DNA of 62,666 nucleotides, counting the filler, from Rhabdomonas costata (lineage: Eukaryota), in NCBI GenBank assembly GCA_019059605.1. It is 39 parts of 39 records of this genome, joined end to end, with 100 filler letters (N's around TTAATTAATTAA, not from the genome) between each part and the next. Parts side by side here need not be neighbours in the genome. Positions count along the whole stretch, not along the records: positions 49,899 to 51,407 come from JAHMHO010014206.1; positions 51,508 to 53,016 come from JAHMHO010014207.1; positions 53,117 to 54,625 come from JAHMHO010014208.1; 36 more parts are not named here. One strand, given 5' to 3'. The translations under genes were made by a program, and so were the position numbers. Below the pieces are notes generated by a model that did not search any database, was not told where the DNA came from, and was given only the letters and a program-made list of their open reading frames with translations. This document shows positions 1 to 62,666 of this stretch, piece after piece. Position 1 is the first letter of the stretch, and every line of letters starts with the position of its first letter.

Positions 1-127
1 CGCCCCCCACCCCAACTGTGCATGACTCAGATGCGGAGGGGCCGAGTACTACCGAGTGGCAGTCACCTGCGGATCAGTTTCTGTTATCCAGCTTGCCTTT
101 TTCCGCTTCGCACACACACACACACAC

Positions 128-385
128 GAGCAATGCAGGTAGCCGCTGGAAAAGAGCAGCTGCCCGACAACGGCCCGGGACCCGTGGGGCAGAAGGGAGG
201 TTACCAGAGAGGGAACGTTCGGCTGCGAGCCGGTTCCGGTTCCCCGCGGCACCGTTTGCTCCAACGGCACCTCTCGCGAGCACCCGTGGCCAACAGCGCT
301 TGCGCCAGTCAGTGGTCACCAACAAACAAGCAACCAGACAACCAGGCAACAGCCAGCGCGCAATGCGCCGAACACACACAGACAT
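128..385 (+). repeat. Dispersed ~250-bp repeat, copy 1, next to (CA)n
   Basis: Aligns with 36380-36640; shared blocks include GCAGGTAGCCGCTGGAAAAGAGCAGCTGC and GCTCCAACGGCACCTCTCGCGAGCACCCGTGG. Confidence 0.9.
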
Positions 386-595
386 ACCATTCCATACCAT
401 TCGTGGAGTTTTTGGTGGTTGTAACCCTTTGTCAGTGCTCGAATGCCATCGGAGTGATGATATAGGGAACTTACAGACAGTCTTCCGGGCAGCGGAAGCA
501 GTTCACCACTCCATTTATCAAGATGTTTCGTTTTTCCACTTGATGTGTGCATGTCGACCGTATTTCTTTTCTGATAGGACTCCATGTGCACCAGC

Positions 596-1067
596 AGTCG
601 TGATGGCGAGTGTGCCTGCCTCCTTACACCGCAGCAGTGTCTCGCCAGCCCAGGCTGCGGCTGGGACTCCGGACGCCTGACCTGCGGGATGACGCTGTAC
701 GGAGCCTCGTGCGGTACCTTCTGCGTATCATTTTCTTGCTGAAGGTTTTTATCGAGTCTTATGTCGCCTTCAATGTGGGTGGGTGGTGGACGCTTGAGAA
801 CAATGCATCCCATCCTCCAATCCCAACAATATTTTCCTTCCCAACTCAACGACTACTTTCGGCGCGCGTTTTTCGATCCTTGTGGTTTTCACGTGTTTGT
901 GCTCAAACCAGTATTTGCATTAAGGAAAGAGGGTTTGTCCGACGAGTCGCCCTTGCCTTACTTCGTTCCATCGGATCTTTATGCTCTTAATTTGACGTAT
1001 TGCACGCAACCCGCAGTGGTGGCCTACAATGACAACAGCTCCTCCCCAGGGCCCCTGCGTAGTACAG
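596..1067 (+). CDS. Possible exons (~596-713, 1017-1067) of a Cys-rich extracellular protein
   Basis: RDGECACLLTPQQCLASPGCGWDSGRLTCGMTLYGASC joins in phase 1 through GT-AG to VVAYNDNSSSPGPLRST; no family recognised. Confidence 0.35.
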
Positions 1068-1142
1068 GTTAGGTGTCGGGTCCGTCCAGGAATCGTTATT
1101 CCCTATGTATACGCAGCCGGGGGGGTATGCTCACCTTCCCAG

Positions 1143-1236
1143 GCGAACCACACGGAGGAGCTGCTGGAGCTCTTTGAGGAAATCTTTGAGCACCACGCCT
1201 TCACCGGGCGCTCTGGAACGATGTTCATGTACGAAG
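1143..1236 (+). CDS. Exon of probable GH149 beta-1,3-glucan phosphorylase
   Basis: AG|ANHTEELLELFEEIFEHHAFTGRSGTMFMYE(G)|GT resembles the FxHxxFTGRSGTxxxYEG motif I recall from GH149 proteins. Confidence 0.65.
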
Positions 1237-1511
1237 GTGTGCGGAAAAGCTGGAACATCCCACTTCGTTGCCAGCACAAAATACTGCTTGGCTCTGCCCC
1301 TTTAGCGGAGCCAAGCAGACCCAATAAGTTAGTTATGCTCAGTATACCCCGTTACCCCTTGGCCCTTGCCAATGCGGATTTTTAGACCGCGTGCGAAGGC
1401 ACACCTTCCCATATCAAAGCAGCTATGCTCAACTGGAAGTCCGAAGCGGAGGGCGTGTGAGATTTCAGAGTGGGCGTTCTTTCGCAAGCCCACTCTGAAA
1501 TCTCACACGCC

Positions 1512-1611
1512 NNNNNNNNNNNNNNNNNNNNNNNNNNNNNNNNNNNNNNNNNNNNTTAATTAATTAANNNNNNNNNNNNNNNNNNNNNNNNNNNNNNNNN
1601 NNNNNNNNNNN
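1512..1611. other. Artificial contig spacer N44-TTAATTAATTAA-N44 (first of 38, recurring every ~1.61 kb)
   Basis: Identical 100-nt linker carrying stops in all six frames separates 39 contigs of near-equal length. Confidence 0.98.
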
Positions 1612-1729
1612 GTTTTTACAGCCCAACTTGGATCTTTACAGATATCGGTCGGCATTGGATGCGTGGTATTAACTTTTTGCATCCATCATGTGAATCCGCT
1701 TTAAATTATCCAAGTTGGGCTGTAAAAAC
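1612..1729. repeat. Hairpin element with perfect 22-bp inverted repeats (MITE-like)
   Basis: GTTTTTACAGCCCAACTTGGAT (1612-1633) and ATCCAAGTTGGGCTGTAAAAAC (1708-1729); inner GGATGC/GCATCC stem. Confidence 0.85.
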
Positions 1730-4014
1730 CGAAGATGCGACTGAAGGACCTCCTTGTCTTGTCTTGTCTTGTCTAATTTGTATTAATATCTGCCTCCTCC
1801 AAGACCCGGAGCTGGTGTATGGATCGCTATTCTGACCTTTTGTTCTTATTATGTTTTTCTTGGACGCGGAATCTGGTTGGATTCTGTGGGAAAGAAATCA
1901 GCTTATAAAAAGCAGCCTCTGCTCTGTGTAAGACTTGGAGATTCGTCTGTCATAGGTTCTACCAAGGTGGCTGCCTAAACTCAGGAGTGCTTTTTCGGTC
2001 GACCTTCTACCGGTAGGAAAGCATATTTCAAGAAGGATGGGCTACCCCCGTTCTTATCCCATTTTCGTTTCGAATTCTGTCGCATCCTCGCCACATCTCT
2101 CAACTCTCCATAGAACTCGTTTTACATTACTTTTGGCGGGGTTCCAGATTCAAAGGGAAAGCCGAAAGAGACCGCCCCAAAGCAGGAGACGCCCGCTTCA
2201 AAAGGTTTTCTAGATTTTGTTTTCTTTCTCTGGCCAACTGAAATCCTTCGAGGCCTATGTACTTACCTGTGATGATTCAAAGCTCTGAATGGTGGTCCTG
2301 TGGTTATCCGCTGGGTATCCGCATGCTGTTGCTTGCAATCACATCCTTGATAGGTATATGTAATGCGATGAGTACAATTTGGATACCGCGTACCATAAGC
2401 CTTTTTCACAAGTGTTAAAAAAAACTTGGGAAAATAAAAGCATTCAGGGTTCGTCTTTCCGGCGGGAACTAAGTAAGGCTTTGTTTCCAAATGCTGTGAA
2501 ACGTCTGGGTATTCCCCGTGCCACCGTGGAGGTGTAGGGATTGCAATCAAAATGTTCTCCCATTGCAAGTCATGTCAGCACAATTCGTTCCTGTTGATTT
2601 GAGGCAACTAAGGTCAGCGTCACCTTTCTGGATATATATGCCGAGGTTTTCCAAATAAGGAAAGCTTGACACGGAAACTCAGAAAATGGCATGTGAAGGT
2701 TTTCCATTTGTGGTCTTTTTAGCCTATATAAACGCCGTTGTCTGGGAATATGTTATGCAGTGAATCCAGAAACCTAAAAAGCAGTTAGATATGGAGTGCT
2801 TCAAAGGGACTACTAACATTTGGGATTCAGTGTTTGTAGTGATCCTGGCCGTATCATTAATCAATCAAGCCAGCAAGCAAGCAATCGATCGATCAATCAA
2901 TGTCTGCATATCAACAGAACTATAAAATCGTAATCTTCAGAACATTTTTTCCAGTGGTCAATCCGAAATGGTGAACACAAGCTGAACCTCTCCGCATGCA
3001 AATTTCGGTCTGCGGTTCGTTCAACGCTATTCTCTTTCCCTTGATGTGTTACCTGCTTTCCTTTACTCGGTGAAAACCTTCTTTATAACCCACCATCGAT
3101 TTTGTTTCAAGCCACACAACCNNNNNNNNNNNNNNNNNNNNNNNNNNNNNNNNNNNNNNNNNNNNTTAATTAATTAANNNNNNNNNNNNNNNNNNNNNNN
3201 NNNNNNNNNNNNNNNNNNNNNTTGTGGTGGGGGATTCATAATTCGGGGAAGGAACCTGGCAATAAATTCCTCCATTTTACTTCTTTTCTTTCACTTCCTT
3301 TCGCTTTTGCTGGCTTGACTACTTGCTTGCCCGCCTGCGCGCCTGCACTGCGTTTCTTCTTTGCTTTTGAGTAGCCCATTGGCTTTGCCCCTTTCAGCCT
3401 TGCCATTGTTGCGACCCACGACTTTGCTTCTGTAAAGTTCCATTGATTTCCTTCACATCCTTATTCTGTGATGAATCAGAAGCCAAAAAAAGTATCCCTT
3501 GCGAAGTGGTGGGTGGGTGTTTCACTATCCCACGGTTTTCGGTGGCAGTAACCAGTGTTAGTTCCGGGGAATCATATGGGAATCCGGGGAATCCACGGTA
3601 ATCATATCAGAGCAAAAGTGATGGACCTCACATGGACATGGGATTCGAATACCCTCGTGAAGGTTTTATTGGGCGGCAAAAGGCCTTGTAAGAGAAGGAA
3701 ATTGGAGACGACACACGTTTCATATTTTCTACTGCTACGCATCCATCGATGGTGCGAAAAAAATTTCGAATTTTGCAGTCATTTGGGATGCTGCGGAAGG
3801 TGCGGATCCTAAGATGTGCGGCGTGCGGTGCATACAAGGATAGCTTTCTTGTTGGAAACCATAGAATATTAGGAAACCAAGTATTCGTTGAGTTTACGGT
3901 GGGCAGTGCCTCCTTTGATTTCACTCTTTCCCCGTCATCAGCCAATAACACTGCCAATAGCGTGGAACTTGGCTCGCCGATGCAAAATGGGCACGTGTGC
4001 ATCCGCAGGCGTAC

Positions 4015-4524
4015 CGAATCATCGCCGCGGGAAGCCCCGGGTGGCACCCACCATCGGTAATAAAACACAGCCCCATCTTCTCAATCTCGGGCTTCCACTT
4101 CTCCAAGGCCGCGATTTTGACCTTCGCTCCAAGCTGGATATCAAGGTAGTCCACCTAATCACATCCCGCCCTCCACCTCAGTGCACAAAACTTCACCCAA
4201 GAGCCCTGCTACCTTTTTGCTCCCAATCGCCACTGACAGTGCATTTGGCCTTGTGGTCAATGGGCCCAATGGGCCTTGGGTGGTAGCCGTTTTCATTCAA
4301 AGGCACGTGTGGAGGCCTAATATGAGGGCCAAGCCACAAGTGCACCTTGGCGGTTACTGCAGCCGCCACGACAGTCTCCGCAGCGAAGGTCGTGCTGGAG
4401 GCCACGACCAGGGCGTGCACCCCAGCCAAAGCTCGAGCCAGGCTGGCGCCATCCGTGGCGTCGGCAACCCGGGCCTCACACCGAGCCCGATGCGCAGGTT
4501 CCAGGGACTCGATGTACTGCTTCC
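4015..4524 (-). CDS. Saccharopine dehydrogenase-like NAD(P)-binding oxidoreductase, two internal exons (4524-4346, 4154-4015)
   Basis: Spliced in frame: VADATDGASLARALAGVHALVVASST...AAVTAK|VDYLDIQ...GLCFITDGGCHPGLPAAMIR; the YLDI and GGxHPG motifs are typical of the family. Confidence 0.8.
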
Positions 4525-7500
4525 CTGCGAACCCACCCGACGGGAGAATGCAAGGTCAATAGATCACTCTTAATCATTCAGCGGTTAGCCGAATTCAAAA
4601 GCAACCTGCCTTAAATAATCCAAGCAGAAAAACTAAGCAAGCAAGGAGAATAACGACGCGAGCGCGCAGCAAAACCGACAGGGGGCGTAGAAAAAAATGA
4701 CAGCAAATTACACAGAGCTAAACCACCCACANNNNNNNNNNNNNNNNNNNNNNNNNNNNNNNNNNNNNNNNNNNNTTAATTAATTAANNNNNNNNNNNNN
4801 NNNNNNNNNNNNNNNNNNNNNNNNNNNNNNNGGTGGTTGGGGCGCCGAGCATTTTTTCAGATGGGAGGCGCAATCAGCAGTGCGGAATTTTTCTTTTTTT
4901 CCGCCTGCCGAGGTGCTTTTTGCCCCCTGCCTTCTGTGCCCGTTGCCCGCAGCGGACTTCTTGCCGGCTAGTCTTGTGCAGATGTGTGGGCGTGAAATGT
5001 GCGCAGAGGCTCTCCTGTGCTCTGCGATGCCGAGCAGCGTTCGCTGCTCACTCCCCTCCTGTCGCCCTAGAACCTCTCTTTCCTGCTCTTTTGGAGCAAT
5101 TGAGGTTGAGGGGGGACGTAAACGGTAAAAATTACGGGCCTTGCATCTTACGATGCAAAGAGTCCTCAAAAAAGCCCGCCCAAGTTACGTTTCCGCCCCA
5201 GCCGCCCGCTTCGGCCGAGCTGCGCAGGGCAGTTATCTACCCAAATCCCAGCCACCCCAGTATTTTCAGATGCTGAGCAAGAACACTAGGAGGTTACGAG
5301 GTCGTTCACTAAAATAAAGTCATTTCAATTGTTCTGGGGTCAATTACTTAACAATAATCATTATTGGTCAGCTTTGCATTAGTCGTGGTAACCGTTTCCG
5401 TCCCCCCAAAAAATCGGACAGTTGGGCTTCTGTTTTGTTCCACTTGTCGCTTCCTCCATTCTGCCACCACCTCATTCACTTCAGGTGCCTTTGCTTTGAG
5501 TGCGTTCGCGCGCAGGCGCGCGAAAGTGTATGTACTTCCGCCGCCACCTTCCGTGCAGATATGGGTCTCCGTTAGTTTTGGAGGAGGTGTTCGGAGACCT
5601 TCCTGTCCTCTGTGATGCGGAGCAATTATCATTGCTGCCAAATCGCCGTGAAAATGCCCGCTGTCGCGTTCCTCATGTGGCTTCCTCTTCCTTGTCCCCA
5701 AAACTTGATCTCAACATCCACCTTCTCGCCTTCAGGTGACTTTGCTGTGGGTGTGTTTGTGCACGTGTGTCTTCTTGTTTGTCACTTCCGCCACCACCTC
5801 CCGTTACCTCACCTATCGCAACAACCATCGGGCCTCCACGTGACTCAGCGTTGGGCAATTACACGTGTGTATGTTTGATGGCCCAATGTTTTTTTCTGTG
5901 CCTTTTTGCGTGCAACGGGACGCGGTAGCCTCCCACTTCCACACGGCGGTCAGTTGCGCAACTTCTGAAGTTCCAGACCGACGTCAGCTTACTTTTTGTT
6001 GAGGGGGGGGGGGTTCTTGCTGTGCACCCCCTGAATGTTTCCATTTCGTTTTTTTCTGCCGCAATTCTTAGTGAAGACATGGGGTTCGGATTTTCTCCAG
6101 TATATGCGTGTATGGAGTTGTATGTCTGCGGCAGATTGGAGATGATTTGAGTGGCCATACCGCTCATTGTAATTTGTGTTGGCTGGTTAGTGGATTGTGT
6201 GATGTCGTTTTGGCCCTGTAAACGCACGTGAGTTGAGGTGGTGAAGTGGTGAGGACACTCTGCTTTTTTTTCCCAAAATCTTTGGCCCAGGTGTGGTTTC
6301 CTCGAGTTACCAAACTTCCACAACTCGGCCTTTCAGGGCGTNNNNNNNNNNNNNNNNNNNNNNNNNNNNNNNNNNNNNNNNNNNNTTAATTAATTAANNN
6401 NNNNNNNNNNNNNNNNNNNNNNNNNNNNNNNNNNNNNNNNNGGGGTGTGGGGGCCACTTGGTTCCTAGAACTTTCCGAGGAGGTAGTTGTTACTTGCTCA
6501 TTTGCTCTTTGTTCTTTTTGCTTGTGTTTGTTGTTCGTGTTCATTGTAGTTTTTTATGTTTGATTTGTTGGAGGGGAGTGGTATGTGGCTGGTGCAGTAA
6601 CGTTGTTTGGTGGGTGCTTATAATTGCCTTTGCAATTGTCGTTGTTTAACTTTGTGTAACCATTGAGTTTACCATTTTTGGTGATGCTCGCTTGAGTTTA
6701 GGTAAATTTTATTACATCGCTTTAGATCAGGGCCCCTAGATGAAATTTATTTTGTTTAATTTGTTTGCATTTTGAACAGTACTCAAAATGGCCTTGCCTG
6801 ACTTTGTTTTCGTGTTTATGCTTGTGAAAAACGCCGAAGAAGAAGAAGAAGATCTGGAGTGTTTTTAACGGTATCCGGGTGATCACGGTGATACAGGGGT
6901 GGTCTTCCCATCTTAACATCTGTTCTGGAGAGTTTCGAAGCCCCAACGCACATCCGTTTTCCCTTCCGAAGATAATATACGCGTGCCACACTAATTCGCC
7001 GCCGTTGTAGTGGTCTGTCTTTGGTCACAGGAACTGTTTGTTCTCATCCCGCCCTTCTTTCCCGTCACCACAATACCTTGTTGTACTGTACTTCGTCCTT
7101 TTCTTTTTGAACGGTTCTTAAGCCCACTCAACATAAAAATAATGGAGAAGAAAAAACACAACGGAAGAAAAAATGCCATGTTGGTATCCCTTGTATGTTA
7201 TAAAAGCGTAAAAAGGATAGGTACTGAGGGGAAATGGGGCCCCCGAGATGTTTTTGCTGGTCGCATACTCCCATATGCTCCCTGTATGTCTTATCCCCAA
7301 GGCCCCTCGCTGCGCTCTTCGCCTTGGGCCCGACTGCGCACTGCTATGGAAGCTTGTTTTTCTTAGAGCCCCGATGTATCCCTGCCCGACTCATCAGCCT
7401 TGTCGGTTCGCACCAGCACAAGCCCGCTGAGCCCCCGGTCCAGCCTTCGTCCAGCATCTCCTGGGCGCTTGCCGGACTCACAGCGAGGCAAACTGAAGGT

Positions 7501-8692
7501 GAAGTTCTCGGTTCCCGGGCTGCTGCCTGGGACTCTCTCGGGGGCGGCGACGATCATAACGCGCTCTCTCCGGTGCTGAGCGTTGCGCTCCTATGTGTCT
7601 TTTTCAGAACTTTTATTTGTCGGCTTGCCACTCAGTTGAGTTTCTGTTCCCAGTGCCACGAATACCCATTCCTGAATTTCTTGCTGTCCCAATCCAGGCA
7701 CCAGCAGGAGCCTCAAAACAACGCACTCTAATTTCGGGCATCGGCCCATGGGGGCTTATAAAAGCCGACCAGCCAGCTTTTTTTTTTTTTTTTTTTTGCG
7801 ATTGCAGTATAATTTTGATTGCAATAATTGCAGTTGCAAAATCTCGTTTCTGAAAATGATGCGGTACCCCATGTTTGCGAAGCTTTGGGTTGTTTAGACA
7901 GTTGCTTGGATGCCGCGTGGTGTCCTTTCTCTCTCTGAAATACCTCAAACCNNNNNNNNNNNNNNNNNNNNNNNNNNNNNNNNNNNNNNNNNNNNTTAAT
8001 TAATTAANNNNNNNNNNNNNNNNNNNNNNNNNNNNNNNNNNNNNNNNNNNNTTGTTTTTTGCGGTGGTTGCTGCCGCTTCCCACGCCCTGCGCTCACAGC
8101 AAAGCTGTTGATGGGTGGGTTGGCCTGTCTGCGGCTTGATGTATGAATGCGTATCATGGCATCGCCAGAATCATGTGGTCTTCTCGACATATTTTTCACG
8201 TGCTGACTTTACCATAATCTTTTTGCGTGTGCAGACTTCGCGTTGTGGGCATCCTTTTTTCCTTCCATTCTCAGCCACATCCACCACCGGTCCCCCTCAC
8301 GCAAGTGGATATGGAAATGTGCTTGAATCACCTGTTACCACCGTTCCGTCTTCGTTCTGGCAAACAATGTTGTGCAAGACCGCGCCCTTTCTTTTGATAC
8401 CCCGACACACCTGTGCCCTTTCGTGGCTTCCCTCCCCTTTTGCATATGATCCAACTTTTGCCCATGGCAAAGCGATTCCCCTGTGCTCCGTATCCCATAG
8501 AGGATCTGTGGTATGGTGACCTTTTTTCTGCTTCTTTCGCAGCAAAATATGTTGTGGTGGTGGCTGTCATTTCGGAACCGGAAATGTTCTTCTGAATTCT
8601 TTTTAGAGAACGTCAATTGCACCCAAAAACATAGTCTCAGCTCGAACGAACCAATTTCCGCACTCAAGCCTTCTCCCGTAGTTTTTCTCCAG

Positions 8693-8743
8693 GGCCGCGG
8701 TCGCATTGGGCAGCCCCGTACCAGCTTGAATGAGTACTGTAAG
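8693..8743 (+). CDS. Small exon, possible start of a double-stranded RNA-binding motif
   Basis: Pyrimidine tract, then AG|GRGRIGQPRTSLNEYCK|GT; PxxxLNEYC resembles DSRM helix 1. Confidence 0.35.
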
Positions 8744-11700
8744 GTCCATGTAAGGTCGCATTTGCGTTTGGTTTCGCGGTGGTGCTTCCACGAGGCGAGC
8801 CTTCCGAGACGCTGCGGATGAAAGGTAACAGCTCTTGCCTCATGATGGGGCTGCGCCTTCCGAGGCGGGGACACTCCATAAAGGAGGGCCCTGCGGTGGT
8901 CCCCGGCTTTGGCCAACTTCCGTGTTTGTGATCGCACAATCTGTCTGGTTTTGTTTGGGTGGGGTGGGGTCGGCCTGGGTGCTCCTGGGTTGTCTGTTTG
9001 CGGATTTCTTTTTTCTTCCTCTCTATAGTCCCGTTTTTTTTTCTGCCGTAGTGAGCGAGGCAAATGATGCCCCAAGGCGGATACATTCGGGATCCCTACT
9101 CCTCCGCCGGTATGGTGTATTTGTGTATTTGTACGGCGTGTGTGTGTGCATGTTTGCGTGTTTGTGTGTTTAACCACCAACACCTAAGCAGCGACCAGCT
9201 GCACGCCAGACCCCAAATAAGTGATAAGTGTGCATTTCTGCATTGGGAGGCCTCCTGTTTGACATTTCATTATGCTGGATTATGCTGGGTGGAAAAGATA
9301 TAGCGCACGTTTTTCACTTCATCATATGACGTGGTGAACGGCGGGAACTTGTGCAAGCTGCATCTATGATGGTTCCAGCACATGCCCATTTAGCCGTTTA
9401 GGCTGAGCCACGCTTCGGGCCTCCCAGGCGAAAATTCTGTTAACGATTCGGAGCACCTTCTGATCTTCGCTATATCCCCTAATATGTTTCACGGGAAGGA
9501 CCGCAGGCGGTGGCCCGCAGAATGACCCGTTTCCGGGTCTCGCCAACCCCCCCCCACCCCCNNNNNNNNNNNNNNNNNNNNNNNNNNNNNNNNNNNNNNN
9601 NNNNNTTAATTAATTAANNNNNNNNNNNNNNNNNNNNNNNNNNNNNNNNNNNNNNNNNNNNGTTTGTGATGTCTTCTTTTTCCTGCCCTGGGTTGTGTAC
9701 TTGGTTTCACGTTTGGATGGATAATTTGATGTTTGTTGGAAGAAGTGACTTCTTCCCCGGAAGGGTACAGTAATTTTATGACTATCTGGGCCCCCTTTTC
9801 CGCGTCGGAAATGCGCGTCGGGTTGTATGACTATGTCTCCGCGTCTTCACTTGTTTGGAAATTCAGCTTTCGAACCTTTCTCTCTCTTTCTCTCAATTGG
9901 AATAATGTCCAATTTTTCAGAATTTGGATTTTGAATGTGGCGATGACCGGGGATACTGGTATTCACCTAAACCTCCATTGGAAATTCAGAAAGTGCAAAA
10001 TGCCTTCTCCTCCTCCAATGGCCTAATGAGGGATTTGCACAGAATTTACACGTCTTCAGCATCTCCCGTCTTTTGACTTTTTCTCTTTTTATTTGGCTTC
10101 AAATTCCGCGTTTCGGCTGTGTGTTGAGGACTTTTTCCTCTCCTCTTTCGGGGGTATGCGTGCGTTCTTGTCGGCTTCTGAGGTGGTGTGATGAGCACCT
10201 TCACCACCGGTGACGAGGCCCGGGATAAGCGGGATCACGAGGAGAGAGCGCGGGGCGAGCATGAGCAGTGGAGGTGAATACATCATACTTCCTTCTTCTG
10301 AGGCACTGCATTGTTCTGGGTTGTCCATTTTTACCTGAAAACCTGAACGGTCAAGCGGAGTTGTGCTCGCTGGTTTCCGTTCTCAATTCATCACAGAGGC
10401 TAAACGTCTGGTTCATTATAACTCGAACACCACATATGTGAAGACACCCCCCCCCCCGAACCCATCTTGCTTCCGCTGCGCAGTTGCGTGAGTCGGGGTA
10501 CCCGTTGCAGTTGCGGCCCCTTCCCGCGCAGCCACCCCCATGGGTTATGTTTTCTGACCAAGTGCCTCCCTTAACCCCCCAATGTTGTGCAAAAAAACGA
10601 TCCGACGTGACCGTATTTATTGTGTGTGGATTTTTCGACGGAGTTTGCCTTCCACTTTCTTGCAGCCTGCTTCGTGACCTGCAGAAGGGACAGCCAAGGC
10701 ATGTTCCTCCCCCTATTCGCCTTGTTGATTTTTCGGAATCTGTACCTGTTTTTGTTTTGGAATATCTATGGGTCGACACCAATGATCAGAACCTCATTTC
10801 CTCATCGGAACGATTTATTCGATTGGGGCGAGATGGAACGCTACCATTGTGCATTGTGTGGAGTGCAAGGATGCTTGGGAACCTCTCGGCAGAGCCAATT
10901 TTGCCTTTCGACCAACGCACAAGAAGGTTACGTGAAAAATAACAGCGCAAATGTGGCGCGTACAAGAAACACAGCAAACTCATACCGATGTTCGCTCTCG
11001 GTATGCTCGGATGTCCCCACGGCCCTCAAGAAGAAAAAACGCAGAGTGAGCCGCAGAGTGAGCATGCCCCTCTGGTTGCTTCTCTGCAGCTCAACGGTGC
11101 CCGCCAGCACCTCCAATGTCTACGCCCAGGTCTTTCGCTCTATCTTTCTATTTTTTGCGCCCCCACCACCCNNNNNNNNNNNNNNNNNNNNNNNNNNNNN
11201 NNNNNNNNNNNNNNNTTAATTAATTAANNNNNNNNNNNNNNNNNNNNNNNNNNNNNNNNNNNNNNNNNNNNTGTTGGTACATCTGTGTAGAGGCGCTCTT
11301 TGCCGTAGTTTTCGTGTCTGTTTTCGTGACTAGCGTGGGGCCATATGAATGCACATTTTAGGGTGTCCCATTTCTGTTTTTGCCTTTGGGCTTTTGAACC
11401 TTAGAGGCGGAGCGCACCGCGAGGCTGTGAACCGATTGTTTGTTCGTTTGCTTTGCGGGTTGTTGGCCATGTGTTTGTGCAGCTTGATTTGCAGTGGGTG
11501 AGGCTGATTCCCATGGGTGGCGGAAGCCTGCCGTATGGCGTGAAGAAGAAAAAGAAGGGCAGCCTCCTACGTTCTGCATTCTTCCCACTTTCTTTGTGCC
11601 CGAGTTTCTTGCGATAGATTTTGTGTCCTTGTTGTCACCGAATGGTGCGAGTCGACATCGGGTCAGGTGTATGACCGTGTTAGAGAGAGATGGGATTCTT

Positions 11701-13510
11701 CGGGCGCCTTGGATCCCTCAGCCTTCACCCCATACACACATATTATGGTTGGATACCTTGTGGTATATCTATGGTTGAAATCTGGTAATGTCTCACTCCA
11801 CACGAGGATACCATGGGTCCCTAGCGTCAAAATCCGCCACCACCTTTTTTGTGCTATTGAGCTTAGGTGGTCACCTTTATTTTGTTGCCATCTGGCCACT
11901 GAGACTGCCCGCCGGCTTTGCTTTGGGAGCGTTCCCATCTCTGTCTCTCTCTCTCTCTTTATTTTTTCTTCAGTTTATTTTTGCCTTGGAGTTGCCTTTT
12001 TGGCAATGGTTGATAGTGGTGTCTCGTGTGTTATTTGTTGTGCTTTGTTGTTGTTTTATGATTTGTGTGCACGACTCCATTCTTTGCGCCCTTTGTTTTG
12101 GAGCTGATTCCTTTTGGTTTGGCAGGGGCACCCCCCCCCCATTCTTTGTCGCTTTTGTCTTTTTTTAGTCGGAGAGCGATTTCTTATCTCTTTGGCGCTG
12201 TTCTTCTGATACACAACATAATGGTTTTTGTGTAGGCACATCAAACGGCATTTGTGTCCCGATAATGAAGCTAGTGTATAGCTTCTTCAGGGAGCAGTTA
12301 AGGCATTGTGTAAGCATCCTCAGTACCCCGTGATGTGTGGAAGTGCGACGAAAGTGGTGTCTCCCAGGGCTGCATTTCCCCAGGGGCCCCCAAAGAAATC
12401 TGCATTTTGGACGTATTCAGTTGTGTTGTGAGCGGGAAGTGTGCACCCATTGCACACGCGCACTATCTTTCTTCTACCTGTTTTCCCTTAAGCTCTTAGG
12501 AGATGGGCTTTTGTTAATGTCGTTTGCTTTATTCTGGTTAAAGCGTGCCTTCCCTGTTGCTGTCCAGAAGTTTGTGTATGTGCAGTGACCCTTCCGCCTA
12601 TCCAGTCTGGATGTGCGATGCATGATACTTTCTGTTCTGGCCCTTTCCGCAAAGAAGCGCTCTGGGCAACGAAAAAGCACAACCGTAGTCAGGTGTGAGT
12701 GTACGCGTTGGAAGACTCTTTTTCCTTGGAAGGTGCCTTAGAGTAGAGGGTGCTCCCCACCCTGCCTCACCCCAACACACANNNNNNNNNNNNNNNNNNN
12801 NNNNNNNNNNNNNNNNNNNNNNNNNTTAATTAATTAANNNNNNNNNNNNNNNNNNNNNNNNNNNNNNNNNNNNNNNNNNNNTTTGTTGTTTTTTTGGTGG
12901 TCACCACGCTTTTTTAGCCTTTGACTTTGACTTTTCCAAGGCCATTCAGGTCCCCAATGGGCTAGAGAGCAGAGGAAACACGGGGCAAATTCCCAAGAAA
13001 ATTGGGTTTTATTTTATACTTTGTTTTGCGATCTGAATAGGTGTGTGTTGATTTTGTGATTTCTTTCTGTAGAACCGATGTCGCCGTAGAGGCGTCGTTC
13101 GCCAAGCCGCGGGAGGTGTGGCACACAGCAAGGCGACGTGATCCAGCTGATTAAGTGTGAATATTCCTCTTCTTTCTGTGAAACATTACAGTGGTCATAG
13201 CCATAGTCACCCACTGGAGTTGTTGTTATTCCTATCTTGTTTACATGGAACAAGTGAAACAAATTAACCTCACCGTCACACAAATTAGTGATTGTGCCGC
13301 TCTCATTCCATTATTTCGTTGCAAAAAAGCCCTCAGCTTAATTTGGTTAGGGCCGCTCCATTTCCAACTTAACAGGTGATTCAAAAAGCTAATTGCAATC
13401 AATGAGTGGACCACCACATCCGGGGGACCTTTTCCACCACCCCTGAGCTGCTAGCTCAGATCATGGCGCAATAGACAGCCGCTCCGTAGCAATCAATCAA
13501 GGTAAGATGC

Positions 13511-13969
13511 TTGCGGCGCAGAATATGTTATCACAGCGCAGTGCCAAATACCAGCAGCATATCATCGAGCAGTTGGCATCATCATAACAGGCAGACCAGC
13601 CATGCCTACAAAGGCAACCCGTATCACTTCCTGACTTGGATACTGGAGTTCCAGATCATGAAAGAGCAGCGTAAGCTGCCGGATGCATTGAAAATCCAGT
13701 GCGCACTCATCGCGTTGGGAGAAAATGTCATCGGGCTGTTTCCATGTGACAAGGAGTTTGCGTACTGGGAGATTTTCTTCCAGGAACTCAAGCCCAATTT
13801 TCTCCAGCACACAAATGAGTGGCGTCTGATTGAGGAGACATCCAACTGGAGCATGATAGGTGATTGGCCGAAGTTTCATTACACAGTGCAGACATACAAA
13901 ATGTTCATCCCATCGCATTTTCATCCTTCATTGCTGAACGTTATCCCGGAGTTTTACCTCTATCTTTAG
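13511..13969 (+). mobile_element. Gag capsid-like fragment of a Ty3/gypsy-type retrotransposon, probably degenerate
   Basis: Intronless ORF YKGNPYHFLTWILEFQIMKEQRKLPDALKIQCALIALGE...WEIFFQELKPNF follows the retrotransposon Gag pattern (F/Y)xG..W..F..D..K..A..L..W..F..L..F. Confidence 0.6.
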
Positions 13970-14612
13970 CGGGAAGTGATGAAACACCCAAAGCCAAGCA
14001 CCATCGACGAATCAGTGGAGCGCGCGTGGGAAGCTTTTCGCACCACACACCCCCTCTGCCACAACCTGCGGCTGCTACGCAGGCGGCGTATGCGCCGTTT
14101 GCGTCGCCACCAGTGGATCAATGACCCCAAAAAATGCATTTGGACAAGGTGAAGCACTCGCCGCTCGAATCCACACCAGTGTCATCCAATGTGCGACAGA
14201 TGTAGCAATACAACTTTTTTTAGTGAATACCGGTCGATCAACATTTGCAAGTAGCTGCTCTCCTCGCCGAGAGGTTGCGCAGGTCGAGAACGTGAGCCTC
14301 GACGCGGAGACCGGCAGATCTACAGGAAGCGAGACGAGCATATAGATAGTGTCCACTCCACCTCCCACTCTCCTGCATCCTACCACAAACCNNNNNNNNN
14401 NNNNNNNNNNNNNNNNNNNNNNNNNNNNNNNNNNNTTAATTAATTAANNNNNNNNNNNNNNNNNNNNNNNNNNNNNNNNNNNNNNNNNNNNTGAGTTGGG
14501 TGTGTTTAGGGGTGGGGTGGGGTGGGGCGATGCATCTTTCCAAGCTTTTGCTGCTTGTTTCGAATGCGTGCGGTGGCCTGTACTTTCTGCAGCTTTGCTG
14601 GTCCCCGCGCAG

Positions 14613-16000
14613 GTGTCGTCTCTATTCTGGGAACGTTTTGGTTGGACGTCCGCAAGGTGCAGCGGCAGATTCGAGGACAGCAGTTCAGCTTGGTGAAGGG
14701 CATGCTGCCGGCAATTCTGTCCCAGGCAATGCGCACAGGTGGTTTTCACTGCAACTCAGCAAATTTTTTCTGCTCTGTGAAAAATCATGCCATCCGGCAC
14801 AATTGTGACCTTCTCCACTGCCTCAAAAGCAAACCCCTCTGACCTTTCTGCTTTTCTTTGCGGGTGGTAGGGGGTGTACATTTTGTAGAACGTTTTCTAG
14901 AATTTGTGTGTGTCTGCCTCCCCCTCCCCCTCCCCTCCGCAGGAATTACTTACTGCGGATTCGACTCCTTTGGGCTGCATCTGGAGCGCCGGGGTTATAC
15001 GGGCTTGCACTGGGACTTCTTCGCGGCGGCCTCCGGGGCCGTTTTGGGCGAGACGATTGCCTGCCCGTTGGATGTGTGGAAGAACAGCTCAATTAAGAAC
15101 CAGAGCATCCGGACGTTCTCCGTTCCCGGGCACATCCTGCGCACTTCGGGGCCTTTGACATTCTTCAACGGCATCGTCGCAGCAGCCCTGAGGAAGTCGA
15201 TTTCGAACGGAGGTAATGACAATGCAGTACCAAGCCTGACGTGTTCACCTCCACTTCTCTTTCCACGGCCAGGGGTTTTTCCTTCCGATTTTTTTTTTGC
15301 TTGGTTCACATGACCTAACACATCTTCACCTTTGGTTTTGTGCAGCTCCCACCTTTTTTCCCAAGGCCTGCTGTCTCTGGGCCCGTACTCCGTGCACTAC
15401 GCTTCGGTGGCTGTGAAGTCTGTGGTTCCGCCGGAGCACCACGGCAGCGCCGTGGTTAGGACGGCGAGTAAGCTCCTTGGCGGGGGCTTGGCAGGGGGCT
15501 TGATGGAGGTGCTGACCCTTCCGCTGGACAAGACGAAGGTCTTCAGGTTTGACAACTTCTTGGTAGGGTGGAGCAGCTTTGTCAGGAACAGTGCCTTTTA
15601 AGAAGTGGCAAAGTTCCCAACGGCAGGTCAACGGCAGGTACTTGCTAGTTTTAACACCATTAGCAAAACACTGCTCGGGGTGACGCTCATGTCACTCGAG
15701 TCTGAGCGTCGTTGTCCAATACTCGCGAAAATCCCATTCAGGCGAGTACCGGTGAGTGGTTGGGAATTCCGACACATATTCCATTGCTGCCTCATGTCAA
15801 CTTGTCAGCTCGGTGTCTTAAGAAGTTGGTTCGGACCCAAAATTCAGGTCCGATTCCGATTCCGATTCCGATTGTTTTCCAGCTTTCGATGCGCATCGTT
15901 TCGATCGGATGGTTTTATTCGCATGTTCATTTTGTTTTCTGTTTTCCCTCATAGCCAAGCTTTGGTGAACCCCTCCACGGGACGACACTACACCAACACC
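14613..16000 (+). CDS. Mitochondrial carrier family (SLC25) protein; exons 14613-14738, 14943-15212, 15366-15538, possibly 15627-15637, and 15955->16000
   Basis: Three Px[DE]xx[KR]-type signatures (WLDVRKVQRQ, PLDVWK, PLDKTK) preceded by Gly-rich helices; phase-compatible GT-AG joins. Confidence 0.88.
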
Positions 16001-16100
16001 NNNNNNNNNNNNNNNNNNNNNNNNNNNNNNNNNNNNNNNNNNNNTTAATTAATTAANNNNNNNNNNNNNNNNNNNNNNNNNNNNNNNNNNNNNNNNNNNN

Positions 16101-16952
16101 GGTGGTGGTGGACGAGCTCCGCGAGGAGTGGGCCCAGAGCGAGTCCGTGTACCATCGGCTGGGCTGCCAGCTCACCCTGCTCTCCGCTCACTCCAAGCGA
16201 GCCGCGGAGGAGGCCGATTTCCGTGGCGGCGGGGGTCGCCGGCTCAGTGACCGCCACAAGACCTACACCGAACTATTGGATGACCAGGTTTTCTGATGCC
16301 TGCCTATAGTGCTGGTGGTGGTGTTGGCAACAAACTAACTGAGTAGCGTTCCCATATCCAGATTCACGGGTGAATTGGAAGGTGTCAACCTTGTATTGCA
16401 GCGCACCAACGGAGATGGTCTGATGTGTGATCTGCCTCTTTGCTATTTTTGTTGACGGGGGGGGGGGCACCCCGCCGAACCACCACACAAACCCACGACC
16501 CATGTCCTATGCTAACAATGCGTGTTGGTGGTGGTGATAGAAAGCAAATGGCTCTGTCCCTTTCCTGGGAGAAAATAACCCTCTGCATATCATCATGAAG
16601 ATGCGCTTACTCAGAATTGGTTTTGAAGCCAACGAAGCCAATGCTGGCATGATATGGGCATCTCATGGAATGGTTTGGTATCATATTAGGATTGTATTGG
16701 CGCATCTTCATGGCCTGTGCGTGTGGGGACCAGATTTCGCATAACGAGGCCCAGACTCGGGAGCTTCGAGAGCGCCGCAAGGCGCTGGAGGACACCCACC
16801 CCGAGGGGGTGCAGCAAATGCGGTGGTTCCGTGACCTTCAGACCCTCTTGGAGGGCAAGCTCAGTAGCTGCCGCCGCCTCCACAGCGGTCACCCCGGAGC
16901 GAGTTCCGGGCTCGCGGGGGTGGAGGTTGGGGTGGACCGCCTGGTGCTATAG
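16101..16952 (+). CDS. IFT81: Intraflagellar transport protein 81, last two exons (<16101-16287, 16734-16952)
   Basis: RELRERRKALEDTHPEGVQQMRWFRDLQTLLEGK...VDRLVL* matches the IFT81 C-terminus (LREKQK.IRESH..NMKQ..MWRDL..L.E.K...DRL.L*). Confidence 0.88.
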
Positions 16953-17998
16953 CCCTCCAGCACTCCACAGATCTGTGGTCGTGTGGATCTATGTCCGTCA
17001 TCGGTCGTTTGGTCGTGCCGTCCATCGAAGAATTACAGTGCTATTCTGTCTGCTTCCCTTCCGGACCCGGTGAGGCGTTGCAACCGCGTCTGAATGGGAA
17101 AGGGCGGATGGGAGAGAGGTTGAGCGAGCTGCGGGTCCCACGCATGTACTTGTTGTGTTTCTGTAATTGCTGAATGAGACCTTTGTTATATTTGTGCTGA
17201 CTTGGCTTGCTCTTTCACTGATGTCTGCTGTGTTGCTATACTTGCCTGCCTCGTCTTGACAACGAAGGATGGGGTTGCGGGGATGGTTCTACATTGGATG
17301 TAGTGGGTTCAACCTCATCAGCAGTCGACTTTCGTCAGGAAAGAATAACTAGTCACTAAATGAAGCTGGGGTGGGGGTACTGGTTCCGAATGGAAACAGC
17401 TACCAGTAATTACAGAATTTGAATTGATACGTATGGGTGTGGGTGAATTTCTTCAACCGGCATCAGTGCATTTATGCCCCCCACCCCCACCCCATCCGCT
17501 GGAACCCGCATGTCCAACAAATTAAAGTACCTAGGATCTCCGCTGCGCTCGGTCAAGACATCCTGGAAAGAGTCCCAGGGGACACGCGCATCGCCTCCCC
17601 TGAGCACAGNNNNNNNNNNNNNNNNNNNNNNNNNNNNNNNNNNNNNNNNNNNNTTAATTAATTAANNNNNNNNNNNNNNNNNNNNNNNNNNNNNNNNNNN
17701 NNNNNNNNNGGGGTTTTGTTGAGGTTTGGTTCTGCTGATTTTGAAACGAGCGCGCACATGAAATGCGGAGCTGTAGAAAGTGATCTCAAATAAAGAGCTT
17801 CTTTATTGTTACGTGGAACTGTGCTGTGCCGAACTCGCTGCACCACAGAAATGTCGTCGGGCCTTGGGTGTTTCATCCGGTTGTACTGGTCGTGCTGCGT
17901 TTTTGTCAGTTGGGCTGCCGTCAGCGTTGCTTAAACATTTATTCACAGCGGCAAGGATACAACCGTGCAGCGTGATGGGTGCTTGCACATCTCTACAG

Positions 17999-18139
17999 GC
18001 TGGTGATTCACATCGGCAACAGCGACCGCCACTATGCCGCGCACTTCTTCTGCTTCACCTCCAAGGATGGCACAGGAGCGCCCGGCGAGGGCTTTGTGGA
18101 TATCCAGGGCTTGATGGGGGCGTAGCCACAGCCTTTGGG
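17999..18139 (+). CDS. Exon of hypothetical protein
   Basis: CAG|LVIHIGNSDRHYAAHFFCFTSKDGTGAPGEGFVDIQGLMG...|GT with C/G-ending codon bias. Confidence 0.45.
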
Positions 18140-19319
18140 GTGTGTGGCTGCGTTATGCGGTGAGTTGTGTGTGTGTGTGCGTTCGTGCTCTTGCGTGCGA
18201 GTTTTTGTACTGCTACTTTCGTTTCACGGGATCGGAGGGTGGAGAGGTGTGTTGTACAGCCGCAATGGATTATTCCTGTCCCATTCCATCGCTGCTGTGC
18301 CGACGTCGTGCCTGTGTGCCTTCAGGCCAGCTTTACATACCCCTCACCCCCTCCGCTCCTCTCATGTCCTCACCCGCATTGGTTTTCTCTATGTCCAGGA
18401 GTGTGGCTGGCACTCCTTGTGGAGCCCCCCCCCATCGCGTTGGTGCCCTTCGCCCTGTTCAGAAGGGTGGTGACCCCCACATCTTTCGTTACCCCTGTGT
18501 TCCGCCGCCTCCTATATACTTCTGCACATGCACGGAGGCCGCTTTGTTTCTTTCTTCCTCGGTTACAGCCACCCAGCTCTTTTTCGTTTGGGATTGTGCG
18601 TGCATGGTTTCGAGTTTTTGCCCTTTCGCACTGCTCGTCTAGTGCGTTGCTTGGTGGGCTCTTCAACGGTTATGGTTCTGTTTTTCTCCTCTTCTCTTGC
18701 GAGCATTGGTTTTCCCGTCCACCTCAGAGGGGTGCACGGACTAGCTCATCGTTCATTCCGTCCCCGTTCCTCCTACTTTGCAGTAGGTACTGTCGTTCAT
18801 TATGGGGATTGGATGTACCAGTTTCCTCAGCTCTGCGCTGGGGAATGGTCTCTTCTCTGTTCTTCACTTCTCTTTGGGTATGCCTATTGCATATTGCTGC
18901 CCATCCATCCAGCCCCTGTGCGCTCCCTGGACAGTTAGGCTCGCTGGCTGGTTGGCTGACGAAGAGATGCAGCGGAGCACCAGTCGCTGCAACTCAGGAC
19001 CGAGCAGTACACAGTTGCCTAGTGGTTGGCCCGCACATTTTGCCAGCACTTGCTGACCCAACAAACGAAAAAAAAAAAACAGAGGAAGGGTCCGATTTTC
19101 GGAACTTAAGGTTGGTTCACTTGGGGTGGGGGCCTTGTCAGGGGCAGTCTCCCTCTTCTCCGTCTGTCTGTCCACACACCGTGGCTTCCACGGGTCACCT
19201 GTCACCGCCCCCCGCACTTNNNNNNNNNNNNNNNNNNNNNNNNNNNNNNNNNNNNNNNNNNNNTTAATTAATTAANNNNNNNNNNNNNNNNNNNNNNNNN
19301 NNNNNNNNNNNNNNNNNNN

Positions 19320-20782
19320 GGGTTGGGGTGAAAATGTTCGGACGATGGCTCCTGCGGCGGCCCTGATTGCCGCCGGAAGGGGGGGAATCCGACCGTGGCC
19401 GGGAGTCTGCTGATCGGGCCGAATGAGAACGGCCAGAGCTCTGGTCTGGAGTGGCCTTGCGCATCGATGTGCCGCTCCTCCGCCCCTTCACATGGGAACG
19501 AGGGACGCGGCGAGGCAGAACCCCAAGCTCGGGGTCCATGCCGTTAACCCCATACCCGCCAAAGACAACCATACAGTCCTGAGAGGAACCCAGGGAAGAA
19601 TCACTCCAAATAGAGACGAGAGTCCTTTAGAAAGTCTGTCAGTGGCTTTCGGGGAATTCTCAGCAGTCATTTCCGCCCTCAATTTCATCGTTTGATGAGC
19701 GCCCGCGCGCATTCCCCGCGTTCTGTGTCCTCCTCGCACGTTATTCCATTCACTCAGCGACCAATGTCTGCCAAAGCACCCCTCTCCCAATCCTCCACCT
19801 TTCATTTCCTACCTGGGTATTCTGTACCCACGCGCGCGTTTGTTTCTTCCCTACCTTTGTCGGTGTTTTCTTGTTGGACAGCACCGACAAGTGTGTCCTT
19901 TTCCTCTTTGCTTCGGGTGAGACGAAAGGGCGAAAAAAAAACCCACAGAAAATAGTAACACATTCGCGAAAAGAGCAGCAACAGGCCGGCAAGAAAAACA
20001 AGTCGTCGATAATTAAGGCACAACACGTGGTGGATGAGGGTGAAACACACCCCCCAGACGACTGCGGAATGACCGTAGCGAGCGTACTGATGAACCCGAG
20101 GCCGCACCAGCTCCCATTGCGAGAATGACACCCCACTGCCGCAGTGCAGCTCGAAAACACTCGGGTTAAGCTCATGATCCGTCCCAGTGCTGCTCGTCAA
20201 GCCTCCGAACACTGCCACAGTGAATTTCGTCCCACCAGAGTCAGGGACGAGGACAGTGGTGCACTGGGCCAGCCCAGGTGGGGGCAACTCGGTGTACATC
20301 GCTTTGGTATGCCGTGTTGCAGAGCTCAACGAAAGATATGGGAATGCCGTGGCAGTGGTGGTTGCGGTGTTTTGGGTAGCAGAACAGTTGGTTACTGCAA
20401 GCGTTGTTTTATTGACATCGTTGATCACATCCTCCATCTCGGATAAAGGTGTGGGAGTAGAAAGGTGCACCGAACTGGGGAGGCAGCTCACTTCCAATGA
20501 GCTCAAGATAGGATCGGCAGCAATGAACACGTCATTTAGGGCAGGCACTGAGTCCTCCAAAGTCACCTCGGGGGGCAGGACAGCGACTACAGGCTCGACT
20601 ACCAGCTTTGGATCCGGAGGCGAAAAAATTTCTATAGATCTTGAAAAAGCGCTCGAAGCCCCAGACTTGTGAGATACAGGTTCGATAGCTGGGTCCCATT
20701 CTACTCTTGGAACTCGGGGGAGGGTCGCTGAGGAAGGAACTGCTTCCCAGGAGTTCATCAGAGTACCGGCAGAATCTTGCAT
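19320..20782 (-). CDS. Kelch-repeat protein, exons (~20782-20051, 19578->19320)
   Basis: VAVFGGL...WELV...ARYGHSAVVWG|DCMVVFGGYG: a canonical Kelch repeat joined across a GT-AG intron. Confidence 0.85.
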
Positions 20783-21143
20783 GTCATTCTTCTCCCTCCA
20801 CTTGCCAATCTCCTCGGAAAAATAAAACNNNNNNNNNNNNNNNNNNNNNNNNNNNNNNNNNNNNNNNNNNNNTTAATTAATTAANNNNNNNNNNNNNNNN
20901 NNNNNNNNNNNNNNNNNNNNNNNNNNNNTGTGGGGTTGTGGGAAGGAGAATAGCGCAAAAATAAATGCCACTCCACAACCCCTCGTCCATCCGAAAACGC
21001 ACAGCACAGCACAGCACTTTCACAATTCACATTAATTGCCGCGTTGGTATGAGCAGGCTTCATCGCCAGCGCAGCGGGTTCATGCCAAGGCCGGAGAGAG
21101 GAAGAGGAAGAGGGAGAGGGAGGCGGCAGAGACAGTGATCCAC

Positions 21144-22115
21144 CTTAAACCAGAACAGGCACCCGGGGTGGATGCAGGGCAAGTGCTCCGAGACCACCAC
21201 CCCGGGGTACTCACTGGCAAGCTGCTGTATGGTCGACGACAGTAGCCGCAGAAAGGTGTTGATCTGCACCCCAACACCGGACCCAAACCAAGACACGACT
21301 TTAAGAGAAAAAAAAACCAAAGAGTGCCACTGATCGAAAGGCCGAGTTAGCGTATGCCACCGCAGCATCAGCATCAGCAGAAAAAGCGATGACAGCGCGA
21401 ATGAGAGGTAGGGGAGCAACGGGGCCCACCTCCGAGGTCAGCTGGAAGGAGGAGCAGCTCATGTGCAAGGTGAGCTGGCGGGGCTCCACCTCAATCAGCG
21501 CGCGGGCCCCAGGACACAGCCGCAGCCAGCAGCCATCCTTCCACAGCTCCCCGATCCCCCCACGGCCCTCGAAGTCGAACACTACCACCCGACCCACGCA
21601 CTCCCAACATACTCGCAGGAACCCCAACGGGGCTCCTCAAACTTTTCTCCTTTGCGCATGACAAAACCAAGCATTCCATATGTGCTTGTGTCCCAGCACT
21701 TAGCAGCAGCACAATATCAGCCCATGGTCTTTTAACTCTAAAGAGGTGTCCATACATATACGTGCTTTGTACGCCAAGCATCCAAACGAAGACTCAAGTA
21801 GTAACTTTACCTTAGGGACAGTTGTGTCTGTAAGTAAAGCAGATCAAAAGCAAGTTCAAGTATACAATAACGACGCCGTTCCTGTTCCAGCACGTGCATG
21901 CATTTGAAGACTTTCTAGGACAAAGCGCACAGCGCTCGTGCGCACACACCGGTGCCGAGGAATACTCGCTCGACGTCGGGGTGCAGCCTGGCCAGCAGCC
22001 TGGGGAACAGCGTGGAGGGCAGCAGGTTGAACACGAAACGCCTCTCGTAGCCCTCCATCAGCTGCCCCAGCACCTGCCCCACCAGAGGGGGCATACTCCC
22101 TGTGCGGAGACCCCC
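21144..22115 (-). CDS. Roco-family protein, COR-domain exons (~22115-21950, ~21611-21430, 21263-21144)
   Basis: RRFVFNLLPSTLFPRLLARL, LWKDGCWL...RALIE and YPGVVVSEHLPCIHPGC occur in the order typical of COR domains; some acceptor positions are approximate. Confidence 0.7.
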
Positions 22116-22328
22116 CTGGGGGTGTCCATATCCTCTCATACCAAAAACTAACAGCATAGGGTGAAAAGAACGCCCGGCATGTCAACGGTTGCGAGCAATA
22201 AGAGCTGGGGGGTGATTTGTTGAGGAAGGGTGCACCATCCACCTCCAAGGGCTGAATCCAAACTCGAGGATGGGTGTGTGTGTGCGTGCGTGCGTGTGTG
22301 TGTTTACAGCGCGTTTGCGCCTTGCAGG

Positions 22329-22419
22329 CATACGAGAAGCTCTTCGAGAGCAGGATGAGCTACGGCTTTCGGCTTGCCCTGAAGGGGGAGCAGGAGGTGC
22401 TTCAGGGCATGCAGCGGGT
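22329..22419 (+). CDS. Exon of hypothetical protein, opposite strand to the COR exons
   Basis: TTGCAG|AYEKLFESRMSYGFRLALKGEQEVLQGMQR|GT with exon-like codon bias. Confidence 0.4.
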
Positions 22420-22537
22420 GTGCGGCTTCTGCCTGTCNNNNNNNNNNNNNNNNNNNNNNNNNNNNNNNNNNNNNNNNNNNNTTAATTAATTAANNNNNNN
22501 NNNNNNNNNNNNNNNNNNNNNNNNNNNNNNNNNNNNN

Positions 22538-22639
22538 GTTTGTTGTTGAGCGGCCGGCCGTTCTGCAGCCCGGAGGCGATGTATCGGCCATCAATCTCCG
22601 AGTGAAGCCCTTGCCGCCCAATGACAGTGATATTGCAGA
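22538..22639 (-). CDS. Exon of extracellular 'NGRP' module, truncated by the contig end
   Basis: CNITVIGRQGLHSEIDGRYIASGLQNGRPL is similar to the exon at 46440-46138. Confidence 0.65.
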
Positions 22640-24551
22640 CTAAGAGTAGGAAATACAATGGTGGCGCGGTGTGTCGTCGGAAACAGAGAAGAGAGGGAAA
22701 GTCTGTGAATGCAACCATATGCTACCATATACAGTGCGCGGGGTTTAGGGATAGCTGACATCCCAGATTCTATACAGTAAACAGAATTCTTGCTCTCAGA
22801 CGGTTTGCACCTCTACGGCAGGTAAGTCCACAGGGAGCAGTTGCTGAATAGGTTACAGGGACATTGACACAAACACATCTTGTCTGGCTGACAAGTTGTT
22901 ATGCAATTGCACAAAGTCGAAAACCTCCCTGTCTCATCGAAGTATCCGAGTGTGATCATTGCTCCCAGATAGAATAATGGTAGTGTAGACCTTGTGGGAA
23001 CCGGTCATTGCATTTCAGCCCAGAGTACCCTCTCTGCCTCCCAGCCTTCTCATGCCCGCCCCAAAAAGAGCCCGCCACTGCGTTGAGGATTAAGTCATCA
23101 AAGTCAGGTTGTGAGACTCGAGAATATGTGAAACCAATTGTGAGGACTGACACAGCCACACAAACCATCCGTTCACCACCAAGGGCGACCGGCAGGTGGG
23201 ATGTCGTGGGGAGGGGCTGCCTTCAATAGTGCGAATCCACCTCCCACGACACTGGATTCGACCCCTCTCTGAGCCTCCTCCAACCCTCCCCTCTCTCTCT
23301 CTCTCTCTTTATCGTTCTCACGGAGCGGTGACGCGGAAGTCAAAGGGTGCGATTGCCGTGGCGACAGTCCACACAAGCAGCCGGGCAGTGCTGCCGCCTC
23401 CCGCCAGAAGCATGGGGTTGTTGGGTTTGAAGGACAGCGCAAAGACTTCTCCCTGTGCGCAAACGCAATATCCTCGCTCTTATTGCTCTAAAGAAAACAA
23501 TCATACTACTGGCAACCTGTGTCACCTCTCGTAGATGACAACTAGGATGGCACTCTCTTTCTAGAAGCCTCCAACGTTGGGATCCCAGCCAAACCACAGT
23601 TGATTGAAGGAAGGACGACACAAGGGGATAGAAAGATATGATCACATCGGGGAAAACGTTAAACAGTCAAGGCCTCCAAGAGGATGCGCGCGGCCGTGAG
23701 ATGAGGAAGGATTTGGGCATGCAGAAGGATAACGAGTATGGAACAGATACCGAGAGGGCTGGGGCGACAGGGCTGGGGATAAGCCAGACAAGATCTCGCA
23801 TTCAAGGACCGCCCCCCCCCCCCGGGTGAACTGAAGGCTAACCACTTTGTCAAACCAAGAATCTCTCCAACATCACCCACTACGTGGTCAACAACCAGAC
23901 CTTGTGGACACGTGCACTACCCTCCAACCTCCTGAGAGACAAAATACTCTCTCCCAGGAGACCCGCACATCGTCTGCAACTGCTGACCTAATGTGAAAAT
24001 TATCCTCTTTGCGTCGTAGAAATCCTGTAGGCGAACCACCCCCCACNNNNNNNNNNNNNNNNNNNNNNNNNNNNNNNNNNNNNNNNNNNNTTAATTAATT
24101 AANNNNNNNNNNNNNNNNNNNNNNNNNNNNNNNNNNNNNNNNNNNNGTGGGGTGTGTGTCTCTCTCTCTCTCTCTCTCTTTCCCCGTTAACAGGTAATGT
24201 GTGTGGCTTGATTTTTTCTGGTAGGGGTGGGGGGTGAAGGGGTTAAAAGGCCGTTCTTGCTTTGTTGATTGCCCTTTTTTTTTTCAGGCTATCACGTACG
24301 AACGGGTTAAGTGAGATTGGGAAGTGAGCTTGGTTTTGTTCATTGTTTGATTCGAGCGATGTGATTTTGATTCATTCCTGAAGGTCAGTACACCAGTTTT
24401 TTCACCTGCTCGTAGGTCTGGCTTGCGGAACACAATGGACACAAAGGATTTAGGCCCTTTTCTCTCTTCTTCTTCTGCATTGCTTAGACTACACCCCGCA
24501 GGCCCACCGCAATTGCATTGTTTTGGTGGTCTTGGATTTCTTCCTCTTCAG

Positions 24552-25304
24552 CTCAGCACCACCCCATACAGCCTGGGCTACCTCGGCCTGAACACTGCCG
24601 TGGACCACGGCGTGGAGTTTGCGAAGTTGAGCAACCAGCACGGCGTGGCCACCGTCCCCTCGGCGGCCTCGATCCAGGCCGACCTCCAGAACATCGCCCT
24701 GGATGGTCGCTCTGCGGTAAGAAGCCCTGACTAAATTTTTTTTTGAGAGAGAGTGTGTGTTTTGTGTGTGTGGAACTATTATGCATTTTAGCAAGGTCTC
24801 CGGCGTGCCAGGTCGTTTTTGGCTTCCAATTATGTATGCGGATTTTCGTGGATAAGTCTTCGGACATACGCGCGCGCCTAGCATACACCTCGTGGGTGGT
24901 TCTCTTCTGTCATCATGGACGACTAACTACTCCCCATCCCCAAAACACAAACAAAGGTGCGCCCATACTGCCCCGACCCCGTGTTTGTTCTAGATGTAAT
25001 ATATGGGTCCCGCTTCATCGCGCGGCAATCGGCAAAGACGGAACAGATCTCGTTCAGCATTTTCTGCCCCAACTATGGAGTCTGTCGAGAAGAGTTGCCT
25101 CCAATCAGACGGGTTCGGTTTCTGGTCTTACCTTTTGCGCACTGTTTGCTGCTGTGCACGTTTCTCCGTACGAAAGGCCAAACTGGTGGACTTGCCTGGG
25201 CTGTCCACCTATCCCATCCTGGGCATGGCATATGCCCTGGTCAACAATCACAGCCTGGCCTTGGACTGCGCCAACGCTCTGCCCATCGCAAGATTCCTGA
25301 AGTG
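24552..25304 (+). CDS. PstS-like phosphate-binding (PBP2) domain protein, exons 24552-24716 and 25177-25304
   Basis: TPYSLGYL...FAKLSNQHGVATVPSAASI and TYPILGMAYALV...ARFLKW match the PstS motifs TPGxIGY, LxNxxG..P and YPI...FLxW. Confidence 0.82.
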
Positions 25305-26166
25305 GTCTGGATAGCCCCCCCCCCACACACAAACGCTTTCGCTTCCGGCGTGCGGTTGTTCAAAACCATTTGGAATGGTTTTCCAGGGGTAAACCCAAGC
25401 ATGAACTTCCATATGCGGAAACCAGCAGAAAAAAGTGTCTGCAGTCTCTTGAATTGAGGCATCGGCCACCAGCAGCTGAGCAACCGCCGTATCACGCGTT
25501 CACGGTCGCAACGGCCTTTGCATTCAGCAGCTTGGTAACCTCCCATACGTGCAGTTTGGAGTGTGCGTTAACCCCGCAAAAAGGTACTGACTGGAAGGTT
25601 GTTGGGAACTTGTCATTAACTGGAAGGCTTTTTGCGGGGTTAACCCAACCCCCCCCNNNNNNNNNNNNNNNNNNNNNNNNNNNNNNNNNNNNNNNNNNNN
25701 TTAATTAATTAANNNNNNNNNNNNNNNNNNNNNNNNNNNNNNNNNNNNNNNNNNNNGGGTGGGGGTCCATGATGATAATGTGGTCTTACACCGTCACCCT
25801 GTGATTGTGCGATTGGAATCCTTCGTGGCGGATCCTGTGGAACTTTCTCCACCTTGCCCCGTGGAGGCACACGCTTGGAGCGCTGCCGCACACGGTGGGT
25901 GGGGTGAAGACATCCGCTGCGGGAAAGGGGGGTAAGTGACCATGTAATTAAGGAGCTTCCAACGAGCAAGAGCAATGGCTGAGGGTGGTAGGATCCGCCC
26001 CTCCGGCTTTCGGGAGTTTTGTTGTTGGGTATTCAGAATACCCAATGCCCAGAGGACCCCCGGATCGGGATGTATGCCAATCCAGTGACTGAATGCTTTT
26101 TGACTACTTTTGAAAGGGCCTGCCTTTGCTGAGCTTCCTTCCGTTACCCTTCCATGCCGCTGCAGG

Positions 26167-26881
26167 GTGGGCCAAGCGCCTGGCAGTTGCTTGCTGTCCC
26201 GCTTTCCGCCGTGGTGGGGCAGACCAACTGGAACTGGACCTCCTACTCGGGCAGCAATGTGTGCTTCACCAACGATTCGATGTACGCTTGTGCATTCGGG
26301 CTGGGAGAAGGGATGAGGAGGGGCCGACCTTGCGCTTTGTGAGAATCTTTCTATGATTTTTGCTGAGGCTATGAGAATCCGGGAACCAGGTGACCCGTAA
26401 TGTTAATGGCAGCCCCCTCCCTCCTTGGAAATCCTTGCCTGTCCGTTGTGCATAGTTTCTGAAACCAATGCAGGCGGGTTTTCTTTGACAGGTTGAGGCC
26501 ATTGCGTCTTGTCCCACGAAAAGGAGAAAGGATAGATGGCGATGCACGCTTCATTATATGTGCTCTTTGTGCTGCGGAGGCAACAGCCGATCTCCCACCC
26601 CTCCCCGGCATATGCAGCTACTGCAGTTCGCCATACACCTGTACTGGGGTGAGCAAGATCCTCGTGGACAACAGCTCCGACGCCGTTATCCTGGCACTTT
26701 CCATGATGCAGACCAAGCTGAGCTGGGAGACCGCAGACAAGGCCGGGATTGTGCTGGCCAAGCTGTTCTTCAACTCCTCAGGGAACTGCACCGCCCTAAA
26801 CAGCCTGCTGGTGGCCAACCTTGGGTCGGGGCAGATCCCAGTTACCACGGTGTTGGTAGCGGACTGGTACACCCTGAACGG
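26167..26881 (+). CDS. Exons of hypothetical extracellular glycoprotein (~26167-26281, 26618-26881)
   Basis: AG/GT-bounded open segments with several NxS/T sequons and cysteines (NWTS, NSSD, NSSGNCT). Confidence 0.5.
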
Positions 26882-27597
26882 TGTGTGTCTGTTTCTCTCT
26901 CTCTCTTTCATCCATCAGCGCGTCACCCCACACCTCGAACATTGAGAACCCGACCCATCCTCCGATTTCAGATGCGATGCATCTCACAAAAAGTCCTCTA
27001 CCTCACAGTCGCAAAGAACCCGACGAAGAGCGTCCAAGGCAGGCGGAGATGATGCACGGTGGTGGTCCAGTGGCGGTCGAAACACCAGTCACTGGAACAA
27101 GACATCAGATCATTCAGCTGCTGAACTCAAAATTCACCCCTTTCACCTCACTTAACCACACGCACACTCTCTCTCACACAATTTTTTTCTTTTTCTCTCT
27201 GTGTATACATGTGTGTTCCCAAGAAGGGAAGCCCGGGCAAGCGGAGAGTGTAGAGAAGTGAGCTCNNNNNNNNNNNNNNNNNNNNNNNNNNNNNNNNNNN
27301 NNNNNNNNNTTAATTAATTAANNNNNNNNNNNNNNNNNNNNNNNNNNNNNNNNNNNNNNNNNNNNTGTGGGGTGTCTATCAGTGAGTGTTTCAAAGTTTT
27401 CGGGTGCTAGTTTCCACCGTAAAGTTTGCTGTTTACGAAATGGAAATGCGTCACTGCCACAGATGGGGTCAGCAGTGCACCTAACGACTCTGTGTGCTGG
27501 GGCGAGGCAAACGCTATGGATTAGTGAGGCCACGCTGTGCTTTTCCGGGTGCTCTCCAAGCCGTGCATACGAGAATAGCGATAAAGAGAGACGGGAC

Positions 27598-27814
27598 CTT
27601 GATCGTGGCGTCTGCGCCGGCCTGCACAAGGGCCTCCGTGGTGCGGGGCATTTTGAATAATGCAGTGAGGTGGACAAGGGTAGAGCCCGTCTCCGGGTCC
27701 ACCACGGCGTTGACATCCATGACCTTCGCGGCGAGAGTGGGCCCCAGCAGCGCCACAGCAGAGCCGTCGTCGTGGCTGTTGAGGAGGGCCTCCTCCAAGG
27801 GCACCCGCCCGGCA
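27598..27814 (-). CDS. Ankyrin-repeat protein exon
   Basis: DVNAVVDPETGSTLVHLTALFKMPRTTEALVQAGADATIK, bounded by AG and GT. Confidence 0.75.
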
Positions 27815-29019
27815 CTGTTCTGTGTTTATGTTGCGCTAAGACGCATCATAAAGAGCTTGCTCGGGACGGTGCTGGTGCCATTTTGACTTGTTTTTCTAAG
27901 TGAGAGTGGCCATCTTCGGAAAAAAGTATACAGGCCTGTGGCAACATGAAGTACTTGTAAACGGGCCTTTCCGAAAGTTTAGCGTCGAGCGTTGAGTGTG
28001 CAGACCTGCAAAGGTCCAAACAGGTGAATTGTTACGAATTCGAAAGGACCCGTAAGACCCTTAAAAACCCGTGAAACAAAGTCCGAGGGCGAGAAGCTGC
28101 AAGCCAGCTGCAGTTCTGAGGTTTTTAGGGGCTAGCTCCTTGGCATAGACCTGTCCGGTGACCAAGGGGAACGTCACCCAGCAAATAGGGCCGTTTTGGG
28201 GCCGAAACACGATCGGTGAGGCGGGAGTAGGGACCATAGACAGGCTCACCTCGAAGGACCCCACAGAAACGCGAAATGAGAAAGCCTCAAAGAGTCCCAC
28301 CACAGTGGTGGGTTTACAAGCCCACAATTGCACGTAAAAATTTGAGGTTTTCCGGATCCACCATCATCCCCCCATTGTCTGTACGAAGGCCTCCTGGACA
28401 AACCTTAGGGTTTGGCAAAGCAGCCACAGCCAAAGGCACTGGCTCGGTATGCAAACCAAACATATTGGTCCCAGACTCTCAAAGCAAAGGAAAGCGCCCC
28501 CGAAACGATTTCCGAGAAAAACAGCCGCAGTTAAGTCTCCGAGCAGTGGTGGTGATGGGGGCATTATTCCTAGGCACAGAGAGAAAGCAGCAGACCCAGA
28601 AGCGACCGCTAAGCTGAGGTCATGACTGAATCATCCTCCATTGATTCAGTCTGTTAAACCTCTGCTGCCCTTATGGTGAGCGATGGTGGCAGGTCCCTTC
28701 CGATCGGACAGCGTTTTTAGTTCAAAAAGGTTCTGGCCCAATGCCACTCACTCCAAGTACTCCAAAGCTACTTTAACCACCAAAACACGATGAGCCATCA
28801 ACCGAAAGCAAAAGGACACAGCATCGTGGTGGAGACAATGGGGGGGGGGCTGACCTTGAGACTGACAACCACAANNNNNNNNNNNNNNNNNNNNNNNNNN
28901 NNNNNNNNNNNNNNNNNNTTAATTAATTAANNNNNNNNNNNNNNNNNNNNNNNNNNNNNNNNNNNNNNNNNNNNGTGGTGGGTGTGTTTGGGGGGGTGGT
29001 GTATATCTGTCCTTCGCCA

Positions 29020-29204
29020 GACGAGAACTTCTGACGAAGATGTGGGCTGTCATTCTGCCCAATGTCCAAGAGGCCACTGGGTTCCCTCTCGGACTGTTAT
29101 ATCCACTGCTGGGCCTGTTTTTCAGTGTGGTCGCTGGGACCTGGGTCTATGCCACTCAGCTTTATCTTCGCCCTGCGGGGTTGCTTTCGCAAACCCTTGT
29201 GAAG
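29020..29204 (+). CDS. Exon of hypothetical membrane protein
   Basis: ELLTKMWAVILPNVQEATGFPLGLLYPLLGLFFSVVAGTWVYATQLYL...LVK|GT, containing one hydrophobic segment. Confidence 0.45.
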
Positions 29205-30205
29205 GTCGCTGTTTTTCACTGGGGTGTTTTCCCGTGCAGAGTCCCTCTCCGTTCTTTTCCCTAAGAAAGGTAACACCTTGAAACTCAGAAAAAGGGTATG
29301 TGAAGGTTTTCTTGAAGTCTTATTATTATTACTTTATAAATATCCCTCCCCTCTCTCTCTGGACGCATAAATATATAGGGTAATGAGACTTCCTAAAAAA
29401 ACCGTCGCATATTATATTCTTTTGCGGTCAACCCGGAAGTTTTTCTGGGGGATGTTAGGCCCAGAAAACTGTTAGATATAAAGTAGTGTGAATGCTTTTT
29501 GCGGCGAAGGCGTCACCTTCTGGGCGCTTCCCTGTTTATGGTGAGCAAGCTGTGGATTTTGGTACCTGGGGCTTTGTGTGATGAAAACAAGAAGTTCCCG
29601 TCTCAACTCAAGCTTTGTGCTGTGAATGCATTTTTTTAGTTTTCGGTTCAACGTACTTAGAAGCTTTTGAAGACAGTTGGTTTGTGGGTAACACCGCGTA
29701 CCCCACAACTCCTCGCTGCCCCACTACTTTCCCATGAGATCAATGGTCTCTAGTCAAATGAGTGCGTGGGAAATCCGCCCCTTTTGGGTTCTGTTCTTGT
29801 CAATCAGTGCACATGCGCACGCACAGCAAACGCGTAGAGAACGCAAATTGACGCCCGAGACGCACCTGGTCGAAGAGTCTAGGACGCAGCAGCAAGGTAG
29901 AGTAGATGGAGAGATGAAAAGAAGCAGCAGCGCAACGATGTAGGATGTGCTAGCACGCCTGCAGATATTATTGCTGTTTATGTACACATCCGAAGCGAGA
30001 CCGCAAACGTGTTTTTCAAGAAGACAAATGGCCAGCGCTCCAAAGAAGGAGCCTCAGAGACCCGTAATCTGGCAGCGCGGGCAGTCGGTGGAAATAGGTA
30101 GCTGCAGGTTCATGTGGTCACTGTTTCTTTTTTAGTGATTTTGTGGTTGTTGTCGTGCAACTCTGCTCTTCTCTGCTATCACCATGTGATGAAATAGCCC
30201 CGCTG

Positions 30206-30474
30206 AAAAACTTGGACCAACCGGCAAAGGTTTTTCGCTCTCCCTCCCATGCGTTGGGAAGCTAATTCATCTGCGTAGATATCGGCTGCCTTAATGCACG
30301 GACGATGTCCAGTCTATGCAGCAACCAATCTGAATTAGCTTCCCAACGCATGGGAGGGAGAGCGAAAAAACTTGGACCAACCGGCAAAGGTTTTTCGCTC
30401 TCCCTCCCATGCGTTGGGAAGCTAATTCATCTGCGTAGATATCGGCTGCCTTAATGCACGGACGATGTCCAGTC
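30206..30474. repeat. Hairpin element with perfect 39-bp inverted repeats, tandemly repeated (period 160 bp)
   Basis: Arms at 30231-30269 and 30331-30369; 30206-30314 recurs exactly at 30366-30474. Confidence 0.9.
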
Positions 30475-30588
30475 AACACAACANNNNNNNNNNNNNNNNN
30501 NNNNNNNNNNNNNNNNNNNNNNNNNNNTTAATTAATTAANNNNNNNNNNNNNNNNNNNNNNNNNNNNNNNNNNNNNNNNNNNNGGGGT

Positions 30589-30710
30589 TGGGTCAACTAT
30601 GAGGTGCAAGGTGACGGCAGCTCAGCTTTTTTGTGTTTCTTTTACAATGATCTTGTCTACCCACCCAACAAAGCTGAGCTGCCGTCACCTTGCACCTCAT
30701 AGTTGACCCA
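30589..30710. repeat. Perfect 41-bp inverted repeat with 40-nt loop
   Basis: TGGGTCAACTATGAGGTGCAAGGTGACGGCAGCTCAGCTTT (30589-30629) with its reverse complement at 30670-30710. Confidence 0.88.
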
Positions 30711-31365
30711 GGATCGCCCCCAGGGTAGAAAGAACGATGAAAAGTTTTTGTTCTTTCACTCAGATAAAAAAGATGAGTCATAAAAAAAGAAAATAGAGGC
30801 TCATGACGTTTTTCATTCAAAATTTTGGCGCACCTAAACTTATTGGGCACACCAGAGATAATAGTATTTCTCTCGCAGGGGGCTAGGTCGCCATGCAGCC
30901 CATGGAGCCCCCCCAGCAACCTCCCAGGGTTAGGATGCCTGCTCTCGTTTTTGACAGCCATGTTTACCATTTTTGATTTGGAGGCTTTGTGGATCACATT
31001 AAGGGAGAGTACACCAGCTGTGAGACTATTCAGGGCAAGGTTAGCGTGGTCTTAACGCAGGATTTGATGGTGCCTGGAACAACCTGAAAAACTTCCTCAG
31101 GGCACGTGGGGGATCCTCTGGTGACCATCTGGAAAGCTCTGTGAAGGAGTTTCAGTGGCAACTCCGATCCTTTTCTGGAATGCTTCTGTGCATTAAAGAT
31201 GGCTGTTTTCAATGACGCTATCTCTGTGCTTCTGTGTCCAGCAAGTTTTTTCTACCAAACTGCCAAAAAAATTTTCCACTGCGGTAGGTTGGAGCATCTG
31301 GTTTATCCTTTGTCTCAGCCATTTCTTTTACACTCGTTAAGCGATCTTGGGATAATTTTGAGCAC

Positions 31366-31566
31366 CTGGAACCGGCGCTCTGGGAACTCCTGCCGCAGCT
31401 CCTCAGTCAAGGCTTTGGCATCACCCTGAAGCCTCGAGCTGGGGCCAGAGCCTGAGGGCCCGTCCTCCTGCAGGGCAAGTGGGGTCGGGGACAGGGGCTC
31501 GGCGATGCCCAGGTAGGTCAGGCTGTCCTCGGGATACCCCATCTCAAAGAGAGACTTCAGGGTTGC
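31366..31566 (-). CDS. Exon of hypothetical protein
   Basis: AG|ATLKSLFEMGYPEDSLTYLGIAEP...ELRQEFPERRFQ|GT, preceded by a long pyrimidine tract. Confidence 0.55.
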
Positions 31567-31606
31567 CTTAGATGAAGGAGGACACAGAGAAAGGAAAGAG
31601 AAGAGA

Positions 31607-31989
31607 AGAGGAAGGCAATACAAAATTGCTCACGCGAGAAAAAGGATTGGCTGTTGACGCACGTCGACCGTCACCGTAACTCCGGGAGGGGTTCGAATTC
31701 CGATCACCACCATAAACAAGTTCACAAGTCGATTTTCGACAACTTTAGATTAGTCAAGAATTCGAACAAACCAAGAGAGAGAGAGAGAGAGAGAGCATCA
31801 GCGACAACTGTCGAAAACTCGAAAAAGCCACTTAATCGGGGCCATGTGGAGTCAGATGGGCAAGTCGTATTGGGATTTAACGAGATTCTGACCGGATTAA
31901 GCTCAAGGTGTAGAAAGAGAGAACCCTGTTGGCGATAGGACCTAACACGTAGCGTGAACGGGCGTAAAGCCCTTGACGTAAAAGCGAGT

Positions 31990-32024
<35 letters not shown>

Positions 32025-32099
32025 GGCAATACAAAATTGCTCACGCGAGAAAAAGGATTGGCTGTTGACGCACGTCGACCGTCACCGTAACTCCGGGAG
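31607..32099 (+). repeat. 82-bp exact direct repeat (31607-31688, 32018-32099), period 411 bp, with (GA)n tracts
   Basis: AGAGGAAGGCAATACAAAATTGCTCACGCG...CCGTAACTCCGGGAG occurs twice; the second copy is cut by the contig end. Confidence 0.9.
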
Positions 32100-32504
32100 N
32101 NNNNNNNNNNNNNNNNNNNNNNNNNNNNNNNNNNNNNNNNNNNTTAATTAATTAANNNNNNNNNNNNNNNNNNNNNNNNNNNNNNNNNNNNNNNNNNNNT
32201 GTGTTTTTGTACAAATGTGTGCAGGGCAGTTAACACTGTGACCCCGTGAAGATGGATGGAGGGATCGACGTATTAGTGACCGCGCTTGTGTGTGAGACAT
32301 CGTGAAAATGTTGCGAGTGTGCGGAAGGTGCTGTTTTTTTTTTTGAGTTTTCAGTGTCAGTGCAGTTGTGCCTTTTTAGCTCTGGATTTTGGCCCACATC
32401 CTGCCTCGGGAACTTTAGACAGTGTCCTGTGCCTGTGGGCGGGGGTGTGCGTTATTGGAGGCTTCACTTTCTTTTTGAGGATCTTCTTTCCCCAACTCGG
32501 AAAA

Positions 32505-32706
32505 ATGGCTCAGACGGGCCGTTTTAGTGTTCTTCGCTCGCGGTGGACCACCTTGCGGCGGTGGGCAGACGTGCTGTATGCGCTGCCGCGAGGGAGGTGC
32601 GTGGTTTCGCGGTACACCCGAGATGGCGTCAGTGTGCGGGTGGTGGGCCTGCCAGGCATGGCAGAGAGGTCTTTCTATGATCGCGTGATTCAGGAGTCCC
32701 AGCCAG
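32505..32706 (+). CDS. Possible first exon of hypothetical protein
   Basis: MAQTGRFSVLRSRW...VRVVGLPGMAERSFYDRVIQESQP|GT, following a T-rich tract. Confidence 0.4.
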
Positions 32707-34129
32707 GTCTGTATGGGTTTTTGTGAAGGTTGTGGATTCCGGGGTGGGTTCAAGCCCCCCCCCCCCACATACTATTGTCCATACACTGACAGAAGGAGAA
32801 AGAAACAAGGTCCACATAAACCCCTAGCAGAAGAAGAAGAGTAGCCCATAAGTAGGAAAAAAAATGTCCAAAAAACCTCTCCAGGCAACAAAACCGCCGG
32901 GTAAGGATGTGGCTCCACGCTCTGTGTTTTGCTCGCCTATGCAGGTGATGAGGGTTTCACTCACTTTCATTTGCGTTTCAGTTGCGTTGCATGGGGACAA
33001 TTGTATTTTGGAGATGGGTGTTAAACGTTCAGCGGTGTTAAACGTTTTGGGACTTTGCGAACCGATAGTGGCATGACATTAGTTTTTAGTCGTTAATCTT
33101 CCTAAAGGACGGTCACGTGCTTGCCGGCACAAATACCATGGCTGCAGCAGTCGCCTTGAGAGCATGGCAACGACCGGCAGTGAGTCGTATTGCTCAACGC
33201 CTTGGACCCTTCGGGGCAGCCCAGGCCGAAACTCTCACAGGTTAACATGACTGCGAAGGCGAAAGCGAGAGACAAAAGGTAGATTGGAGAGCAGAAATAC
33301 AACAAGACCACAAAAAGGGGCCGAGCTGACTTCACGCCGCTCCTATATGGCTCGCGTCACTTTGATAGTAAGAGGTAGGGTAACATAAAAAACGGCCAAG
33401 CCACTTCTTTCACCACCCCTACTTAGCTTCGAACTCCGAAAATGCCGGATTTAGTGTACTTTTTTTTACTTCGGTTGCGACTACTTGAGGTGACGCAGAC
33501 AAAACAAACCCTACGGCACACACAGTCTGGTATCCCGAAAATACACGTACGTAAATACACGCAAGAGCGGTGAAACCAACTCCTCGCGGCGCGAGGCAGC
33601 CGCAAGCCAAGGCCTTAGAGACCACTCACATTCCCGTGGGAACCGTGACCCAGGAGTAAAACTGCGGGTCGACAGCCGCACCGGCCAAAAGCCCTCGAAC
33701 CCAAAAANNNNNNNNNNNNNNNNNNNNNNNNNNNNNNNNNNNNNNNNNNNNTTAATTAATTAANNNNNNNNNNNNNNNNNNNNNNNNNNNNNNNNNNNNN
33801 NNNNNNNTTTGGGCTTGCTGGTAGAACCTCCACATGGCGTCCGTCCATGGGTAGGAGCTCTACGCGTGTGCAGATGAAGCCTGGCATGAAATGATTGATG
33901 TGGATGTGCACAATTTTTGGGTCACCGCCAGGAAGCTTCAGTGGGTTAGAAGAGCAAACGCTATAAACTGCGGGGACCACAGCAAATCGTCTGCAAGCAG
34001 TGTCACAGCGTTAAATAATCACAGAACAAAATCATTTGCAGGAGCATGGGACGGAACAGCTGGACAATGTCACAGGGCACAGTGAGTTGGACACGGTTAC
34101 AATCCCGCGTGCAACAAGATTCAGAAGAG

Positions 34130-34173
34130 ATTAAGAAAATTAAGAAAATTAAGAAGATTAAGAAGATTAAGAA
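34130..34173 (+). repeat. (ATTAAGAAR)5 minisatellite
   Basis: Five tandem 9-mers read directly. Confidence 0.9.
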
Positions 34174-34212
34174 CCATCTGGGAGGCTGAAGCGGGCGGGG
34201 CACCTTGTGCAG

Positions 34213-35036
34213 GGACAGGGCCTGTTCCTGGTTACCGTGGAGGTGCAGGTCAGGGGCCGGCCCCTAGAACTCAGCACGGTGGACTCGAACGTGCTGCTCA
34301 CCGTGACCTGGGTTGTACCCTGTGTGTGTGTGTGTGGTGTGTGTGTGGTGTATTCCTCAGTCCTCTCTCTCTCTCTCTCTCGGACTCAGTCACTTCAATC
34401 TTCCTCCTTTCACTCTCACTTACACTCTGTGACTCAGTCATCGGTTCCTGAGTGCCCGCCAGCCATGGCGGCACAGAGGAATCATTGTGCCAGTCAGTCG
34501 TTGCAGTCCTCTTGTGTACAGACACACCCATCTACACACAAAGAGTCTGTGAGGCAACCCCGAGGCCGTCGCCGTCCACATGCCAATTGTGGGTCGGATT
34601 GAAACAACCCCTCTGACAAGTACAAATGCGGCATTCGTACAGGGGAGGTGGCATTCTGATTTGCTACTTGAAGCCGAATTGCAATCTCAACCGGTCTCTA
34701 TTCTCCATCGAGTGTGTTTGTGTCTCTGTCTAACTGGGCTTCGCCCTGGTGTATTCCCCATACCCCTCAACGGCCCTTTTGCTTGGGAAGGGGCAAAGGT
34801 GGTGAAGGGGGGATGTGTGTCCTCCTTTCCAGGCCTCTGAAGATCCTCTGCCCAGCCGCTCCGCTTTGCTGAACCACGGGCTGCGGGGGATCCCCTTGTC
34901 GTGCCGCTATGTGGCCTGGCTGGAGCCCTACGTGCGGTTGAGCAACCCACAGTGGGTAGCCCATACGGTGGCGGCCCTACAGAGGCACCCTTTGGTGCAG
35001 CCCTTTGCGTTTGCCGTCAAGCTGCCTTGCGGGCAG
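34213..35036 (+). CDS. Glycosyltransferase (GT-A)-like protein, exons 34213-~34311 and 34833-35036
   Basis: LVTVEVQVRGRPLEL...LLNHGLRGIPLSCRYVAWLEPYVRLSNPQWVAHTVAALQRHPLVQPF resembles the YVAWxDAD..F.NP.W..T..LQ..VQ.F family. Confidence 0.6.
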
Positions 35037-36249
35037 GTGTGTATGTGTGTGTCAGCCCCCCGTGCCGTGTGCCGTCGTGATGTGTTTGTCTCTCTCTCTT
35101 CTCCTTCTTGCCGTGATCTGTTCTTGCTGTGATGTGTTCTTGCTGTGATCTCGTCGTGATGTGTTTGTCTCTCTTTGCCTATCTTGGTTGTTTGCACACC
35201 TGAAACCGAACCTTCGTATTCCTGGCGCCGTTGTCGACCTGTAGATATTGTGCTGTTTTTTTTGCCTTTTAAAATTGAAATTCTGAAATTGAAATTCTCA
35301 TACTCTCCCAACCACCNNNNNNNNNNNNNNNNNNNNNNNNNNNNNNNNNNNNNNNNNNNNTTAATTAATTAANNNNNNNNNNNNNNNNNNNNNNNNNNNN
35401 NNNNNNNNNNNNNNNNTGTTGGGTGGGAAATAGGAACGGACGGGAGGGGAGTGGGGACAACGGGGACCACAGCAACCCACCTGAACTCCAAACACTGTCG
35501 GTACGGTAGCCAGCGAAAAAGACTGTTCCACTGCAGCATTGGAAGTCGGCAGCCATTTACATGTATTTTGTGCTTTCTTCTCTTTGTTTCTTTTGTGTTT
35601 CGTTTTCCCATGCAAAATCTCTCGCGCGTTCCTTCTTGTAAAGACACTTCACAGACACTTCACAGGTTGAGGATGCGTTTCCCTGACTGCGGTGTGAAGA
35701 GACGCTGCTCTTGTCTCTTTGCACTCCCGCTGTGAGAGTAGATACACAATTCCGTTGTTATGTTGTACGCGTACTGTATTCTTGTAAATTGTTTGTTTTT
35801 TGTGTTGAACCCCAGACTCTTCACGAACACTTGTGCCTGTGCCCCAGTGCCGTAGTGCCGTGATGATTTTTCTCATAATAAAACTGGGAGCCAATCAAGA
35901 CACATGATTTTTCTGCAGATGCAAAAAAAAAAAGACGGCCCTGGTAACCGTGAGCAATTCGGATGCACGTTCGATACAAACGCCCAACTCTCGTGCAAGT
36001 TTGGTGCAATTGTTTTGTGCATCAATACCAAACCCGTTCAGGTGACACGAAGGGCCAGGCCACGTGCATGGATGGGGATGCCGCTGGATGCCGCTTATTA
36101 CATGCTTCTGGCCCACTTTTTTTCTTTTTTTGAAAGCTCGCTTTGGGTCTGGCCCTCTTGGGCCGAAACTGACAAGGTGACCACTGCAAACCACTAATTT
36201 CAACTCAATTTGCAGCACACTGATTGTGTGGAAGGATTGGCATTTCCAG

Positions 36250-36254
<5 letters not shown>

Positions 36255-36290
<36 letters not shown>

Positions 36291-36640
36291 CAGCGCGCAA
36301 TGCGCCCAACAAACACACGACAAAAGATCCCAGCCCCCCAAGGAAGGAGTGTGGAGTCGCAGAGACCTGAGCCGCAATGGAGCAACGCAGGTAGCCGCTG
36401 GAAAAGAGCAGCTGCGCGACACTGGCCGGGGAAGCGTGGAGCTGAAGGGAGGTTATCAGATGTGGAACGTTCGGCGGTGAGCCGGTTTCGGTTCCCACGG
36501 CACCGTTCGCTCCAACGGCACCTCTCGCGAGCACCCGTGGTCAACAGCGTGTGCGCCCGTCAGTCCACAGTCATCACCAACAACCAAGCAACGAGTCAAC
36601 CAGGCAACAACTAGCGCGCAATGCGCCACACACACATACA
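36255..36640 (+). repeat. Dispersed repeat copy 2, with leading (CA)n and a 15-bp direct repeat at both ends
   Basis: Homologous to 128-385; AGCGCGCAATGCGCC occurs at 36292-36306 and 36613-36627. Confidence 0.9.
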
Positions 36641-37028
36641 CAAATACACAGCAGCATACCCTGATCGAGGAAGATCCAAAATCCATTTTAAATGTTTCCA
36701 AGAAAAAAGCCTGTGCAGAATCGCTGCCGAAAACAGTATAAAAATGGTCATCATGAATTTATGGGTTCGTACAAAGGCGAATGGGTTCCCACCAAAGCAA
36801 AAGCCGAAGCCTGACGGACTTTCTCGAATGCGACACAAGGTCCGCATTGTCACATGCAGAAAGTTTGCGTTCCAGGCCCACGCAAAAGAACTTCAGAAAC
36901 ACAGGATGATCAACACCTCCCAACAAACNNNNNNNNNNNNNNNNNNNNNNNNNNNNNNNNNNNNNNNNNNNNTTAATTAATTAANNNNNNNNNNNNNNNN
37001 NNNNNNNNNNNNNNNNNNNNNNNNNNNN

Positions 37029-37167
37029 TAGCGTTAGCGTTAGCGTTAGCGTTAGCGTTAGCGTTAGCGTTAGCGTTAGCGTTAGCGTTAGCGTTAGCGT
37101 TAGCGTTAGCGTTAGCGTTAGCGTTAGCGTTAGCGTTAGGGATACGGTTAGGGTTAGGGTTAGGGTT
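37029..37167 (+). repeat. Telomere-like array: ~18 x TTAGCG followed by 4 x TTAGGG with one ATACGG interruption
   Basis: Read directly; the array runs off the contig start. Confidence 0.95.
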
Positions 37168-39099
37168 CCTGGCCGTGGGTACAATTCTAAAGTAATGCCA
37201 TACCATTATACGGCCCGTATATATATTGTAGTTAACGGTATTATAGTATAATGACTGTAATACCCCAATTATATGGGCACCCCCCCCCCAAAATGTCATT
37301 TCACCGATTTTTTTATTGTCCAGAGTTGTTCACAGGTGTTTTGGCCCCCGTTTAGCGACAATGCTACAATGTGGGACCCGGTTTTTCTTTGTCAGCCTCC
37401 CATGACTGGCGGTGCACTTGCCGAAACCCCTTCTGCCACCTGCGAAGGGGAGGACGAGCTTCTTTTGGCTGCGGTAGAGCCTACTTACCCCTGCACCCCG
37501 CCCTTTTGCTGGGTTCTTTGCATTTCTTTCCCACGAAGCTGGTTTCGGGTTTTCTGTCCTTGTTCAATGACAATCGCTGAATATCTAGGTTCCAGATTTG
37601 TGATTTGGATTGCAATGACCAGGAGAGGAGAAGGAGAATTTCCCCCTCGCTCACGTCCGTGTCGTTGCAAGTCCCGGGTTCCTCACTTGTGCGCACAGCG
37701 CCCCGCCGCGGAGATGTTTCGCCGACCTCGGGCTTCACCGCCCCCCTCGACTGCAATTGGAAATAGGTGTGTGGGGGGTCATGGTTGGGGTGGTGACACA
37801 GTTGCCTAATCCAGACTAGCCATAGACCGTGATACGGATTCGAGTCGACTTCGATGCCTGACAGGATCCGTAGCAGTGTTTACCCTTCACACCCAGCTCA
37901 CTGGGGTTTCCCAAGAACTTCTGTCAAGCAGCAGAGGGGTGATCCGTACGCTAAGAAGCGGCCAGGCAGCGGGACATTCGAAATCCCGCTGGAGGCACAA
38001 AAGACCTCCACCAAAACCATGCCTTGTGTGTCGGCTGATTGGAAGGGCAGGATAGTACACTAGGATGCAAAAACAAACGTGAACGTGGCTCATTTTCTTG
38101 CCGATTCCCTGAAATTGCGGACACGTTGACGCCCTTTGACCGCCTTTGAATGACTGCCATTTGAGGTCGAAAAGAGGCCTGGATTCTGTGCCGCCTTCAG
38201 AAGTTGCACACGGCCAATTCGCGATGTCGCCCGTCACGTTCACCACGTGCCTCCTGCAAGCATATTGACGTGCTCAAGGCCTCCTGAACAGTAAAAGTAA
38301 ATTTCACTTCCACTGGACAGGATCCAGAGACGCCAGTTCAGTCTATTTGTCGTCTGCACGGGTACCCAGCGCTTTTCGGATGGCCCTTCTTTTTTCGGAA
38401 AAGACGGTGCACGCGCTCTGCTAGTGTGACGCAGCAGTCTTCGGGTCTGTATTGGGATTTTCCTTTTCGCATTTCCAAGGGGCTGGGGTACATTTGAGTT
38501 TTTAGAGAGCCTTTCCAGAAAGGCTCCCCAAAACCNNNNNNNNNNNNNNNNNNNNNNNNNNNNNNNNNNNNNNNNNNNNTTAATTAATTAANNNNNNNNN
38601 NNNNNNNNNNNNNNNNNNNNNNNNNNNNNNNNNNNCGGCAGAGAGCAATTCCTTTTTTTCGTGCTCTGAAGGTATTTTTGTCTTATTGCCCGAGGAGGGT
38701 GGATGTAGCCCCCACTGTTTGTTTATCTGCCGGATCAGCGCTGCGGAGCTGATGAGCCGAGTCTTTCGCCGCAAACGTATGCCCTTTTTGTGGTCTTGTC
38801 GCCTGCCACGGTTTTTTTGGGGGGGGGTGTCCTCCGTGTGTGCTCCTCTCCCCTCCCCCCTTCCTCTCATGTGTTGTCGCCGTGATTGTGTTCCAAAGGT
38901 TTCGGCTTTTGATCCCTGAGACACAGGCTTGCACATATTTCGGAATGACTGCATTGTTGCTCTCGGAAAAACCCAAAACAGCATAAAAAACTTACCAAAA
39001 AATTTCAAACGAGCAACATGCACACGTGCGTAGAGAAGACACTTTCGGATTTCATCCACGCAGCACTGACATAAAACCTATGCGCGTGCTCTCTCATAG

Positions 39100-39623
39100 C
39101 GGCGGACGATGACCGCGGAGCTGACTCCCCTGTGCTGCCCTCACGGAAGGTCCGGAGGGCCTGGGAGGAGCACCTCGACGAGGACTCCGGGCAGGACAGC
39201 GGTTCCGAGTGGGGTGAGGCTCCTCACAAGGACGACCCCCAGCCCACCTCGGGAAAGGCCACCACAACCGCCGGTTATATGTGGATATGTGTATGGGTCT
39301 GTCAAGTCCAGTAAACCGATCCTGCGGACCGGACCCACGTCCCGGTGGGACTTCCTTCTTGTCTAGTGAAAGCCAGCCGAAAATATCAGGGCTTTTGCAC
39401 GGTGCAGCTTCGGTATGCGTGATAGTAAGTCTTTCGCGGAAAACCGTCCTGGGAAGAGTGAGACTCAAACACAGCCACTGCAAAGGTAGCTCAGTCCCGC
39501 CCTTATTTCGTTTCTCATTGACGCAGAGAAAGAGGAGAAGGCCAAGGGGGACGCGGAGTATGACGGGCCGCCCGCGCGAAAGCTCTTCGTCGGGGGGCTT
39601 TCTTGGGACACCACCGATCGCAG
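39100..39623 (+). CDS. RRM RNA-binding protein (hnRNP A/D or Musashi-like), exons 39100-39273 and 39527-~39623
   Basis: An acidic exon joins in phase 1 to EKEEKAKGDAEYDGPPARKLFVGGLSWDTTD (RNP2 motif KLFVGGL). Confidence 0.82.
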
Positions 39624-40444
39624 GTCCTATCCTCATTCTCTCCCCCTCATAGGTCCTGATCAAATTTATCATAAGAAGATTCAATCAGTTCAAGCAGTTC
39701 AGCAAGTTTGGCTCTTCTCTCAACGCATCAAGCGGGAATGGGCGTTGCAGTTGTAAAAGGAAAACCCTTGGGAAAATTCCCTTTACGCGTAGCGCTGCCC
39801 TTCTTCATTGGAACTTTTGGTTGGGCTTATGTGGCACTCTGGGGATTGCATTATCCTCCCTCTGTTTGCTGTTGTCATCCTCATCACCTTCATCCGCTCC
39901 CCAAAAAGGTTTAGGTAAGGAAGGACGGTGGCAGCACCGTAATTCACTGGGTTGATGCGTTTCTGCCATGAGATAAACACATGATTTGTAATTTGATGCT
40001 CATTTTCAGTTCCACGATGCCAAGTGGCACAACGTTTGCAACTTGCTAAGTTGGCACGCACGCACACACACCCTCCTCCCATTGACTTTCTGTTTACCTG
40101 TTCCCTGGCGAGTTGTGGGGTCCCTTTTTTTATTACCCCAAAACNNNNNNNNNNNNNNNNNNNNNNNNNNNNNNNNNNNNNNNNNNNNTTAATTAATTAA
40201 NNNNNNNNNNNNNNNNNNNNNNNNNNNNNNNNNNNNNNNNNNNNATGAATTGAGCTTTAGCGTGCGACTAAAGTGTGGTGGCATCCTGCAGGCTGGGTTT
40301 TGCCCGAGATTGTACTGAGTAATCTATTGCGGTCAGCGATTACTTGCACTGCAGTGTATTGTATTGCAATCTCTCTCTTCACCTTTTGTGGGAATGCACT
40401 TCAGTGGGCTTGTTGGATTTGTGCCGGTGGCTCCCTGTTTGCAG

Positions 40445-40585
40445 GGGGACAGGGTTACTGCTGTGGCTTCGGGAGAGGTCATTCCCATGGTGAAGCTGGC
40501 GCGGAAAGTGCAAGCTGAGGTCCAGGGTCTCAAGAGAGGCGTGGACAAGCTGTACCTCAAAAGCATAGCTTCGGATGAGCTTTGA
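40445..40585 (+). CDS. Terminal exon ending in SDEL*, possible ER-lumen protein
   Basis: TTTGCAG|GDRVTAVASGEVIPMVKLARKVQAEVQGLKRGVDKLYLKSIASDEL*. Confidence 0.55.
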   Translation, partial: GDRVTAVASGEVIPMVKLARKVQAEVQGLKRGVDKLYLKSIASDEL

Positions 40586-41890
40586 GCACTTCACTCTGTT
40601 TGTTGGTTGGAATTGTGTTTTGTCAGGGAAACGAGTTTGCACACATGTACTTCCGTTTGAATTTGTTTCCTTTCCTGCATGGGTCGTGCCACATGCGCAC
40701 TTGGGAGCGTCTTGCTGCAAGATGATGCGGGTCGAACGGAAGGAATTTGCACATATCTGCCCAAATGACACTCCCAGGTAATGCTGTTTTCTCGCTTCAC
40801 TGATTTTGTTTGTTTCAATATATTGTTGAACCTGCGATATCTCTATCCAGGTAGACGTGTATCTGGAAAATTTGTGGATTCAAGTCAAACAAAGAGGTTA
40901 ACGCTGCAAATTTGAGCAATGGACCAGCTGGAGACGTTGAGCCCGTTAAGGAGGAATGCGCATCTCTATGTTTTGACATGATTCAGTAAGACCCAATGTA
41001 TATTGCTACAGATGGACGATCGTCTCGGGGCACGCTGTAAAAATCGCCTTGTCTGCACAGGCCGAAAAAAAAATGCGCAAGACGGCAATAACCCATACAG
41101 AACGAGCACAGCAAAATAGAAAAGAGCGTCCTGGCTGCGGATCGTTCAAAGAGATTTTTGCATCGGTCTGTAAGGGTGACGAATTCGCTGTGGCGATGGT
41201 TATGGTGCCGGGCGCCCGTCGTCGAACCTTTTGTCCGTCGTTTACAGAGTCCTGCCATCAAGTTGGTGACTGCCACTGATTCTGCAATTCATCCGTTTGG
41301 CTGGGTTGTCATTGTCCAGATATAAAGGCCCTCAGCAGCTCCGTGACAGCGCTGTCCTCCTTGGTTGCGCGAAGATTACGAGCTCGACCGCTGAGACCTG
41401 TCATGGCGGAACCTGCCTCATCCGTATTACAGGTCACCCAGCAGGGCGGTAGATCCCACCAGAAACAACTCAACAATCGAATCGACGTCAATAGGTTTGT
41501 GCAAAATCAGCGCGATACGTAAAGGCCTTACGCTCGTCCCTCTAGCTCTCCCGGGGCTCCTTTCTTGAAAAGTTAGTCACCATCTCCTCGTATTATACCG
41601 CAATATCCCGCTGCCAGAGGGCCCAGGTGCAGAGAACTTGCACAATTGCTGCATGCGCTTTTGTTTTTGAAAGTGAAGTGGACATTAGCGATTTCATAAA
41701 GCCCGATGGAATGGAGCGGAGCAAACACAGGAGTATACATGCAAACAAAAACCNNNNNNNNNNNNNNNNNNNNNNNNNNNNNNNNNNNNNNNNNNNNTTA
41801 ATTAATTAANNNNNNNNNNNNNNNNNNNNNNNNNNNNNNNNNNNNNNNNNNNNCTGAATGTGATTAGTTGTGCCCGTATTGCTTTTCCAG

Positions 41891-43107
41891 ATTTCTGGTA
41901 TTCTTGAAAGCTCGGAGCACATCGAAAAGATGTCCTCTTCAATTGAGGCGAAGGTGAGGCGAGTACAGTCTGCATGGAAGCAGTTTTCGTTGTATTTTTC
42001 GTTTTGTTCCCAACCATTTTCTCGTTCCTGCAACTTGCAACTAGGTGGATGTATCGATCAAGCGCAGTATTGAGGAGCTCGTAAAGCATCTGGGTGAGGT
42101 TTTGGAGAAGGTGTGGCCCATCGCACCCATCGCATTGACTCACAGCAGGGCCTCTTCTTTTTTCTTTCCTTCCATTGGGAAGGGAAGGCGCCGCCGTTGC
42201 TGAGGTGTTGCCAGTCCTTCACATTGAATGTTTTCCACCCCCCTTAGGAATGATCCTCGTTTCCTTGTTCTGTCCCGCTGCGCTTTCTCCGTCGCGTATT
42301 GCATGGATTTTCCCTCGTCTGCGGAACACCAGGCCTTGTTTGTGTTTTGCTCTGGCTTTTATGCTATCTCTTGTATCAGGGCGATTCCTCTAATGCCGAT
42401 GCGATCAACAAGATCATGGAAGGCTTTTTGGAAAAAGTATGCTTAGAATAATGCCCCTCACGGAGCAGCAGTTTTTGTGTCGTCCTCCTTGATATATTTT
42501 TTGCCGAACCCACGAATTCAATACCATGGCGGTGCACCGTGAAACAAGCCCTTTTTTGGTTCCCATCCCCACACGTATGGAGTCGGATGACGTTGGGTTG
42601 ATGCCCATTTGGCCTGGTGCGGGCGGAGCCAGTGGTGTATTGGCTGGTGCATGGGTAGGCAACACCGTGTTGTCAATTAGTTTCTAGTCTTCGTCATGAT
42701 TTCACCGCAAATGATATGTGTAATTGCTTTCCTCTTTTTTTTGGGGAAGGGGGGTGAAGGCTGGGAGGATATATCTTCTCCATTGCCAACCCCACCCTCA
42801 TCCTTCTCACTTCTTTGTTGCCGCTGAAGCTGCCATCTTTTCGATTTTTTCTTTCGGTTGACTGAATGGGCTGTTATTTCCATTACCTCTCTCTCTGCAG
42901 GTCTCTGCGCTGCTGGCTGACCCGGAACACGTCGAAAAGATTTCGGCATCTTTTGAAAGAAAGGTGCGCGCACTGTGGAAAGTGTGTGCCGTTGTTTGTG
43001 AATTGATCGGGAGTGGCACCTCCTGGGCACTCTGTTTTCACTAGGTTCGAGATGTTCTTGCCACTAAGGACTTCTTGGAAGCGCTGGCGTTGATTCTGGA
43101 CACCAAG
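41891..43107 (+). CDS. Helical repeat protein with five phase-0 mini-exons (41891-41953, 42045-42110, 42380-42436, 42901-42963, 43045-43107)
   Basis: Exons of 63, 66, 57, 63 and 63 nt, all AG/GT bounded, all open and all ending in Lys. Confidence 0.75.
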
Positions 43108-44446
43108 GTTGTGCTTCACCTGGAAAGGGTGGAGACGGAGGGGGGGGGGACATAGCATAAGTGCGGTTCACCGCACACTTGCTGGTGATCTATTTTATCA
43201 GGTTGGCTTTCTGTTTTGGGCAAAAGGCCCCGGCTTCGCCCTTGCTGTTTCTGTGCCCATTCCTTTGGTTGTCTCTGTTCATTAATCAGACGCACGCACA
43301 CACCTTCCTTCCTGTATTGCGTGTTGCCGTGCGATTTACTACTGTTCAATAACCACACCCCCNNNNNNNNNNNNNNNNNNNNNNNNNNNNNNNNNNNNNN
43401 NNNNNNTTAATTAATTAANNNNNNNNNNNNNNNNNNNNNNNNNNNNNNNNNNNNNNNNNNNNGGTGGTTGGGTCCATGTCCGTGACCTGCGTTTATGTGT
43501 ATTTGTGTGTGTGCGTGGGTATCACGAAGAACAGCAGGAGCAACAATACAAATCGTTGCTGGCACACCGGCGTGCAGGTGGGCGGACGGTGTGCCAGCCT
43601 ACAGTTCTTTCTCTTATCAAAGCCCAAGCCCGATGTAAAGCCAGCGCAAAAACAAAAGCTCCTTCCAAGCCTGTGTAAATGTGTGAAGGCAGGAAGGGCT
43701 CAAAAATGGCCTCTAGCGTGGCTCTAAATCGAAGAATTCCGGCCCACTCCGGTGCCAGCATGAGGTACTCCTGGGCTCTAACCTTAGGTATGCTCAGCAA
43801 GCCCGGCCCAAAAGCTTAGGCTCAGCATGCAGCCCTGCAAAGGGCCAAAAAGTGCGCCCGAGCCCTCGAAAATTCTCTGTCGAAAATGCCCTTAAAAGGT
43901 CCAAAATGGGACCTTGATGGGGCCATATCTCGGCGTAAAGAAGGACTCCGAGGCCGGGAAGCGGCCAACCAGCTCATCTCAGGAGTACTACCATACCACC
44001 AAACCTGACCCCCAACCCGTCTCTCCAGCTCGAGTTCTGAAGTCAATGTCGGGTCTCCGGTCCGGTCCGGTCCAAGAGTAACCATGGTGTTGGATCTGTT
44101 TGCGTTTCTTGTGAGCTTCTTGCTCGTCGAAGGAGGTTGATGTCCTCCGCACCTACTCACCCTCACCTTAACTTGAGACTGCAACTCACAAGCACTGGGG
44201 CCAGAAGCTTGTTCATCCTTGTCATTGAATCATTCTCAAATAATTGAGAATGGCATGAAAAATTTTTGATAATAATTCTCATAACGTCACTCTGCGTAAC
44301 GTGGAAAGCGGTACCCAAAATCTCGTTGTAACGATCTTCGCCGATCTGGGAAGCAGGGCACGAAGATGGTGGGGTTGCAGGGGTACAGTTTGATGGGCAC
44401 CACTTGCCGGTATAAGGCAAAGTACTGCACGGTGGTGTTCTATAAG

Positions 44447-44581
44447 CCTGTTCATGGTTGCCGTGCTGACAGGCCGGGCCTTCCTGGTGGACTCCGTGCA
44501 CCCCATTCCCCTGGAGGTCACCCTGAAGCCCGGGGTCATCGACTGGACGGCGAAGCCTACCTTCCGTGGCGCCACCGCCTC
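44447..44581 (+). CDS. Fucosyltransferase-like (GT37/GT23-type) exon
   Basis: SLFMVAVLTGRAFLVDSVHPIPLEVTLKPGVIDW matches the AxLTxRxFLxD..P..L...L.P..IDW pattern. Confidence 0.65.
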
Positions 44582-45071
44582 GTATGTGATGCAACTTTGG
44601 GAACTTTTGACGAGGCTTTGCCAAAAGTTGCCAAGCCGGGAGATCTGGCGAAGGAGCCTCATCGCCTGGGGACCGGAATTTGTTTTGCTATTTCGCGGTT
44701 GCTCCTCCTTTCTGTTCCCTTAACGGTGTTACGAAGTTTTCAAGCCCGTGCATCTCTGAATTATCCATTTCAGAAGCGGTTGGGACTGAACGGGTTTCGG
44801 ACGCGCCCCTCTCTTTCTCTTACGCCCACTCCCACGAGCGCGTACTCCACCACACTTCCACTAGCAACGTAAACTTCGGCAGGGCTTTGAAAGGAGCATT
44901 GTGTGGGAAAGGAGGGCTTTGCGACCCGATGCACCCGGCTTGCCCGCAGCCTGGACTGGATCCACAACCACNNNNNNNNNNNNNNNNNNNNNNNNNNNNN
45001 NNNNNNNNNNNNNNNTTAATTAATTAANNNNNNNNNNNNNNNNNNNNNNNNNNNNNNNNNNNNNNNNNNNN

Positions 45072-46440
45072 GGTGTGGGATTCCCGCTCAAGTCCAGCAC
45101 GGTCAACGGGAACAGGGAAAGCATGGACAGGTCAAGAGACCCAGAGCAACCCATCCCGGAAAGGTTCAGACCAACTACCCTCCCGTCTCCGTCGCAGGAA
45201 ACCCCGGCCCAGGTCCCATTGCACGGCGGGGCGGCCGACAGAAACCACGTATCCACAGGGCAGCCCTGCAGGCTTTGCGCAAACTGCTGCAGGGTGTCGC
45301 GCAGGGGATCTGTGCGGGTGCAACCGAAGATCTGTGCCGCCCTCAGAGAACGACTGCGCGGAAAAGGGATGGGACGTTCGAAGTTGTTGTAGTGGTTGTA
45401 GTAGGTATACGTATTAACTGTTCAGCACTGGAGACTTACTACTGGATATTTCTCTCCCCTTCGGCCCAATTAAGGATGGGAGGAGGAGGGAAAGGTTGCG
45501 ACTGGTAACATCTTGGTATAATAACTTGAAAACTGGTGGGTATGCAAAATCCACCAGGTTCAAAATGATTCGGATTCAACAGGATTCGACAGAAGAGGGA
45601 CATTGTGGCAGCGGTGCCTGGTTAAATCAGATGCACACCTCAAAACTGCGGCTACTGGCGGAGCTTGATGCAATTACTTGGGTGGACGATAGAACATTGG
45701 ATTCACGCGGCCGGAGCGGGCGGCAGGGCGGGAAGGCAGCGCATGGACCTTGCAGTACTTTATATCACGTGTTACAAAAGGAAAATTCACCCAGCCCCCT
45801 TCAGTAGATACTCCACCACACACGCCTGATACCGCCAGCCAACATCACACCACAATCCCTTAAAAGACCGCACGATAAGACTAACCACCCACCCAGTTCT
45901 AAGCTCACCTTCCCCTTCCTCCCAGCACTCCCATAGCGCGCCGGCGATACTTTTCTTTCCTTCTTTTCCTTTCCCATCCACATCCTCCAATCCAGGGGTG
46001 CCCTGCCGCAAGAGCTTCCCTCCCTTCGGAGAATTGAGAATGCTCAACCGCGGAGAGTTCGTTCAACCGTTCTTCCATTTGACTGGATGCTTACAACCAG
46101 CCACAGCCACAGCCAGGCACATCACATCCATTCACACCGGAGCACAGCGACCGCACCCGACGATCGAACACAAAGTAACCGGTGGTCGAGGCCACAGTCC
46201 AAGGCCCGAGAAGCTCTGGAAAAGCGACATTCAGGGTATTCAGTGCGAAAAATGTCGACGACGCCTCCGAGCCCCCAATCGTCCAAAATGATCCATAATA
46301 CAGGCCGTAGCACAGGAAAAGTCCGGAGACATTATTGCGGTAGTGGGGACGGCCATTCAGCAGCCCCACAAAATAGTACAGCCCGTTGATTTGGGAGGGG
46401 TACCCAGCCCGGCCGCTGACCCAAACGTTGCACGGTGCGG
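45072..46440 (-). CDS. Surface protein: 'NGRP' module exon (46440-46138) spliced to LRRNT_2 cap plus LRR exon (45309->45072)
   Basis: Phase-1 join RSLCS|DPLRDTLQQF; W..PPCNGTWAGVSCDGDGRVVGLNLSG...LTVLDLSGN is the plant/GP46-type LRR N-cap. Confidence 0.8.
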
Positions 46441-46949
46441 CTGCGGGCAAACGCACACACACACACACAGAGGGCGGAGACAACACTGGCAACACCGAAA
46501 GGATCGAAACAAACACCAAAACACCAAAACAAGAGAGGTAACAGGACACGACCGTGCAGCCCTATGATGGCACAACCACCNNNNNNNNNNNNNNNNNNNN
46601 NNNNNNNNNNNNNNNNNNNNNNNNTTAATTAATTAANNNNNNNNNNNNNNNNNNNNNNNNNNNNNNNNNNNNNNNNNNNNTGTGTTGTGGCTAATTTTGT
46701 TGACTTTGCGCGGATGAATTGGGTGCCGTTTCGAGCATATCAGATTGACACTGCTGCTTCCGAGAATTTCCCACATTTTGTTGACCGTGGTACCTTTGAG
46801 AGGATTGAAGGCAACCGTTAATTTTGATGCGCAACTTTGCCCAGAGTTTTGAATGCTTGATATTTGTGTTGGAAACTCTCACTTTGGAGATGAGACGGGC
46901 CATACCAAACACGTGTACAGACACAGAGGAAGGAGCCTGAGCAAAACCT

Positions 46950-47960
46950 GTACATCGCTGGTACAACCCGCCGATGCGACTTCAGCTGGGGAGAGACCAC
47001 AACCACCCAAGATTCCTTCCATGTTCACGCCCTGTCCTGCCACGAGTGTGGCTGACGTGGGCTCATTAACTGCAAATGCAGGCACCGCGGAGTTTGCTCC
47101 GCCGCTTTCAGGGGAAGAGGAAGACACCGTGGCGGACTCGTTAGTGTACAGAAGTGGAGTGAAGCCTTTGAGGAACTCAAACGTGGCCTGTCTGAGGTCA
47201 CGCTGCTTGCGCTCGGACCGAAATTCCCGCTGGAAGTCCCGCCGCATCTCCTCAAATGCGGAAACGGGAACCCCTGCCAATAAAGAGGAGGGGAAGACAG
47301 GGAGCTGTTCTCGCTCCGCCATGCCAAAAATAACAATGATGCGGTGTGTGGGCATCGGACGATATTAAGTTACTGGCTTCACCGTTTGCATCACATTTTC
47401 CACCTCGACCTCCGTTTATGGAAACTGACGATAGAAGCGGTTGGTATTCAAATGGAGTGCAAGGTCAGGTGACCTCATCCGGTTTGGCGATGAACTTGTG
47501 TTCAAGTTGCAAGATACGCGAGTACGATGTCTCTGGGCAGCGGGGTTCGTAGAGTAGTGCTAAAACGGAAGGGACCCATACCCTCGTCCTCTGCCTCAGA
47601 CTCACTGCTGTCGTAGCCCCTCAGCGCATCCTCCGCATCCGCGTCCTGTTCCTTCCAGAGAACTGTAGGGTCGAAGCTCTCTTGCCAAGGCGCCGTCGCA
47701 GCCTCCGCCTCCTTCCGTCCGCTTCCTTCCGAAAGTTCCGGAGAGGACCCCGAGGAAGGGCTCACCACTGAACGCCGCTCCCCCTCCCCAGTGCTACTGC
47801 CCGCATCACCAGCGGCTGCAATGGGAGAGGCTTTCCGGGTTCGCTTCCGGTCAGGACCTCCAAGAGAGCTAGACCGCGGCTCCCCACGCCGCCCAAGGCG
47901 AAGGTCCTGGTTGGCAGCCTGTACGGCCACCGCGCCCGTACAAGGCGGAGAGGAGGAAAG
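46950..47960 (-). pseudogene. Interrupted coding-like region (Ser/Glu/Arg-rich plus helical segment), family unknown
   Basis: ORFs 47502-47930 and 46879-47355 are protein-like but separated by stops, with no clear splice join. Confidence 0.3.
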
Positions 47961-49047
47961 GCAAGGCTCCGCTAAATAAGGCTAGGATCAATTTTTGGGA
48001 GAAAGGAAGAGGGGCATTGAAATACTCCGAAGGTAAAAAATGTACGCGCACTGTCATAAACCCTGTTGTGAGCCGCGGGGCCGCCGGTTCATCACATCAC
48101 AGAACGAGAACCTCGGTTTGCCCCTGCAGGTCCCAGGCACTTACAACCCGCGGATGTCAAATAACCAATAAAAAAGCACCCCAACACCCNNNNNNNNNNN
48201 NNNNNNNNNNNNNNNNNNNNNNNNNNNNNNNNNTTAATTAATTAANNNNNNNNNNNNNNNNNNNNNNNNNNNNNNNNNNNNNNNNNNNNGGTTGGGTGTA
48301 GGATCCAAAGGGCCCAGAGGCGTCTTTGAAACAGGGGAAATAGATCACGTGCGGTTGGGTTGGATGCGCTTGGGTATTATTTTTTGGTGGCAGAAAACAC
48401 AGCAGCAGCAGGAGCTGCTGCCACAGCAGAGCCTGCGGCTATGTCTGTTCGGCGCTAAGCGGTAATGCAATACAGTGTGCACCCTTTGCTTGTTGATACA
48501 ACGATAGGACCAAGAAGCGCCACGGCATAGTTTAAAACAGGGGTGGGGGTCCAAATCAGTTCACAGTGAATTAGCAAGCACACATGCACAAACAATATCG
48601 GGGTTGCAAGATTGGCCTGAAGTTACCCAAAATGCCAAAATGGAGAAACAAACATGCAGCTGGCGTTCTCCTGACAACAGTGACCAAAAAGTGCACTTCG
48701 CGCTTGCAAGATAAAAAGCGCACGGATGGAGTATGGGAACCAGCGCCACAAAACCACGGGAACTCGGAGAAACCAAGGGCGTTCCCTGTTCAAGGAGAGC
48801 CAAGCGGAAAGGGACTAAACTGAAGTGTACGCATACATATGTGTGTGGAGCACATCGGGATATTGGATGGTGTGAGGTGGCGGCGCTTAAATTACACAAC
48901 TACAACAGGTCGTTAAACTCACAGTGGTCATCGCTTCGGTTTCGGCCGTGCAAGCAACCCAAAAACGACGAGAAAAGAAAGAAATGGGGGCACTGTGTCC
49001 ATCAATGTCTAAAGGTTCTCACAGTGACACCCACACCCACAGTATAC

Positions 49048-49332
49048 CCAGCGGTCGTCGGGGCTGATCTGCACTGACATCAACATCTCCCGGTGACCCT
49101 CCAGTGTTACCAGCATCCGTCCTGAAAGCCATTCCCACACAATAGCCGTGTTGTCCCCAGACCCTGTCACCAGCCGGGCCCCATCGCTGGTGAACGCCAC
49201 GCTGATCACTTGGCAGGTGTGCCCCTCGAGCTCCGCCAGCGGCTCCGCAATTAAACTCCAGACCCGAGCAGTCCGATCGCGGGAGCCCGTGGCAATGACT
49301 GGGAGGCTGGGTGCGAAGGCCACACCCAAAAT
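49048..49332 (-). CDS. WD40-repeat protein exon
   Basis: IATGSRDRTARVW...LEGHTCQVISVAFTSDGARLVTGSGDNTAIVWE...LEGH. Confidence 0.92.
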
Positions 49333-49898
49333 CTGCAGCGTGTAAATGTGCGGTTGTTCACGTGCTTCCAATTTCCCAATGCACACACATCTCAGCAAAG
49401 GGGAAAGAGGCCAAGTAATCACGAAAACCTCATACCTTCGAACCAAAGTAGGCACAGAGAGCCCCTTGGATCGAGGGGCAGGGGTCCCTCAAGTGGGCCC
49501 TATCTAGCCCATGTGCCACAACCCCACAGCAGTACCATTGTATATAGGGTCATGGGGCCTTAAGGGGTTCCAGGTATACAGGCACCCCAGTCTTCTATAA
49601 TCCAACTGGCCTATAGTCCCAACTAAGGAGCCCACACGCCACACAGGGGTTTTTTGAAGTGGCTCTATATACGCACCCGCCCATTGTACAGCCCACGCTT
49701 ACAACTTCCCGCAATGGGATGAAGACAGTTTACTGTGAAAGTGATGGGCACGTTGGCTTGCTTTGCTTTGCTTTGCTTCTGCTTGCTTCCCACAAAAANN
49801 NNNNNNNNNNNNNNNNNNNNNNNNNNNNNNNNNNNNNNNNNNTTAATTAATTAANNNNNNNNNNNNNNNNNNNNNNNNNNNNNNNNNNNNNNNNNNNN

Positions 49899-50617
49899 TT
49901 GTGGGTGGCCAGTCTTTGCAGCGCACCCAAGCCACTGCCATCGCAGCAATTGTCCTTCATGTTCAGTTCGAGCCGAACGAGTCCTGCAGCCGCCCCACAG
50001 CTCTCCAGAAGCTTCGCGAGACCCCGATCCGTGAACAGATTGTGCTGAAGGCTCAGCCGGAGGCTGGTGAGAGTGGGGATTTCCACAAAGCGGGCCAGGT
50101 CCGCAACACTCGCGTCACGCAGGCCGGAGTGCCGAAAAGTGAGCGAGAGGGTTGCCAGGTTGGCCCTGCACAGCGCGGTCAGCGGAGCCACAGATCCCAT
50201 CAAAGTGATGGAGAGTCTGAGGCGATTCAGGGCTGAAAAACCGCCAACCTCGGTGAAAAAATTGGTCACTCGTTTGGGAAAAGAGGTCGCGGACGAATCG
50301 TCGCACACCTTCAAGTGGACCTCACTGATTGGGTAATTGTGGAGCTCTTTTGCGAAGCGCGCAAGGCTCGGGGTGAAGAATCGCATGCCCAGCACTCCCG
50401 AGGATACGATCCTTGCGTGGCAAACCTGCTGGCGGCCAAACAGACGCCGGATATAGGATAGGGAAGGAAGCTCCTCATCCTCATCCAGAGCAAGGCAGAT
50501 GTGTGAGAGGTGGGCAACCCGAGCCCAGGTCAGGCAGGTTAGACAGAATTCGTGGGTCCGCACAAACCCGAACATTAGCCGCAAGCAGTCCACAGGGAGC
50601 CAGTGGCAGAGCCTCAC
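49899..50617 (-). CDS. F-box-like plus RNI-type LRR protein, 3' truncated
   Basis: LPVDCLRLMFGFV...LTCLTWARV (F-box-like) followed by LTSLRLSLQHNLFTDRGLAKL-type repeats. Confidence 0.72.
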
Positions 50618-53274
50618 GTTGTAAGGCCGTAATAAAATGGTTGAGGATCAAAAGTCATCTGTGTGACCGACCACATACGCAAACCACCGTTCAACAGTCA
50701 CCCCCACAAGTTCATGCAGGCCTCCGTATGGAGCGCCTCTCTGGATGCACAGCCCGTTCCTGTAACCTCGAAAATTTGTCGACATGGTCTCGAATTGTTT
50801 GAGTAATCTTGTGGCCCTCTGGATTAGCATGGCCACAAGGCTACTTTTATTACCGAAAAGCGCATCTAGCCAGTTAATGCACTGCGTCCTGCGCAAGTGC
50901 CAAGTGCCGAGAGAAAGAGATGTACACGGACCAACACACAAGGATCTTCAAAACATGAAAACCTACTAATTGAGAGTTGTTGGGAAGCAGGTCCTGCTGT
51001 GAACACTCACCATGCAAAAAGTCTTCTGATGAAAGTCTTCGCAACCCCACAAACTCCAAAGCATGGCAAACCTGAAGGGGTTGACCGTCTGCTTCTCTTG
51101 CTCGTTTCCTTGACACCACCCATAACTTTAGCAGTACCCAACCCCCCCACCTGCACAGGCCCATCTCCCCCAGTGGATAAAGATTCTGTTCTCGATCCTC
51201 TCACCAGAGCATCCCCCATAAGAATTAGCTCAGAATTAGCAGATGTCAAGGGTCCTTCTACCTCCCACCCCGCAGCAGCGTCTTCAACCCCATGCACAGG
51301 TGACCCCAAGGTTGCCGCGTCCCACCGGCCCACAGCACTCTCAAAGCCCCCCTGCTGCCTGGACCATGCAGGCGACAGCGGCTCCAGTTTCACGCCACTG
51401 CTGGACANNNNNNNNNNNNNNNNNNNNNNNNNNNNNNNNNNNNNNNNNNNNTTAATTAATTAANNNNNNNNNNNNNNNNNNNNNNNNNNNNNNNNNNNNN
51501 NNNNNNNTAAAGGCACTTCACTTCCGAAAAATGTTCATTATGCACCAGTGACACACAGATCTTGAGATACACAATGCTATTAGCTACAGTATATACCTCA
51601 TAATTGCAACTTTCAACTCACACTGATGCTCCGAGTTCTGAAGCATTTGCATCAAGCGGGTATTGTTATAAAAACATCGTGGCCACAGAGCATCCACGGC
51701 TGGGAGAAGTTGTGCTCAAGCCACTAGCGCATATAGGCCCAGTTTTGGCTCCTGGAGTTAAGTCAATAAAACTCCGAAGCCCTAGGAGTTGGATGCGTGT
51801 AATCATATCCCTCAGTACATGTCACAGTGCCTCATGGGTGCGCATGAACTTCCTTACTTGTGCATTGGTGGAAAATTATTACGCCACATGAAACCTAGCG
51901 TACCATTGGAAGACGTGAGTGTAAACGGTGCAGGTTGCTTGCCGGCCCTCTTGAGGGAAATTGCCAGGATGGGCCACGTTTCCACACCTCGTAGTCCGGA
52001 GCTGCCAGGAAGACGAAGTGAAAAGCAGCGAAAACATTCTGTTCAACAATGAGGTTGCGCCACGAAAGATGGAAAGCTTTGCTTTGCTTTGCTTTTGTGT
52101 CCCCTGCATCACTTACCACTGTGGTGAGAACAATCCCTGCTTACCCCTTCTTACCACTATTTGCTTTGCGGCATTGTATTGTTTCACTTTTCTTCGCTTT
52201 GCCTTGGACAGTGAGCCTTGGGTGTGGCCCCTTGTGGCACATGTTTGCAGTTCCGTGCACGCTGTATCTTGGCGATGGCCATTGCATTCTACCGCATTTT
52301 CGAACTGAGGTCCAGTATGTTTGATTTCTATCGCGTATTTAGAAACAGACTCGTATTAGTCCCTTTTGAACCCCTTTGTTGAAGCTAATGTTTTTGACAT
52401 TGCATTTAGGGTGCAGTCGACCACAGCTGCCCTTGATCCCTTGAGGGTAAAGCACAGTTCTGCGTTCGCGTGCAAAAAGAATCGTATTTTTAATGCCATA
52501 ATTTGAACACATATTTGAACACACATTTGAACCAAACCGGTCCTGCGAGCAATTATGCAGCAGCACTGCAGAGGTGTCGCTCAGCTTCTCACTTTGCACC
52601 GTGTTGTGAGCAGCCTCTTTTCCGCTCGCTCGCTCGCTCTCTCAATGATCGGGGTCGATATGGCTCTGAGCAAGCCCGCCGCCACGCTTGGCTTCCAGTA
52701 CTGCCTCGTGGAGAAGCCCAAGCAGCAGGGCAGGCAGGCGAAGCTTCTGGCTCGCACCCAGCGGGTAGTGGTACGTCTCGGCCTGCCCGCGCGCCGCGGC
52801 GCACACAATGAGCGAGCGAGAGTGATTCTGGGAGTGCGCAGTCCTTGCTGAGAAAAGGGTGGCAACAGTTGACGCTTAGCAGGGCGCGGGCGCAGGGCAA
52901 TACGTTTTGTAAGATGTTGCGTATTGTATGCAAGCGCGAAGTGTGCACGACGCCATAATAAATTCTCCCATTCACGGTAAAGGCTGCCCATCCAGGTCGT
53001 GTGACCCCCACCCCCCNNNNNNNNNNNNNNNNNNNNNNNNNNNNNNNNNNNNNNNNNNNNTTAATTAATTAANNNNNNNNNNNNNNNNNNNNNNNNNNNN
53101 NNNNNNNNNNNNNNNNGGTGGTGTGTTTTAGAGAGCTCTGTGAAGAAATTCCAGTGGCGGGCAAACCTCCCAGATGACTCTGACCCTTTCTTTTGCTTGT
53201 TGGAGTGCATCAAAGGACAGCTGTTTCCAGTGAGGTTTCACAGTTCTTCTTCTATCCTGTGTGTCGAATAAGTT

Positions 53275-54615
53275 TACCTATGCCATATAATCTAACCAAT
53301 GTTGTAAATGTTTATTTTCCTACAAGTGGATTATATGGTAATGGTATATTTGTTGATGTTATGGCACCAGTAAATACTTGTACCGTTGAAAGCCAATAAC
53401 CATAGATATAATATCCGAAAACATGAACATATTGATATAAAGTGGCTGTATCACTGGAAAATGCGCTCATATAAATATTTGCATTACTTGTGTAATTTGA
53501 AGATCCAAGCAATACTTAATTTTGATCTGTCATAACTAAACTTGTATCATTGAACGTTGATGATGAATTTGAACCATAGAAATAAAATTTGAAAGGGTAC
53601 ATGTCAGACACAACACAAGTCCAGTGTTTGAAAGGGTTTGTTGTAGTAAATGTTGGACCCGTCACATATATTGTACATTTAGACAAACCAATATGTTGAA
53701 CTTAGTTTTATATTCACTCGAAATCATCCTGTAATTTGGGTTGAATAGTTTGTTGTAATTGTTCCTCCAAGTGTTGCACTTGGAAATGATGGGTTAGATG
53801 TTATTTGTGTAGTAGAAATAGCTGTAGCTGTTACTGTATAATTAGTCATCATAGTACTTGAATTTGTCTTATCCACATATGAAGGAATTTTAACATAACC
53901 ATTTTGAGCAACTCCAGAACCTCCCATACCACCACCAAAAGTTCCGTACATTTGTGTTTGAGTTCCTTCTTCATTTGTATTTAAATTTGGTGGTGTGTAT
54001 TTAACCCATTTTGATAAGAACTGTATTTCAATAATTGGCCATCAGATGTTTGTTGAAATTGAACAATCTAATAATGATGAGATATAGACTGGTACAGTTG
54101 AATTTATCCACTTTGAACTCGTTGAATTATATACAAGTACTTGATTATTTGAAGCGCTTGATATATTAAAATCTGATAAATATGAACCGGATGATGTTAT
54201 ATTAGCCCATTTTGTAGTTGTTGAATTGTATACAAGGGCTTGATTATTTGATAATGTACCTAAAGAAGCATCAGTTAGTGATGATATATGTATGGGAGTA
54301 ACATATAATGAAAGTGTTGACCATCCAGTGCCATTATAAATGTAAGATCCATTATTTGTACTTGTAGAATCATTTGTTACAATGCAAACATCACCTTCAT
54401 CTGCTGTCAATGCGTTTCGTTTTGGGCAATAGTGTTAACAGATGTTACATTCGTAATAGACAGACTAGGAATTTGATATGTATTTAATTTTCCGTTTGAA
54501 TCTAATGATGCTAGACCGTTTGCTTGAGCTTTAGAATTTATAAAAGTATCCAAATCTGGTATATCTGATGTTGTTAATGGTCGATTTCTCCATTTATAAC
54601 CTCCAGTCTCATATT
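53275..54615 (-). pseudogene. AT-rich, frameshifted virus-type fibre/adhesin gene (candidate endogenous viral element)
   Basis: Roughly 30% GC by eye, intronless; KAQANGLASLDSNGKL..QIP, LTADEGDVCIV and repeated LxD..I....NNQxLVYNSTxxKWxN; several frameshifts and stops. Confidence 0.75.
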
Positions 54616-54725
54616 ACCCCAACAANNNNNNNNNNNNNNNNNNNNNNNNNNNNNNNNNNNNNNNNNNNNTTAATTAATTAANNNNNNNNNNNNNNNNNNN
54701 NNNNNNNNNNNNNNNNNNNNNNNNN

Positions 54726-55975
54726 GGTTGGGGTGGGGAGTGTACCGCGGCCCTAGCCTGCGCGGAGTCCGTGGTGGCGGCGTGCAAGTGGGGAAGCAAA
54801 AGCTCCGCCAAGGGCTCAACGGCAGCCTCGCTCAAAGCACTGGCCAAAGCGGAAGGGAGAGCTGCACCCGGTCTGCTGCTGCTGTTTTCGTTGCTGTCGC
54901 GAAGGTAAGCAGAGATTAACCGACTGGCATAGAGAGAAAGGCTCTCCCCCTCACGTTGTTGGGCTCGGGAAGGCTGGTGCTGCTGCTGCCTGAGAGGAAA
55001 AGTGGGTGACAAGTGAGTACACCATTCGAAGTGGTTGTAGAACGGCATCGGCGAATTCTCAGAGAAGGCCGAGGAAAATGGAAGCCTGGACTGATCACCA
55101 CACACAGTGCAGGAAAGGGCATACCATCCAATCCGGCCTCAGTGATCGGAGCTCAACGAAACTAAAGATAAAGCGTGCCCGCTCTCTCTCGCTCTCGCAT
55201 ACATGGCGCAGCGTCCCTGCTGAGCAGCAACTGGTGTAAATGATGCGGCCTCACGTTCCAATTACCATCGCATCCATATACCATATAAAAATAAAACTGG
55301 AAAATGACGCAGGAAAAGAGCAGGCACGGTGCGAACAAACTCGAAAGGACTCAACCCAGGATGGCTCTCGGACTTTGGTGAGCAAGTCGACGCACTCCTC
55401 CACGAGGACACTGCAAGCCCAGTGGCTGCCCTCTCCGGGCCAGAGGCGGCGCCCCTGCTGGCCGCACGCTGAGCACGGGCCGTCATCTGCCCCCCCTGGG
55501 GCTCCTGGGGCTTCGGGGTGCTGCGTCCTCCGCCAATCTGCGAGGAAACCTCCACCGGGGCTGGAGATGGGGATGCAAGGACGCGCCGCTTCGAAGGAGG
55601 CCCGCAGCTGGTATGGTCAGCCTCGGAGTGGGTCCCTTCGTCGTCGTAAAGCTCGGTGGCTCGACCCTCAGACTGCGCCACAAAGAAAGAGAGAGAGAGA
55701 GAGAGAGATGGGCCTTCACATACACACCCAGAACACAGCCAACCAAACCGCAGTGACCAGAGATCAATAAATCATCCATACACGCCCATATTACACAGCG
55801 GTGCAACTGACGTTGGGGGCGGGGGCAGTGGTAACAGTTTTTTGTTTTGCTGTTGAACATAACATTATAAAGTAGGTCAAAGCCCCCCAGGTCACGCTCC
55901 CAGCGCAGCCGTCCGCTCCGGCCCCGACGCCATACATATATACTCGTCCGGTCATATCCCCATAGGTTAGTCCTT
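54726..55975 (-). CDS. Exons of hypothetical protein (possible WD40-like strand, then low-complexity regions)
   Basis: LTYGDMTGRVYMY; SEGRATELYDDEG...PPSKRR; AFSENSPMPFYNHFE; the joins are not fully resolved. Confidence 0.4.
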
Positions 55976-56746
55976 CACCAGATTTGACGTGCAAATCAAG
56001 AATACTCATCAGGGAAACACTGACACATGTCACCTAACCCCCTTACCGTCATATAAACGTAATAAAGTTATTTCGAGGGTGCTACCTAACCTTTTTCTGA
56101 AATAAGAACAAATTCTTGATGTGTTTTCGGTCACCACTGGTAACTGTTACCACTCCTCTCCCCACGTCAATTGAGCATACACAGCGCAAAAAAAAAACTT
56201 CCCCTCCCCCACCCAACCAAACACAGCCAACACNNNNNNNNNNNNNNNNNNNNNNNNNNNNNNNNNNNNNNNNNNNNTTAATTAATTAANNNNNNNNNNN
56301 NNNNNNNNNNNNNNNNNNNNNNNNNNNNNNNNNGTGGTGGGTGTGTTTGGGGGTTTGGGTAGGGTTTCCCATCATCATCTGTTTGCCTTCAACCTGCCTT
56401 CCTACAGTACCCGTGTGCAGGTCCCCTTTGCTCCAATGCTGCTCTGGTCGGTGGCTGGGTCAGGGTGTGTCTCCTTGTGAGCTATTCTGTCGCTTACCTG
56501 TTTTTGCATGAACTAAAGCTGTTATTTTCTTGCTTCTTGTCTAGCTCTTTGGAAACACGTGCATCGCCCTTCCACACCACTCTTCTGATCTATGTGAGCG
56601 CCTTCGGTGTGCGCCCTACTGGTTCCGCCATTTGATGCTAATTTCCAACAGCCCCCAGAACTCAAGCCCACTAATTTCGTCATATGCTCTTGCTAGATCC
56701 CCACGAAGGAAAAAAGATGAACAAACGCATGCACGCACGCACAAAC

Positions 56747-57514
56747 CCATTCCGTCGCTCTCCTCGCTGCCCTCCTCAGAGCTGGTGTCTTCACTGCTGC
56801 TGCCGCTGCCACCATGCCCGTGGCCGTGGAAGGAGCCGTGGCCGTGGCCGTGGAAGGAGCCGTGGCCGTGACCGTGGAAGGAGCCATGGCCGTGACCGTG
56901 GCGCCGAGGGCCCACCTCTACGATCGCGTGACACAAAGTCGTTGATGACATGGACTACAGCATTCGCATGTGACCCCCGCCCGTTTAAACCCAAATTTTG
57001 AAGTTTGAGATTGTCCGTGCGTCCCGTTAACTTCCAATTCTCTGTTCCAGGTGTTTGGTGAGAGACTGTGCTTATGAGCCGACACAGTGGCAGCTGCCTG
57101 AAGGCTGAACAACAGAAAAGGTGCTTCCTCAATGCCTGACCCTGACCGCAACCTCCCGCCTTGCCCTGTTTCAACCCCCGGAGTTAGAAAAATATCTGCC
57201 CTGTCCCAGTCACTCAAACCAAAAAAATGATGCACTTTCCCAAAATCGTGCAACGTGCAATATTCCGCAAGAGTCAGCAAGCAAACCAACACTCTCTGTG
57301 CGGGCGATGTCATCGGCATCCTTCTCCTTGCCCTTGTCATCCTGGCCTTCCTTCGGAGCGTCCTCCGCCTTCTTCTTCTTGCCCCAGCTGCCGCCGTGGC
57401 CGTGGCCGTGGAAAGAGCCATGCCCGTGCCCGTGGAAGGAGCCGTGACCGTGGCCGCGGAAGGAGCCGTGGCCGTGGCCGTGGAACGAACCGTGTCCATG
57501 GCCGTGGAAGGAAC
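56747..57514 (-). CDS. His/Gly-rich (HGHGHGSF)n protein, exons 57514-~57291 and ~56915-56747
   Basis: Five plus four octapeptide repeats with synonymous third-position variation; AG/GT bounded and phase-compatible. Confidence 0.85.
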
Positions 57515-57951
57515 CTAACAGAAGATCCCACTCAGACACCACTAAAACCCTTTCCCCCAAAAGGTCTTCCATTTTCAACAAAGCCAAAAGAGAGCAGTGA
57601 AACCAGGCCAGTGTAAACATGACGAAAAAGAAGCCCCCAAAAAAGCTCCCGCGAAATAGAGTGCAAAGGAAACGGAAATAGTTTGCGAACGGAAATAAAC
57701 GGGCGCGAGCATTTACGACTGTGTCACTGCACACCAGATTTCTCCTTCTTCGTTGCCTCGGGCGTGCTGACTGTGAAGAGAAGGAAGCAGCGCCCACCAG
57801 GCCACATCACCAAAATCACATGTGCCTTAACGACAAACCAACNNNNNNNNNNNNNNNNNNNNNNNNNNNNNNNNNNNNNNNNNNNNTTAATTAATTAANN
57901 NNNNNNNNNNNNNNNNNNNNNNNNNNNNNNNNNNNNNNNNNNCGACCGCAG

Positions 57952-58606
57952 GGGTGCTGCTTGGGCTGTGCGGGGTGGTGTGGGGGTTGAGGCAGGCCGA
58001 GCCCTGCGGGTGGACAGACTGGGCGCTGCACCGGCGGTACCTGGGGGTGCTGTCGCGTCTGAGCGAGGGCTGGGTGCCCGCGGTGACCCCCGGGGTGGCC
58101 CTGTGGGTTGTGATCTGGGTCATTGGGCTGGTAGCGTTCTCTCTGATTTGGGTATGCGTTGCACTTTTGTGTTTTCTGACTGAGACATGTTTTTAATGCA
58201 TGGACTTGAATAGGTGAGGGCTAAGCCGAAACAGGCCTGGGTCTTTTGTATGGCTGAGGCAACGAAATTAATGACAGTGGCACTTTATTCATGCAGGTGC
58301 AGCTGTGTTCTGCCAGCAAGGCAGGTGGTGTGGTAGCGCTCCCTGTTCGTGCAAGTAACGCTTTGAACATTCTGTGGGTTGGGTCTCCGTTTCCTGTGCT
58401 CTCATATGCTCAGAAAAATCCACACCTAAACATACACCACCCCCTCCCCCCTCGCAGGGGGCCGGTGCCGACGACCCTGCGCTGTGGCGGTCTTTCGGCG
58501 CAGCGGCCGTGTTCTGTTTCGCGTGTGTGGTGTTCCCTGTGCTGCGTAACTCCCCTGTGGCTTTCCTCTTGGGGACCTCCTTCGAGCGCACCGTGCCCTA
58601 CCACCG
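57952..58606 (+). CDS. Ferric reductase-like transmembrane domain protein (FRO/FRE), exons 57952-~58130 and 58458-58606
   Basis: FPVLRNSPVAFLLGTSFERTVPYHR matches the PVxRNS..LLGxxFE..xxYHR motif containing the first haem-ligating His. Confidence 0.8.
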
Positions 58607-60878
58607 GTATGTATTCACTCGCTTCACTTCCTCCCTTCCATTCCTTTCATTGCGGTGTGGTTAGCGTTGGCTTCTCTCTGACTTTGACGCAAACGCAGGC
58701 CCGGTCGTCTGTTGTGGATTCTTCTCAGCTGCCAGCAACGGGAGTTTCGTCCCTGCTTCGCTGTGTGAGGTCTCATCTTGAAGTCTTTTCGTGCCATGCA
58801 TCACAACAGAGTTTGGCTTGAGAGGGCGGAGTTGGAGGCGGGCTGTCTTTTGCCTCCATTGGCAGCCTCTCTGGATGTCAGCGTGCCCCCGTCGACACAA
58901 GGGCAACAACAATAGTTCCTTTTCAGCACATGCACAAACAGGAGACTGGTGTCTGCGGTGTGGTGAAGAAAGCGCAGAGTCGAGGCGAGGATGCATGTGC
59001 GGTGAGGTGGTTGATATCATGCTACGAGGGTTTGTGGGTCGAAAACCCGATACACGATAAGAGCCGCGAGAAGTGGGGCGTGAGCTCGGTGCTCCGCACG
59101 GATTTCAAGCTGCAGCGACCTGGAACACCACCACTATCCCCGGGCGTGCGCAAAAAGGAGAGGGTGCGCTGATTCCGAGCGAGCCGCTCACAAATATAAC
59201 GACTCACTGACTCACTGACCAATGACCAAAATCCGCCCATCCTTCTTGAAATTATCGGGTTACCACCCCATCACCCAATTGCACACGTACACAAGCGGTG
59301 GCGTGTCCTTGTTCCTTGTGCTTCACTCCTCATGTCTTCACTCCTGTCTTGGTGTTTTCGGTGCGGTGTCTTGTGTTCGGTTGCAAGTGCGTTCCATGCC
59401 CTTCCACACACACATACACACACCGCGAGCGAGCCAAGGTGGCGTCAAGGNNNNNNNNNNNNNNNNNNNNNNNNNNNNNNNNNNNNNNNNNNNNTTAATT
59501 AATTAANNNNNNNNNNNNNNNNNNNNNNNNNNNNNNNNNNNNNNNNNNNNGAAGGACTTGCAAATGTTCAGAGGGCGGGTTTTCTTTTCACGCGCGGGGT
59601 TTGGGAGAGACCCGGTAGGCACCCTGCTGGATTTAACGATGTCAGTTTAAGTCACATTATTTATAGGTATGTATTGGAAGGGCCTAAATTATTAGCCTCA
59701 TTGGGCAAAGAGGTTCTAGGAAAATCGCTAGACATGCCATTTGTGACCCCCACGAACGCACACACACACAGACACACCAACCCACGTTCTTGAAAACCAT
59801 TTGTAATTGCTGTTGGGGGCGGGGGTTAAATAGCGAGCACACCTGTCTGATGGGCGCGACATTGAGGTCGACACCTGTGAGGGAGCCTGTGAACGGGTAG
59901 CTCTGTGAGAAGCGTGAGAAGCAGACCCCACACACAGACGCACTCGGTCGTGCGCCGTGCAGCTTCACGAAAGAAGCGTACCATTATGCCGTAAATTGGA
60001 TATTTTCCGTCAGTTGCGAGACGCCACCAAAGAAGAAAGTTGAACGCCAAGCTTTGGCTGATGTTCCATGTACCACAAAACTATCAGACCATACAGTGAG
60101 AAGACCCAGAGCTGCGCGCAATCCAGGAAAAAGTGAGATTCATCAAAAAGGAGGAGCTGAGCACTGATTGCCTAAATGCAAATAGGCAAACTGGTGCTTG
60201 GCAAGCGCTTGAGGCAGAGGAAACACGCGTTTCAAAAAAGATTTCTTCGGCGGAAAGGCAGGCCGGCAGCAGCAGTCCACACCGTGGTACGCGTCGCCTG
60301 TGGAAAAAAGACGCAGGCAAAGAGGGCCCGACGGCCATTGAATTCAAGGAAAAGGGAAGGGAAAGGGATAACAAGCAAACCTCAGTGAAACCGGAGCAAG
60401 GAGGTGGAGGAAAGGAAGGAATGAGGTGCATACGTCTGGTGGCGGGATCTGCATCATTCGCATCCGAAGATACTCAAGGTCTTTGTCCTTTTGGGCACAT
60501 TCGGACTTCAGCTGGTTGAGGCTGCAAAAAGAAAAAACACAGCGTCACACATGGCCAGCGTCAAGGGTCCTCCACACGGAACAGCCCCAGAATAGAAAAT
60601 TGAGGCAAGCAGGAAAAAGGGAGGGAAGTTGTAGTTGCGCAGTGCAGACATCGCATCGGCAATCGAAGGGAGGCTGGTGGAGACGGCGGCAATACAGCCA
60701 CGGCATCTCACCCACAGAACTGATTAGTCCCCTAAATTACGGGGATCAGGTCTGCAGGTCCACGAGGCACTGATGACGACGTTCAGAGGTTCAGGGCACT
60801 GTATATTATCGAGGGACTCAGGGGAGGCGGGACGCACCTCTCTTCCAGCAAAGCGGCGCGGGCGTTGGCTGCGGTCAG

Positions 60879-61027
60879 GTCCCCGTCACCGTGAGCCTGA
60901 CGCGCCAGTTCGTCGCACCGGTGAGAGAGCACGTCGACCTGATGCTGAGCCGCATGAAGCTCCTCAAGCTCCAGCTCTCTCTGTGCCCCCCCCCCGTGGG
61001 CAGCGCGTGGGACTGGGATGGCGCTAT
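60879..61027 (+). CDS. Exon of hypothetical protein
   Basis: CAG|VPVTVSLTRQFVAPVREHVDLMLSRMKLLKLQL...WDWDG with exon-like codon bias. Confidence 0.45.
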
Positions 61028-61858
61028 GTGCGGTGCGGTGCAGTGCAAGGAGGTACGGNNNNNNNNNNNNNNNNNNNNNNNNNNNNNNNNNNNNNNNNNN
61101 NNTTAATTAATTAANNNNNNNNNNNNNNNNNNNNNNNNNNNNNNNNNNNNNNNNNNNNCGTTTGCTGATGAGGGTACGGAGCTTTCGCTGTTTGACCAAC
61201 TCTTTGTTTGGCTTCGGGGGTGAGGTGAGGGTGGGGGTTTCCTTGTAAATTGGAGATCAACTGAAGACTTGCTGCAACAAGCAACAAGCAAGGCGCAAAA
61301 GGGATACGAAAGAGCCAGCAAAAGGCGCCACTGCCAAGGACTGGCCACGCAGCGCTTCGGGAGGCCTGCTGTGGCTTCGCACTGGTCAGTGTTTTTTTCA
61401 CTCCCTCGAAGTTTCTTTGAGGTTTGGAGATCGGACCGAAGGGGAGGCCACGTGTTGGGGAAGGAGGTTAGTTCTTTCTTTGATGGAGATTGCATACGTT
61501 TTCTCAACCAGCGTAAAAAAAAAGCTCATTTTCATTTTCCGTCGGTAAAAAGAGGGGCGCGAACCGCAGAACCGCAGGGTACCTGCAATTTGTTGCGGTA
61601 TGAATGAGTTTTGAATAGAAAACACATGGAAAGGGGAAGCACAGAAAACGAACCAAATGAACCAATAACCAGTTGTGGGTGTATTTTTGCCCCCGCGATC
61701 TTCGGGGATGTGTGCACTTTGCAATAATTCCGACATAATGGTTCGAAGGAACCACGTGAAACGAAACGCATACGAGTATATGCCGGTATTATGCTGGTAT
61801 TCCCAAGGAACAGCGAACCGAAAGTTTGGTAACAGGATTTCTGCCGTGCTGTTTTCAG

Positions 61859-61986
61859 TCTTCGCTCGTGCGCCATGGTTGCTGCCGAATGGGAAGTCCG
61901 CCAAGGACTTGTATCTGTGGTTCATGTCGTACAAGTTATCTGTACCCGTGTGCGGGGTGATTGTGTTCAACGAGGACATGACCAAG
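61859..61986 (+). CDS. DCP2: mRNA decapping enzyme Dcp2 exon (end of BoxA region, start of Nudix domain)
   Basis: TTTTCAG|FARAPWLL...FMSYKLSVPVCGVIVFNEDMTK matches Dcp2 F..YK..VPVxGAI.LNE...K. Confidence 0.78.
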
Positions 61987-62666
61987 GCACGTTTGCCGTT
62001 GGCACGCGTCTTGTTACCTTGTTCGTTATTATTTATTTTCCACAACGGGCCGTGCAAAAGAGGCCCATGTTTTCCACATGTTCGGAAAAAGAAAAGCGGG
62101 GGAGGGGGGGGGGTTGAAGTCAAAATGAGAAGAAGGACAAAAGTTCAGCGAAAGGTCCGGGTGCAAACAGCACGGAACAGAAAAGAGATGAGAAGCGGGA
62201 ATGCATCTACAGTGGGGAGCGGTCGGGAGCAGAAAGGGATCACCGCAGAAGGATTGTACATTGTGTCCATCACTTTCACATTATAAAAAGGCACTATGCA
62301 CAGTACGATCCAGAAAAGTTGGGAAGGGGACTGGCAAAGATTGAAGAAAGACAACAATAGTACCGGCCGAAAGAATGGAAGAGGGACACAGCGGAGCTCG
62401 CGTGGAGAAAGAAGCACCGCATGAGGAGCGCGGGAACGCAACGGACGCAAGTACGGGAGAAGGGCCAAAAGAAAAGAAATGGGTGGTAGAGCACGTGCAA
62501 CTTCGAAGGCAGGAGGCGGGCACAGAATGGAAGGGGCGGATCAGACGAGGGTAATGGCGGCTGTTGTACAGGCGACGGAGAGGTCTATCGAACCGACAGG
62601 CCACACAGTCATCTACAACGACAACGTCTACAAAACATCAGACCCACCCGACGTCGCACCAAAACC

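Follow-up and report, generated by a model that had tools for sequence, protein, structure and literature searches.

A broken gene of phage tail-fibre type next to host-like DNA on one amplicon contig of Rhabdomonas costata

Introduction

How does a broken, viral-looking gene come to lie beside host-like DNA on a short contig of a protist assembly? The question is raised by positions 53117–54625 of the window analyzed here, a 62,666-nt stretch of the Rhabdomonas costata assembly GCA_019059605.1, along which all positions are counted. The initial annotation took this contig for a candidate relic of an integrated Polinton-like virus, virophage or giant virus. Its description of a viral-type fibre gene, broken and adjoining DNA of host-like composition, is supported by our analysis, but the kind of virus proposed is not borne out: all relatives of the gene with readable genomic context are tailed bacteriophages. 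Judged by its homologues, the gene appears to be of the tail-fibre (receptor-binding) type of tailed bacteriophages, from an uncultured AT-rich lineage, and stray DNA from a phage or bacterium is a likelier source of the contig than a relic of a protist virus.

Amplicon nature and composition of the contigs

The window consists of 39 separate amplicon contigs of about 1.5 kb, joined by artificial spacers. A G/T-rich 5' end is present in 28 of the 39 and a C/A-rich 3' end in 29, either of them in 36, and the reversed orientation of these ends occurs in 1 and 0 contigs, respectively. With primer-like ends on 36 of 39, the contigs are products of amplification, and the fibre contig, which has such runs at both ends (Table 1), is best explained as a single whole-genome-amplification amplicon. 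Internal G/T runs were considered as markers of concatenated amplicons and dropped: the host is rich in them, and those within the fibre gene encode conserved residues.

Only this one of the 39 contigs is AT-rich, as noticed previously, with a GC content of 0.335 against 0.433–0.569 across the other 38. This sets the fibre contig apart as foreign to the host and counts in favor of the explanation preferred below. Pfam searches of 137 ORFs from the other contigs gave just two matches, a WD40 exon and a mitochondrial-carrier exon, which show only that the source is a eukaryote. Rfam returned no match for the window or the fibre contig, and promoter and terminator scans stayed at chance level.

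Architecture of the fibre-like gene

The minus strand of the contig carries about 430 codons of a single fibre-like gene, the 5' end of which is lost at the contig end. Intact homologues align across its breaks, in agreement with the earlier view of one gene in pieces. These intact relatives are modular, with an anchor, a collar (GxANGxAxLDxxGK ... GD.......YIY.G..W), repeats of about 33 residues and a beta-rich distal part, which is predicted to bind the bacterial surface. The collar motif singled out initially is KAQANGLASLDSNGKL, located at 54485–54532. The repeated NNQxLVYNSTxxKWxN units reported alongside it are also found: NNQALVYNSTTTKWAN at 54201–54248, NNQVLVYNSTSSKWIN at 54102–54149, a frameshifted third unit and the tail alone of a fourth at the contig edge. 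At the DNA level, the copies at 54097–54152 and 54196–54251 are 79% alike and spaced by 99 nt.

The last piece of the gene (53312..53515) aligns with residues 168–221 of the homologue P0048 and residues 460–509 of P0010. Homology stops near 53345, whereas P0048 extends about 100 residues further and P0010 about 430. An AlphaFold2 model of P0048 from an 11-row alignment consists mostly of strands at a mean pLDDT of 45.6, and a sequence search of the PDB found no solved relative.

Table 1. Features of the fibre contig, with positions counted along the window
Feature	Position	Strand	Basis or remark
G/T-only run at the contig 5' end	53117..53129	+	remains of degenerate amplification primer
Host-like end piece, 137 bp, GC 0.48	53130..53266	.	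change point; composition ratio; no recognizable gene
AT-rich stretch downstream of the fibre frame	53267..53311	-	read directly
Last fibre-gene piece, distal beta-rich domain	53312..53515	-	ends at TAA 53312-53314
In-frame TAA (nonsense)	53516..53518	-	Leu in P0048 (DQNLVLLGSS) and P0010 (DTNLVFLGSG)
Distal domain, middle part (FYFYGSNSSS region)	53519..53723	-	tblastn with P0048 and P0010; codon context
In-frame TGA (nonsense)	53724..53726	-	FRVNIKLSSTY continues; P0048 LRVNVDFGTSH, P0010 YRFNFLFNTAY
Conserved 'MYGTFGGGxGGxG..QN.Y..P.Y.D' segment, opening the distal half	53727..53993	-	48-56% identity to P0002, P0046, P0047, P0048
Third repeat unit, out of frame	53994..54046	-	indels at ~54047 and 54015-54016
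Two intact ~33-residue repeat units (LxDxxIxxxxNNQxLVYNSxxxKWxN)	54093..54290	-	DNA self-similarity; PHROG matches
Collar module (KAQANGLASLDSNGKL ... GDVCIVTNDS ... YIYNGTGWSTL)	54300..54613	-	split by frameshift 54420-54421
C/A-only run at the contig 3' end	54617..54625	+	primer complement; contig-end composition counts

Lesions in the coding sequence

Placed against intact homologues, the lesions amount to four 1-base indels and two in-frame stops, and account for the breaks that had been located near 54420, 54040, 53720 and 53517. The first is a frameshift at 54420–54421, within a CAAAAC run, across which P0003, P0004, P0014 and P0015 remain collinear from frame -1 into frame -3. The second is a pair of compensating 1-base indels at about 54047 and at 54015–54016; the 10 codons between them (54017–54046, frame -1) read SDGQLLKYSS, where P0048 has SDGQLIKYSS. 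Near 53720, the in-frame TGA is accompanied by a 1-base frameshift at about 53690, the exact place of which rests on weak local similarity. The break near 53517 is the in-frame TAA, at a position occupied by Leu in both P0048 and P0010. An alternative code reading TGA as Trp was rejected: the TGA at 54042–54044 is out of frame, because SDGQLLKYSS matches P0048 in another frame, the in-frame TAA is aligned to Leu, and recoding is unlikely since all seven conserved Trp positions are TGG.

All four indels fall in short runs (CAAAAC, ACAAACA, TT and TATTGG), with run lengths of only 2–4 bases. With an intact full-length frame absent, the 5' end cut and the distal end of the relatives missing, the broken copy as read cannot produce a fibre protein. 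Six lesions in 1.3 kb, two of them stop substitutions, suggest that the template was already a pseudogene or badly damaged; homopolymer-length errors do not explain the two stop-codon substitutions. The apparent decay of the gene speaks somewhat against a plain free phage.

Relatives of the gene

The repeat piece matches the PHROG families phrog_29752 (2.6e-10), phrog_13853 (6.9e-10) and phrog_9627 (1.1e-9), and tail-annotated families match the collar module weakly (phrog_1446, 0.0025; phrog_7389, 0.027). Taken contiguously, the collar and first repeat are 59% and 56% identical to the fibre-like ORF of L001 and L002, T7-like podovirus contigs from IMG/VR that are the closest relatives with genomic context. 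The gene order of these contigs comprises a portal (PF12236, 1.9e-73), T7 scaffold, capsid, the matching ORF of 2,093–2,100 residues, and tail tube A and B. Tailed-phage hallmark genes (for terminase, portal, capsid or tail) occur in 10 of 11 context loci, and a terminase in four of the five largest IMG/VR records carrying the repeat module; the NCLDV capsid family was found in none of these five, in a search run without a positive control. In jumbo Pseudomonas phages, genes annotated as tail fibres match the repeats at 40% identity, and weak Atlas look-alikes (scores 0.87–0.91) belong to the PTR, Mtd_N and Phage_fiber_2 clusters of Uroviricota.

The gene shares with Caudoviricetes tail fibres (L001/L002 and the Pseudomonas jumbo phages Deifobo, Paride and vB_Pa-PAC2) the same collar, repeats of about 30 residues and a modular build, but differs from them in being broken, incomplete and without a visible tail module around it. 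Another difference concerns the distal half: the repeat piece 54093..54290 is matched by 37 of the 94 fetched loci, and the distal-half segment 53727..53993 by none of the 94. Among 1.84 billion representatives, this segment found seven matches, six of them credible, and its alignment (A1) found none in IMG/VR; blastn against phages gave no match either. The distal 'MYGTFGGG' domain marks a very rare, uncultured fibre lineage.

The closest AT-rich relatives (P0002–P0005, P0010/P0025, P0046–P0052, L088 and L089) lack genomic context and are absent from IMG/VR, where P0013 and P0014 have no match either. A phage origin of the closest AT-rich relatives is suggested by their shared N-terminal modules only. 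Two pattern scans over 185,579 bacterial and archaeal species, each represented by one genome, recovered no relative; being pattern-based, of low sensitivity and empty, they do not speak for a prophage as the source. The uncharted lineage is missing from IMG/VR, cultured phages and, by pattern scans, representative prokaryote genomes, and is so far known only from short, often broken fragments (P0002–P0005, P0046–P0052, L088).

Endogenous giant-virus, Polinton-like and virophage elements resemble the contig in being AT-rich and virus-derived, with a decayed gene beside DNA of host composition. The contig differs in carrying no hallmark genes of these groups, as Pfam found no family in its five pieces, and in its relatives, which are tailed phages wherever context is available. 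The fibre motifs point to bacteriophages, not protist viruses.

Composition switch and the end piece

The maximum-likelihood change point in composition lies at 53266, with a GC content of about 0.47–0.48 to its left and 0.32 to its right, close to the switch to host-like composition first placed at about 53270. When a host model is set against an AT-source model, the 137-bp end piece favors the host by +18 to +21 bits; in the same test host pieces average +21 to +23, and the best value for any fibre piece is -8 to -12. Positions 53131–53158 agree at 24 of 28 sites with 31132–31159 of another contig, a resemblance equalled by 1 of 300 shuffles. From composition and this 28-nt resemblance only, the end piece looks like genuine host DNA on the same amplicon as the fibre gene. 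It matches neither phages (searched as protein) nor plasmids (as DNA), and the plus-strand frame that is open from the contig start to a TAA at 53269–53271 has 51 codons and is not significant.

Between the change point and the gene, 53267..53311 is not homologous to what comes next in P0048 and P0010. A comparison of 53117–53350 with the downstream parts of these two gave no similarity above that of shuffled sequences, 2 of 200 shuffles equalling the best result of six tests. An imperfect inverted repeat at the gene end (hairpin of 53267–53292 with 53329–53354) is no better than in shuffled sequences (z -1.66).

Origin of the contig

We favor, with modest confidence, an origin in phage or prophage DNA that was co-amplified with the cell and joined to the host-like end as a chimera. 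The source would lie outside the protist chromosomes, in a phage particle or in a defective prophage of a prey or symbiont bacterium. Taken up with the protist cell or stuck to it, such stray DNA would have been amplified together with the cell's own DNA, and the 137-bp host-like end would have been attached by a template-switch chimera during amplification. We infer, then, a non-chromosomal origin and a chimera; a co-amplified phage on a chimeric amplicon is also the scenario that the initial annotation had named against its own reading, and it is now the likeliest. Fibre genes take up much of a phage genome (6.3 kb in L002), so that a random phage fragment will often be fibre. Defective bacterial prophage remnants likewise present phage structural genes with frameshifts and stops; the contig differs from them in having no bacterial gene, and the two pattern scans of species-representative genomes found no prokaryote relative.

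A comparable situation is described for marine protists, where 35–51% of single-cell genomes came with viral DNA, including bacteriophage sequences that different protist lineages have in common (Brown et al. 2020, PMC7541821). This DNA was judged non-infective and not integrated, and integration was argued against from identical sequences common to protist lineages (PMC7541821). What the two cases share is phage-type sequence recovered from amplified protist DNA; the present contig differs in that its gene is broken and lies on the same contig as host-like DNA. Against co-amplified DNA and a chimera, the gene of a working phage should not carry six lesions in 1.3 kb, and a host-like end on the same amplicon is what integration would also give; the empty prokaryote scans, of low sensitivity, and the lack of context for the closest AT-rich relatives also count on this side. 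For amplified protist assemblies, we would caution that a viral-looking gene adjoining host-like DNA on an amplicon of 1.5 kb should not be taken as evidence for an endogenous element.

The foremost rival is real integration, with a genuine junction at 53266 and subsequent decay of phage-type or bacterial prophage DNA in the nuclear genome; we regard it as a serious but rather unlikely reading. The contig would then hold a decaying fibre fragment of tailed-phage type in a protist nucleus, through phage-to-eukaryote transfer or from an AT-rich eukaryotic virus with phage-type fibres. Four indels and two nonsense codons are combined with 43–59% protein similarity to relatives, which would fit neutral decay of roughly a few percent. 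The distal part present in P0048 and P0010 is absent from the contig copy, host-like composition begins less than 50 bp from the gene end in a piece that resembles another host contig, and the short-contig relatives P0050–P0052, with their common internal Met start or degenerate motifs, could form a family of broken copies. On the other hand, these short broken relatives could equally be poor assemblies, as exemplified by the single A that separates L088 from P0024 in an A8 run. Phage structural genes are only rarely transferred into eukaryotic nuclei, the junction is seen on one 1.5-kb amplicon in an assembly built of amplicons, the AT bias has not moved towards the host (0.32 against 0.52), and no target-site or terminal repeats were found. 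If the junction is real, the contig represents one copy of the uncharted AT-rich fibre-gene lineage and a rare instance of phage-type structural DNA in a eukaryotic nucleus.

As a sub-case of the favored co-amplification, the gene could come from an intact free phage, with every lesion an amplification or sequencing error and the join a chimera, which we consider improbable. The position of all four indels in short runs agrees with this, as does the A8 versus A7 discrepancy in the record of a relative, and single-molecule templates fix early polymerase errors. However, the runs are just 2–4 bases long, and for two nonsense substitutions to arise independently, silent errors would have to be far more numerous. 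The host exons serve as a gauge of indel error, and their approximately 170 recognizable codons contain no frameshift, a number too small to decide.

It is very unlikely that no host DNA is involved and that the GC-richer 137 bp are the native end of a convergent gene in the same AT-rich phage or bacterial genome. The plus-strand frame stops right beside the change point, the GC content of L089 also drifts, and a GC content of 0.47 is reached in about 3% of the 137-bp windows taken from L001, L002 and L089, but in no window of the fibre part, L088 or L006. The resemblance of the end piece to another host contig, its failure to match phages or plasmids and the lack of significance of its 51-codon frame also stand against a native neighbor.

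Hardly credible is the original proposal of a Polinton-like, virophage or giant-virus relic integrated in the protist: the gene is AT-rich and N/S/T-rich, as giant-virus genes commonly are, L089 lacks a Shine-Dalgarno sequence, and neither IMG/VR nor cultured phages contain the closest AT-rich clade, but Pfam finds no hallmark gene on the contig, the relatives with context are all tailed phages, the NCLDV capsid was found in none of five large records (no positive control), and the collar and repeat modules are 56–59% identical to those of T7-like phage.

Observations on individual relatives

L089, the nearest intact relative, has no Shine-Dalgarno sequence ahead of its ATG, and its GC content drifts from 0.55 to 0.28 along the first 400 bp. 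Between L088 and P0024 there is a difference of one A in an A8 run (A8 versus A7), and the only match of the neighboring ORF of L088 is its own intact copy, P0024. P0025 is encoded on a 19-kb contig, and P0012 and P0014 on contigs of 21–27 kb. Rfam gave no match on L088 or L089, and in particular no group I intron downstream of the premature stop of L088. The short-contig relatives P0050–P0052 share an internal Met start or have degenerate motifs. P0005, on an 807-bp contig, switches in mid-motif from a fibre-like to a GC-rich reading, which suggests that joins of this kind recur as artefacts.

A broken fibre gene on the AT-rich contig

The contig at 53117-54625 is, as the initial annotation had it, the only AT-rich one in the window (GC 0.335, versus 0.433-0.569 in the other 38). 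It carries a single minus-strand gene in five pieces, whose breaks were placed by comparison with intact homologues (see table), and whose 5′ end is lost at the contig end, within a repeat unit. The motif KAQANGLASLDSNGKL quoted for this gene lies at 54485-54532, and two of the reported NNQxLVYNSxxxKWxN units are intact (54201-54248 and 54102-54149). Between breaks 2 and 3, ten codons read SDGQLLKYSS in another frame, where the homologous protein P0048 has SDGQLIKYSS; because of this match the TGA at 54042-54044 is out of frame and gives no sign of recoding. Similarity to relatives ends near 53345, while P0048 extends about 100 residues further and another homologue, P0010, about 430. A full-length product is not possible from this copy.

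Fibre gene breaks and recognisable host exons
Feature	Position	Strand	Basis
Break 1, frameshift in CAAAAC	54420-54421	-	Homologues P0003, P0004, P0014 and P0015 collinear from frame -1 into -3
Breaks 2 and 3, compensating 1-base indels	~54047 and 54015-54016	-	Comparison with P0048
Break 4, in-frame TGA	53724-53726	-	Intact homologues
Break 5, frameshift	near 53690	-	Intact homologues
Break 6, in-frame TAA	53516-53518	-	Opposite Leu in P0048 and P0010
End of fibre gene frame, TAA	53312-53314	-	Reading frame
Mitochondrial-carrier exon	14843-15310	+	Pfam, 8.8e-5
WD40 exon	49012-49488	-	Pfam, 1.7e-23

All four indels fall within runs of 2-4 identical bases, a placement compatible with slippage mutation and with sequencing error alike. 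The two nonsense codons arose by substitution. As a rough estimate, perhaps one in 12-25 substitutions creates a stop in so AT-rich a gene; two stops would then point to a few percent change, which is probably more than the usual amplification or consensus sequencing error. At least one break in the record of a relative, the metagenome locus L088, is a homopolymer discrepancy (A8 versus A7 in the intact protein P0024), which shows that data of low quality may look like decay among these relatives. The host exons contain no frameshift in ~170 codons, too few to calibrate an error rate. On balance, the lesions are probably real.

Relatives of the fibre gene

The gene pieces gave no match in Pfam. 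PHROGs matches to the repeat piece range from 2.6e-10 to 1.1e-9, and those of the collar piece, to tail families, are weak. Searches of very large protein sets yielded few relatives, seven of near length and 15 longer ones, and the relatives with genomic context are tailed phages. Two IMG/VR loci, L001 and L002, contain a contiguous match to the collar and first repeat (59% and 56% identity, respectively); the gene order in L002, shared by L001, is portal (PF12236, 1.9e-73), T7-type scaffold, capsid, a 2,093-residue ORF with the match, and tail tubes A and B. In ten loci, further or related ones, we scanned 59 ORFs of at least 220 residues; the set omits L093, which nearly duplicates L092, as well as the L001 fibre ORF and three antisense ORFs of L003 that overlap. 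Genes for terminase, portal, capsid, sheath or tail are present in nine of the ten (10 of 11 with L002), and L094 has no tailed-phage hallmark gene among its scanned ORFs. Terminase is present in four of the five largest IMG/VR records with the repeat module (202-357 kb), and tail-fibre genes annotated in jumbo Pseudomonas phages show a 40% match. In the atlas, the nearest intact relative resembles phage tail-repeat, Mtd_N and fibre clusters (scores 0.87-0.91, a lead only). Collar and repeats are therefore modules of the kind found in tail fibres of tailed phages, and not of the Polinton-like, virophage or giant-virus kind; the gene adds a new, broken member to a known family. Intact relatives would form a modular receptor-binding fibre of anchor, collar, repeats and a distal beta-rich part. 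A structure model of P0048 has no usable fold (pLDDT 45.6) and no solved structure related by sequence was found, so the fibre fold is predicted from family membership.

The distal half (MYGTFGGG onward) is rare: it has no relative in the 94 fetched loci or in IMG/VR, and a set of 1.84 billion cluster representatives gave seven matches, of which six are credible. The closest relatives (proteins P0002-P0005, P0010/P0025 and P0046-P0052, loci L088 and L089) are all AT-rich, N/S/T-rich and devoid of context; neither the contig of P0013 nor that of P0014 turned up in IMG/VR. Several of them also look broken. The metagenome contig L088 (1-1176) has a 55%-identical fibre gene with a frameshift and an early stop at 635-637, followed by a 100-residue Cys/His-rich basic ORF interrupted by the A8 run; its intact form P0024 has six near-identical members, on short contigs, and the region has no Pfam, phage or Rfam match. 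P0050, P0051 and P0052 share an internal Met as start. P0005, from an 807-bp contig, is fibre-like over its N-terminal 140 residues (79% identical to our gene over the collar) and turns GC-rich and Ala/Pro/Gly-rich in the middle of a KGQxxGLASL motif; here too, AT-rich fibre DNA is joined to DNA that is GC-rich.

The nearest intact relative is an open-ended 411-residue ORF on L089, with an ATG at 511 and no Shine-Dalgarno sequence upstream of it. Within positions 1-600 of this contig, GC is 0.55 in the first 100 bp and has dropped to 0.28 at 400 bp. The ORF upstream has a small domain at its end. This domain recurs at the C-terminal ends of P0010 and P0025 and also opens P0010, at a place that is internal in the longer P0025.

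The composition junction

The reported composition switch is borne out, with a change point at 53266. The 137 bases to its left have a GC of 0.48 and score like host DNA, beyond the range of the fibre part. Within them, 53131-53158 resembles 31132-31159 of another contig at 24 of 28 nucleotides, a score reached by one of 300 dinucleotide shuffles, and the common stretch is possibly a dispersed host repeat. A second similar stretch follows after a 17-nt gap. Searches of phage proteins and plasmid DNA with the end piece gave no match, and no terminal or target-site repeats were found on the contig. An imperfect inverted repeat (53267-53292/53329-53354, 20/26) flanks the fibre stop codon, its left arm beginning exactly at the change point; in fold energy the repeat does no better than shuffles (z -1.66, 14/200).

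Fibre part and probable host DNA share one amplicon, as would be expected from integration and from a template-switch chimera alike. One study found phage DNA with 35-51% of the single-cell genomes of marine protists and judged it not integrated (PMC7541821), a base rate in favour of phage DNA that is not integrated. We lean slightly towards phage or prophage DNA of non-chromosomal origin, joined to the end piece as a chimera. Real integration of phage-type DNA is unlikely, although the lesions and the junction shift the odds back in its favour. Within the chimeric-join reading, an intact free phage, with all its lesions due to error, would agree with the indel placement and less readily with the two stops, and is rather improbable. 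A native GC-richer neighbour, with no host DNA involved, is very unlikely: the plus-strand frame closing at 53269-53271 could be a neighbouring gene, but its 51 open codons are not significant. The initial annotation describes the contig correctly. Its reading as a Polinton-like virus, virophage or giant virus is wrong in kind and highly improbable, since the relatives with context are tailed phages and none of the five largest IMG/VR records has an NCLDV capsid in a search run without a positive control. Other readings share the remaining probability.

Host contigs

The window chains 39 contigs of 1,507-1,516 bases by N runs around the linker TTAATTAATTAA; it is no single locus, and features spanning a spacer are not real. 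A G/T-rich 10-mer opens the 5′ start of 28 contigs and a C/A-rich one closes the 3′ end of 29 (at least one of both in 36), the reverse orientation occurs in 1 and 0 contigs, and such 10-mers are found at only 3-4% of internal positions. The contigs therefore retain, at their ends, remnants of a degenerate G/T primer, presumably from PCR-type whole-genome amplification. The source of the other 38 contigs is a eukaryote, and recognisable genes are almost absent: Pfam matched two of 137 ORFs of at least 100 residues. A second carrier-like stretch (15314-15598) lies in a different frame from the carrier exon, which suggests introns. At 37029-37167, at the very start of a contig lacking the usual primer-like end, TAGCGT is repeated 23 times in tandem (96% matches); the array may be satellite DNA or a repeat from a chromosome end.
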